64,000 nt of DNA from Octopus bimaculoides (taxonomy: Eukaryota): NCBI RefSeq assembly GCF_001194135.2, contig NC_068989.1, forward strand, positions 29,296,102-29,360,101, given 5' to 3'. This document shows, in pieces, positions 1-64,000 of this stretch. Made by a program: the position numbers and the translations under genes. Below the pieces are notes generated by a model that made no database searches, was not told where the DNA came from, and was given only the letters and a program-made list of their open reading frames with translations. Positions within the stretch are counted from its first letter, which is position 1; each line of letters opens with the position of its first letter.

Positions 1-185
1 TTATTTACAAAACATCTTAGAAAAAGCAATATACTTCAGCTGGTGGAAAATTATTAATTAGAAATAAAAATGGGATTTATTTAAAAATCACCAAGTAAAT
101 TTTCAATGACATAGGGAACAAGGAGCAATACAAAACAAACATTTGAGATTCCACTCAACTAAAAAATAGTCATTAACAAAAGACA

Positions 186-219
186 ACTCACCACACAGCA
201 ACATGCAACAGGAACTTAC

Positions 220-269
<50 letters not shown>
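186..269 (-). promoter_or_regulatory. Candidate recursive splice site (- strand): T48-AG|GTAAGT, 28-nt cryptic exon, second donor GTGAGT
   Basis: The minus strand reads T48 A G|GTAAGTTCCTGTTGCATGTTGCTGTGTG|GTGAGT. The acceptor AG is at 221-220, the first donor at 219-214 and the second donor at 191-186. Confidence 0.4.
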
Positions 270-271
<2 letters not shown>

Positions 272-466
272 GTAAAGATGTTTATTCAACAAACAAAAGT
301 AAACATATTTACATAATTTCCAGGAATAAATATGATAAAGATTACTGTAATCTTTAGAAACAAAACTTCTACAATTTCTCATTTAAAGACACAGAACCAT
401 TTATGTCATCTAAATCCAATCTGAATACAGTAGTTTTAGTTTTACCTTCTACATAGTGCAAAACTA

Positions 467-985
467 CACTAAATAGCAAAAGAAACGCGAGACATGTGTG
501 ACTGTGAAATATATCTTAATTTCATTATGTCAGAGATAAATTTTGATAAATCTAATAAAGTCAATTTCTTGGATGCACTTTGATCACATTCTATAGGTCA
601 TTGTCATGTGTTCTGGTAGTGGGTGGACCCAGCACATCGAGATTCTAGGGTGTGACATGTTCAATACCATATATGCCCTCCTTGGGTGTTCAAAACGGCC
701 ATACACCATTGGTACATGGAGTGCATGAGGCGGTTCACAAAAGTCATTGGCACCTGTGCCCACACCCTGAGGAAAGCTGCCTCCAGTTCCATATGAGTTG
801 CCAACCTTGAGACCACCTGGTTCAGCCGTCTCTAGATTTCATCCCACAGGTGTTCAATTGGATTCAAATCTGGGCTGAGACCCAGCCATGGCATGGTTCT
901 GATGTTGTGCTGATGCAGAAAGTTCATGGTGACCTTGGCTGTGTGGGAGAGAGCATTGTCCTGCTGGAACACATGGCTATGGTGA
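467..985 (-). mobile_element. Tc1-family (DD34E) DNA transposon, 3' remnant with terminal repeat
   Basis: The minus strand translates to FQQDNALSHTAKVTMNFLHQHNIRTMPW..SPDLNPIEHLWDEI*RRL...GGHIWY* (stop at 663-661). A Tc1-like terminus TA|CACTAAATAGCAAAAGAAACGC lies at 465-488. Confidence 0.9.
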
Positions 986-1189
986 AAATGTATTCTCCAG
1001 TTTGGTTATCAAATTCATTAGTTGTAACATTTGCTGCTGCAATTCTTGTTGTTGTTGTTGCTGTTTTTGCAACTTAACTATCCCAGCTAATAAGTCTTCC
1101 ATATTTTACAACTTTCTTAAGTTTCCACAAGATTTTTGTTTCTTTTTTGTTGAGGTATTTAATTTTCCCTGGGAATTATGAAATTTGAT

Positions 1190-2905
1190 ATTTTTCAGGC
1201 GCAAGCACCCCCATGGATCCCAGGGAGTGCATGGGGGGTATGGCTTTGGACCTAGAAATAAGGAGGGAACAAAACTGTGGGAGTCCTGCAATGCAAATGA
1301 TCTCATGATCTGCAACACTAACTTCAATAAACCAGCCAACCACTTAATTACTTATCAATCTGGTGAGCACATAAGTCAGATTGACTACCTTTTCATCAGG
1401 CAACAACATAGGTTACTAGTTTGTGACTTCAGAATTAGAGCTAGAAAGATTCGGAGAAATAAACCAAACTGGAAAAGAAGACAATGGAGGCTCAAAGACC
1501 CAACAGAGAAAAATTTAGATATTTACTTGTGGAAGCTTCTGACGAAAGAGAGGAAGAGTTGGGGACATATAGCTTAGAGGATAACTAGAAGTTCTTGTGG
1601 GACAATCTACTGAGAGCTATGGATAAAATCTGTGGTTGGTGCAGATTCCCAGCTAGACCAAGGGTGACATTTTAATAGAGTAAGGAGGTTGACAGTGTTA
1701 TAAAAGCAGCAAAAAGACAGGCCTGGAAAGACTGGAAAAACAGTAGAAGCAAAGAATTATATCAGGTAGCCAAAAGGGCAGCTAGGCATCAGGTATATAT
1801 AGCAAAAGGACTAGCTGAAGGTAACAGAATTGCAAAAGTCCTACAACATGAAGATCAGAGGCATGAGTTGTTCAGGATTGCAAAGTAGTGTATCAGAGAA
1901 AATAGAGATGTGGTAGGTGTGCGAATGGATAATGGTATGCTTGTACTTAGTGACTCAGAGAAGAAAGATGCATGGAAGTGTCACTATGAAAGGTTACTAA
2001 ATGTGGAAAATGAATGGGAGAAGGAGAGTCTACCAAATATCAAACCAATTGAGGGAAAGTTGATAGTAGCATAATAGATAAGGCAATTAAGGACATGAAG
2101 GCAGGGAAAGCTCCTGGGTCATCAAGAATCACTGCCAAGATGATTAAAATTTCTGGTGGCATAGGATACAGCTTAGTCACCAGTATAGTTAATCAGATTA
2201 TTCAGGAAGGCACCATCCCCAACGAATGGTGTAGTAGCATTATAGTTAGCTGCTACAAGGGCAAAGGTGATGCTTTAGATGGAAACAACTACAAAGGTAG
2301 ACCAAGTCATGAAATTTATTGAGAGGGTTATAATTCAATTGATTAGAAATAGAATTAAATTGGATGAAATGCAGTTTGGTTTTGTACCTGGAAAGAGTAC
2401 CACAGATGCTATTTTCCAAGAGAGGCAGCTGCAGGAAAAACACTTGGCCAAAAGTAAGCCATTGCACTTAGCCTTCGTCGACCTGGAGAAAGCTTTTGAC
2501 AGAGTTCCCCGCTATGTTATATGGTGGTCTCTAAGGAAGTTAGAAGGAGAGGAGTGGCTTGTTAGAGTTGTCCAAGCCATGTACAGTGATGTGAGAGTCG
2601 GCCATGAATACAGTGATGAATTCAGTGTTCAGGTAGGGGTTCACCAGGGCTCAGTTCTCAGCCCACACTTATTCATTATAGTCCTCCAGGCCATAACAGA
2701 GGAATTCAAGACTGGGTGCCCATGGGAACTGCTATATGCCACATAAAAAGCACTAAATCTACTCTGCTGAGCGGTTGGTGTTAGGAATGGTATCCAGCTG
2801 TAAAAATCTTGCGAAAACAATCACAGAAGTCTGGTGCAGGCTTCGGCCTAGCTGGCTCTTGTGAAACCATCCCACCCATGCTAGCATGGAATGCTGATGT
2901 ATTTA
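1190..2905 (+). mobile_element. RTE-clade LINE, 5' truncated and internally deleted (APE, RT, 3'UTR)
   Basis: APE motifs (ICNTNFNK..ITYQSG..SQIDY) and RT motifs (MQFGFVPGKSTTDAIF, AFVDLEKAFDRVP, GVHQGSVLSP, CPWELLYA) are present. At ~2745 the sequence jumps directly into the family 3'UTR. Multiple frameshifts. Confidence 0.93.
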
Positions 2906-3149
2906 ATTCCATTTGTTTATCTATGTATTGTATTATACTTTGTTCCTATTATTGTTTCATGGGTAACTTAAGGAAGGGAAGAACTCATCAGTTCTGTACC
3001 AGCACGCTGAGNNNNNNNNNNNNNNNNNNNNNNNNNNNNNNNNNNNNNNNNNNNNNNNNNNNNNNNNNNNNNNNNNNNNNNNNNNNNNNNNNNNNNNNNN
3101 NNNNNNNNNNNATATATATATATATGTATATATATATTTACTAATGCTA

Positions 3150-3320
3150 GTTAGTAAATCAACTCCAATACTAGACTGATACTTATTTTTTATTAACTCC
3201 TGGAGAGATAAAAGGTAGTGCCAACCTTGGAAGTTAAACTCACAGTGTAAAGAGATATTACAAAATACTTCAGTGCATTTTATTCACTACTAAGCTAATT
3301 CTGCTGTCCACTGCCCATGT
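3150..3320 (-). mobile_element. Old degraded tRNA-type SINE (family A)
   Basis: The reverse complement resembles the family A copies at 21111 and 47317 (ggcagtggacagcagaatt...gagtttaacttcc..aaggttggcactaccttt). Confidence 0.45.
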
Positions 3321-3334
3321 CTGTATTTTCTATG

Positions 3335-3660
3335 TCATCATCATCATTTAAAGTCTGTTTTCCATGCTAGCATGGATTGGACAGTTTGACAGGAGCTGCC
3401 CAGGCTCCACTTGTCTGTTTTGGCATGATTTCTATGGCTAGATGCCCTTCCTAATGCCAACCACTTTACAGAGTGCACTGGGTGCTTTTTATGTGTCACT
3501 GGCTTAAGTGTTTTATGTGTGACACCGACATGGGTGACTTATGTGGTATGGATGCATTATACATGGCAGCAGCATGAGTACCTTGGCATAAGTGCTTTTT
3601 ATATGGCAGCAGCACAGGTGCTTTTTACACAACACCAAAACATGTTTTTTATGTGTCTCC
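3335..3660 (-). mobile_element. RTE 3'UTR-only copy with (GAT)n tail
   Basis: (ATC)n then tttaaagtctgttttccatgctagcatgg...gatgcccttcctaatgccaaccact, matching the 3' ends at 35150-35298 and 40099-40270. Confidence 0.85.
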
Positions 3661-3679
3661 AAAATGGGTACTTTTTACA

Positions 3680-3940
3680 TGAAACTGAAATGGTTTGTAT
3701 TTCCTTGTCTTTACATTGCATAATGGTTGTAAACGAATGACACTATAATACAAGCTGTGTCCTTTGTTTTCTTCTAAGAAAATGTCTACCCACAAAGAAA
3801 TATTACTATACTTGGAAACAGGTGAATGTTGGCAACAGGGGCTTCAGACAGTAGAAAATCTGTCTCAACAATTTCTAACTAACCCATGCAAGCATGAAAA
3901 AAGTGGATGTTAAAATAGTGATGTTGTTGATGATGATTGA
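3680..3940 (+). mobile_element. Degraded RTE-related short element with GAT tail
   Basis: Motif gttggcaacagggg..cagtagaaaatctg..acccatgcaagcatg..gatgttaaa followed by gatgatg. Confidence 0.45.
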
Positions 3941-4094
3941 CCAGAACTTATTTCATGAACTCCTAAAGAAAGAAAATCAAAAACTCAATTTTTCTTTTGA
4001 ACCTAGAACATGAAAAGAAGTCATTGCTAGCAACAACAACAATAATGGCTATTGCTATCATCATCATCATCATCATCATCATTATTTCTCTAGT

Positions 4095-4632
4095 GCTAAT
4101 TTAGTTAGCAGTTATTTTATTTTGAGGCTAGGTGACAACAAGTCACCTCAAATCTCAAGAATCTTTCTTAGGATTCTTGCAAAATATAGGATGTTACTTT
4201 CCTGCAGGTTGACAATGCAAGTTTCAATTCTAATTTCTTTCAGTGTTTCTAGCTTTCTAGGTGTTGTGCCAGGTGTACCAATTGCTATAGGAGTAATTGT
4301 TGTCTTGGTGTTTCACAGTCTCCTCAGCTCTCTGGTTAGATGCTGATATTTCTCAATTTTTTCAATTTTTTTTGTATTGACTCTGCTATTATAAGGAATT
4401 GTGAAATCTGATCTTACAATTTATTTTCTCCTCTGTAATCATGTCTGGTCTTCTTGCCTCAGTAGTATGGTCAGTCTACAAGATCAGAGTTCCTTAAGAT
4501 CTTGTAATTCTCATTTCCTATTGTAGTTTCTGGTGCTCATACCAATTTTCTTTTGTTGTTTTGAAGCCGCACTCTTAGTAAACATTCCAGCACACTCTTT
4601 TACCTATACAAGTCATGTCTGTGCTTATACTT
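4095..4632 (-). mobile_element. R4/Dong-like non-LTR retrotransposon, 3' fragment (restriction-like endonuclease)
   Basis: The minus strand gives ARRPDMI..KIEKYQHLTRELRRL*..ITPIAIGTPG..ARILRKILEI*, flanked by ATC/ATT repeats. Confidence 0.8.
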
Positions 4633-4639
4633 CTTTTAT

Positions 4640-5145
4640 TATTATTATTGAGTGAGAGAGCAGTACATGTCATCAAAGTGACACTGGGGTAAAATATACA
4701 AAGGCCCAGTATACCTATCATGACTACTCATCTAATAAGGGTACACCAGGCACATGCATTACAACCATATGTATGCGATATGGTGATCTCATATCAAGAT
4801 AATCAGCGCATGACCTTGCAGATGGGGCCCAGTTAGAATTTTCTTTAGGTCAAGTAGCCCATCCTGCTCAAAAGGTCCCTGAATGAGGGTTGTTTAAGGA
4901 ATTATTCAAATCCTGAAGAATTCCTCCCAACACATGGCTATGATGCTCTCTCACTACTTCTGCTCATGATCAGAGATGCACATATCATCAGCCATCAAGG
5001 GACATGCTCAAGCAAATCTGTGGTATGAATCAGAATATTTGCTGTAGCCCATCTTTTATATCCAGACAAAACATGTACATGATAACACTTCCAATCAGTT
5101 AAGATCAGAAACCAGGAGAGCCAGTGCCTGGTACTGCATCAGGGC

Positions 5146-5147
<2 letters not shown>
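4640..5147. repeat. Unclassified ~500-bp interspersed repeat bounded by (ATT)n
   Basis: A complex non-coding block with a short ATT run on the left (4630-4642) and a long (ATT)n on the right (5148-5192). It is single copy in this window and recalled as an octopus repeat. Confidence 0.4.
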
Positions 5148-5193
<46 letters not shown>

Positions 5194-5201
5194 CATCATC
5201 A

Positions 5202-5941
5202 TCTATATAATAATCTGCTTGTTCATTCATCCATTATACTTTAATTAGTTAGGTGGAATAAAAATGAGAGAGAGAGAAGAGGAGGAAGAAAGAAATGAGG
5301 AGTAAAATAATAAATTAAGACCAAATGCATCACATGGTTAGTTGAAGGGAGAGGTAAAGAGGGAGAAAAAGACCGTGAGAGAAAAGAGGGAAAGGGAAAT
5401 CTTAATGACGTGCTGTAGGATGGGGAGGGAAAGGTAAAGAGAAAGAAATATGTTTAGGATACAATATTTAACAGAGCATGATGTTCTGGTGGTGATATTA
5501 AAGAAAGGCAGATAGAGAGAGATGAACAGGGGAGGCAGTTACATTAAGAGAGAGAGTGAGGAGCAGAGATAATGTTTGTATTGTCAGAGTAGAGATACAT
5601 TGACAGTTGAATTGAACTGAGATGAAATAAGCTTTGTTACTGAAAACTATAGTTATGATGATGCATTATGCTGTCACTCATGTAGTGAGAGGTGAAAAGA
5701 GAGAGAGAGAAATGTTAAAGACATAAGAAGGGAGTTATATGGTTAAAAAGGTTGTTGAAGAGCTAGACAAATATAGAGAAATATAAAGTGCTAAGCAGAG
5801 GGAAATTTTAAAATCATATAATATATCACTGTGTCTGGAAGTAAAATAACTTAGCAAAATAAAAATGCAAATCATCCTATCTTTCTTAAATACCTTCTCT
5901 TAATCTTTTCTGTTCTATGGAATTTCCGTGGGTCCCACTAG
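5202..5941 (+). mobile_element. Non-autonomous Helitron
   Basis: 5' end A|TCTATATAATAA; 3' hairpin CTATGG-AATTT-CCGTGG followed by GTCCCA-CTAG|T; inserted between A and T; GA-rich interior. Confidence 0.8.
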
Positions 5942-5959
5942 TTATTATTCTTATTATGT

Positions 5960-6770
5960 CGGCTTTTGTTGACATGGAGAAAGCCTTTGACAGGGTCCTC
6001 CACTCCCTTATCTGGTGGTCAATGAGGAAACTAGGGATAGATGAGAAGTAGATAGATGAGATACTGAGAGTGGTAAAAGCTAGGGATAGATGAGAAGTAG
6101 GTAGATGAGATAGTGAGAGTGATACAAGCCATGTACAGGGATACTGTCAGTAAGGTGAAAGTTGGCAACGAATATAGCAGTGAATTCAGTGTACAGGTAG
6201 GACTCCACCGAGGCTCAGTTCTCAGCCACCTCCTGTTTATCTTAGTCCTCCAGGCCTTAACAGAGGAATTCAAGACTGGCTGTCTCTGGGAGCTCCTTTA
6301 CACTGATTACCTTGTTCTTATAGCTGAATCAATCTGACCTAGAGAAGAAATTTTAGATGTGGAAACAAGGTCTGGAATCTAAGGGCCTTAGAGTTATTTT
6401 AGAAAAAACCAAAGTTGCTAGGATGAGAACAGACTTGTGCAAAGTTCAGAGAGCTTCTACCTTTGTTGGTAACTAAGGGCCTTTCCCTCAGAGTGAAAAG
6501 CAGACTGTATGATGTGATTTGCTGTTCTTGATAAAATATATCAAGCTAAGTAAAATCGCTGTCTTCCACACATATGGGCTTGTCCTGTCAGGTATCGGTG
6601 CCAGTTAAAAAGTACCCAGCATGCTCATTAGGAAGGTCATCCATCCATGGAAACCCTGCCACAACAGACAGTTGGAGTGTGGACAGATCCCTGCTAGTGC
6701 GCTCCATGTCAAACCATCCAACCTATGCCAGCATGGAAAGCAGACAGTAAACAATGATGATGATAATGAT
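5960..6770 (+). mobile_element. RTE LINE fragment with several internal deletions
   Basis: AFVDMEKAFDRV..VIQAMYRDTVSKVKVGNEYSSEFSVQVGLHRGSVLS..CLWELLY, then ends in the family 3'UTR and gatgatgat. A ~49-bp tandem duplication lies at 6031-6120. Confidence 0.88.
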
Positions 6771-7524
6771 TATTATGGCAGAAAATTCTATTGATCTTAT
6801 AGGTGCTAAAAGCACCTAAAAGACCATTGTTGATGTTAGACCAGATATTAGATTAGGTCTAGCATCCAAGAATTTCATCTATATTCCACTCACAAGATTT
6901 GGGTTTGTCTATAATAGGAGATGCTACATTGTGGAATTGAACTTGGAACCTTGTGGTTTCAAAACAAACTTCTTCACCACTCTGTCATTACAAGGATTAG
7001 CAGCATCAGCAGTAGGAATGCTGTGGTCTCCCAGACATACAAATAGTTGAATTGGAGTAAATGATATATTTAACTATAAAGATATTTGTATATTCAAGGG
7101 TAATTTTAGAATAAATTTCAAAGACATTTATATAACTTTTAACCTATGAAACCTGTATGTGTAATTTAAAAGTCTTGATAGTTTTGTTTGATGTTTCTAC
7201 TTCTTATTTTTTTGTGAGTTATCTTCATTTAGACTTTTTTAAAAAAAATCAGTGTTGTATGTATATTGGTTAGAAGTATTTTGTGATTTTGTGTTATTTG
7301 AAATTGATGAAGCATTGATTATAAGTTCTACATTGATGATATTGATAGATTTTGGGAAAATATATTTGATATTGATTTTTTTGAGATTTTCCTGGTAAAT
7401 GATAATCTTTATAATCATTAAAAAAATCATTATTTGCACCATGTACAGCAAGATCTGGAACAATCATTTGCATATTTATTCTTAACACATCTTGGCAGAT
7501 TCAAATGCAAAATATGCTGGTCGC

Positions 7525-7699
7525 TGTAGTGTACATCATGGGAGAATAAGTTCTCTCTTTTAAGAAGACAGTGTATTCAACACATTCAGCTCAAAATCCT
7601 GGTTGCTGAGACACATGTCAAAACACTTGTGTCTACTGAGCCTAGTGTGTTGAATACATTGTTGTAAAAGGGAGAGGTTATTCCATGACGTACATCACA
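7525..7699. repeat. Imperfect long inverted repeat (foldback / MITE-like)
   Basis: The left arm tgtacatcatgg..aataagttctctctttta..tgtattcaacaca..gctca..gacac matches the reverse complement of the right arm gtgtc..tgagc..tgtgttgaataca..taaaagggagaggttattccatgacgtaca. Confidence 0.75.
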
Positions 7700-7851
7700 T
7701 TGACCTTCATATTTTGCTTCTGAACCTACCTGGACATGTTAAGAATAAATGTGCAAATAATTGTTCATAATAATTATCCTCATAAAAAGATAACAAGTAG
7801 GCTAAGTTTCTCTACTTTTCTTCTTTGTTTAGCTATTTTCTTATCTTTTAT

Positions 7852-8242
7852 CTTTTTTCAGTCAATAGACTGCAGCCATGCTCGGGCATCGTCTTGGAGA
7901 ATTTTTAGTTGAATGTATTGACCTCAGTACTTATTTTCTTTTTAAAGACTGGTACTTATTCTATCAGTCTCTTTTGACAAACTGCTAGTTTATAGGGACA
8001 TAAACACACTAGCACTGATTGTCGAGTGGTGTGGGGGAAGACAAACACAGATATAAAGACACACACATATATATATACGACGAGCTTCTTTCAGTTTCCT
8101 ACTACCAAATCTACTCACAAGACTTTGGTCAGCCTGAGGCTATAGTAGAAGACACTTGCCCAAGGTACCACACAGTGGGACTGAACCACAAACCATGAAA
8201 TTGATAATCAAGCTTCTTTACTACACAGTTACACCTGTGCCT
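7852..8242 (-). mobile_element. tRNA-type SINE, family B
   Basis: Reverse complement of the 59729-60180 element (gacacttgcccaagg..gggactgaacc; cttctttcagtttc..accaaatc.actcacaag). Confidence 0.88.
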
Positions 8243-8542
8243 ATTTAACATTCTCTGCTAGCATGGGTTGGAGAGCTAGACTCTATATTATATCAATTTA
8301 GTCCTTCACCATCACTCTGAGATTTCATCACACTACTACCATGTATCTACTGTGACCTTCCTCAACCAAATGTGTTCTCCACTCAGAATATACAGCACTT
8401 TTTCTCCTTGATTGTTATCTTCCATTCATATTACATAGCCATACTATCATCTATAATATTATTCTATTTGTTCCTGCCTTCCTATCTATTTTGTTCACAT
8501 GTTACATTTACACCAGCAGAGGTATTAAATCAAATGGACAAG

Positions 8543-8577
<35 letters not shown>

Positions 8578-9639
8578 TATACTTGGGAAGAAGGGTAAAC
8601 TAAGAGGGAGAAGGTCTATATTATTCTGCATTTGTGTGTACAAATCGTGGGCACAGTTGAAATGTTTTACATAGTGAAACAATGTCAAAGATCTATCTGT
8701 AAATTTATTCATTAAAAGATATTTTGATAGATGGTTAAATCAAAGAGAAATAATCTTAGCAAATAGCTGTGGATGTTACACTTTTATCATTTACATGTTC
8801 CAGATCAAAGGTTGTGACCATGCTTGGGCATTACCATTATTGATTTTTCTTTTTTGCAGTTTGGTTTATCTATCTATCTGTCTAGCTAGCTAGCTACATA
8901 GTTAGATAGGTACATGGGTGAGTTAACAGTTATGCAGATACAGAGATATATTAATAGATAAACAAATAAATATGTAACTGAAATGAAATGAAAATAATAT
9001 CAGTTGGTAAATAACTTGAACTGAATCTTGGTGGTTGGACAGCGAAAAGTCTAGCTTTATCTGTCTGCCTGTCTCACTCTCCCTCCTTCTTTTCCTTACA
9101 CTATAAAACACTATATCTGCCAAACATATTAAAAGAAAGTAAATAAGCAATACCTTCTAAGTTCATTTGATTATATTTATAAGTACCTGTTTAATTAAAT
9201 GGCTGGATTTCAAGGGAATTTAAAAAAAATTCCTTGCTTCTGTTTAATATATTGATGTTTTCAAATATATTGACTTACACTGTGGAATTTCCACTGGTCC
9301 TACTAGTTTTTATAATTCTGTTTGATTCTCCATTGTAGCTGAATTACTTTGTTTCAAATTGTAAACCCTTGGTGAAAGTCATCTGTTATACATCATTCTT
9401 CTCTTCCTTACCTAATATGAAGGCATTGTTCTAATTTCTGATTTTCTTATCACATGACCATATCACAGTATTTTGCTTTGTCTTTACCCTAACACCTTAA
9501 ACCTTTTGATACCAATCTTCCAGAGCACAACTTTGGTTCATCTGGAGAACTGATCATATTATGTATTCATATTTCAATAAAAATCTCAAATGAAATATTG
9601 TTAAACCCACAATAGAGGGAGAGAGAAGGGAATCTTTCT

Positions 9640-10230
9640 AATTAATATCTGATTTTCCCCACTAAGAAGGGATAACATCCAGGTCAGGTATAGGGGTATG
9701 CACCATTTCTTGGTATTTGCTTGGGTCATCCTGGGCAACCCTCTGAGCAGTGTCCTTGTGAGTACCCATCTCTGTGAGATACTTCCTATCAGCACTAGCC
9801 ATCACCCCAGCTAGATCCTCAGAGAAGAGAACATGGTACACAGGATCTAACTCGGAAAATTGAGCAACATGGTCTAATAGTCTGAGCTGATGTTCCTGAA
9901 TCACATAAGTAGCAGAACACATCCCAGTTTCTGAGTATAGGCACTGGTTAGATACAAAATCCAACAAATGGTAGCCCATAATACTGTGAAGTATCCTGGT
10001 ATCAAAGGACGTCAAGCAACTCCTAAGGGCCCCGGAGAGTGTCCAAGTTTCACAAGTATAGAGGAAGACAGCGAGGGCCAGAGACATGAAGGCTCAGATA
10101 TTGGCAGTGCCATATGCCCTTGTCCTGTGAGTTTGCAATTGTACCAGCATAACCAGGTCTTTTTGAGACTTTGGTCTCACAGTTAATTCTGCTATGGATC
10201 ACAATGCCGAGATAAGTGAAGCTATCAACA
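9640..10230 (-). mobile_element. RTE-type LINE, C-terminal fragment
   Basis: ORF 9662-10087: FLYTCETWTLS..LTSFDTRILHSIMGY..DFVSNQCLYSETG..QLRLLDHVA, the typical post-RT region of RTE elements. Confidence 0.8.
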
Positions 10231-10444
10231 GCTTTGAGAACCCAGTTAATACCTAATTAGTAAAATTTTAATTTTACAATGGACAATGAAAAGATAAAAC
10301 TCATTATCTACATGCAATTATTTTCTCTACTAAATCTTATGGGTATTTGTGACCTTTATCTATTTACAACTGATTAGTGAATTTGCACTTTGACCTGACA
10401 TTACTGATATCACTTGACTACAGCTTCACTTACCTATACACCAA

Positions 10445-10447
<3 letters not shown>

Positions 10448-10542
<95 letters not shown>

Positions 10543-10543
10543 A
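10448..10543. repeat. (TA)n microsatellite; similar tracts at 8545-8580, 39238-39290, 55375-55426, 57925-58085, 58555-58690
   Basis: Direct reading of the sequence. Confidence 0.98.
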
Positions 10544-11334
10544 ACATAGCACATTTATTGTATATATTGCATCAAAAGTTTTCATTTTTTTTACTCCTAC
10601 AATTACAACACAGTATCTTGCAATCTATTCTTTCATTAAGATTTATTTTACATTCAATTCTATTTCTCTTTACGTGTAGAAGGGTTGGAAGTAGCTGAAC
10701 AATGACATTACAATGTTATTTACAGTGCCATAGTTCCAACTAATGTGTTGCTGCCACAGTCAGCATCCAACAGCTAAGTGCACAATTGAGCCCATTTCCT
10801 TTACTGCATAATCATAGTAAATGTTATGTTGCTATGAAATAATATTAATCTCACACTAAATTCACTTATTATTGCAGTAATTAAATCATTTAATTTACTT
10901 TTGGCTTCAATAATGAAGGCTTCCAACAATGTTTGAAGAATAGATGTTTCTTAACAAAGTCTTGAAATTCACTTTCATTGGTGAATTTTTTACCTTTCAT
11001 CTTCCCAATGTCTTTGAAATAGCTACCAGAATATTTGAGCACTTTTTCTCTATAAATTCGAGGCTTTAGGTCAGCTAAGAAACAAATATTATACCTGAAG
11101 CATGTTTGAGAAAGATATGAACGTCATAACTTCATGCTTTCTCTCTAGTTAAGAACCTGCCGATGCTAATAACCATGAGTTGAGAGCCAAATATTGTACA
11201 ACATTTAGAATCTCACTGTTCTCATTTCAAATCATGTACCAGAGATAAATCAAATTACCAGTCTATGATTATATTTGAATAGGATAAAAACTATTTGCTG
11301 ATGTGCCATGATGATACACATTTAAGATTTTCTA

Positions 11335-11634
11335 TCTATATAAAGATGAGAATGTCTGTCTGTGTGAATCCCTAAAACTCGAGAACTACCTGATTTCATT
11401 CAAATTTGACACATGCCTTACTTAGGGTACATGTAATGTCATGGGCCATAACAATTTTCAACTTCTTGCCTAATGCGAGCCCAGAGCAATCTCTTATCTC
11501 TTCCACTATTTCAGAATTACGTGTCAAAAGTCAAACAATAACATATCTCATATATACACGCATACATATATACATACATATATATAATATATATTATATA
11601 TATATATATTTATATTTTTATATATATTTGCATT

Positions 11635-11667
<33 letters not shown>

Positions 11668-13579
11668 TTACATTTATATATATATGTATATCTACTACAT
11701 ATGTGGAAAATCGGTGTGTGTTTGTTTGTGGCATTGTTAGCTAACTCCTCCTACATCGTATTATTGATTTTGATGAAACTTAACACATGAGTAGAACTCA
11801 TGTCTGGAAACCTCGTGACATACTTAGATTGTTGAAAAATCGATAATACGGCCCTGGAAGGGATCTTTATATCTACCTCATATAACTTATTTATTTTAAA
11901 CACCCAAGGGAAATAACCCATAGCACCTGCACAATATTTTTCTAAACACTCAACGGAAATAATCCATAGCACCTGCATTTACAGTTATTAGTTTTTAGGG
12001 AAGTGATCAATATCTGATTTTCGCGATCAGTGGACCTAATTCTGCATTTCACTACTCACAGTTTTCAACTGCTAAATTTTATTATTGCTTTTTCTTGATG
12101 TATGTACACTTTCAATGCCCATAACTCTGATAATTCTGCATTTTTCCAGTTAAAACTTTTCGATGACACTACATAAATTTTTGATTCCAGAATGTATTTA
12201 ATGTGTCCCACTACAATGAACTCATACTTTGAATACTTAAAATTCTTCAAAAATGAAACCAAATTTCCACATCACATTCAGTTGGAACACCCTTATACTT
12301 ATTTTAGAAATCGTAATATTTATTGCTTATTTACAGTTCATACAACATTTTCATGAAAATAATTGAGCCATCGAAATTTAGAAATATTTTAAAGGTTTCA
12401 TTGTTTATGTTCGATTACTTTGAATATTGATTTTTTTGGTGTCCAATTTCTAATTTTTGCAGACAATATAACTTTTATACTTTATTTGACATGTGAGTAA
12501 AACTCATGTCTGGAAACCTCATGACATACTTAGATTGTTGAAAGAAATTGATAATAGGGCCCCTCCAATGGATCCTTCTATCTACTACATATTACTAATA
12601 TTTTATTTAAACAACCCAAGGGAAATAACCCATATCACCTACAGTTTTTAGCGAAGCATTCAATATTTGATTCTCACGATCAGCCAACCTAATTCTGCAT
12701 TTCACTACTCACTTTTGAACTGCTAAACATTATTATTGCACTTCCTTGATTTGAATCTGAAACCTTAAAGACTTCATTTGTACATTTCTATACATACATA
12801 CTTTTTTGAATGCCCATTACTCTGATAATTTCACATTTTTACAGTTAAACTTTTTCCATGACAGTTGATAATTTTTTTTCCACAACGTATTTGTAGTGGC
12901 TTCATGCAGGTGTGGCGTGGATTCGATCCTCAATTGCCAAATTTCACTTAACGCTTCAACAGTGCTTTTCTCAGGGTAAAACAATAGCTTTTCTGTGAAT
13001 GACAGCAGTTATACATTTCCCAGATGCCATCGCTAAGCAGAATAATGTCTATGCCACTTGACCCTTCAAACCTCTTCTAGGTCACCAGGGGCTGGAATGG
13101 AGATAACAGACCTCCAACGAAATCATTTGTTCTCAACAATATGTCTATCCTTCTGGCTGCTTTTTGATAGTTATAAAAACCAGAACTCCATGAGCTAAAG
13201 GCAGTTACTGAGAGCGACCATCATTGACTGTGAACGTTATTGCACTTTCTTCATTTCATTCTTAACCATTAGACATTTCATTCATATATTTATGTACATA
13301 TACACTATATTTATATATTACCTTTAATAAATTAGCCTTCATAAAGTTCACCTTTAAAATGCCATGACGAGTCAGAGTACTTTCTTGCCAGTCTCCGAAA
13401 ACCTCTCACCAACCTCCAACAATCTCTCCCTCCTCCAGCTGACAGTTTTTTTGTACTTTTTCACAACAGATAATACACCTTTTGTGGCAGTTATAACAAA
13501 ATTGCTTTCTTATATCAGAGTAATAAGGCGTTTCAATAGAACATCTTTACCCCTGGGAATTACTGGGTACACCAGCTAG
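11335..13579 (+). mobile_element. Non-autonomous Helitron with an internal ~700-bp tandem duplication
   Basis: 5' end A|TCTATATAAAGATGAGAATGTCTGTCTGTGTG; 3' end ACCCCTGGGAATTACTGGGT hairpin then ACACCAG-CTAG|T. 11785-12230 is repeated at 12490-12900 (aactcatgtctggaaacctc.tgacatacttagattgttgaaa...). Confidence 0.8.
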
Positions 13580-14237
13580 TATATATTTTTTTCATTTTTT
13601 CATTTTATCTAGTTTCAGCTCATGAGCTGTGGCCATGCTGGGGCACCGCCATTTAAATATATATATATATATATATTAGAAAAAATAAGGTACTCAGATG
13701 TCTGGATGGTTGTACATTTACAGATTTTTATTCATGTCACATGTTTTATAAATTAGCTCTTTCACCTAGTCTTGTAGGGTTTTCAAATTTTGATTTCACT
13801 TTCAGAGGATGTCTCTTTTTATAGTATTATTGAATGTGTAGGGGTGGAGGGAGATATATATATAGGATAGTAAAAGAGGGTGGGGAATGGATGGAAAGGT
13901 GAGAGAGAGTGTATGTATATATATGTATGTATATGTGTGTGTGTATGTATATAGCCATGACTAATGAAATATCACTATTTCTGTAATTTTTTAATTATTT
14001 ATATTTCACCAAGTTTTCATCCTTTTCACATACTTCACTATCTTTGTATATTCATCACAATATTTCATTATTCTTAACCGTTATTCAACTTTGGAACAAC
14101 AGAGCATAAAAACGGCAAGAAACCCAGATAGTGGGACATTTTTGTGCCAACTAGAATTGAACCCAGTTACCTAGGTACTTAGAAATAACTTATCTTTTCG
14201 ATCAACAACTCTCCCACTCTCAGTCTATCACCATTAA

Positions 14238-14455
14238 TCCTTTAGCATTTAAACCAGCCTTATCTGGCCTACATATTCTACCAGTTTTGTGTTTAAATTG
14301 GCTAGATCCAGCCTCTTGCACCTATCGTACAATGTAATTCTAAAAATAAACAATCACACCATTGAAGTTCCAAAACTGAGATAATGCATGATTAATTCAA
14401 AACAGTATGAATACATATGCATTGCATTTGGTAGATTAATCTGAACACTAAAGGT
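14238..14455. mobile_element. piggyBac-like MITE with TTAA target-site duplication
   Basis: TTAA|tcctttagcattta ... tgaacactaaaggt|TTAA; degenerate CCCTTTAG terminal inverted repeats. Confidence 0.75.
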
Positions 14456-14969
14456 TTAATCTCTCTCTATATATATATATTTACCACACTCTTTATCACT
14501 CACACTCTCTTTGTATTAACTTTTACACATTGCTTTCATTTTGTTTCAAATCTTTTCTTTTATGTTTACTTTAATTTTATGACTGCTGTTATGCACAAAT
14601 TATGTTTTCTGATTGGGGGAAAAAATGATCAAACTTTAAACCCATGTAACATTTCTCTGAAATTTTTCTGGAATCCCAAACTCAGATTCAGCAAGAGTAC
14701 ATCAATATACCAAATTAAAAAAGTTTTCACTTAATTTTAAAATTTCAGAATCTGTGACATTTCACTTTGCTCATGGTAAACTTTTCCCCTCTGTATACAT
14801 TTTTACCACACTCTCTCTAAAAGAATTTTGCTCATGCTTAGTGTGTGTGTGTGTTTGTCATTAAGGTGATAGAGTGATTTTAAAAAAGTATATAAAAGAT
14901 AATTTATTTTAATAGCATACTTTTCAGTTAGTAAATGTTTTTTCTTACATCCACACACATGATAAAAAA

Positions 14970-16100
14970 AGAAATTTCCAAATTTTGTTACAGAACTTAG
15001 GCTTTCCCAAATACCCAGGAGGCTCTCTTGAGATAGTAGATAGTTTCTGCTACTTAGGTGACCAAATTAGCAATGGTGGTCAATGCTCTGAAAGTATTGT
15101 TTCTAGAGTAAGAATAGGATGGAGGAAGTTCAGAGAATTACTACCTATGTTGGCAACAAAAGGACTCACTCTCAAGGTGAAAGGTAGATTGTATGATGCT
15201 TGTGTACATATGGTTATACTACATGGTAGTGAGACATAGGCTCTGAATGCAGAGGATATGCATAGACTTGAGATGAATGAAGGTAGTATGCTCCGTTGGA
15301 TGTGCAACATCAGTGTGCATGAACAATAAAGCACAACTGTCTTGAGAGTAAAGCTGGGTATAAGAGGAATAAAGCCTGGCCTGCAAGAGAGAATACTACA
15401 TTGGTTTGGACATGTGATGTGTATGAATGAAGACAGCTGTATAAAGAAGTGCTGGTTATTGAAAGTGGATTGTATTTGTGGGAGGGGGAGACCCAGGAAA
15501 ACATGGGATGAAGTGGTGAAGATCAATGTCAGGATGTTATAATGGACAGAGATGTCTGGTGATGTGTGGTTCTAGAGAAGACTCGACCATGTCAGTGAAA
15601 CTGAGTGCTAGAAGTTTCGTGTCCCACTGTATTACTGCTTTCTCAACCCACACTTTATACTCAGGTTCTCACCAGTCACTGCAACCCCCACTCCCACTCT
15701 CTACTTATACTGTCTTGGCAATACCTGGCCACATATATTATGACATCTGTACCTTGAGGGTATACCCTGGCACTTGCCATATTTATCTTTTGTCCCATAT
15801 TTATCTCCCTCTTCCTTACTCTACCATCCCATCTATGCTCTGATCCCTGTTCCTTGTGAGGCACTTCACCACCATCTCTCTCTTGTTCTCTCTTGTTGTC
15901 TCTCTCCCTCTCTCCTCCCTCTGGCTGGGTAATCATGTATGTCTTCTACAGCAGCATACCCATTTCTTCCTTTTTCTCTTTCTCTCCTTGCTCTTCCCTG
16001 TGGTTAGGTAACCATGTATCTCCTTTACAGCAGCACACCTGTTTCTGCCCTCTTTCTTGTTACCCCCCCCCCTCTCTCCTTCATTCCCTCTTCCTGAAAT
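14970..16100 (+). mobile_element. RTE LINE 3' fragment (different 3'UTR subfamily)
   Basis: LEIVDSFCYLGDQIS..RIGWRKFRELLPMLATKGLTLKVKGRLYDACV..LHGSET..WFGHVMCMNEDSCIKK..GRGRPRKTWDEVV, followed by a pyrimidine-rich UTR. Confidence 0.88.
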
Positions 16101-16260
16101 ATCTCTAATGATATATTTACAGAGGATTGTTATTATTGTTCTTTTTTCTTCACTGTAAGCAGTTTTACTTTCTCTTTTTTCTTCTCTCTCTTAAGCAAGG
16201 TGCCGTGTATAGAGAGTGCTGCAAATTTAGTGTATACATTTTTAATTTACCCATCCTGAA

Positions 16261-17292
16261 ATGACAAAGTTCATAGTATCGGCCAAAAACAAAAGCAAAG
16301 TAGTTGAAAGTTATTGCATCTATGATTTCCATTCAAGCAATACAAAACTAGGAAAAGTATATTGACGATGTGAGAAAAGAAGGCTGTGTTCAGTGTGAAT
16401 TCACACAGTAATGGAAAACAATGAGCCGAAAATTCTTAATTTTTCTAATGAGCACCTTCATCCAGCTGATGTAGATTCGTTAAATGCTAGAAAAACAGTT
16501 GCAGGAATAAAGCATGAAGTAGTGAAAAACATAGCAGCAAGTTTGTGTAGCATAATAGCGGTTAAGTTTATGCAGCTAACAGAAAATACTTGCTCTCAAC
16601 TTCCTCGTTTGCCTGTACTTTCAAGGACTATTCAAAGGTGCTGACAAAAAAATTCTGAATTTCCCGCTAATCCAGGGGCTAGAACTGTTTTGATATACCT
16701 AAAGAATATTGTAAACTTGATAATGGTGAACAGTTTATGAGATATGATTTGGGTATCGAGGATCACCAGCGCATAGTAGTATTAACATCAGAAAGTGCTC
16801 TTCAGGATATAACATCAAATCGTCATTGGGCATGTGATGGAATTTTCAAAATTGTGCCAGAACAGTGGTTTTTAACTGTTTAGCATTTATGTACAAGTTA
16901 AAGGTAGCAGTTTTCCATGGGTCTTTGCATTACTGCCGAATAAAACAAAGCAGTCGTATGGATTATTTTTCGAGCAATTGAAAATTATGCAACCTAATGC
17001 AAATCCACTTGATCTCATGGCAGATTTCGAAGTTACAGTTCACATGGCATTCCTGAATTCATCTACCATGGCATGTTTGTTTCATTTGAGCCTATCAGTA
17101 TTTCAAAAAATTACAGATTTAGGCCTCAAAAAAAAAAAATGCAATAAAGACTCTGAATTCTGGAATGTTAATCAGCGTATTCTGCAAAATCTTCCCAGAA
17201 CAAATAATGCTGTGGAATGGTTTCATTCAGCGATAAGGCATTCAGTGGGTGGAGCACATTTGAATATTTGGAAATTAATCAAAACTCTATAG
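16261..17292 (+). mobile_element. Mutator-like (MULE) transposase pseudogene with FLYWCH-type N-terminus
   Basis: MTKFIVS..KVY*RCEKRRLC..NEHLHPAD..; HWACDGIFKIVPEQW..LLPNKTKQSY..MADFEV..ACLFHL..RTNNAVEWFH. Contains stops and frameshifts; TIRs not found. Confidence 0.87.
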
Positions 17293-17294
17293 CA

Positions 17295-17720
17295 AGACAT
17301 CTGTTTCTGCCTCTCTGTTTAGCTGTCACATTCCAACCTTTCATTGTCTGACAAGATCACCTCCTCTAATGCCTCCCCCCCCGTCTCTAAATTCCTTGTC
17401 TTGCAAGTTACTTGGTGACCCTGTCATTGCTGGTGTCATGTAAAAAGCATTCAGTTCACACTGTGAAGTGGTTGGCATTTGGAAGAACATCCAGCTGTAA
17501 AAAAACATACCGAAACTGACTTCGCCTGTGTTGGTGTCACATAAAAAGCACTCGGTCCACTCTGTAGGGTGGTTGGTGTTAGGAAGGGTATCCAGTTGTA
17601 AAATACTATACCAAAACAGATACAGTTGCTTGGTTTAGTCTTCTAACTGCTGGCTCCTGTCAAACTGTCCAACTCATGCCAGCATGGAAGGCGGATATTA
17701 AATGATGATGATAATGATAT
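17295..17720 (+). mobile_element. RTE 3'UTR copy truncating the MULE
   Basis: Repeated gtgtcac.taaaaagca units, gtggttggtgttaggaagggtatccagttgtaaaa, and a gatgatgat tail. Confidence 0.82.
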
Positions 17721-18763
17721 GATGGAATGATAGATGCTAATAGTTGTCTAGTGATCTAATGTAAATCATAGGCAGCAGATCATGTCCGACAATGACTCAA
17801 TGATTCAATTTCTTAATGATTATTTTCCACCAGCTTGTGAAATAATTTTATTTATAATGATGGAGCTGTTGCATAACATTTCTTTACTCTTCTCTAAGGC
17901 TTAACTGCCAGGCTAAGATAGAAGACAGAGTCCCTGCAAAAGATAAAGGATTCGGGGTAATAAAAGATGTAGCTGCTGAAAGAAAAAAGAAATAAGATAA
18001 GATAAAATTAAAAAAACACAATGGAAATGGTGAAGTATAAAGAAAATAATGTTAAATAATTAAAATGATTATTTATCATTTCTACAGCTACAGAAATTGT
18101 GTGAGACAATAAATCAAAATAAAAGTGATCTAAATAAAGGTGTTCATTATTTGTTTAATGTCCATTTTTTCTTGCTAGTATGGCTTGGATGGGAATTGAT
18201 TTTGAGGCAAGATTTTACAGCTAAATGCTCTTCTTGTTGCCTACACTCACCTGTTTTTCAAGTAAGAGATTTTCATATTCAACAGGTCTTCACAAGCGCA
18301 GACCAAGCAGTCATAATGTCAACTAGGAATATCAGCATCAACACCACTTCACTCAAATGTGAAATCTCAACATTCATGCACATTTACAAACATACAATCA
18401 CAGATATGTACACACATTTACGCCCCCCTCCCCCCAAGATGGGCTTAGTATGTTTTCTGTCTGTCAAATTCTCTCACAAAGCAATGGTGAACCCAAGACA
18501 ATACTAAAAGACTTTAGCTCTAGGTGTAATGCAGAGAGATTGAACATGTGGTTATAAAGGGAATTCCTTAACCACACAACCATGACTGTCAAGGGATACA
18601 TTTTGTTCTTTCAACAGATATCTAAATGAAAATGTTTTCTTTAAATCTTTGAATTTTATAAAAACATTTAAATAAATTAAAATTAAAATTTGTTTCTTGT
18701 ATTCAGACAAAATATTTCCTGCTTTTTTTTAATGTCTAAATGTTGAAATGTATGAGACCATTT

Positions 18764-18861
18764 GCTTAATTTCTCTCATTCCTGTTTGTTTCAGGTAAGT
18801 TCGAATAATTGTTCGCCTGAAAATTATATTCAGTTCAATTTTTATGAAATATTCGGTAAGT
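18764..18861 (+). promoter_or_regulatory. Candidate recursive splice site (ratchet point) with 61-nt cryptic exon
   Basis: Branch-like CTTAAT, tract ttctctcattcctgtttgttt, CAG(18792-18794)|GTAAGT(18795-18800), exon 18795-18855, second donor CG|GTAAGT (18856-18861). Confidence 0.62.
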
Positions 18862-18999
18862 AATTAGTTTATTAAGATTAGAAAGCTTAATGAATTTTGT
18901 AGCTGTAAAAATGATAAAAATAATCACTGTGGCACTAGCAGCTGCAACAGCAGTAGTAGCTGCACATCTTCTCATAAAACAGGCATTGAAAAAACCCCT

Positions 19000-20950
19000 T
19001 AGGTAATTGAAAGGCCAGCATTGGAAGAAGTATAAAAGGAATAAAGTGGAGTCCAGATCTAATATCACTTCTCAAAGAGAAGAGAGGAAATATCACTTAA
19101 GCATATCTCCAAAAGGCTCCAATTGCAGCAGTATTCCATACCAGGGCAAACTACTGCAAGAAAGTCCCAAAACAATAACAAACAGCTTATCAAAAATAGG
19201 TACAGAAATGACAAAATCAGCAACCACACTAACAACAGGGAGCACAAACAACAAAATTACCAAATGAAACTAGAAAACATCCAGGATCATGCTACCTACT
19301 AGAAGTGCCTCTGGAGGAAAACATGAGATTATCTGACATGACATGGGGAGTGTGATTGACATTATTGGCTTCAAATATGGAAGGCAGGAGGTCCAAATGC
19401 TTTAGCTGTAAGAACATGAACCACTTAAGGATTTTCTGCCATCAGGTGAAGGAGAAGAATAAATGCACACCCCACTTATTGCCAGCTTCTGTAAACTGAA
19501 AGTGGAAGCAATGATGGTAACAACAACAACAACAAATGTAATAATGATTTGAGTTCATCAGTGACAGTCACACTAGTGTTCACCTCTGATCAAAAAGATA
19601 TCAATGACTACCCCACCCCAGTGACTACAATACAAAAATATACAAACACAAACCATGCATCTCAACACAGAAATATGCATGAACGTACTGTAGCCCTTCT
19701 TCATCACTGACTTCTGTCTCTTTGATACTCCATCAAATAATTATCAAATGAACTGTATGGTAAACAACATGATGGCAAGGCAAAGAAGAGGGAGAGGAAA
19801 ACAGTTGTGCAATATTAATGGCCAGAAGGTTTGATGACACAAACCACCAACCATTCACTTACCACCACCATCAGAAACAACAATAACAAAACCCACAGTC
19901 ATAGAAATATAGTTAATCACAGGAAAGCTCATAAAAATTACAACCACTGTGAAACCAACAAAAGAAAGAGGAACACAACAACAAAAATAACAATTGGGAA
20001 GCACACAAAACACAAACCACCACCACAGTGAAATCATCAAAAGAAACCACAACTGCAAAAGCAACACTAACAGCCAATACACAACAACCCCTCTTCCACA
20101 ATTTCACTGCTTTGAAAAAGCGACACGAAAGAGCTGGAATTCATAAAACAACTCACTGATAAAACACAAATAAAAGATGAAAGATTTCCTGTACACAGTT
20201 GTGTTTCTTTTTAACAAACAATGAGATATATGCATCTTGATCAGCCCAGTTTGGGCAGAGTGATGTTTTGGAAAGATCTGGATCTTTAGGTGGAGACAAT
20301 CTTCTTGGTAAATTGGTCCTGCATGTAATCATCAGTGAAGGTGGGCCCTTCAGACTAGTAGCGATTTTCCTCCAAATGAAGTAAGGAGTCTTAGACTTAT
20401 TAAGGCATCAAGCATCATTTTTGAAAACATCATGGTCAGTAGTGCTAGTGAGTGACTGAAATAGCATTCATTATAGATGAATGCTGAAATTGTACAGAAA
20501 TACTTATAAGCGGGAGTTTAAAAACCTAAATTTGCTAAGTTAGTTTCAACTGTCTGATAGGAACCATCATTTGAATTTGGACAGATTGCACCAGTTCATC
20601 TAAATCATCTTGTTAGAGTATTAAATCATTCAGCAGACATAGCATATGGTGTCTACACTTTTCACTTGTTAAGTACATGAACACAAGTCTGTGATGTGTC
20701 CAGTGAATTAATGGACACTCTGGTTACTGGAAGCTGGATGCATTGCTCTAGGTTTGGAAAGCTACAACAATTAAATTACCAAATTAATTAAGCCAAAGAT
20801 GATGGGAAGATGATCATCAAAAACTGGTGGAAGGTTTCTCTGAAGAGAACCAATGTAGATTAGTGCAGGGACTACTTAGCAGAGTAGAAATGGCAGTTAG
20901 AAAAGATATTGTGATGGACAACTAGTGATGAAGATGATGCTTGAACATTT
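19000..20950 (+). mobile_element. Degraded L1/Tx1-like LINE (ORF1 zinc knuckle and ORF2 APE)
   Basis: EGRRSKCFSCKNMNHLRDF (decayed CCHC knuckle) at ~19378-19440, then a Thr/Lys/Asn-rich stretch, then GKLVLHVIISEGGPFRLVAIF (~20308-20370) and GHSGYWKLDALL (~20713-20748). Confidence 0.72.
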
Positions 20951-21110
20951 CTAGCCTTGTAGTTTGGGTCTACATTCTGAATTTAAATTTTACTGAGATT
21001 AACTTCTTTTCATCCTGTCTAGATTGATGTAATTGATTTGCCCTCTCCCTTCAGAACTGCTGGCCTATGCCCAAACTAGTGAGAATCATTATTTATTATT
21101 ATTATTATTA

Positions 21111-21322
21111 AGGCGGTGAGCTGGCAGAATTGTTAGTATGCCGGATGGAATGCTTAGTAGCATTTTGTCTGACTTTACATTCTGAGTTCAAGTTCTGCCA
21201 AGATTGACTTTGCCTTTCATCCTTTTGGAGTTGATAAAATAAGTAGCAGTTGAACACTGGGGTCGATGTAATTGACTCATCCCCTCCCCAAAATTGCTGC
21301 CCTTGTGGAAAAATTTGAAACC
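21111..21322 (+). mobile_element. tRNA-type SINE family A within (ATT)n
   Basis: AGGCGGTGAGCTGGCAGAATTGTTAG (A-box-like), GAGTTCAAGTTC (B-box-like), ATT repeats on both sides. A more decayed copy lies at ~20945-21090. Confidence 0.9.
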
Positions 21323-21339
21323 ATTATTATTATTATTAT

Positions 21340-22033
21340 TTTACTTCTCAGAGCTCTCTGTCTTGCTTGCTCTGGTTGATTCTGTGAGAGTGGACAGCAA
21401 CCTGTTGTCAGAGGTCTCACAGGAACTCTTTCTGCAAATTATAAGTTTTGGTACTTGGATAATCATGGAAGACACTCAACACCTAAGCACCAATCTCAAA
21501 ATCCTAGCTGTCCCCAACAGCAGTTTTTTGAGCCTGTTCTGTCTTCATATCAATTCCAATTTCTCTGACATATTTCTTGAACCTGATTCTTAGTGCTCCA
21601 AGTGCTCCTATAACTACTGGGATAACAGTTACTCCCCTCATTGCCCACATTCTTGCAATTTCGTCTCTTAGTAGTCTTTATTTCTCCATCTTTTCCAGCT
21701 CTTTGTCATCTACACATTCATCCCCAGGTATGGCAATATCTATGATCTTGGTTTCCTTTTTTTCTTTTATCTACCACAACAGTGTCTGGTCTCCAAGCAT
21801 TGATTAAGGAGTCACTTTGGATTGTAAAATCCCACTGTATCTTATATTCAATGTTCTCAGTGATGCCCTCTGGTCATGTTTGTACCATTTCTGTGCTCTG
21901 CCCAGACTGTACTTTTCACACAGTGAACAGACTTAGCCATGTTATCGTACTTCTTTTTATAGTGCTTTTGGGCCAACTTGCTACACTTACTCACAATATG
22001 TGAGAGTGTTTTGTTTTTGCTGCCACACATCCT
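21340..22033 (-). mobile_element. R4/Dong-like LINE, 5'-truncated 3' end
   Basis: The minus strand gives HIVSKCSKLAQKHYKKKYDNMAK..WDFTIQSD..IDIAIPGDE..EKMEKY..TARILRLVL, with a (TAA)n tail at 21322-21339 and TAA repeats at the 5' junction. Confidence 0.88.
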
Positions 22034-22057
22034 GTTATTATTATTGTTGTTGTTATT

Positions 22058-22258
22058 AAGGCTAGCAGCACACCAGGCAAAATGCTTAGCAGCATTTCGT
22101 TCATCTTTATGCTATGAGTTTAAATTCTGTTGAGATCAACTTTGCCTTTCGTCCTTTTAGGGGCCAATAAAATAAGTACTAGTTGTGCAGTGGAGTTGAT
22201 GTAATCAACTTAATCCCTACCCAAAACTTGCTGGCCTTTTGCCAAAATTTGAAACCGT
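22058..22258 (+). mobile_element. SINE family A
   Basis: Same body as the 21111 copy; further partial copies at 22465-22565 and 22610-22790. Confidence 0.85.
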
Positions 22259-22335
22259 TATTATCAGCATTATTATGATCTGATTTTTTTTCTGATTTCT
22301 GTTGCTGTTCCTTCCTAAAAGATCCAGGATCCAGT

Positions 22336-22381
22336 CTCCTCCTCCTCCTCCTCCTCCTCCTCCTCCTCCTCCTCCTCCTCC

Positions 22382-22420
<39 letters not shown>

Positions 22421-22456
22421 CCATCACCACCACCACCACCACCACCACCACCACCA
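22336..22456. repeat. Compound trinucleotide microsatellite (CTC)n(ATC)n(ACC)n
   Basis: Direct reading of the sequence. Confidence 0.97.
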
Positions 22457-22792
22457 TTTTTGTTAAAGGTGGTTAGCTGGCTGAACCATTACCACGCTGA
22501 GCAAAATGCTTGGCAGTATTTCACCTGTCTTTATGTTCTAAATTCAAATTCTGCTGAGGTTGACTACTACCATCATCATCATCATCATCATCATCATCAC
22601 ATGGGATAAAATGCACTGTGGCTATATCTTTGGGCTCTTTATGTTCTGAATTCAAATCCTGCAGATACCAACCTTGCCGTCCTTCGGTTACTAAAATAAA
22701 ATACCTGGCTAATCACTGGAGTTGACGATACTGACTAAACTCTACCATGAAAATTTGATGGTCTTGTGCTTAAATCATAAAACATTATATTT

Positions 22793-22950
22793 AATGCTTA
22801 GCGGCATTTCGTTCATCTTTATGCTATGAGTTTAAATTCTGTTGAGATCAACTTTGCCTTTCATTCTTTTGGAGGTCAATAAAATAAGTACTAGTTGTGC
22901 AGTGGGGTTGATGTAATCGACTTAATCCCTACCCAAAACTTGCTGGCCTT
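22793..22950 (+). mobile_element. SINE family A, near-duplicate of 22081-22238
   Basis: 8 mismatches in 158 aligned bases by eye. Confidence 0.85.
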
Positions 22951-25058
22951 AGGTTTACTGGTCATGCTTCAAGAATCTTGTGAAGAATTCTTGTACTTCC
23001 AAGCAATGCTGATTTTTGTAGGTGTTCTCTCTTTACATTTGTACTAATCTTTTTGAGCCGTGTTGGTAGTTGAGTATTGATATTTCTAAGTGTGCCAATT
23101 GATATCACAGCCTTTTGTATTCCCACTTCAAATCGTCGTAGTTGTTCAGTTTTTCCTCTTTCTCATTGATCCTGTTGTCACCGGGACATGTCTTTTTTAT
23201 TCATCACAACAATGTCCAGTTTCTGATGTCAGGTCAGGTGATCATACTGAATCATTGCATCCCACTTGCAATCTCCATTCTTGATAACTCCTTCTGGGGT
23301 TTTCTCATACCATATACAGAACTCCCTTCTTGCCATATTGTCATGTCATCAGTGTGCCAATTTTGGGCATTTGCTAATGATGTGCCTTTCCGTTTCACCC
23401 TTTTCACCACACATTCTGCGTTTGTCATTCTTGGTGATGTCAATTCTGCACTTCACATAGTTAGTCCTTAATGCTTGTTCTTGTGTTGCACATATAACTG
23501 CTTCTGTTTCTATCTTCAGGTCACTCCTCCTCATCCATAGCCATATCTGTCTTGGTGTTTGTATCTCTTGCAAACTGACCATACATTTTTTCCTTCCATA
23601 CTGTTTCTTTTCTTAAGTTCTTTTTCTCTTTAAGTTTTCTTTCTTTACACAATCATCAATTTTGATGATGCTGGACTTCTTCATATGTCTCAACAATGAT
23701 TCCATGGTATTTTTTACATACCACCCTAAGCTGTTTTCCTCTGCCTTGATACAATCCTGATAACTGATCAAGCCTCTTCCACCCTTACTTCTGGACATGT
23801 ACAGTCTATTGGTGTCACTCTTAGGGTGGAAGGCTCCATGCACTGTCAATATTTTTCTTGTATCCATGTTCATCAGTTCTTTCTTTTGCCAGTTTGTGAT
23901 TCCAGTGCTGTACTGAATTGATGCTTGGATTTTATTCCATCCTGTCAATTTTAAGCGCAACACCAATCTTAGTCTTCGGAAATATTTCATCCTCAGTTGT
24001 TCTTTCATTTTGTTCTCCATGATTTTGTTGAACTCTAGTACTCTAGTATGCCAAGGTGTTTATAGCCTTTCTTTTCAATTTGTTTAATCAGTTCTCTATT
24101 AGATAATTCTATCCATGCTAGGGACTGTACTTTGCCTCTTTTCAGGTACATTGTATCACACTTCTTGAGTTCGAATTCCATTCTAATATCAGCACTAAAA
24201 TTGGACTGTGTTCACCAAAGAAATCACTTGTGCCTCATCCTTGCCATACAGCTTCAAATCATCTATGAAGAGGAGGTGGTTGATTGTTTGAGATTTTCCC
24301 TTTAGCTGATATACGGGGTTCATTTTCCTAAGTACCAAGGTCAGAGGGATCATGCAGAGAACAAAAAGCAATGGAGATAAGCTATCGCCTTGGAAAATCC
24401 CTCTTCTGATGCCCAGGGTACCCAAGCTTTGTCTGTAGGATGTCAACTCAGTTTTCCATCCCATCATACTTCTCTCTGCAGAAAACACATTACATTCCTC
24501 ACAATTCCAAATAAATTTAAGCACTTGATGATCTATGAATGTGGAATCATATCATAAGCTTTGTGATAACCAGTCCAGGCCATTCCTAAATTTGTCCTCC
24601 TTTGTTTACAATCTTTTATTACCATTTTGTCTATCAATATTTGGTCTTTGGTACCTCTGCATCTCCTCCTACAACCTTTTTGTTCCGTTGGTAACATATC
24701 GTTCTCATCAAGAAATTTATACAGTTCTGCAATTCCTCTTGACAGTAACTTCCACATTAATAATGGAAGGCAAGAAATGGGCCTGTAATTGTCAGCAGCC
24801 TTTCCCTTTGGTGCACCCATCAGACACAATGCTGTTTGTCCTTTTGTCAACCAACTTGGGATTTCTTCTCCATCGAACAATGCATTAAATTGCTCTGTGA
24901 TCAATTTATGGCACCTACTGAACTTTTTTTTTTATCCAAAATCCCTGTACACCATCAGGTCCTGCTGCTTTCCAATTGCTTATCTTTTTACTCATATTTT
25001 TGATATTGTCTTCTGTGAAGTGGATAGTCTCTTGGTAGGGATAAGAAGCTGTTTGCTT
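22951..25058 (-). mobile_element. R4/Dong-like LINE (RT, zinc knuckle, REL), decayed
   Basis: [117 protein letters not shown]. Confidence 0.9.
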
Positions 25059-25590
25059 CACAGTTTTTGCTTTAAGATTCCACATCTTTTATATTTCAGT
25101 TTTCAGGTCCTTATATTTACTAAGTTTGTTAAATTCCTTTATAGATATATTTTTATCAGTGGGGACACTTACGTGTATTAGTCTACAAGTATTCTCTTCC
25201 CGGTCTTTTATAATTATGTCTGGTTGATTAACCTGGATTGTTTTGTCAGTGTTAACTGGAAAATCTCAGAAGACAGTAACATTTTTACTCTCAATGACTG
25301 ACTCGAGATGATGTTCATACCAGTAAGCAGGGGTACCAATTTTGTAATGCTTACAAATTTTCTAATGTCCTCCCCTATTGTGGCGGTTTTTGTATTTGTT
25401 TAGTGTTTGCACAGGGCATCCTGAAACAAGATGGTGTACTGTTTTGTTGAATGTATCACAGAATCTGCATTTAGGGTCAGTACTGTTTTGGAGAACGTTA
25501 GCCATGTAATGTCTATTAAGCAAGCTTTGATCTCGGGCTGCCAGTATGAAGCCTTCAGTCTCTGCTTTCAATCCTGAACTCTTCAGCTAC
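25059..25590 (-). mobile_element. Second R4/Dong-like subfamily, C-terminal fragment fused to the preceding copy
   Basis: ETEGFILAARDQSL..CRFCDTFNKTVHHLVSGCP..RHN; QPDIIIK..VSVPTDKNISIKEFNKLSKYKDLKTEI*KMWNLK. Confidence 0.8.
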
Positions 25591-25607
25591 TGATAGATTG
25601 TTGTTTA

Positions 25608-25945
25608 GGTGATGAGCTGGTAGATTGCATTGGAAAAAATGTCTAGCAGCATTTCTTCCAACTCATGTTCTAAGCTCAAATCCTACTGAGATCAACCTTT
25701 AAGGTAATGAACTGGCAGAATCATTAGCAGAACAGGCAAAAATGCCTAGCAGCATTTCATCTGTCTTAACATTCTGTGTTCTAATACCATTGAGGTCATC
25801 TTTGCCTTTCATTATTTTGGGGTTGATAAATTGAGCTTTCAGTTTGACAAGCTGTTCAACTGGTACCAGTTGAACTCTGGGGTCAAAGTAATCAACTTAC
25901 TCCTTACTCGAAATTGCTGGCCTTGTGCCAAAATTTGAGGCTATT
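25608..25945 (+). mobile_element. Two tandem SINE family A copies (first one partial)
   Basis: aggtgatgagctggtag... and aaggtaatgaactggcagaatc...gctggccttgtgccaaaatttga. Confidence 0.8.
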
Positions 25946-25949
25946 ATAA

Positions 25950-26545
25950 TTGAGTTTTTCTTTCAATTTTGTTTCTGTTTCTTGCCAAGTGTCTTCCTTA
26001 CACCTTGGTAAAGAAGCTCATTGTATACATTGATAGGCTATTAAAGTAAACATACCAGATTATTTATGTTGAAAAAAATATTTACATAGATGGTAATCAT
26101 TCTCACAGCGACAATGCTCTTCTCAATATATGTGATGTGGCAGTTAAAAACAATCTTTTGCATTTCTTGCTGGGATGATAAATCAGGGATCATTCTCAAA
26201 TAATTTTTAGTGCCACTTTTTTTATCATTGCTACTGTTCCTACAGTCTCTGTTATTGTAACCACCTTGAGATGCCACATTTTTTTCAATTTCAATGAGCA
26301 AATCTTTATATTTTCTGAGGTTGTAAAATTCTTTGGCCAGAATATTATAACCACAAGGGATACTTATGTTGCTCAATAAACAAACTTCATTGTTTTGGTC
26401 TTACACAACAATATCTGGTTTATTGTTTTGATGGTTCTGTATGTATGTACTTGAAAGTCCCAAAGAATTGTTACATCTTCTCCTTCAATGGTGCTTATTC
26501 CATTTGCCAACAGTTTTGATTTCATAATGCTGACAGATTAACCAG
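25950..26545 (-). mobile_element. R4/Dong-like REL-domain 3' fragment
   Basis: KYDKVGQYLHWLIC..ILWDFQVHT..KPDIVV..NISIPCGYNILAKEFYNLRKYKDLLIEIEK. Confidence 0.8.
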
Positions 26546-27232
26546 TGTAGATATTGGCCAACTTTGTCATATTTACACTCTGCTGATGTTAAACTTTACC
26601 TTCAGAGACTTAGATTAGTCTAGTGATACTGCTGCACCTCTTATATGTCCATAGCTTGCACTGGGTATGCCTTTGAGAGTTTCTCATGGACATTTTTTCT
26701 ACATATCAAGTAGGGCCATCTCCCTGAAGGGATCTGTGATTTGTCTGTCTTACTACTTATCAATACTTTGGTCTTTGCTAAATTAACTCTAAGGTCCTTG
26801 GATTCCAGACCTTGCTTCCATAGCTGAAATTTCTTCTCTAGTTCTGTTAGCAATTCAGCAATAACAACAAGGTCATTGGCACAGAGGAGCTCCTAAGGGT
26901 AGCCAGTCTTAAATTCTTCAGTTATAGCTTGGAGGATCATGATAAATAAGAGGGAACTAAGAACCAAACCCTGGTGTCACTAAACTTGTACACTAAACTC
27001 CTTGCTGTACTCATTGGCAATTCTCACCTTAATAACTGCATCCCTGTCCATGGCTTGTACAGCTCTCACTAACTGCTCATCTATCCCTAGTTTCTACACT
27101 GCCCACCAGATAAGGGAGCAGAGGACCCTGTCAAAGGCTTTCTCTATGTTAACAAAAGCCAGAAACTGAAGTTTATTTTGTTGGCTAAGTATTTCTCCTG
27201 CAGTTACTTCTCCCTGGCACAAATCTAAACTG
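26545..27232 (-). mobile_element. RTE LINE RT fragment
   Basis: AFVNIEKAFDRV..ELLCANDLVVIAELLTELEKKFQLWKQGLESKDLRVNLAKTKVL..SGRWP. Confidence 0.85.
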
Positions 27233-27278
27233 CATCTCATCTTCTGCTGCTGCTGCTGCTGCTGTTGATGTTGTTGTT

Positions 27279-27508
27279 AAGGTGGTGAGGTGGCAGAATC
27301 ATTAGCACGCTGGCTGAAATGCATAGTGGTATTTCATCTGTCAGTATGTTCTGAGTTTAAGTTCCACCAAGGTCAGCTTTGCTTTCCATCCTTTCAACGT
27401 TGATAAATTAAGTACTAGTCGAGTCCTGTGGTTGATGTGATCGATCGTTCCTCTCCCCACAAAAATCCAGTACCTCTAGTAGAAATCTTGTGCCTCTAGT
27501 AGAAAGGA
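27279..27508 (+). mobile_element. SINE family A
   Basis: aaggtggtgaggtggcagaatcattagcacgctgg..ttctgagtttaagttcc.., ending agaaaggattattattatt. Confidence 0.87.
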
Positions 27509-27522
27509 TTATTATTATTATT

Positions 27523-30500
27523 GTTTTTACTTTTCAGAGTGCTCGGTCTTGTTTGCTCTGGTAGATTCTGTGAGAACAGATAGCAGCCTGTTGTTAGAGG
27601 TCTTGCAGGATTTCTTTCTGCACATTATAAGCTTTGATACTTGGTTGTTAATTATTGTGGGAAACATTCAACATTCAAGTACCAATCTCAAAATCCTAGC
27701 TGTCCCCAACAGAGCAGTTTTTTGGGCTTACTCTGCTCTCGTGTCAATTCCAATTTCTCTGACATATTTCTCAAACTTGGTTGTTAGTGCTCTGAGTACC
27801 CTTATAACTATTGGAGTGATGGGCACTCCCCTCATAGTCCACATTCTTGCAATTTTGTCTTTTAGTAGTCTGTACTTTTCAATCTTTTCTAGCTCTTTGT
27901 CACTTATGCGTGCATCCTCAGGTATGGCAATATCAATTATCTTGGTTTCTTTTAACTACTACAACAATATCTAGTCTCCAAGCATTGATTAGGGAGTCAC
28001 ATTGTAAAATCCCACAGTATCTTATATTCCTTGTTCTTGGTGTCTTCTTCTGGTTCATGTTCCTACCATTTCTGTGCTCTGTTCAGGCCATACTTTTCAC
28101 ATAGCTTCCAAGGGACGAACTTAGCCACATTATCGTGCCTCTTTTTGTAGTGTTTTTGGACCAGCTTGCTACACTCACTCACAATATGTGACATTGTTTC
28201 ATTTTTGCTGCCATGCATCCTACTAAGAGACAATTTGCTGCTCTTATCTATTTGGAACTTGGTGTAATTAATTCTCAGAGCTTGTTCCTGAGCGCTGCAT
28301 ATTAATGCCTCAGTGCATCCTTTCAAATCACTTTTTCTTAGCCATCTCCAAATGTTGATCTTATCTTTACCTTCGATTTCTCTGAGGTATTGTCCATGCA
28401 GTGATTTCATTTTCCTATTGTTTACTCTTTTTTCTTCATCTTGTTTCATAAATGTCTGTGGGGTCTCACATGTTTGATAGGTATGGTACTGTTAATTCTA
28501 ACAGTGGCAAGCATGGATTCACTTTGCTGTTTGATGTCCTGTTCCAAACTGTTCTTCTCATTGACAATACAGATCTTGCATCCTATGAGGCCTCTTCTTC
28601 CCCTGTTTCTAGGCACATACAGCCTGTCAGTATCACAGGAAATGAAATCCTTGTTAATTGTCATCACTTTTCTGGTTTTCCTGCCCATTTTCTCAAGCAT
28701 GTTCTTTGTCTTCCTAACAACACCTGTGCCATATTGCATTAAGGAAGCAGCCCATGTGTTCATTACCCTCATCATCACCATCATCCAGCTGGATTTTCTA
28801 CAGGGAACATGCCCTTGCTGACTCCCAACCTCAGTTTCTAGACATGAGTGGTCCCGAGACCAAGGCCTCTACAATGATTTTAAGAAATGTGGTGGAAAAC
28901 TAGCTCAGGAAGGCAGGGATGCTATTCCTTGAGACCCCTTTCGGAGCCCTCCTACCTATCTTATTTTTTCCATTGAGCCTACTTCTCATAATTAATATGG
29001 TTCTTCTGAGATATTTGCGCCTAAAGCTTCCTGTCATTTCACTTATGTTGATTTTGTCATATTCCAAAATCCCCAGATACTTATATCCATTAGTCTCAAT
29101 ATCCTAGATTTTCTTGCCATTGGGTAGTTCTACACCATCAGATGACACTACTTTACCTTTTTGTATTATAAGCATACCATGCTTTTTAGTCCCAAATTCC
29201 ATTCCGATCTCCTTATTGAATATCTGCACTGTTGAAACTAGGCCATTTATTTCACATTCAGTCTCCTCAAAGATCTTTAAGTCATCCATATATAAAAGTT
29301 GATTTAATTTTCCTCCACTTTCCAAGGTGTACCCCAATGTCACTTTCCTTAGTATATGTGTGAGGGATATACAAATCAAAACAGCAATGGCGATAGGCTA
29401 TTTCCTTGAAATATACCTCTCTTGATGTTAACCCATGCCAAGAATTTTTCACATGAAGTTAACTCTATATTCCAATTCTCCATTGATCTCCAAATAAAAT
29501 TTGATACGTTATCGACACCTGTCGATAAAACTTAAAGCTGCTTAAAACTTTCTATAATCCAGGAATGGGGGACCATGTCATATTCTTTCTTATAATTGAT
29601 CCACTTCATGCCCAGGTTGGTAAGTCTTTTCTTGCAGTCATTCAGCACCATTCTGTCTATCAGAAGGTGGTCTTTTGTCCCTTGGCCTTTCCTTCTGCAT
29701 TCTTTCTGTTTCACTGGCAGTTTGTAATTCATTTTCAGAAAGTTATACACATAATTAGATATTACTCCTGTCATCAGCTTCTGCATCAGAACAGATGAAA
29801 AGAATCCACTGCATTGCTTTTACTGGAATCCTTTTGGCAAAGAATTGTTTTACCTGTGGTCAGCCACTTTGGGATTTGTACCCTATTGTTGATCATTTTA
29901 TCCATTTGCATGGCTATTCTTTTGTGTTGTACTGGGAAATTTTCAGCCAATATCCTTGTACCCCTTCCAGGCCTGGGCATCTCCAGTTTGGGATCTTTGT
30001 TGTCTGTTTGGTTACCATTTCAGGTGTTATTGAAATATTGCTGTTTCACTTCATATTTTTCCTATCTTAATTCCTTCAACCATTTAGCATCTTTGTTATG
30101 CTTTCTTCCATTGTCTCAGATGTTACTCCAAAACCTTCTACTTTCTTCAGCATCCAATCTCTCACTGCTGTTAACCTTTCCATTCAGCTGTTGGTGAAAC
30201 CCTTTTCTAGTCTTGTTGGAACAATCTGTTGATTTTATATTCAATTCTTTGGTCATATTTCATTGTCGCTTTAGCCTGCAATCTTTGTTTCAGTTCTTCA
30301 GGAACTACATTTAGCCCATTTTTCTTAATCCTATATCTATGTTTTAGTTCCTGATATTTCTCCTCTCTCTTGATTTCACCTTTTGTTTTTCTTTCCAAGA
30401 TGTTGATATGTTTTTATAGTTCATTCATTGATTGCTTTATTCTTTTCCTTCATTCCCACTTTTATAGTTTGGTTCAGGCCTACTTTATTCCCCATATAGA

Positions 30501-31450
30501 TGATGCAGACTTTAATCAATCTATTCGTTCCAGTTATATTGTCTTGATTGCTTTCAGTATTTTATTCACCTTTAGGATCCACCCCCTGAGCAAATTTCTA
30601 TCTACTTTCCTGAATCCATTTATTTCCGTATCCAGGTTTTTCTCAATGATACTAATAATGTTTTCAATCATTCCTTCTCTACATTCAGGGCTTAAGACAT
30701 TCTACTTCTGGATACTCTCATTAAGTGCAGCATTGTCAACTTTCTCTGTATCTACTTCTGCATCACTCCCTATGTTTTCAATCATCATACTCTTCCTAAT
30801 CTCATCGAGCTCTAATATTTTTAGCCATCCTTTCTTCCTTATTGCTCTTACCCGGTCACAGAGTCTCTGTTCTGTAATATCTGTAATATGTTATGCATTC
30901 TCTTTCTATATCTTCTTATGAGTGTCCCTATGGGTCTACTCAAAAAATAACATCCTATACCAGCTATGTTCATCATCTTAGGCCATTTTGTTCTAGCAGC
31001 CATATAATGGTGACCAGGCCTGTGCTGCTCACCCACAGGTTACCTGCTGGGTGAAAGTCTGTTTTCATTTACGCCATTGTTTGTTGTTTCTATTAGTCAT
31101 TGTTATCATGCAGAGGAAAGTATTGATAAGGTGTTATAATTGTCAGTATTTTTATTGAGACACCATCTCTAGAGAGGTTTTTCTAAAAAGACTTATTGGG
31201 GCCCTTCTATCCTTAGAAGTTTCAGTGAGCTATCCTGCGCTGGGCACCAACTCAGAATTCAGTGCTCCACAGCTGGTGAAAGAGTTGTTATTTGGATGGG
31301 CATTGACTCTTCAGAGTTCATCCGCTCTTAGACAGGTCTTGTATTTCATCCTGCAGGGTGACCAAAAAGCAAACAGCACCCTCCTCACAAAGCAAGTTCT
31401 GTAGGGTGGCTGGTTTAGTTGCCCATGGCCCAACAGCTGAAAAAAAAAAT
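27523..31450 (-). mobile_element. Near full-length R4/Dong-like LINE, decayed, flanked by (TAA)n
   Basis: The N-terminal region, RT (KEYDMVPHSWI, QLLYMDDLKIF, GYKYLGILEY), QEQALRINY..HIVSEC..RHDNVA, and REL (PDIVV..IDIAIPED..EKIEKY) occur in order. TAA runs lie at 27508-27522 and 31452-31478. The 5'UTR extent (31070-31450) is inferred. Confidence 0.88.
28772..28957 (-). mobile_element. ~185-bp RTE-related short insertion inside the Dong ORF
   Basis: Interrupts ..NGKNKI|..VMNTWA. Carries GTTGGGAGTCAGCAAGGGCATGTTCCCTGTAGAAA and a GATGATGGTGATGATG tail. Confidence 0.7.
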
Positions 31451-31587
31451 ATTGTTATTGTTAGGATTATTATTATAACTGTTAGGCTCTTGTGCCCAAT
31501 AATTATTCATACTAGCTGGCCCCGTGCCATCAAAAATGACAGCTGATTGTAGTATTTTATATATAAATAAGGTACCAAAACAAGTTT

Positions 31588-31790
31588 TTAGTTTAATAAT
31601 TCTTTTATTACCAAATTTTTTGTGAAAAATTTAGCCACAACTAACATACTTTGACAGCTTGTTTCCTTCAAAAGAATTTTAAAGTTTTCTTTCCTTCTTG
31701 TACAACTTAAAGCCACATCAAGCTGGCCATAACTAAATATGGAAGCTGGCAAGTAAATACCAACTTTTTCGAAGTGACGTTTCCTTTCAG
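31588..31790 (-). pseudogene. Helitron RepHel PIF1-like helicase C-terminal remnant
   Basis: FEKVGIYLPASIFSYGQLDVALSCTRRKENFKILL...TKNLVIKELL matches the helicase motif V/VI tail (VGIYL..VFSHGQLYVALSR..TKNIVYKEVL). Confidence 0.88.
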
Positions 31791-32358
31791 TTGTGCTCTC
31801 CATTACTGAAACCAACCTAAACTCATATGATTTAAAGCCACAAAAAGCAGTCCATGATTTATAGTTGATGTTGTAAAAACTCCCTATTCAAAATTTATCA
31901 CATAAATTTCTTAATATAAATAAATTAGGCACACATATGAACTGTTAAATGTGTATTTATAATATACTTTTCAACTGCAGTTGTTTTATATTCTTGATAC
32001 ACTGGGGCAATAATTATTTTCTCCAATGAGTTTGTATATGTATGTTGTGTAGATGTGTGTGATTGTAATAATTATTTGTAACACAGCAGATAGAAAATGG
32101 ATGGTAATTCAAATTAATACACTTCTCAATGTTATCTAGTGGTTGTATTTTGATATGTGACATAGATCATCGTTAGTTACGGAAAGAATGCTGGTTAGTT
32201 TATGAATAGTTACTGAAGGAACACTGGGTAAAAATTTCTTAATATGAATAAAATAAGGACATATATGAACTGTTAAATTAAGATGTGTATTTATAATATA
32301 CTTTTCAACTGCAGTCGTTTTAAATTCTTGATATACTGAGTCAATAATTATTTTCTTC

Positions 32359-35298
32359 GAGGTAGTCAGAGTATGCGATAGAATACTTAAGATTAGATTA
32401 GTCTTTCATCATGGGTTAGCAGCCATTATCTCGGCCCATGCCCCTCAGCCGGGGCTACTCGATGGACAGAAAGACCAATTTTATGACACCCTCTTGCAGA
32501 CTACTTTGTTGACGAATGACAGGGACCCTCGCTTTGTAGCTGGTGACTTCAATGGACATGTTGAACAACATACAGGGGGCTTCTATGGCGTACATGGAGG
32601 CTATGACATTGGTTCCCGCAATGAGGAGGGAACCAGGCTGCTGGAGTTCTACGATGCAAATAACCTCATGGTTTGCAATACTAACTTCAGGAAACCTGCC
32701 AGTCACCTAGTCACCTACCGTTCTGGCAGACACACTAGCCAAATCGACTACATCCTTGCCAGAAAAAGGGAAAGATGGTTGCTTATAAATGTTAAAACCT
32801 TCCCAGGTGAAGAACGTACCCCACAACATGGACTAGTAGTTAGTGACTTCAGGATCAGGGCTAAGTGGTTGCCCAGAAGACGACCAGCACGGAGGAGAAG
32901 GGTCTGGAAGCTTAAAGATCCCACGAATGGACAGAGATTTAGAGACATATTACTTGAAGCCTTTGACGAAATAGAAGGGGATATAGCTTCACATGATGTA
33001 GAAGACAACTGGAGGTTCCTACGGGACAACTTGCTGAGGGCCACTGACCAGATCTGTGGATAGTCCAAAGGCCCCTCTCAATCCAAAATAACGTGGTGGT
33101 GGAACAATGTTGTTGACAGAGCTATTAGACAAAACAAACAGGCTTGGAAGGACTGGAAGAACGGAGGTAGCAGGGAATTGTATCAGACTGCCAGAAGGGA
33201 AGCTAGGAGACAGGTTTATTTAGCTAAAGGGGAAGCAGATAAGAAAAGATTTGCCAATGTTCTGCACCATGAGACCAAAGACTTGAAGTATTTCGTGTTG
33301 CAAGACAGTGTGTGAGGGAGAATCGTGATGTCGTAGGAAAGAAATGTGTCCGCATGGATGATGGTTCACTTGCACTAAACAAGGCTGCAAACAGAGAGGT
33401 TTTGAGACATCACTATGAAAGGTTGCTCAATAAAGAGAATGAATGGGAGAAAAAGAGTCTGCCGAATGTCGACCCAACAGAGGGACCAACTATCTGAGTT
33501 GACAGTACCATGGTAAATAAAGCAATTAACAGTATAAAGACAGGGAAAGCCCCAGGCCCATCAAGAATCACTGCAGAGGTGATCAAAATATTTGGCAGTG
33601 TCGGCTATAGCTTAGTCACCCGTATAGTTAACCAGGTGATAGACGAAGGAGTCATACCCAATGACTGGTGTAGCAGCACCATAGTCAACTGCTACCAAGG
33701 TAAAGGTGATGCATTAGATACAAGTAATTACAGAGGTATCAAGTTGTTAGATCAGGTAATGAAAGTCATGGAGAGGGTCATAGCCCAAATAATTAGGGAG
33801 AGAGTCAGTTTAGATGAGATGCACTTAGATAGCCCTGCTCGATCTGTAGAAAAGGCGTAGGTAGAAACTCCATAAGATGTACCCAGTGTAAGCTATGGAC
33901 ACATAAGAGGTGTGCAGCAATATCAAAGGAAGGCTAACTAGCAAGATAGTTTTTGTATGTGGCAGATGTTCAAGAGCAATAAACACTGAAAATGTGCAGA
34001 AAACAACCTTTGCCACATTCCAGGGAGAAAAACTAGAAGTGGTTGATAGCTTCTGCTATCTAGGTGACCAAGTAAGTAGTGGGGGAAAGGTGCGCTGAAA
34101 GTGTAGCTGCTTGAATAAGAATAGCCTGGGCAAAGTTCAGAGAGCTCTTACCGCTGCTCGTGACAAAGGGCCTCTCGCTCAGAGTAAAAGGCAGACTGTA
34201 TGGCACATGCATATGAACCGCAATGCTACATGGCAGTGAAACAAGGGCTGTGGCTGCTGAGGACATGCGTAAGCTCGCAAGAAACAAAGCTAGTATGCAC
34301 CGATGGATGTGTAATGTTAGTGTGCATACTCAACAGAGTGTAAGTACCTTGAGAGAAAAGTTGAACCTAAGAAGCATCAGTTGTTGTGTGCAAGAGAGAC
34401 GATTGTGCTGGTATGGTCATGTGGTGAGAATGGATGAGGATAGCTGTGTGAAAAAGTGCCACACCTTAGCAGTTGAGGGAACCTGTGGATGAGGTAGACC
34501 CAGGAAGACCTGGGATGAGGTGGTGATGCATGACCTTCGAACATTAAGGCCTCACCGAGGCAGTGACTAGTGACCGGGACCTTTGGAAATATGCAGTGCA
34601 TGAGAAGACCCGGCAAGCCAAGTGAGACCATAATCCATGGCCTCTGCCAGATGTGTAGCCAGCTCACTTATTCATATCTTTACTTCATTAGACACTAAAC
34701 TCTGCTTGTGAAATCGAAATTGAACCAAATTCGATGACTGGCACCCATGCCAACTTCTACTTCATTGGACACTAAACTCGGCTTGCGAAGACCTGTTGGG
34801 GCAAGTGAAATCAAAATCGTAATTGAACCATATTTGATAACTGGGACCTGTGCCAGTGGAGAACTAACAGCACCATCCGAGCGGTCTGATAATTGCCAGA
34901 GCAGCTGCCTGGCTTCCGTGCCAGTGGCACGTAAATAGCACCATTTCAGTGTGATTATTACCAGCGTCGCCTTCCTGGCACTTGTACCGGTGGCACACAA
35001 AAAGACATTTGAGCGAGGTCGTTGCCAGTGGACTGGCTCCTGTGCAGGCGGCACATATAATACACCATTTAGAGAGTGGCCGTTGCCAGGACCGCTTGAC
35101 TGGCCCTTGTGTCGGTGGTACGTAAAAGCACCCACTACACTCTCGGAGTAGTTAGCATTAGGAAGGGAAACCAGCTGTAGAAACTCTGCCAGATCAGATT
35201 GGGGCCTGGTGCAGCCATCCATTTCACCAGTCCTCAGTCAAATCGTCCAACCCATGCTAACATGGAAAGCGGACGTTAAACGACGATGATGATGATGA
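32359..35298 (+). mobile_element. RTE LINE, 5' truncated, RT core deleted at ~33824
   Basis: APE (VAGDFNGHV, NTNFRK, SQIDYIL), linker, KAPGPSRI, NYRGIKLL, then a jump to the C-terminal region, a ~680-bp 3'UTR and a (GAT)n tail. Confidence 0.95.
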
Positions 35299-36639
35299 GT
35301 TTGTATATGTTTGTGTAGGTGTGTGTGATTGTAATAATTATTTTTACCAAAACAGCGAGAATATGGATAGTAAATCAACTTAATACACTTGTGGTTGTCT
35401 TTTGAGATGTGACGTCAATCATTGTTTGTTACTGAAAGAATGCTGCTTCACACATTCAAACATTGACATACTTTCCTTGTACACCCACACACATACCTAC
35501 ATATACTCAGACAGAATTGAAACTCTGATTTTTCTTTTCAGCCTTGAATGTTCACCATCCCACTTCCATTGCACACACACACACACACACATTCACACGA
35601 CACCCTCTTACATACGCACACATATATTCACACAGTTGAAACGCTGTTTGATTGTTTTTTTTTCACCATAGAACTTCCATCATCCCACTACCAAGTTTGC
35701 CATCACCCCTCCCTTCCTTATTCGTCTGTTACTCCTTCCTTTCTCTTTCATATGTTGTGACGGGGAAATACACAAGAGTATTATTATAGTAGATACTAAG
35801 TTGATAGATTGTAGAAGTGGTTACTCATAGTAAGTACTTAGTTATGTCCCTTTGTTTATGAATTTAAATCCTGTGAAGCCTTTTCTTTGCTTTTTCTTCT
35901 TTCAGACGTTTTTAAATAATTACAGGTCAGAATTTGTTATCAATTTAATTGGACATGTTCTCTGTGAGAATTTCCTTAGTTTTGTGCACAAATATGAAAT
36001 TATTATAATTATAATTTTTATTACTATTTTGTTGAACTCTTCCTCCCAGCATTTCCGTTTTAAAATGTAATGGAGTTGTTGTTCATTTTTAAAGGTTTAC
36101 TATGAAATATTTTTTGTCTCTAATTTATTTGATGTTGTGAACGAGTTAACTTGAAACTGAAAGCTGTTAATTCTGTAATTTAAAATAAATTCCAATAGTG
36201 TTAGTTTTGCTATGTTGCTTGCACACATGGGCGAAATTTATGTAGAAAGGTTATTATTGAAATAGGGTTAGGGATATATAGCACAAACAGTATTTTGTGC
36301 ATTGCAATAGCATGTAATAATTTTTAGCAAATTAACTCAGATCACTCTGTACACTTAAACAGTTAATACTGAAAGAAGAATTTTAATTAAGTCAGTTAAA
36401 TTTTTTCCAAAATAATCTAAACTCTGAACCTATTAGTTCAAAACCTTTAAAATAACTAATAAAAGGAGCAATGACAAAAATATGAATCTTTTTTCTCTGT
36501 GTGCAGGAAAGAGAAATTTAGTTGAAGGAAATCGCAAATCTAGTACTTTGGCATTTAGCATTAGAAACAAATGTCTCCACTTGTATGATGGTGACACTTA
36601 TTTACAACTATTAAGCAATGTCGAGACAATGTGACTCAT

Positions 36640-36790
36640 ACACACATACAAATGTCATCTTTCAATTCCTGTTTACCAATCCACTCACAAGGATTTTGAT
36701 ACTTGCCCAAGTTGCCACACTTTGAGACTGAATCCAAAACCACATTGTTGAGAATTAAACTTCTTAACCTCACAGCCATGCCTGTACCTA
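36640..36790 (-). mobile_element. Partial SINE (family B-like head)
   Basis: tcctgtttaccaatccactcacaagga..gatacttgcccaag..cttaacctcacagccatgcctgtacc. Confidence 0.6.
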
Positions 36791-38309
36791 TTTGGTATTT
36801 ATAAAAAGGTATAAATTTCTCTAGGCCTAGTGTTGTGTTAAAATTTTTTTTTAAATTACAAAAATGGGACTCCATTATCTGAAAGGAAAAACTAAATTGA
36901 AAAAATCTATTTTGTGTGAAGTCAGTTTGTAAATGTTATTTCACTGCTTTAGTTTTGTTCTTGTTACTATCTACAAACAATAAGACTATAGATTAGGTGT
37001 GCTTATTAGAATAAACTGTAGCAACAAAAAAGTTGTGTCAGCAAATGCTAAGTATATACTGTTATATCTGATGAAGCATTGCAAGAAAATGACCTATCAA
37101 AATACAAAAAAACATATTTTGAATTTGTTCCCCTAGTAAAATCTTCTGAAAGTTTTGCACATTATGTAGCCTATTGGTAATTCAGAAACCCAACTGTAAG
37201 TTCAGTGGTTTGTGAGTCTTAGGACTGAAGCTAAAATAGTTGAGATCTATACTACATCCATTGTGGAGTGAAGGAAAGTCTTACAGAGGATTGAATTTTC
37301 ATCGGAGTTTATTTAATTAGGTTACTTCATTAATATTGTTGAACCAATCTAGCCTGGTTCTATTTAAAATATTATTTGGAGTAGGTTATCAAGGCCCTCA
37401 CCATCAGCAAAATATTTTATTTACAAGAGGAACTTAATATTAGTGAACAAATGTTGTGTAGAACAAGCAGACTTATGATCAAAGACACTCCAGTCATAGT
37501 AACTAGAGCCATCCTCTTATTTTCTGTGGGACATTTTGTCTACATTTGATCTACATTATCTAATGTGTCCTTTTTTTAGGATAGTAGGATATGATGTGAG
37601 GTGAGTAATCCTAGAAGTTTCCTTGTTGATTTCTATTAGTTGTTAGTGTAGAGTTGAAGTACACAATAGGTAGAATATGATTTCAGCTAAATTTGTATCT
37701 CTCTGAAAACACTTGGTGCATGTACTGATGTAACTAATATGGGAACATGAGTGGCAGGCATTGCTGTATGATTAAGTTTACATATAACCTACATTTAAAA
37801 AGATGGGATTGAAATTTGAGGTAGGGAAGAGATAAAGGTGACCTGAAAAGAAGAGGTAGTAGGTATGGATGTAGTGAAGGTAGTTAGAAATATTCAGACC
37901 GAAAAGATTTTATAAGTTGTAATGTTATGGGTGCTATTGTATATATGATTTTATAGTTTCTAGGGGGTATATAATTAGTCAGGAGACTTACATACATAAA
38001 GTCATTACAAATATACATGATATGATCAGTAGGGTGGAAAAAATAGTGTAATCATCAAAAATATGATGAAGTCAGACTAACTAGACAGGAATTACCATGG
38101 GATAGTAATTACATATAGCACACCACATACTATAACACATAGCTTATAACATATGCAATACAATTTAATTCACCATATACCATATCCCATGACTTTATTA
38201 TATTGAACGCTAGTGGGTAGGTTTATAACGGATATGACACCAAAATTAATTTCCACCATCAAAATTTGAGTATGGCACCTATAATTGCTTTTATATATAT
38301 ATATGTATA

Positions 38310-39234
38310 TATCATCATCATCATCGTTTAACGTCCGCTTTCCATGCTAGCACGGGTTGGACGATTTGACTGAGGACTGGTGAAACCAGATGGCTACACC
38401 AGGCTCCAATCTGATTTGGCAGAGTTTCTACAGCTGGATGCCCTTCCTAACGGCAACCACTCTGAGAGTGTAGTGGGTGCTTTTACGTGCTACCAGCACG
38501 AAGACCAGTCAGGCGGTACTGGCAACAGCCACTCTCAAAATGGTGTATTTTATGTGCCACCCGCACAATACGGGTGACTAGGCTATAGCCGACACTGCCA
38601 GATATTTTGAGCATCTCTGCAGTGATTCTTGATGGGCCGGGGGCTTTCCCTGTCCTCATACTCTTAATTGTTTTATCTACCATGGTACTGTCAACTCAGA
38701 TAGCTGGTCCCTCTTTTGGGTCAACATTTGGCAGACTCTCTTTCTCCCATTCATTCCCTTTATTGAGCAACCTTTCATAGTGACGTCTCAAAACTTCTCT
38801 CTTTGCAGCCTTATTTAGTGCAAGCGTACCATCATCCATACGAACACATTTCTCTCCTACGACATCACTATTCTCTCTCCTACTCTGTCTTGCAACACGA
38901 AATACCTCTTTGGTCCTCATGGCGCAGAACATTGGCAAATTTTTTCTTATCTGCTTGCCCTCGGCTAAATAAACCTGTCTCCTAGCTTCCCTTCTGGCAG
39001 TCTGGTACAATTCCCTGCTACCACCGTTCTTCCAATCCTGTTTCTTTTGTCTAATAGCCCTGTCTACCTCCTTGTTCCACCACCACATTATTTTGGGTCG
39101 AGAGGGGACTTTACACCAGCCACAGATCTGGTCGGTGGCTCTCAGCAGGTTGTCCCGCAGAAATCTCCAATTGTCTTCCACGTTGTATGATGCTATATCC
39201 CCTTCTATTTCGTCAAATGCTTCGAGTAACATGT

Positions 39235-39236
<2 letters not shown>
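38310..39236 (-). mobile_element. RTE LINE, 5' truncated with a ~1.9-kb internal deletion, inserted in (TA)n
   Basis: ORF LLEAFDEIEG..KAPGPSRITAEMLKISG..SLVTRIV joins the 3'UTR at ~38568. (ATC)n tail at 38310-38325. Confidence 0.93.
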
Positions 39237-39283
<47 letters not shown>

Positions 39284-39313
39284 ATATATAAATAAACAAA
39301 CGACAGGAGGTGA

Positions 39314-39399
39314 TGTAGTACGACAGTTTCAAGCAACTCCTTTTAATTGAACAATGCAATCATTACATCAATTTAAATGCATGGCTATCCTCAGCTGCA
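39314..39399 (-). ncRNA. Degenerate type-I hammerhead-ribozyme-like motif (Penelope-associated type)
   Basis: The minus strand reads TGCAG CTGAGGA TAGC..(~55 nt)..GCTT GAAA C TGTC GTA CTACA. Confidence 0.55.
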
Positions 39400-40098
39400 T
39401 AAATAAATAGAATTTTTTAATCAGTTGGACACATTAATATAATTTTACTCAAATTCTCTAAAAGAGCAAGAAGAGGGAGAAAGTCCATGTTGTTACTCAT
39501 GTAACTCAGAATATACTATGCTTCTAAGAACTGTATGAAGTTTGTTAGGTTCATAGTTTGTAAATGATTGTGGTTCACTTAAAATTTATTAGTCTTTATT
39601 TTTATCAACTACCAAATCTAAGGGTAGAGGACAGTGTCTGTTTAGAATGGATAGACAGAGTGAGTTGACAGTTTATAGCTGGGTATGGTCATAAATATTG
39701 TCAGGATATAGAAAATGTATAAGTAACTGTCTATAAAGGAGGCTGGGTAGGAGAAAACCCTAAATCAAGATGTTAATTACCAGTTAAAGGAGCAAGACGC
39801 TAATAAAACCTATGATGTTATTACAGAGGAAATTATCATGGGGTACAATGGATGATGGTATATAAACAATATTGTTATGTTGTATGAAGATAAAATTTAA
39901 GATTACTAAAAATGATATTATAACCAGAATAGATAAACTATGCATATATACCAATTTTCAACATTAAAAAGGGAAGATTACATAGAACTAGTTTAATATT
40001 CATTCCTGTGCTTAATTATTTACTTATAAGTTGGTTTCTATAAAAATTGCTCTGGGTATTTACTTATGGAATACTGGGGCAATAAATCATGCTATCTT

Positions 40099-43000
40099 TA
40101 TCATCATCATCATCATTGTTTAACGTCCGCTTTCCATGCTAGCATGGGTTGGACGATTTGACTGAGGACTGGTGAGCCACATGGCTACACCAGGCTCCAA
40201 TCTGATTTGGCAGAGTTTCTACAGCTGGATACCCTTCCTAACGCCAACCACTCTGAGAGAGTAGTGAGTGCTTTTACATGTCACCGGCACGAGGGCCAGT
40301 CAAGCGGTATTGGCAACGGCCACTCTCAAAATGGTGTATTTTATGTGCCACCTGCACAGGAGCCAGTCCAGCAGCACTGGTAACGACCTCGCTCAAATGT
40401 CGTTTTGTGTGTCACCGGCACAAGTGCCAGGAAGGTGACGCCGGTAACGATCACACTCAAATGGTGCTATTTACGTGCCACTGGCACGAAAGCCAGGCAG
40501 CTGCTCTGGCAACGATCAAGCTCGGATGGTGCTCTTAGCGCTCCACTGGTACAGGTGCCACCACGATTTCGCTTTCACTTGCTCCAACAGGTCTTTGCAA
40601 GCCAAGTTTAGTGTCCAATGAAGGAGACGTTGGCATGGGTGCCAGTCGTCGAATTTAGTTCGATTTCAATTTCACTAGCCTCAACAGGTCTTCGCAAGCA
40701 GAGTTTAGTGTCCAATGAGGGAAAGGTACGCATAAGTGGGCTGGCTACACCCCTGGCAGAGGCCTTGGATTATGGTCTCACTTGGCTTGCCGGGTCTTCT
40801 CACGCATAGCATATTTCCAAAGACCTCGGTCAGATGTCATTGACTCGGTGATGCCTAATGTTCGAAGGTCATGCTTCACCACCTCATCCCAGGTCTTCCT
40901 GGGTCTACCTCATCCACAGGTTCCCTCAACTTCTAGGGTGTGGCACTTTTTCACACAGCTATCCTCATCCATTCTTGCCACATGACCATACCAGCACAGT
41001 CGTCTCTCTGATGCTTCTTAGATTCGACTTTTCTCTCAAGGTACTTACACTCTGTCGAGTATGCACACTGACATTACACATCCATCGGAGCATACTGGCT
41101 TCATTCCTTGCGAGCTTACGCATGTCCTCAGTAGTCACAGCCCATGTTTCACTGCCATGTAGCATGGCTGTTTGGACACATGCGTCATACAGTCTTCCTT
41201 TTACTCTGAGTGAGAGGCCCCTTGTCACCAGCTGAGGTAAGAGCTCTCTGAACTTTGCTCAGGCTATTCTTATTGTAGCAGTTACATTTTCAGCGCCCCC
41301 TCTCCCACTACTATCTTGGTCACCTAGATAGCAGAAGCTATCAACTACATCTAGTTTTTTTTCCCTGGAATGTGGCAGATGTTGTTTTCTGCACATTTTC
41401 AGTGTTTATTGCTCCTGAACATCTACCACATACAAAAACTAACTTCCTAGTTAACCTTCCATTGATATTGCTGCACGTCTTATGTGTCCATAGCTTACAT
41501 TGGGCACATCTTATAGAGTTTCACCTACGCATTTTCTACAGATCGAGTAGGGCCATCTACCTGAAGGGGTTTGTGTTTTGTCTACCTTCCTACTTATTAG
41601 GACTTTGGTTTTAGCTAGGTTGACTCAAAGGTCCTTCGATTCTAGTCCTTGCTTTCACACCTGAAACTTCTCCTCTAGTTCTGATAGTGACTCCGCAATT
41701 AGTGCAAGGTCATCAGCATACAGGAGCTCCCAGGGGCATCGTGTCTTGAATTCCTGTGTTATTGCTTGGAGGACTATGATAAATAGGAGGGGGATGAGGA
41801 CTGAACATTGGTGGACCCCTGCCTCTACCCAGAATTCTTCACTGTACTGATTGCCAACCCTCACCTTACTGACAGCGTCTCTGTACATGGCTCGCACAGC
41901 TCTCACTAACCATTCTTATATCCCTAGTTTCCTCATTGACCACCAGATAAGGGATCGGGGGGACCCTGTCAAAGGCTTTCTCTATATCAACGAAAGCCAG
42001 GTACAGAGGTTTATCTTTGGCTATGTATTTCTCCTACAGCTGCCTTACCAGAAATATAGCATCAGTGGTGTTTTTCCCTGGCACGAACCCAAACTGTATC
42101 TCATCTAAACTGGCTCTTTCCCTAATTAGTTGGGCTATGACTCTCTCCGTGACTTTCATTACCTGATCTAACAACTTGATACCTCTGTAATTATTTGTAT
42201 CTAAAGCGTCACTTTTACCTTTGTAACAGTTGACTATGGTGCTGCTACACCAGTCATTGGGTATGAGTCCTTTGTGTATCACCTGGTTAACAATACGGGT
42301 GACTAGGCTATAGCCGACACTGCCAGATATTTTGATCATCTCTGTAGTGATTCCTGATGGGCTGGGGGCTTTCCCTGTCTTCATACTCTTAATTGCTTTA
42401 TCTACCATGGTACTGTCAATTCGGATAGTTGGTCCCTCTATTGGGTCAACATTTGGCAGACTCTCTTTCTCACATTCATTCTCTTTATTGAGCAACCTTT
42501 CGCAGTGGCGTCTCAAAACCTCTTTCTTTGCAGCCTCATTTAGTGCAAGCGTACCATCATCCATGCAAACACATTTCTCTCCCACGACATCACTTTTCTC
42601 TCTCACACGCTGTCTTGCAACATGAAATACCTCAAGTCTTTGTCCTCACGGCGCAGAACATTGGCAAATTTTTTCTTATCTGCTTCCCCTCTGGCTAAAT
42701 AAACCTGTCTCCTAGCTTCCCTTCTGGCAGTCTGATACAATTCCCTGCTACTACCGTTCTTCCAGTCCTTCCAAGCCTGTTTGTTTTGTCTAATAGCCCT
42801 GTTAACAACATTGTTCCACCACCACGTTATTTTGGGTCGAGAGGGGACTTTGCACCATCCACAGATCTGGTCAATGGCCCTCAGCAGNNNNNNNNNNGAC
42901 TTTGCACCATCCACAGATCTGGTCAATGGCCCTCAGCAGGTTGTCCCGTAGAAACCTCCAGTTGTCTTCTACATCATGTGAAGCTATATCCCCTTGTATT

Positions 43001-44230
43001 TCGTCAAAGGCTTTGAGTAATATGTCTCTGAATCTCTGTCCATTCGCAGAATCTTTGAGCTTCCCGACTCTTCTCCTCCACTTAGGCAACCACTTAGGAT
43101 GTAGTCAATTTGGCTAGTGTGTCTGCCAGAATGGTAGGTGACTAGTTGACTGGCAGGTTTCCTGAAGTTAGTATTGCAAACCATAAGGTCATTTGCATCA
43201 CAGAACTCCAGCAGCCTGATTCCCTCTTCATTGCGGGAACCAAAACCATAGCCTCTATGTACGCCATAGAAGCCCCCTGAATGTTGTCCAACATGTCCGT
43301 TGAAGTCACCAGCCACAAAGAGAAGGTCCCTGTCATTCGTCAACGAGGTAGTCTGCAAGAGGGTGTCATAAAATCAGTCTTTCTGTCCATCAGGTAGCCC
43401 GGGCTGAGGAGCATAGGCCGAGATAATGGTTGCTAACCCATGGTGAAGGACTGATCTAATCTTAAGTATTCTATTGCATACTCTGGCTATCTTGATTACC
43501 TTATCCACCCATTTCTCCGCAAGAAGTATACCCACGCCCTCGACCCTGTCTGTGTTCCCTGCCCAGAAAATCTTGTACCTGTGTTCTTTGCCTGTGAGGA
43601 ACCTAGCGGAACCTCCTCTCCACCTTACTTCTTGGAGGCAGCAGATATCGACACATCTCCGTTCAAGCATCTCAACAATCTCACCAGACCTACCTTTCAG
43701 TGTGCCGATGTTGAGAGTGCCAACCCTGAGGGTGTGGGAGGTATGGGCCTGTGAGACCCTGGGGCGGGGAACTGCAGCGTCATGTACCTGAAAAGAAAGC
43801 TCGCATTTTGCAGAATTCATAAACAATCAGTAGCCTTCATTTCAACCTGCATCCACTACACTATCATATTTTGCACTATATAATCACTACCTTATATAGG
43901 AGGAGATAAACCCTAAGTAGGGGTGGGGGCTGGCGTGAAGCCTTTAGAAGTGTTCATGGGAGACAGCCAGGAACTTCCGGTACTGGTGGAGAGGATAGGA
44001 AGTTCCGGTACTGGTAGAAGGTTGGGCAGGCGGGTGCACCTCTGGCATAGTGCTGCAAAGGTATTTAGGTCAAGTGGGGGAATCGGGGTGCATGCATTAG
44101 TTTATAGTCCTGGCAAAACAAGAGGTAATCGTAAGAGGGAGAACGAGAGAGAGAGTGAGATCGAGAGAGACAGTAAGGCAGAGAGGGTTAGGGTTAGTGG
44201 CCAGAACACGAGGGAGAGAGGGAGAGAGAT
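40099..44230 (-). mobile_element. Near full-length RTE LINE including 5'UTR (inactivated)
   Basis: MNSAKCELSFQVHDAAVPRP..LRVGTLNIGTLKGRSGEIVEMLERRCVDICCLQEVRW (APE start), RT motifs, C-terminus, 3'UTR and (GAT)n tail at 40099-40116. It has frameshifts, a deletion at ~43095 and a 10-N gap. Confidence 0.95.
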
Positions 44231-44833
44231 ATTCTTTTGGGATTTCTGTTGCATAGTTTAAAGAGACAGTAAATATTGAATGGTAGAAATATAGAATTGA
44301 GAAATAAGAGTTTTCGGTCAGCTAATCTAAGACAGAATTATAGAGATAAGTAACTGTGTAATAAAAATAAAAATTGAATAACTTGAATAAGTGAATGAGT
44401 CTGACGACATGGTAATGGACAACTGAAATGAATTAGACGACATAGTAAGGAAACAGACAGAATAGTGAAAGCACTAAGTAAGGTGTTATGAATCAGTGCA
44501 TAAATAGATTCATAACATAGATTTATGTGCTTACTCCGGTGTGTTTTTTAATTGCATGACAATTACATTACTAAGTGTAATAAATGGGTGAGGGTAAAAG
44601 TTATTTTACCATAAATTTATAGAGCAATAAGAAAATGGAGGGGATTAATAGGTGGTATTCATCAACTTATAGACATTATATTATGTCAAATTATTTGTTT
44701 ATTTACTAAAAGGACAATTATAACAATATACAAACACATATGACATATTATGCCCTACATATATGATATAATATAATATATATAAAATATCAGTAATTAT
44801 CAAAATATAACATATAATGAAAGAAATTGGGAT

Positions 44834-44956
44834 ATCTTATGGCTGTTTCAGTCTAGGGGTAAAATACCTCATTCTACCTTTATCACTCCAGTAGACTGAA
44901 GTAATTAGTTGATGAAATAGAGTTATTTGGATGTTACTCTAGGCCTCATCAGAGAT
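44834..44956 (-). ncRNA. Degenerate type-I hammerhead-ribozyme-like motif (second family)
   Basis: The minus strand reads ATCT CTGATGA GGCCTAG..(~82 nt)..CTAGACT GAAA C AGCC ATA AGAT. Confidence 0.55.
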
Positions 44957-45147
44957 TTTATAAAGTACATAAGGTTAAGTTATAAATATAAAAACTCATA
45001 TATATGCATACTTTTATATATACATAAATATGCATAAATATATAAATACATCAATACATATATGTACATACATAAATGTCTATATATGCACACAAATGAA
45101 TCAATTATTATTATTATTAGATGCATTATATTATATAAATTTACTTG

Positions 45148-45495
45148 AGGGATCAGAGTTCTTCAAACGGACAACGTTTCACAGTGAAAAGCAACTCCAC
45201 ATGCTTCGGAGAACCTGATATATGCACTAACCTGCTCTGGGTGTCAAGGGCAATACATCGGCCAAACACAAAGCAGTCTACGTAAAAGGATGGCTCTGCA
45301 CAGAACCCAGATCAAAATTCCCCAAAACTGAAAAATAGCATTCAGCCAACACATCAACATTTGCACCAATAACAAAAATTCAAGCTTCAGATTTTTTCCC
45401 CTCTACCAATTCAGGGACGATACAAGCTGTAGCCAATGAATTAGTAAAGAGACTCTCTTTATTACAAAATATAGATCCCTTTTGAACACATCTAC
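45148..45495 (+). mobile_element. Penelope-like element, GIY-YIG endonuclease 3' fragment
   Basis: TCASENLIYALTCSGCQGQYIGQTQSSLRKRMALHRTQIK..QHINIC..KETLFITKYRSLLN; contains stops. It is followed by a ~240-bp tandem duplication (45520-45930). Confidence 0.88.
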
Positions 45496-46609
45496 AACAA
45501 ACGACATACCCACCATAGCCTTAGAATAACACAAACACACACGAAAATATTAAAAATGATACACTCAAGAGATTCCCATGAATTCATTAAAAAACAGTCC
45601 CAATCACTGCTATTATCCATAACGAGCCACTTTTAGGTCACTTGACCATTTAAAATCCTACTACTATCATACCCTCTACATTCCTTCTTATTCTCCCTTC
45701 TCTTTCTCCTTTGTCTTCTTCCTCTCCGCCACGTCCTTCCTAACTTTACCACTATTGCTGTTTAGAATAACACCTATGCAAATTTTATAAACAAAACATT
45801 CAAAAGAGATGTCTCAAGAATTCAATCACTACTACCATCCACAACAAATCACTTTCAGGGCACTTGACCATTTAACATCCTACTACTATCATGGCACTCT
45901 CGCATTCTCTTCCTCCTTCTCCTTCTTCCCTGCCAAGAATTCACAATGACCTTGAAACCACAAGAGTAAACAAGAGAGACAGAGACAGGCAGAAACAAGA
46001 AAAATGCCCCTTGTATTTGAATACTATGCAAATATTCTTTTAAAAATTTTTCTTTTACAGAGATGTACTTGCATAGCAAGTGACCGGATCTGAGATCGTA
46101 TGCTGGAATGAAAACAATTGCAGCGTGGAAGGTGTTTATANNNNNNNNNNNNNNNNNNNNNNNNNNNNNNNNNNNNNNNNNNNNNNNNNNNNNNNNNNNN
46201 NNNNNNNNNNNNNNNNNNNNNNNNNNNNNNNNNNNNNNNNTATATATATATATATATATACATATGTACATGTATATACACATATATGCGTTTACAAATT
46301 TGTGTTGCAAGATTCCTTATGTGAAGTCATGTGTTGAAATAGATATTGTTGTATTTCATAATAGTTTAAAAAAAAAAAATAAACATAGGTACTGTATATT
46401 CATTCTTCACTCTTTCATCACTGTTCTGATTCCAGTGCCTGGAAATCTTTAGTCACATATTTGTGACCTCCTCAGCAACACTTTCCATCTTTGTGTGTGC
46501 TCTTGCTGTTCTTCCATTCTGTTCTTCTATGATGTATATCTTTATATGCGCATACTTGTGTGTGTGTACATGCATGTGTGTGTGTGTGTGTGTCATTGTT
46601 CTTGGTAAC

Positions 46610-47020
46610 AAGTCACACAGCTGCAAGAGAGGCAAGCCCTGTTCCTTGTGTATCAACATGAGTCAAGCCAATTTCATCAGGAATCATAACAGAAATGTTA
46701 TGATTTATATGGAAGGTGGGATATGCAGAGATTCCCATTTGGTGTTTACAACAGAATGCTCCAAACACAACTTTATTTATGTTGGTTGTACAGCAGAACA
46801 GTTAAACAAAAGATTCAGTGGGCACAGATATGATGTCAGGCACAATAACAGTAGTTCGACAGAACATGCCCAACATTTTACATCAGATGGCTGCAATTTT
46901 GAAAAGATTTGAAAGTGCATAAAATATTCTGAATCTGCTACTTTTTCAGTCCTCAAAATGCATGAGGAGAAATATATTTGTGAGTTATTAACACCACGTC
47001 CTGAAAGAATGTACAAATGA
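46610..47020 (+). mobile_element. Penelope-like GIY-YIG endonuclease fragment (different family)
   Basis: CKRGKPCSLCINM..GGICRDSHLVFTTECSKHNFIYVGCTAEQLNKRFSGHRYDV..HAQHF..LLTPRP. Confidence 0.85.
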
Positions 47021-47316
47021 CAGAGGAATTTCATCATATTTACACAAAACTGTTTGATTAAATATTCTTTTTTTCTTTTCTCTTTTGCCAGTTGTAAAAT
47101 TGAAAGTTGAAGACTGATAATGTCATTTTATCAAAATGGGAACGCAGGTTGCTCTCATTCAAATGTTTGAATTTGAATTTCTATGTATCACTTTTCATTT
47201 TGAATTTGACAAAGACAGGCAAGCTGTCGAAATATTGTTCAAACCAATAAAACATCTATTGCAATCGCATTGTGCTTTTTGTATTGTCTATTATTATTAT
47301 TATTATTATTATTATT

Positions 47317-47586
47317 AAGGCAGCAAGCTGGCAGAATCGTTAGCATGCTGGGTGAAATACTTAGCAGCGTTTTGTCCATCTTACATTCAGAATTCAAATT
47401 CTGCTGAGGTTAACTTTGCCTTTCATCCTTTCAGGGTTGATAAAATAAGTACCAGTTGAGCACTGGGGGNNNNNNNNNNNNNNNNNNNNNNNNNNNNNNN
47501 NNNNNNNNGGGGGGGGGGGATTAGGAGTCATTGTTATCGACCTAGCTCCTCCCCAAAATTTCAGGCCTTGTGCCTTTAGAAAGGAT
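47317..47586 (+). mobile_element. SINE family A spanning an N gap
   Basis: aaggcagcaagctggcagaatcgttagcatgctgggtg..gaattcaaattctgctgagg..; ATT repeats on both sides. Confidence 0.9.
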
Positions 47587-47909
47587 TATTATTATTATTT
47601 TGCAATAATATGGCTCAATAGTACATGAAAGAAATCAGTATATGGTGAGCATTTTATTTGTCGTTATATATTCTTTTGTATATTGTCATGAAAAAACAGA
47701 CACATTCTTGCAAAACTTTTTATAACCCCCCCTCCATCATTTTGTAGTAAATAACCTTATAAAACAAAATCATTGAATTAGTTCAATAGTGGGTTGCTAA
47801 CTTCCTCTCATGCACATTTGGTGGTAATCATATAATACATTTATTATATACTGTCTCACTCATCCGTCATGTCACTTTGTTGGAAAATAATAGAAATCAT
47901 TATTATTAT

Positions 47910-48112
47910 TAAGGTGGCAAACTGGAGGAATTGTTAGCATGCTGATAAAATACTTAGTGGTATTTCACTTATCTTTACATTCTGCCAAGGTCAACATTGC
48001 CTTTCATCTTTTTAGGTTTGATGAAGCAAGTACCAGTTAAGCACTAGGGTTGATGTAATTGACTTGCCTCCCCACAAAAAATTTCAGGCCTTGTGCCTAT
48101 TGTAGAAAGGAT
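47910..48112 (+). mobile_element. SINE family A
   Basis: aaggtggcaaactggaggaattgttagc..tgtagaaaggattattatt. Confidence 0.87.
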
Positions 48113-48644
48113 TATTATTGTTATTGTCCTATATATGAAGAAAAATTTTACTTTTTACTAGTTACTATCACTGAAACACTAACAAACAAAGAATAATTTT
48201 TTCTTTAAAGCCTGAGATATTAAAGGAACCTATTACAGAAAAAGAAACTTATTTATTGCTTTATTATTGATTAAAATTAAAAGTTGCCTTTGGCTGTATT
48301 TCCAACATACAATGGTTTGCCAATAAATAGCTTGTAATATGAAATTGTCTGGTTAAACAAATTGCTAGTTCAGCCAGCTTTATTTGATGTGTATTTTGTA
48401 TATTTCATTGATATATTTAATTGACCGTTGCATAGTTAAAGACAACTATTGTATGTTTGTTATTGTCCATTCGAACACAAATGAATACATTTACATTATA
48501 ATTGATACATTTACATTATAATGCTGTGAAGATATTATGACTTATTTGGTCATTTTATGGACTGATTATGAAATAATTTTTCCAACAAACCCAAACTCAG
48601 CCTTTTATTTCTATGATACATTCTAGTGTCACTAATACTACTGA

Positions 48645-48860
48645 TATCATCATCATCATCAACAACATTTGGCTTCCATTTTCCATGCTGGCATGGGTTG
48701 GAGAGCTTGACAGGAGTTGGCAAAGCCGGGGAGTGGGGGTTGTGCACTAAGTTCCATAGTCTTTTGGCTTGGTTTCTACAGCTGGATGCCCTTCCTAATG
48801 CCAACCACTTTACAGAATGTACTGGGTGTTTTTTATGTGCCACCAGCACCCACACAAATG
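48645..48860 (-). mobile_element. RTE 3'UTR-only copy
   Basis: (ATC)n, then ttccatgctggcatggg..cagctggatgcccttcctaatgccaacc. Confidence 0.85.
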
Positions 48861-49329
48861 CTTTGGCACTTTGGTTTTAGGATATCAATTCTGTTGTAGT
48901 GGGTGGGTTGTCATGGTTGACCATGTGTCTTCATATGTATGCATAAGCTTGGACAAGATGTTTTTGAGGAAAACTAGTAGTTGCCCATGTATGAAAATCT
49001 CCTCTCACCATATCACTGGCCAACTTTGGATGATACAGTTTGGCATCAGTGTTATTGCAGGCATTGCTGTCAGAACACAAAAAGCCTGAACAGATGCTTC
49101 AATGCTTCTTGCTTGACCCTGTAACAGTTTACTGCCTAGGATTGGTACCTTTTTCTTATTTACTCTGAAAGGATGATGATTAAAGGCAATCCATACTTCA
49201 TGGACCTTAGCAGTCAACAGAAATGACTCCACTTACAGTCTCTTCCCTAAATGCAAGTGGGTGGACTTCAGGTTAGCCTGGAAATCCTCAAGCTACAAAA
49301 ACAGTTCAAAATGTCACAGTAGTCAGGGT

Positions 49330-51454
49330 AACAGTTATCTTCTGCTGGAAGCTAATGTCCTGAAGACCAGAGTCTTATCTGTGAAATCAGTTATGTACTT
49401 TGGTTACTGGAATGTAAGATCACAGTACTACACTTTCAAGTTATCCCAAGTAATCAAACAAATGGAGGCTTAGAAGATCATAATTCTTGTCCTCAGTAAT
49501 TTCTATTGGACTGATTCAGGCAAGTTCACCTCAGAGAATAAGACCATTCTGCTGTCAGGTCATCAAGATAGAATCCATTAAGATGGAGTAGCCTTTGTCT
49601 TTGACAAACTTGCCAGCGAAGTCCTGAGGAATGGCTGCTTATCAGCAAGTATCTTATTATGGCAAAATTCATAACTATCCATGCAAAGTCAGCCTCATTC
49701 CATGCTATGCACCAAATAATGAACACAATGACACTGACATATATGCATTCTTCAGGATGTTGTCGACAGAATCTCTTATCGTGATATAATCTTTGTCATG
49801 GAAGATCTGAACTCCCAGATGAAAGAGATCTGGATTCAAGTACACTGAGTCCACACGTTTGTGCCAGTCATACAGGCAGTGAGAATAGACTTATCTAGTT
49901 CTGCTCCTTGAACATAATGATTGGCTCATCCCTCTATGACCATTGAGACATTTATGAAATCCTACAGATCTCAAATTACCACAAAACCCAAATATAGATC
50001 AATCATATAGTGATTGGTTCAAGATATAGAACACCATGTATTCACGGTGTGAGAGTGTATTGTTTGGCTGATGTTTGCACTGATCACCACATGTCCATTG
50101 CCAAAATCAAGATCAAGCCCAAAAAGCAAAATAAGAAATTGTCCATGACAAAGAGGTTTGACAGCAGCAGATTGAAGGATCCAACAGCCACTCAGTCAAA
50201 GTTTGAAACTTTCCAAAGCTGATTCTCTGCCTTGGTAGATTTGCACCAAGAACATCAAAATGGTGGGATAAGGTGAAAGAAGCTGTGTCTGCAGCAGGTG
50301 AAGTTATCCTCTGATACTAAAGCCTGGATCAATGATCATACTTGGAGCCTGATCACAGAGAGCAAACACCTGTACCAAATGTGACATAACTCTACTGTAG
50401 ACAGCAATGGTATCCTCCAGAAGTACATTGCAAAGGACAAGGAGGTGAAATGCAGTGCCCAGAAGGATAAATGTGCTTGGATGGAAAGTCAAGCAGAAGA
50501 AGTTGCAGCATGAAACGATATGCTTATTGTTTACCATATTGCCAAAAATATCACTAGCAATAAAAACAGCTCAGAACCAGTTAAGGCGAGAAAGGAGACA
50601 CTGCTGTGCAAAGGAGAAGACAGACTTGTCAGGTGGGTGGAGTACTTCAAGGAAATCTTCAACTAATCCAAACCTGCTTCACCAACACAGATAGACAAGC
50701 CAACTCACCTCTTCCTCATTGACACTGATGATTTCACAAAAGTCCAGAAAGCCATCAAGGGCTTAAAGAACAACACGTTACCTTTTGTGGACTTCCAAAA
50801 TGTTGAAGATCCTTCAAGCATTTGGCATTCTAGAAGAACTAGTTTTTGCTATTGCAAAGACCTATGAGACGATCAGAGCTTGTGTGTTGTCATCTGATGG
50901 AAAAACTGAATTCTTTCAAATACTAGCTGATGTGCTACAAGGAAATATGCACCTTAGCTGTTTGGATTATGTAATGTGATAGGTTATAGACAATGATGTC
51001 GAAGACCTTTGTTTCACCACTGACCAGCAAAGATTGTGGAGAGTACCAACAGTAGCCATTACAGACCTGAATTCACAGATAATATAGTATTCATATCTGA
51101 TGAAATATATCAAGCACAATAGCAGCTCAGCAGAGTAGAAACATCAGCTGCCAAAATTTGACTGTACACAAATGTCAAGAAAACCGAATACATGTTTCAA
51201 CCAATCAAGTGATGCTGGACTGTTTGCGTAGTTTCAAATTGAATGTTGTTGAAAACTTTCAAGTACTTAGGTGGTTGGTGGAGCAGTTCAGAAGTAGACA
51301 TCAAGATCAGGAAGGTACAAGCATGGACAGCTTGTCAGAAACTAAAGAAGGTCTGAAACACCAAATTGCCCAGGTGAATCAAAATCAAGCTATTCATTGC
51401 AACTGTCAAATCTGTGCTATTATATGGCAGTGAAACATGGACATTAACAAAGAT
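49330..51454 (+). mobile_element. Old RTE-clade LINE, heavily decayed, cut by a hAT element
   Basis: GYWNVRS..DGVAFVFDK..DHHMSIAKIKIK..FDSSRLKDP; LADVLQGN; ends at YGSETWTLTK immediately before the hAT terminus. Confidence 0.8.
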
Positions 51455-52402
51455 CAGGGGTTCCCAACCTTTTTTCACTGTAGACCACCAAAATAAGTAA
51501 TTTTTTCCTGTTGACCACCTCAAATTTTAAATTTATTATTAAAGAACTGTTACTCATAAATATTAGTATCATTTTCACTTTGCAATGAAAGTTCCTTTTT
51601 CGTTCTTGTAAGGGACATCACAGAGAACAAATAACTGAGAACACCAATAGCAAAACCAATTTGCAAATGCACATGATTCTCAAGAAAGCTTTATTTGATA
51701 GAATCAAATTGAAAAGGTTACTGAGTCATGGAAAACACCCACTTTTATTCAGTAAAAAAGCTGTACAGTTAAAATATAACAATGTGAAGGGTAAATTTAA
51801 AAAATGTGAGGAGTGAAGTTGGGATCAGTACAAAAGGTCGTGTAAATGTTTTGAGGGAATATAACATTGAATTAACTTAAAAATGTCAGCAACAAGTCGT
51901 TGGGGAAAATGTCAAGAAACCTTCAGTAAAATCCTTGGGCTTGCTTTTTGTCCACAAGCTGAGAAATCCTTGGCTCTTTTTGGCTCAAGTGAATTCTCAA
52001 ATCAGCATTGTTATCAGGGTTCAAATGCTTCCACTGCTTCATGAATGAGTGGAGGACAAGGGAAAATCCCTTTTCAGCCAAGTAGGATGTCGGGAGATTT
52101 ATAATAAAAGGCTTGACCTGTTCAAACAACTTTGGATATTCATGAGAATGATTCAACCAAGCCTCAACCCAGTTGTTTTCAGACGATTTGTGCAGATTAT
52201 CATCTACCGTTGCCTCACATAGCTCCATCTGAACGCATTCTGGTTGAACAAGTATATCATTCATAGACATTGTGTGAAGAAAGACAACAAAAGTTGGGAT
52301 ATTTAAAGCCAAAAGATATTCAAAGCGAATATTGAAGTTTTCGTGAAGGAAAGATAGATGCCCAATTATATATTTGTGCAAGTTGTTATCTACCACATCC
52401 AA
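51455..52402 (-). mobile_element. hAT (Buster/Charlie-like) transposon 3' remnant
   Basis: Terminus CAGGGGTTCCCAACC at 51455. ORF 51923-52402 ends ..YPKLFEQVKPFIINLPTSYLAEKGFS..DLRIHLSQKEPRISQLVDKKQAQ. The other terminus was not found. Confidence 0.85.
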
Positions 52403-54151
52403 TTAGCTTAGTAAAATCTGGACAGAGAAACAGGAAGATTTCTTAAAGTTAGTTATTCTATAGGAGAATAACAATATCATATAATGTGTATGTAATGAAG
52501 ATTGGGGGAGTCAGCGTTATGTATGGATGGCACCATAGAATTGGATGTACAAAGTTATTTGTCTCAACATTCAAGCCAAAATTGATAACATAAAAAAATT
52601 TCTATCAGAAATAGAACAGTCAGATCATTTTTTCATTTTAATTTCTTATTTTATGTTCAAATAGTTATAGAAAATGTAGGAAAATCTCAAAGGTTTTTAT
52701 TTGTAAAACTGAATATTAAAATGTATTTTCCTTTCTGAAATGGCTTTTCAACTTGAAAAGAAATATCAATAATAGCCTCTCACAAGTCATTATTTTATAT
52801 CAAGTTGGACAAGTTCCAATACTATTGATGTTTTTTGATGAAGCAGAAGACCAGTGGTAGAGAAAGAGAGAGAATACTTCTTTCTTTTCAGAGGGAGGTG
52901 ATGACCTGACTCATTTGAAATTGAATTCAAAACCGCAATATTTGAAGATGATGATGCAATATTAATTGATATAGCAGCTGATGCAATAAAGCATATCGGC
53001 TATTGGTATCTTTTCAAAAAGCACAAGGACAATGTTTCAGTTATTCAATCTGAAATATCTTCAGCACAACCTCATTTGAGGGTGACTATCTCTGCTTTGA
53101 GAGTTAGATACACACCAAATAACAGTAAAATTTGATGTCCCACTAGACTAAATAAAATTCTATTCAAATCAAAACATCTAAGCTGTTATTTCATTATAAA
53201 GAGAATATATAAATTGGATTCTACATATAGATATTCCACTGATGTTGTCTTTAACGTACAGAAAGCACATGATTAAAAAATGTCAAAATAGTCTATTTGA
53301 CACTATTAGAAAGTTTTTGTTATTCAAATAACCCATTCACATTGTGTTATCTTTTTCTTTTGTTCTAATGTTGAGTGTGTTTTTTAGTGTCCCCTTTTGT
53401 AAGCATATTTCTAATAAAATACACAACCCTAACATTTAAATTAATTTTGAAAATAATCAAGAACTTGGAGTGATTTTGCAAGCTGCCTACACTTCCAATC
53501 GCAGATGTCTAACATGGAGGTTGTCAATAACATATGTAGAAAGAACAAATATTGATTCAAGATCTAACTGAATTGTACGAATCTATGCTTTCAGTCTACT
53601 ATGTTGTTTTATGCTTATGTTTACCTTATGGTTGTCAGTGTGTGGCTTAGCCAGTAGACATGTTTTGAGCAAGAATCAACAGAGGCATCTTTTAAGCAAG
53701 GGAATATACTGAATGCTGTATGCAAGTAACTCTTAATTGAAATTTCCCTTTTGACTGGAGAAAGAAAGCAGAAATGTATTGGCAGTTGTTAACAGCTCTC
53801 AAAAAAAAGAGGGTAGTGTCATGTATTGAGCTCTTAACAAATATATAACAAATGTTGTACATTTGTTTAAATAATTAAAAACTGCCTGTCACATGGCATG
53901 CATGAGTTTGGTGAACTTGTCTTTTTTTATCTATATATTGCAATTAAAATAAATGGGGACACATAATTGATTCCATTCCTACAGGATCATGGTTGGTGGT
54001 GTTACTCCTTCTCATACATTCTGCTGTTGGTTGTGCTTCTGCTATGGCAAGATAGAAATTCGCAGTTCACTGCTATTTGATCCTTGTTCCTATACTTGTG
54101 CTTACGAAATAAGCAAATTGCAAAATTTGACAGGTAGATAATTTCAATATA

Positions 54152-54590
54152 TTCTTTTACTTGTTTCCGTCATTTGACTGTGGCCGTGCTGGAGCACCGC
54201 CTTAAAGGATTTTAGTTGAAGAAATTGATCCCAGGACTTATTCTTTGTAAGCCTGGTAATTATTCTATTGGTCTTTTTTTGCCAAACTGCTAAGTTACAG
54301 GAGGATATAAACACACCAACGTCAGTTGTGAAGCGATGATGGTGGGGAGACAAACACAGATCAAAGACACACACACATAAATATCTACATACATACATAC
54401 ATATATTTATATATCTATAAATATATATATATGATAGGCTTCTTTCAGTTTCTGTTTACCAAATCCACCCACGAGGCTTTGGTCAGTCTAAGGCTATAGT
54501 AGAAGACACTTGCCCAAGGTGCCACATAGTGGGACTGAACCCAGAACCATGTGGTTGGTAAGCAAGCTTCTTACCATGCAGTCCTGCCTA
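54152..54590 (-). mobile_element. tRNA-type SINE family B
   Basis: Reverse complement of the 59729-60180 element along its full length. Confidence 0.92.
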
Positions 54591-55373
54591 TTAATTTACA
54601 TATATAAAGGAAAAGAGATGGATTTTTGTTTGCAGACAATAGACAACTATGGAAGTGTTTCAGTCTGTTTGTAAAACCACATCAGCATAGTACAGTAATC
54701 TCAAACTGGCTTGGTCAGATGATAAAGTTTTTACATATATAGAAAAAGTGTTACAAATAAAATTATAAACAATTTGGGTGTCATGTTTAGATCTAATTCT
54801 GATCCACTCATAGCTGTCTATATCTGTCATACTATTAAGTATGTACAGTTTGTGATGATTAGTTGCAAAATGTCTGAATTAGATCCAGTTTACTGCAGAG
54901 TATTTATTGTATTTTTAAACAAGGACTTTATTCTGGTTATTTTAGTTCACTTGCTATCCAGAACAGGCATTAGGGTTAGGAAAAGCTCATTAGAACTGAT
55001 CAATTATTAAGTGATACCTCACTTGCCTTAAGAAAAGGTAACATTGCTTATTAAATTTTTACATAAATATTTATTCTTTTGCACACTAGTTGTGTTTAGT
55101 AAGGTTATTAACATTTTTATTTTGTTATCTCAATAATTAGATAATTACTAAATGATTTTGCAGCATTAAATCATGTTAACAACAAGGTTTAGTCGTAGAT
55201 ATACTCCTGTATAAAGGTATGTATTATAAATTTGCTAGTTTCATTAAGAACCTCTAAGCAAGCTTCAGGCTGAAGTGTTACATACCTATGTTGTTTGAAA
55301 AACTAATTGATAAACAACATATATTTCATAGTCAAACAACATACTACATATATATCTATACGTGTGTGTGTGC

Positions 55374-55426
<53 letters not shown>

Positions 55427-55939
55427 NNNNNNNNNNNNNNNNNNNNNNNNNNNNNNNNNNNNNNNNNNNNNNNNNNNNNNNNNNNNNNNNNNNNNNNNNN
55501 NNNNNNNNNNNNNNNNNNNNNNNNNNNNNNNNNNNNNNNNNNNNNNNNNNNNNNNNNNNNNNNNNNNNNNNNNNNNNNNNNNNNNNNNNNNNNNNNNNNN
55601 NNNNNNNNNNNNNNNNNNNNNNNNNNNNNNNNNNNNNNNNNNNNNNNNNNNNNNNNNNNNNNNNNNNNNNNNNNNNNNNNNNNNNNNNNNNNNNNNNNNN
55701 NNNNNNNNNNNNNNNNNNNNNNNNNNNNNNNNNNNNNNNNNNNNNNNNNNNNNNNNNNNNNNNNNNNNNNNNNNNNNNNNNNNNNNNNNNNNNNNNNNNN
55801 NNNNNNNNNNNNNNNNNNNNNNNNNNNNNNNNNNNNNNNNNNNNNNNNNNNNNNNNNNNNNNNNNNNNNNNNNNNNNNNNNNNNNNNNNNNNNNNNNNNN
55901 NNNNNNNNNNNNNNNNNNNNNNNNNNNNNNNNNNNNNNN
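55427..55939. other. Assembly gap; other gaps at 3012-3111, 42888-42897, 46141-46240, 47470-47508
   Basis: Runs of N, several bordered by (TA)n. Confidence 0.99.
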
Positions 55940-55966
55940 TATATATATATATATATTTATATTATA

Positions 55967-56705
55967 TAAAGTTGTCTGGAAAGTTCTGAGCATTTTTTAA
56001 TATACAAAAAGGGATGTAAGTAATTGACCTTTCAATAAATTTTAGTCAATGAAATAATTTCTATTATTATTAATGACCTTTGCTCATCTATCAGGTAATT
56101 TAAATCTCCATCAGCATAAAATTTGACAAGTTTTGAAGAAAAAAGTTATCTAAATACATTTTGACTCCATCTAAATCGTTAAATGTTTTTCCTTGCGATG
56201 AGTTCTGTAGAGACAAAAACAAGTGGTAGTCACTAAGTGTTCATGAGCCGTACTTTTAGAAACTTCCAACTCCTCTGCAAGTTCTCTAGTTGTGATATTT
56301 AAGTTTTCTTTGATTTTTGCCTTCAAAACATCTTCATCCAGTTTTGAAGGTCTTCTACTGTGACTGTCATCTTCCAAGCTAAACTATGCAGCTTTAAATT
56401 TCGCAAACCACCTTTGAACAGTTGATTCACCTAAGCATCATCACCATAAGCTTCACAAATGCATTTTCTCCTTTTTTAAAAAAGCAAAGCATTATAACGC
56501 AAATATGAAATTTTTGGTTATCCATTTCAAATGTCAATAAAGAATAACCAGAATGAAAGATAAATCTATTTTTAGTCAGGAACGAAGAAGAGATGCACTA
56601 CCACTTAAAGCAACACCAAAGTTTTAACTGTTACATTTTAAATGTGTTCAATGAAGCTTTAAAAGATTTACCTTAAAAACGTTCATAACTTTCCAGAGAA
56701 CCTAA
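55967..56705 (-). mobile_element. mariner element, internally deleted, both TIRs present
   Basis: ~31-bp TIRs taaagttgtctggaaagttctgagcattttt / aaaaacgttcataactttccagagaacctaa. MDNQKFHI..CEAYGDDA..STVQRWFAKFK..LEDDSHSRRPSKLDEDVLK..TTRELAEELEVSKSTAHEHL is fused to the C-terminal ..GKTFNDLDGVKMYLDNFF. Confidence 0.92.
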
Positions 56706-57441
56706 CATATATCTATAAATAATTATTTAAGTGAGGAAAAGAGAAGTCAAATGAATGTTATGAACATTTCCATAAATGAATATTGTTTATTCCATACCTT
56801 ATTTAAAGTTATGCAATATATGCAAAACCATCATGTTCATTCACTTCCTAAGACATTCTGAGTTGAAACACAATCGATTTATGAAATGAATCTGCAAGCA
56901 GGTTACATCTATATAACTTCATGGGTATGTCAATAGCGTACAAATAAACCAAATGTATATATTCTATTATCAACAAACTGACTAGCAGACAAGCGAATAA
57001 TGGAAATAAATAAATGAAAAAATACCAATATGATAGAGAAAGATTTTGATATCTCTTCTTTTTATTTATTATTGAGATGTTTTCATTTTACTCCAGATTC
57101 TTTTGACGATAGCACATTCCAAAGATTTTCTTATACTTTTCTTTTTTAAATTCAATTGGCCATTTCTGTTAAAATGAACTGTTTTCTATCTTTCTTGTAG
57201 TTTCTTAGATGTATTTCACCAAACACCTTGACAATTTTCTCATTTTCTCATCACTAAATAACTGTTTTCAACATGTGAAGAATATTGTATTGCTGCTCAC
57301 AAACATTCACATATATACACATTCACATATATACACTTTCACACAGACTCAGGTATTATTCTTAGTTTCAACTTGGTGAAATATTGCCATCATATTCATT
57401 TATAAGTCAATGGAGATGAAATATCTTTTTCTATTGTACAG

Positions 57442-57603
57442 CACTCTTTTCAAGAAGGAGATGGAGCCCCACTATGGAACGGAGAGTTTTGCAGTCATAT
57501 CTTACACTTCCTCCCCATCGCCATTTAGAACCCAATCGATATGGAAATCTGGTGGCTACAGTTGTTCCTATCCAGCGGAATACGGCCACAAATTCATCAA
57601 CAG
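57442..57603 (+). CDS. Probable host-gene exon (162 nt), product unidentified
   Basis: Acceptor atatctttttctattgtacag, donor CAG|gtgaat, length 3n, and a GC/CpG-richer island in AT-rich flanks. Two frames are open; the favoured one is (x)LFSRRRWSPTMERRVLQSYLTLPPHRHLEPNRYGNLVATVVPIQRNTATNSST. Confidence 0.72.
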
Positions 57604-57955
57604 GTGAATTCCATAACCTCCATTCTACATGCACAAACATTTAAGCAGTCATGCTAGTTTCTTTTTCTATCTTGTGCTAAGTGTCTTTATTTTGTGTCTT
57701 ATTGTGTTTTTGTGGAATTCTGTTTATTTTAGGTGTTGTTTAACTCCTTACCATCCAAATGTCAATGCTTATCCTTTGAAAATTTAAGTTGCTTCATGAA
57801 TGTAAAGAAAATTTATTCAAATATTCCTTTTGTTTTTATATATACAAATATGCATACATACGCACATGCACATGTGTGTACATGTATTTCTTGTACATAT
57901 CCAAAGAGGAGATCATTTTGTGAATGTATATATATTTATATATATATATATATAT

Positions 57956-58033
<78 letters not shown>

Positions 58034-58099
58034 ATGTATGTATATACAAATATATATATATATATATACATATATACATATGTATGAAATCAAAATAGC

Positions 58100-58555
58100 T
58101 GATGTGGCCGATGATAGTACTGTGCCAGTGGAACGTTAAAAGCACAGCCGAGCATGATTGTTGTCAGCACCATGGATTGGCACCCCTGCTGGTGGCACGT
58201 AAAAAGCACCATTTGAATGTGTTTATTGCCAGCATCACATTAGTGGCACCTGAAAGGCAACATTTGAGTGTGGTCGTTACCAGTGCCGCTGGACTAGCTC
58301 CCATGCAGGAAGCACGTAAAAAAACACCTTTTGAGTGTGGTCGTTGTCAGAACCGCCTGACTGGCCCTCATGCTGGTGGCATGTAAAAGCACCCACTACA
58401 CTCTTGGAGTGGTTGGCATTAGGAAGGGCATCCAGCTGTAGAGACTTTGCCAGATCAAGTTGAGCCTGGTGTAGCCTTCTGGCTCACCAGTCCTCAATCA
58501 AACCGTCCAACCCATGCCAGCATGGAAAGTGAACGTTAAACGGTGATGATGATGA
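58100..58555 (+). mobile_element. RTE 3'UTR-only copy with a tandem ~65-bp repeat block
   Basis: About 5 units containing ggtggcacgtaaaaagcacc, then gagtggttggcattaggaagggcatccagctgtaga.., then a gatgatgat tail. Confidence 0.88.
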
Positions 58556-58633
58556 TATATGTATGTATACACATATATAGGTATGTATGTATATAAATGT
58601 AAATATATATATATGTATGTATATATACGTATG

Positions 58634-58692
<59 letters not shown>

Positions 58693-58814
58693 ATGTAGAT
58701 TCAAGGTGAATATGGTACTTAAGTTTAGGCACCAGAATTAAGTATGGTATTATCCATACAATTCCAAAATAAGGTATTAAAATCAAAATAAGCAACAACG
58801 AAATCCAAAGTTAA

Positions 58815-58902
58815 TGCAATACAATCGTTTCATGCGACTCCATTTATTTAAGCAATGTGAACATTACATCAAATGTCAAATGCAGAGCAATCCTCAACTG
58901 CA
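58815..58902 (-). ncRNA. Degenerate hammerhead-like motif, same family as 39314-39399
   Basis: The minus strand reads TGCAG TTGAGGA TTGC..(~50 nt)..GCAT GAAA C GATT GTA TTGCA; the core C3 is changed to U. Confidence 0.5.
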
Positions 58903-59728
58903 CAAAGATATAGAAAGTTACTGAAATTTCATTTCAACAGAAGGACATGTTTTTGTAACTACATTTAAACTCTCGAAGTGGAAAGGAAGAATACAAAACC
59001 ATCTTGACTTAGCCAGACCATACAGGCTAGTAATTAATTCCAAGCAGATTTTTAACTGTCACTGATTTTATTTGTTTTTTTGTTTCTGATTTATGGATCA
59101 TCTTATCAGACCTATTGATTCAAAGCTTAAGAAGGCACTAGCATTTTCTTTATAGGGAAAATGAAAGGGGTAAATAATATACATGGATGATATGTTTATA
59201 AAATTTCTTTGAGTTTAGTGACAAACTGCTATAGGTGGCGGGGGGGGGGGATTCTCTACTAGCAGACCAGTTTATAATGGAGCAAGGGAAGTTTTAACAT
59301 AAGGCACCTAGGTCAAAAGTATATAAAATAAAGTTTCTGAATTGTGTACAGATACAGTAAATGGTTATTCATAGTTTTCATTAATCAGAATAATGTATCA
59401 GTATTGTTTTACATATGCTAAGTTTGAAATACTTGAGATACCAATATTTGCTTAATTAATATGTGAATAAATAAAAGCTAATTATAAATTAATAATGAAA
59501 TAAAGTAAAAAATTTTAAAAAATAGTGTATAGTAATGTAACTAATCAATCAATGCAGTATGCAAAAACCGCGAAGTGGTATTAATTTTAAATGCTCTGGG
59601 TAAAGTACATTTAGACTTATTTACACCAATATAAGGAACCATAGATAAGATGTGAAATTAAATTTTTTTTATATATATTGAACTAAAATTAAAAAAAAAA
59701 ATTAAACTTATTAAACAAAATTAAACAT

Positions 59729-60180
59729 AGGTGCAGGAGTGGCTGTGTGGTAAGTAGCTCGTTTACCAACCACATGGTTCAGGGTTCAGTCCCACTGTAT
59801 GGCACTGTGGGCAAGTGTCTCCTACTATAGCCTTGGGCCAACCAAAGCCTTGTGAGTGGATTTGGTAGACGGAAACTGAAAGAAGCCTGTCATATATATG
59901 TATATGTATATATATATGTCTGTGTGTGTGTTTGTCATCATCATCATCATCATCATCATCAGATGATGATGATGATGTGTTTGTGTGTCTGTGTTTGTCC
60001 CCACAACATCGCTTGACAACCGATGCTGGTGTGTTTAGGTCCCCGTAACTTAGCGGTTCGGCAAAAGAGACCGATAGAATAAGTACTAGGCTTACAAAGA
60101 ATAAGTCTTGGGTCGATTTGCTCAACTAAAGGTGGTGCTCTAGCATGGCCGTAGTCAAATGACTGAAACAAGTAAAAGAG
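59729..60180 (+). mobile_element. tRNA-type SINE family B, full length
   Basis: GGTGCAGGAGTGGCTGTGTGGTAAG (A-box-like), GGGTTCAGTCCC (B-box-like), a central (TA/TG) tract, and a 3' end gactgaaacaagtaaaagag. Confidence 0.93.
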
Positions 60181-60852
60181 TTATATATCTAATATCATTT
60201 AAAGGACACATAAGAGATAAAATTTATTTCATAACTAATGTAAAGAATTGACACATAGGATTTGCATGGTTTATAATGATGGACTCATCAAGGTTTAAGA
60301 AACTGATAAAATGAATGATTGGAATTAACATAGAATATAATGGTGAACTAAATAGAGAACATGATAATTTTGTACTAATTTAATTAGATTGCCTATCTTA
60401 AATTATCAGGAACTTGTGTTAACTAACATGAGCTAAGTACAAAATAATAATGGAACAAGGATTAGATTTATTACAGTCACCCATGAAATAACAATAATAA
60501 TACTACAACAACAATGGAATAACATGAATCCTTTAGGGTCAGGCATCGAATAAAATTTAGAAAGGTTTGAAAATTATTAAAAACTGTTAAGAAATTTCAG
60601 AACATCCTATTCATTTAAGTTAAGTAAGATACACACTAAACTAACAGCAATAGCAAAAGTGATATGAAAAAAATTTAAGTAAAACCATATACCATCCATG
60701 GATAAAGTTAAAATTTTAGTTTTCACAGGAAGATTATACATTAAGGTGAGAGATCAAAAATATGCTATAAGTTCAATTTCAATTTAAATATGTACTGATT
60801 ATAGCCTAAGATAAACATGGTGGATGTTAAAATACGACACTATTTAAGATTG

Positions 60853-61449
60853 CTACTTTTTAAAATATTTAAAAGTGCAAGTGGAACAGTGTACACACAA
60901 TACTCTAAGGTCTAATCTCTTATTAATCAGGTTAGAATTATTTCTAAGTTTAAAAATTTCATATGTTTCCATGGAACATAGTTCACATCCATATCTGCTA
61001 TTTCTATAAGGTTGGGCTTTTCTTGTAATTTCCCTTTTAAGGCTAAAACTAATACCACATTCCTTTAATTCCCAAATTTTATTTGAAAGCAATGTACAAT
61101 TAGCCTTATGTTTAAGTCTAAAAGATGACAGGTGGTTATATATACGCTGTTTCAAATTAATCGTACATCCCAAGTAAATATCATTATCAGTTATAGTACT
61201 TATTGTGCATTTATATACTACATTTCTGGTGAAACATTGGCCTAATAACGGACAACGGGACTTATTTCTACAATTGCAACTAGTGGAATTATCAACAACA
61301 CCAATATCATTACTAAGATTTAAATTATTGTTGTTACAATTATTCGCATTGATATTATTTCCCCTATTATTTATTCTGTTATCAGGCTTATTATGATCAC
61401 TTCTATTACTATCTAACTCCATTTCCATCGTGCTATCAGATAGAATCAT
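60853..61449 (-). mobile_element. Penelope-like GIY-YIG endonuclease, uninterrupted ORF, no RT attached
   Basis: An Asn-rich linker, then CNCRNKSRCPLLGQCFTRNVVYKC..IYLGCTINLKQRIYNHLSSF..LSNKIWELK..CELCSMETYEI..LINKRLDLRVLCVHC; open to the stop at 60853. Confidence 0.88.
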
Positions 61450-61459
61450 TCCCACCCCT

Positions 61460-62480
61460 AGGGCACTTTCAAGTCAGCAATCCAACTGACTCTTTTACCA
61501 CTGCAGATATAAAAACAGGGGCAATGATGATCGATTACATCAATATAAAGGAAGACAATGTAATAAGGGCTATAGATGAAATGAACCCACACTCAGCTAC
61601 TGGCCCTAATGGATTCCCTGCAATCCTTCTAAAAGGACACCCAACATGGTTTCCGACCAGGAAGAATCTGCCTGACTCAGCTCTTACAACACTATGACTG
61701 GGTGCTGAAACAGGTACTCAACCACTCAAATGTGGAAGTGATATATCTCGACTTTGCAAAGGCCTTTGATAAAGTCAATCATGGAGTGATATGTCACAAA
61801 TTGCGTGATCTCGGCATAGTTGGAAAATTGGGAGAATAGCTTCATGACTTTCTGAAGGATAGAAGTCAGGTGGTAGTAGCCAATGGAGCCACCTCCAATG
61901 ACATGCAAATAGTGAGCGGTGTTCCGCAGGGCACTGTTTTGGGACAACTACTGTTCATAATGACCCTCTCAGACATGACTTCAGCCACACAGAGAGCCAT
62001 GATCACAAGTTATGCAGATGATACAAAAGTCTCCCAGGTAATACAGAACCCTGAAGTCACTACACACCTGCAATGTGAGCTGTATGATATATACAAGTGG
62101 GCTAAATAGATTAGCATACAGTTTAATGCTGAAAAGTTTCAAGCCTTGTGCTATCAGCATGCAAAACTAAATGCAATACCCATTGAATACACTGGACCAA
62201 CCTGGAGGGATTGCAATCCCTGAGGCACAGTCAGTGGACGTAGTGCAGGCTCAACGGCTATGTAGCAATAGCATGGGTACGCAGAAATTCCGGGATGGTG
62301 TCCGGCATGCTGAAAGACCACTGGGAGTGAGGCACCCCTCAGCTTTTGTTGAAGCACATCTGTAGGAGAAGGTCACTCTGATATGAAACGAGATATGCAG
62401 GGAATGGCATTGGACATTTTGGGGATATTTGGTTTGTGCTAGAGATCACAGCGCTCCCACATCCTTAAGCCTGTGACTCA
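61460..62480 (+). mobile_element. CR1-clade LINE RT fragment with internal deletions
   Basis: SATGPNGFP, QHGFRPGR..CLTQLL, VIYLDFAKAFDKVNH, SGVPQGTVLGQLLF, YADDTK. Confidence 0.9.
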
Positions 62481-62489
62481 TATTGGCAC

Positions 62490-64000
62490 CAGACATCTTG
62501 CTCTGGCTTGTCTCTGGGTAATGTCAATAAAGTGGAGAGAGCCTATGAGGTGTTGTGCAATCCTTATAGGACCTAAAACTCTGCACAGGAATTGCCGACC
62601 TCTGTTCGATATGTGCAATTTTTTTTTCATCCTATAAATATTTATCTTATTTTTATGTCTTTCCATATCTGGTCAGTTTAGTGCAACTGATGGATGTCCA
62701 CCCTGCGCTCGAAAAACAAAGAGTCTTTTATTTATAAAATCTGGACGGAACTTAAACATTTCATGTTGGAATGTGCGCACTCTGTTGGACAACAAGAGTG
62801 ATTGTAGGCCTGAAAGACACACTGCACTTGTTACGCGTGAGCTGAACCGTTATAACATTGATATAGCTGCACTCTCAGAGACTCATATAGAAGATGATGG
62901 TCAGCTTGAGGAAGTAGCAAGTGGATACACCTTTTTTTGGAAAGGAACACAGAAGGAGGAGCGCAGAGAGGCTGGTGTTGGTTTTGCAGTCCGATCTGAT
63001 ATCCTTAAGAAGTTGGAAGAGCTCCCTGTTCCTATAAATGAACGTATAATGACTCTGCGGTTGCACTTGAAAGGTAGGCAGTTTGCTACTCTAATAAGTG
63101 CTTATGCACCTACTTCGACTAGCTGTGATGAAGATAAAACAATCTTTTATACCCAGCTGAGAGCCATACTTAGAAAAATCCCCAATTCTGATAAAGTCAT
63201 TCTACTGGGGGATTTTAATGCCAGAGTTGGAACAGACTGGCAAACATGGAACTCTCTAGGACGTTTTGGAGTAGGGAAAATGAATAGCTATTGTCTCATG
63301 CTACTGGAGCTTTGTGAAGAACATGGACTTTACATCGCAAGCACTCATTTTATGCACAAAGGTGATCACACAACAACGTGGATGCATCCAAGGTCCAAAG
63401 TTTTGCACTTGCTAGATTATGTCATCATCCACAAGCGCAAGATCTATGACATTTGTAATGTCAAGTCCTTTCATGGATTGGAATGCTGGACAGACCACAG
63501 TCTGGTGCGAGCAAAGTTCTGAATGACGATTAGAGTGAAAGAGAGAAGAGGACCAGTCAGCATTCCTTGGCATCTAAATGTCCACAAGGTATATGATATT
63601 GTGGTTAGGAAAGAGCTTCAGACTCGCTTGTCCAGCATTGAAAATACTGCAGCATGGGAAAATTTTCAAGACCAGGTTCTTCAATGTGCAGCCGAAATAC
63701 TGGGATATGTTACTGCCAGACACAGAGACTGGTTTGATGAAAATGATGCTGAAGTTCAGCGACTATTGGTGGTAAAGTGCCATGCCCACAGTGTATTGCT
63801 ACACAGAGAACTGTCTACTGTGCAGCGAAGTCTAGCACTTGCCCACTATAGCAGTGTAGAATCACTACTGCAGCAATCTCTCAGGAAGATGCAGAACACT
63901 TGGTGGGAGGATCTTGCTCGTTATGTTCAGGCTGCTGCTAATGCAAATGACAGCAAGAAGCTTTACCATCTTATGAAGTGAGCTTATGGACCTAAGAGCT
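62490..64000 (+). mobile_element. RTE-BovB-like LINE, 5' part (APE domain), runs off the window
   Basis: SCWNVRTLLDN..RPERHTALVTRELNRYNIDIAALSET..SGYTFFWKG..GVGFAV..ISAYAPT..LLGDFNARVG..TWMHPRSKVLHLLDYV..WTDHSLV; stops at ~63520 and ~63979. Confidence 0.93.

Follow-up and report, generated by a model that had tools for sequence, protein, structure and literature searches.

A window of 64,000 nucleotides of Octopus bimaculoides DNA, by which we mean the whole stretch analysed here, carries on its plus strand a complete recursive-splice-site architecture at 18764-18861. We give about an even chance to the reading we prefer, that this site is a look-alike, a 61-nt pseudo-exon that arose without selection and has no maintained function. 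It would then be a pseudo-exon whose first six bases form a consensus donor, set in non-coding DNA that is rich in transposons and depleted of CpG. What we observe are the motifs, how rare they are and the lack of further copies in the window; everything about their use we infer.

Read directly, the plus strand at this site runs gCTTAAT-TTCTCTCATTCCTGTTTGTTT-CAG/GTAAGT...(61 nt)...TTCG/GTAAGT, where a slash marks a putative splice junction (Table 1). A second branch candidate, CTCAT, is found at 18775-18779, and no AG occurs between the TTAAT branch candidate and 18793. Positions -4, -5 and -6 of the tract are T and position -3 is C, the candidate junction is 18794/18795, and the donor matches U1 at 9/9 positions. 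On the plus strand of the window YAGGTAAGT is present only at 18792-18800. The segment that follows is open in frame 1 (VSSNNCSPENYIQFNFYEIF) and has stops in frames 2 and 3. Both donors read GTAAGT; in the second, position -1 is G and position +7 is A, while the strength of the first depends on the upstream exon. The initial annotation had described the branch-like motif, the tract, CAG/GTAAGT and the second donor accurately to the base, and the length of 61 nt, the 3n+1 phase and the second perfect donor that it reported are borne out, with the donor GT at 18856. We looked for a tandem duplication as the origin of both donors and found none, so that the two donors are independent. A reading of GTTCGAAT as the B box of a tRNA-derived SINE was rejected, there being no tRNA, Rfam family or A box, and the RNA structure around the site is not unusual (z = 0.1). 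An exact 30-mer across the site has 0 matches in metagenome contigs.

Table 1. Positions, in window coordinates, of the candidate site and of the features discussed with it.
Feature	Position	Strand	Remarks
Control look-alike	186-269	-	T48 (222-269), AG (221-220), GTAAGT (219-214), GTGAGT (191-186)
Inverted-repeat left arm	18066-18123	.	outer ~33 nt ~90% complementary to right arm
Branch-point-like TTAAT	18766-18770	+	fits yUnAy; A at 18769, 25 nt upstream of AG
Pyrimidine tract	18770-18791	+	19/22 Y; 17/20 in scored window
CAG/GTAAGT, putative ratchet point	18792-18800	+	AG 18793-18794 abuts consensus donor 18795-18800
61-nt putative RS-exon or pseudo-exon	18795-18855	+	GC 26%; 3 CpGs; 3n+1
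Second consensus donor TCG/GTAAGTA	18856-18861	+	would define 61-nt segment as exon
Inverted-repeat right arm	18868-18926	.	begins 6 nt past second donor
Exon-like island	57442-57603	+	162 nt (not 163), GC 0.47, 5 CpGs; possible next exon, same strand

Such an anatomy is the first argument for a different reading, which we consider unlikely, namely that 18795 is a genuine, selected ratchet point followed by a cryptic 61-nt RS-exon in the giant intron of a plus-strand gene. When the sequence definition of a ratchet point taken from Duff et al. (a tract followed by CAG/GTAAGT) is applied, the site has 17 pyrimidines in 20 and T at -4 to -6; when that of an RS-exon is applied (a downstream donor, a short length of about 50 nt and an out-of-frame phase; PMC8605326), a segment of 61 nt is found. 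Every sequence criterion for recursive sites in flies and vertebrates has its counterpart here. The 3n+1 length together with stops in two of the three frames is what one would look for in a cryptic RS-exon whose skipping is required. Against our preferred reading it must likewise be counted that the strict architecture is rare, that all its elements are at consensus (TT at -5/-6, C at -3, U1 9/9, branch A at -25), that the two donors did not arise by duplication, and that 61 nt resembles the roughly 50-nt, out-of-frame cryptic RS-exons of flies.

How much weight this rarity can bear depends on the expected number of chance copies. GTAAGT occurs nine times on the plus strand and ten times on the minus strand, and AGGTAAGT once and twice, respectively. 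As a null model we used an order-4 Markov chain trained on the window, with 1500 simulated windows. The expected rates per 64-kb strand are 0.95 for AGGTAAGT alone, 0.05 when at least 15 of 20 tract positions must be pyrimidines and 0.0047 when at least 17 of 20 must be; requiring also a second GTRAGT within 20-200 nt gives 0.0027 (at least 15) and 0.0007 (at least 17). A semi-empirical product of the window's own frequencies places the strict form at about 1e-4 to 3e-4, so that overall the chance rate per 64-kb strand is about 1e-4 to 7e-4 for the strict and about 0.003 for the loose form. The composite is well beyond chance for one window, which favours a selected site; the candidate was, however, picked after inspection of the sequence, so this single-window rarity is post hoc. 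Chance alone should place about 10-60 copies of the strict form and hundreds of the loose one in a genome of 2-3 Gb, repeat-derived copies excluded, and such a load, tens to hundreds where the genome measures a few Gb, is in keeping with a look-alike. Neither of the component associations is enriched in the window, as our preferred reading would have it: AG precedes GTAAGT three times against about 1.9 expected, and pyrimidine tracts precede AGGT on the plus strand 18 times against about 16 expected.

Pairs of a good acceptor and a good donor 25-250 nt apart, which we term loose pseudo-exons, number five on the plus strand and four on the minus strand. In this spacing and in its deep intronic or non-coding position the candidate resembles pseudo-exons and poison exons known from long genes (such as the DMD pseudoexons, PMC7175933). 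Pseudo-exons do not normally start with a consensus donor, whereas two of the nine pairs in the window begin with GTAAGT, one being the plus-strand candidate and the other a composite on the minus strand near the start of the window.

This minus-strand composite, which serves as our control, has a 28-nt segment (219-192) between its donors and falls under the loose definition. Its T48 is the antisense of a pure A48 run on the plus strand (222-269), the sole long homopolymer or A run in the window. The A48 run is preceded by ...GGAACTTACCT. It may be the tail of a retroposon or a mononucleotide microsatellite. In Alu-type exonisation the antisense poly(A) of a retroposon tail supplies the pyrimidine tract, and the minus-strand composite, in which the T48 antisense of A48 is followed by AG, fits this pattern. 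The plus-strand candidate differs in that its tract is a mixture of C and T and not a homopolymer, and in that no recognisable retroposon body adjoins it. Should A48 prove to be a retroposon family's tail, a ready-made acceptor and donor would come with each antisense copy of that family in an intron.

With one composite on the plus strand and one on the minus strand, the window shows no sense-over-antisense excess of the composite, a weak test at n = 2. The two cannot both be sense sites of one gene, and therefore at least half of the window's look-alikes are not what the motif suggests. The minus-strand composite also implies that the real rate of look-alikes in the genome exceeds the Markov estimate, and, being complete and on the opposite strand, that the motif alone fixes neither strand nor function. 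That the same 64 kb holds an equally good composite on its other strand, derived from the antisense of A48, argues for the look-alike and against a selected ratchet point.

The surroundings of the site are rich in decayed mobile elements, and we also weighed the very improbable reading that the site belongs to an old dispersed repeat, for instance as the interior of an 861-bp element with inverted arms or as the 3' region of the decayed MULE-type transposon just upstream. The candidate does sit inside an 861-bp unit bounded by inverted arms, and the arms are significant (a 22-mer with up to 3 mismatches gives 2 matches against 0.02 expected; E about 2e-4), with the second donor ending just 6 nt before the right arm. 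Remnants of a MULE-type transposase lie just upstream at 16876-17289 (+), SINE remnants are found nearby at 17428-17620, 18154-18264 and 18505-18590, and the minus-strand composite demonstrates that the edge of a long A/T run can supply the motif. With such an origin the splice-like motifs would simply have been passed on as part of the repeat. However, the window holds no second copy of 18600-18930, and no target-site duplication was seen flanking the arms. Arms that lack such a duplication and enclose unrelated SINE pieces make a clean MITE unlikely. The possibility that the upstream SINE runs through the site was rejected as well, since the homology of the remnant at 18505-18590, which aligns with a SINE at 54500, stops at about 18595, some 170 nt short of the site. 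The initial annotation had placed the site in a non-repeat island; it is right in that no other copy exists in the window, and the description holds only in part in that inverted-repeat arms enclose the site. Transcribed from either strand, these arms could pair as a long-range duplex.

Elsewhere the window contains remnants of LINE endonuclease and reverse transcriptase on both strands, a GIY-YIG-type ORF and the MULE-type transposase remnant. The last of these belongs to frameshifted ORFs at 16399-17289 (+), the remnant itself spanning 16876-17289, with a Pfam MULE match at E = 2.7e-4, below the curated cut-off. At 62773-63981 (+) an ORF of 249 aa for a LINE endonuclease directly precedes one of 152 aa, from which a single stop separates it, and this suggests that the copy is young. 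In protein searches the best identity of the endonuclease ORF is 61% (ENA contigs), and its named matches come from shrimp, sea urchin and amphioxus. ORFs resembling the GIY-YIG endonuclease module of Penelope-like retroelements are found at 60853-61455 (-), 46463-46912 (+) and about 45140-45320 (+); only the first has a Pfam match, a weak one (E = 4.7e-4), and the other two were assigned by eye. A 159-aa ORF at 51923-52402 (-) looks by eye like the C-terminal dimerisation region of a hAT-type transposase, and Pfam gives no match for it at E<=0.01. The window contains 762 N, in runs (3012-3111, 46141-46240, 55427-55939 and others) that are flanked by (TA)n/(TATATA)n microsatellites, which indicates that the draft assembly is gapped at simple repeats.

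Whether there is a plus-strand gene to host the candidate turns on an exon-like island 38.6 kb downstream. The window's sole non-transposon GC/CpG island spans 57435-57629, and within it 57442-57603 has the acceptor ttgtacag/ and the donor CAG/gtgaat, has two open plus-strand frames and is not repeated in the window; since the GT of the donor starts at 57604, its length is 162 nt and not 163. No further exon-like island is present in 1-57441 or in the rest of the window. To judge from its sequence, the island is probably a plus-strand exon. The peptides of its frames 2 and 3 have 0 homologues in a word-indexed search of 5.8 billion proteins, and an exhaustive HMMER search of 1.84 billion representatives with the frame-2 peptide returned no consistent homologue; three weak matches, to RTX-repeat, Fn2-repeat and DUF proteins, are mutually inconsistent and were rejected as noise. 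Searches of the island against Pfam, the PDB and metagenome contigs (tblastn) were empty, and exact-ORF look-ups in the contig index gave no record of it, four ORFs of the window being absent there. Since even the best relative of the LINE ORF is only 61% identical, a missing exon homologue is weakly informative. The island may be either a coding exon specific to its lineage or an exon that does not code for protein. The claim that it is the only clear exon therefore stands as regards an exon-like island with splice sites, the only non-transposon one in the window, and falls short as regards homology.

For the candidate this context cuts both ways. The site shares its strand with the sole non-transposon exon-like island, and with no other such island in 1-57441 its intron would measure 57 kb or more, a size at which recursive sites are usual in flies; these points favour a selected site and tell against a look-alike. 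The absence of a homologue for the exon-like island of the putative host gene points the other way on both counts. We put the chance that 18795 lies inside a plus-strand intron at about one half.

The 61-nt segment is distinguished from its surroundings by its CpGs. These are at 18802, 18814 and 18854, all in TTCG, and three of the five CpGs in 18000-19600 fall inside the segment. Among AT-rich 61-nt windows only 0.4% hold at least three CpGs, and by that measure there are six such loci in the window, the candidate included; of the other five, the MULE-type transposase remnant holds one, another lies where the LINE ORF starts, and a third has the look of a SINE 5' end. The initial annotation's remark that three CpGs are retained in CpG-poor DNA thus describes a real cluster, the observed/expected CpG ratio of the window being 0.27. 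The cluster hints at constraint or at youth. It stands against a look-alike and has been counted here in favour of a selected ratchet point, although the bodies of fly cryptic RS-exons show little conservation, so that recursion does not specifically predict CpG retention. The GC content of the segment, at 26%, is similar to that of the surrounding non-coding DNA, as our preferred reading would lead one to expect.

Retention of CpGs along the whole segment fits the constraint on an exon better than a cryptic exon that is skipped, and it is one of the observations in favour of a reading that we hold to be quite improbable, a 61-nt exon of the ordinary, expressed sort (cassette, poison or coding), which starts with GTAAGT, uses the donor at 18856 and is included in some mRNAs at least. 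In vertebrates an exon that begins with a regenerated donor and is included is called an expressed RS-exon. The segment's acceptor and donor are both strong, with 61 nt between them, and its frame 1, when joined to 57442-57603, stays open through frame 3 of the island. Moreover, among annotated mammalian exons there are thousands in which a donor is regenerated in the same manner, as stated in PMC8605326 and PMC6224609. On the other side, its GC content of 26% compares with 47% in the exon-like island, an open frame of 20 codons in one of three frames is unremarkable, and the frame-3 peptide of the island, which it would join, is itself without a homologue.

Ratchet points with cryptic RS-exons have reportedly been found in the Drosophila genes Ubx, kuz, Bx and luna (Hatton 1998, Burnette 2005, Duff 2015, Joseph 2018/2021, Pai 2018), and vertebrate recursive splice sites and RS-exons are said to have been described by Sibley 2015 and Blazquez 2018. 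In flies, recursive sites are present in the majority of introns longer than 40 kb. Fly ratchet points consist of a tandem acceptor and donor with long pyrimidine tracts and conserved cores, lie in the longest introns, and have TT at -5/-6 in 196 of 197 cases (bioRxiv 10.1101/006163). The cryptic RS-exons of flies are about 50 nt long, poorly conserved and usually out of frame, and their donor loses to the regenerated donor of the ratchet point (PMC8605326). At fly kuz and Bx, destroying the ratchet donor reportedly switches splicing towards inclusion of the RS-exon. The octopus candidate is like these sites in its pyrimidine tract, its TT at -5/-6 and its CAG/GTAAGT, in having a short out-of-frame segment closed by a donor of its own, and presumably in lying in an intron well above 40 kb. 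It differs in coming from another phylum, and in that junction reads, saw-tooth coverage, lariats and an ultraconserved core define the Drosophila sites, whereas the candidate is known from sequence alone. In Drosophila, furthermore, the ratchet donor is usually stronger than that of the RS-exon, whereas here both are GTAAGT; because the second donor matches the first in strength, it is not clear that the ratchet donor would win here as it does in flies, which weakens the case for a selected site.

In vertebrates, according to PMC6224609, the RS-exon is defined first and then re-spliced. The candidate could work in a similar way, by exon definition followed by use of the regenerated 5' splice site, and a strong RS-exon donor would be compatible with it. 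Vertebrates also resemble the octopus in having large, repeat-rich genomes with giant introns. In mammals, however, only nine fully suppressed intronic sites have been definitively noted, against thousands of expressed RS-exons (PMC8605326). So few suppressed sites mean that a motif match alone is of low predictive value in genomes of this kind, an argument in favour of the look-alike. Searches of the literature for recursive splicing together with octopus yielded no paper, and those with mollusc and cephalopod terms yielded incidental co-mentions only, in agreement with the initial annotation, whose author knew of no description in molluscs. The lack of any report from the phylum is a further point against a selected site.

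If a plus-strand pre-mRNA does run through the site, our preferred reading still leaves it a way of being spliced, by analogy with the fly and vertebrate mechanism. The tract and CAG, together with the donor at 18856, would define the 61 nt as an exon, and the upstream exon would be joined to 18795. The regenerated GTAAGT would then compete with the donor at 18856, and the 61 nt would either be removed again, with no trace left in the mRNA, or be included with a shift of frame. Were the site instead a selected ratchet point, the upstream exon would be joined to 18795, GTAAGT would then remove the next 38.6 kb or so up to the acceptor at 57441/57442, and the 61 nt would be discarded. Some recursive use that would be detectable in RNA is a possible outcome, if a somewhat unlikely one, because a strong acceptor with a strong donor 61 nt further on in a transcribed intron would be a plausible substrate even when it is not under selection.

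For work on genomes of this kind the window carries a caution, as a transposon-rich genome has here produced a complete match to the ratchet-point motif on the wrong strand within the same 64 kb. Before sites are called from motif scans in such genomes, the scans must therefore be backed by sense/antisense controls, repeat masking, conservation and RNA evidence. It is distinctly unlikely that the candidate is a genuine, conserved and constitutively used ratchet point, the first to be documented in a mollusc or lophotrochozoan. Should it prove real, it would add a recursive site of the standard kind from a further phylum, extending a known mechanism in an expected way and not revealing a new one, and it would provide a concrete locus for RT-PCR and minigene work. 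Recursive splicing would then reach a third major lineage of animals, whose genes are very large and rich in repeats. The stepwise removal of giant introns by way of cryptic RS-exons would in that case be common to insects, vertebrates and cephalopods, and this sharing would be either ancestral to bilaterians or the result of repeated recruitment as introns grew.
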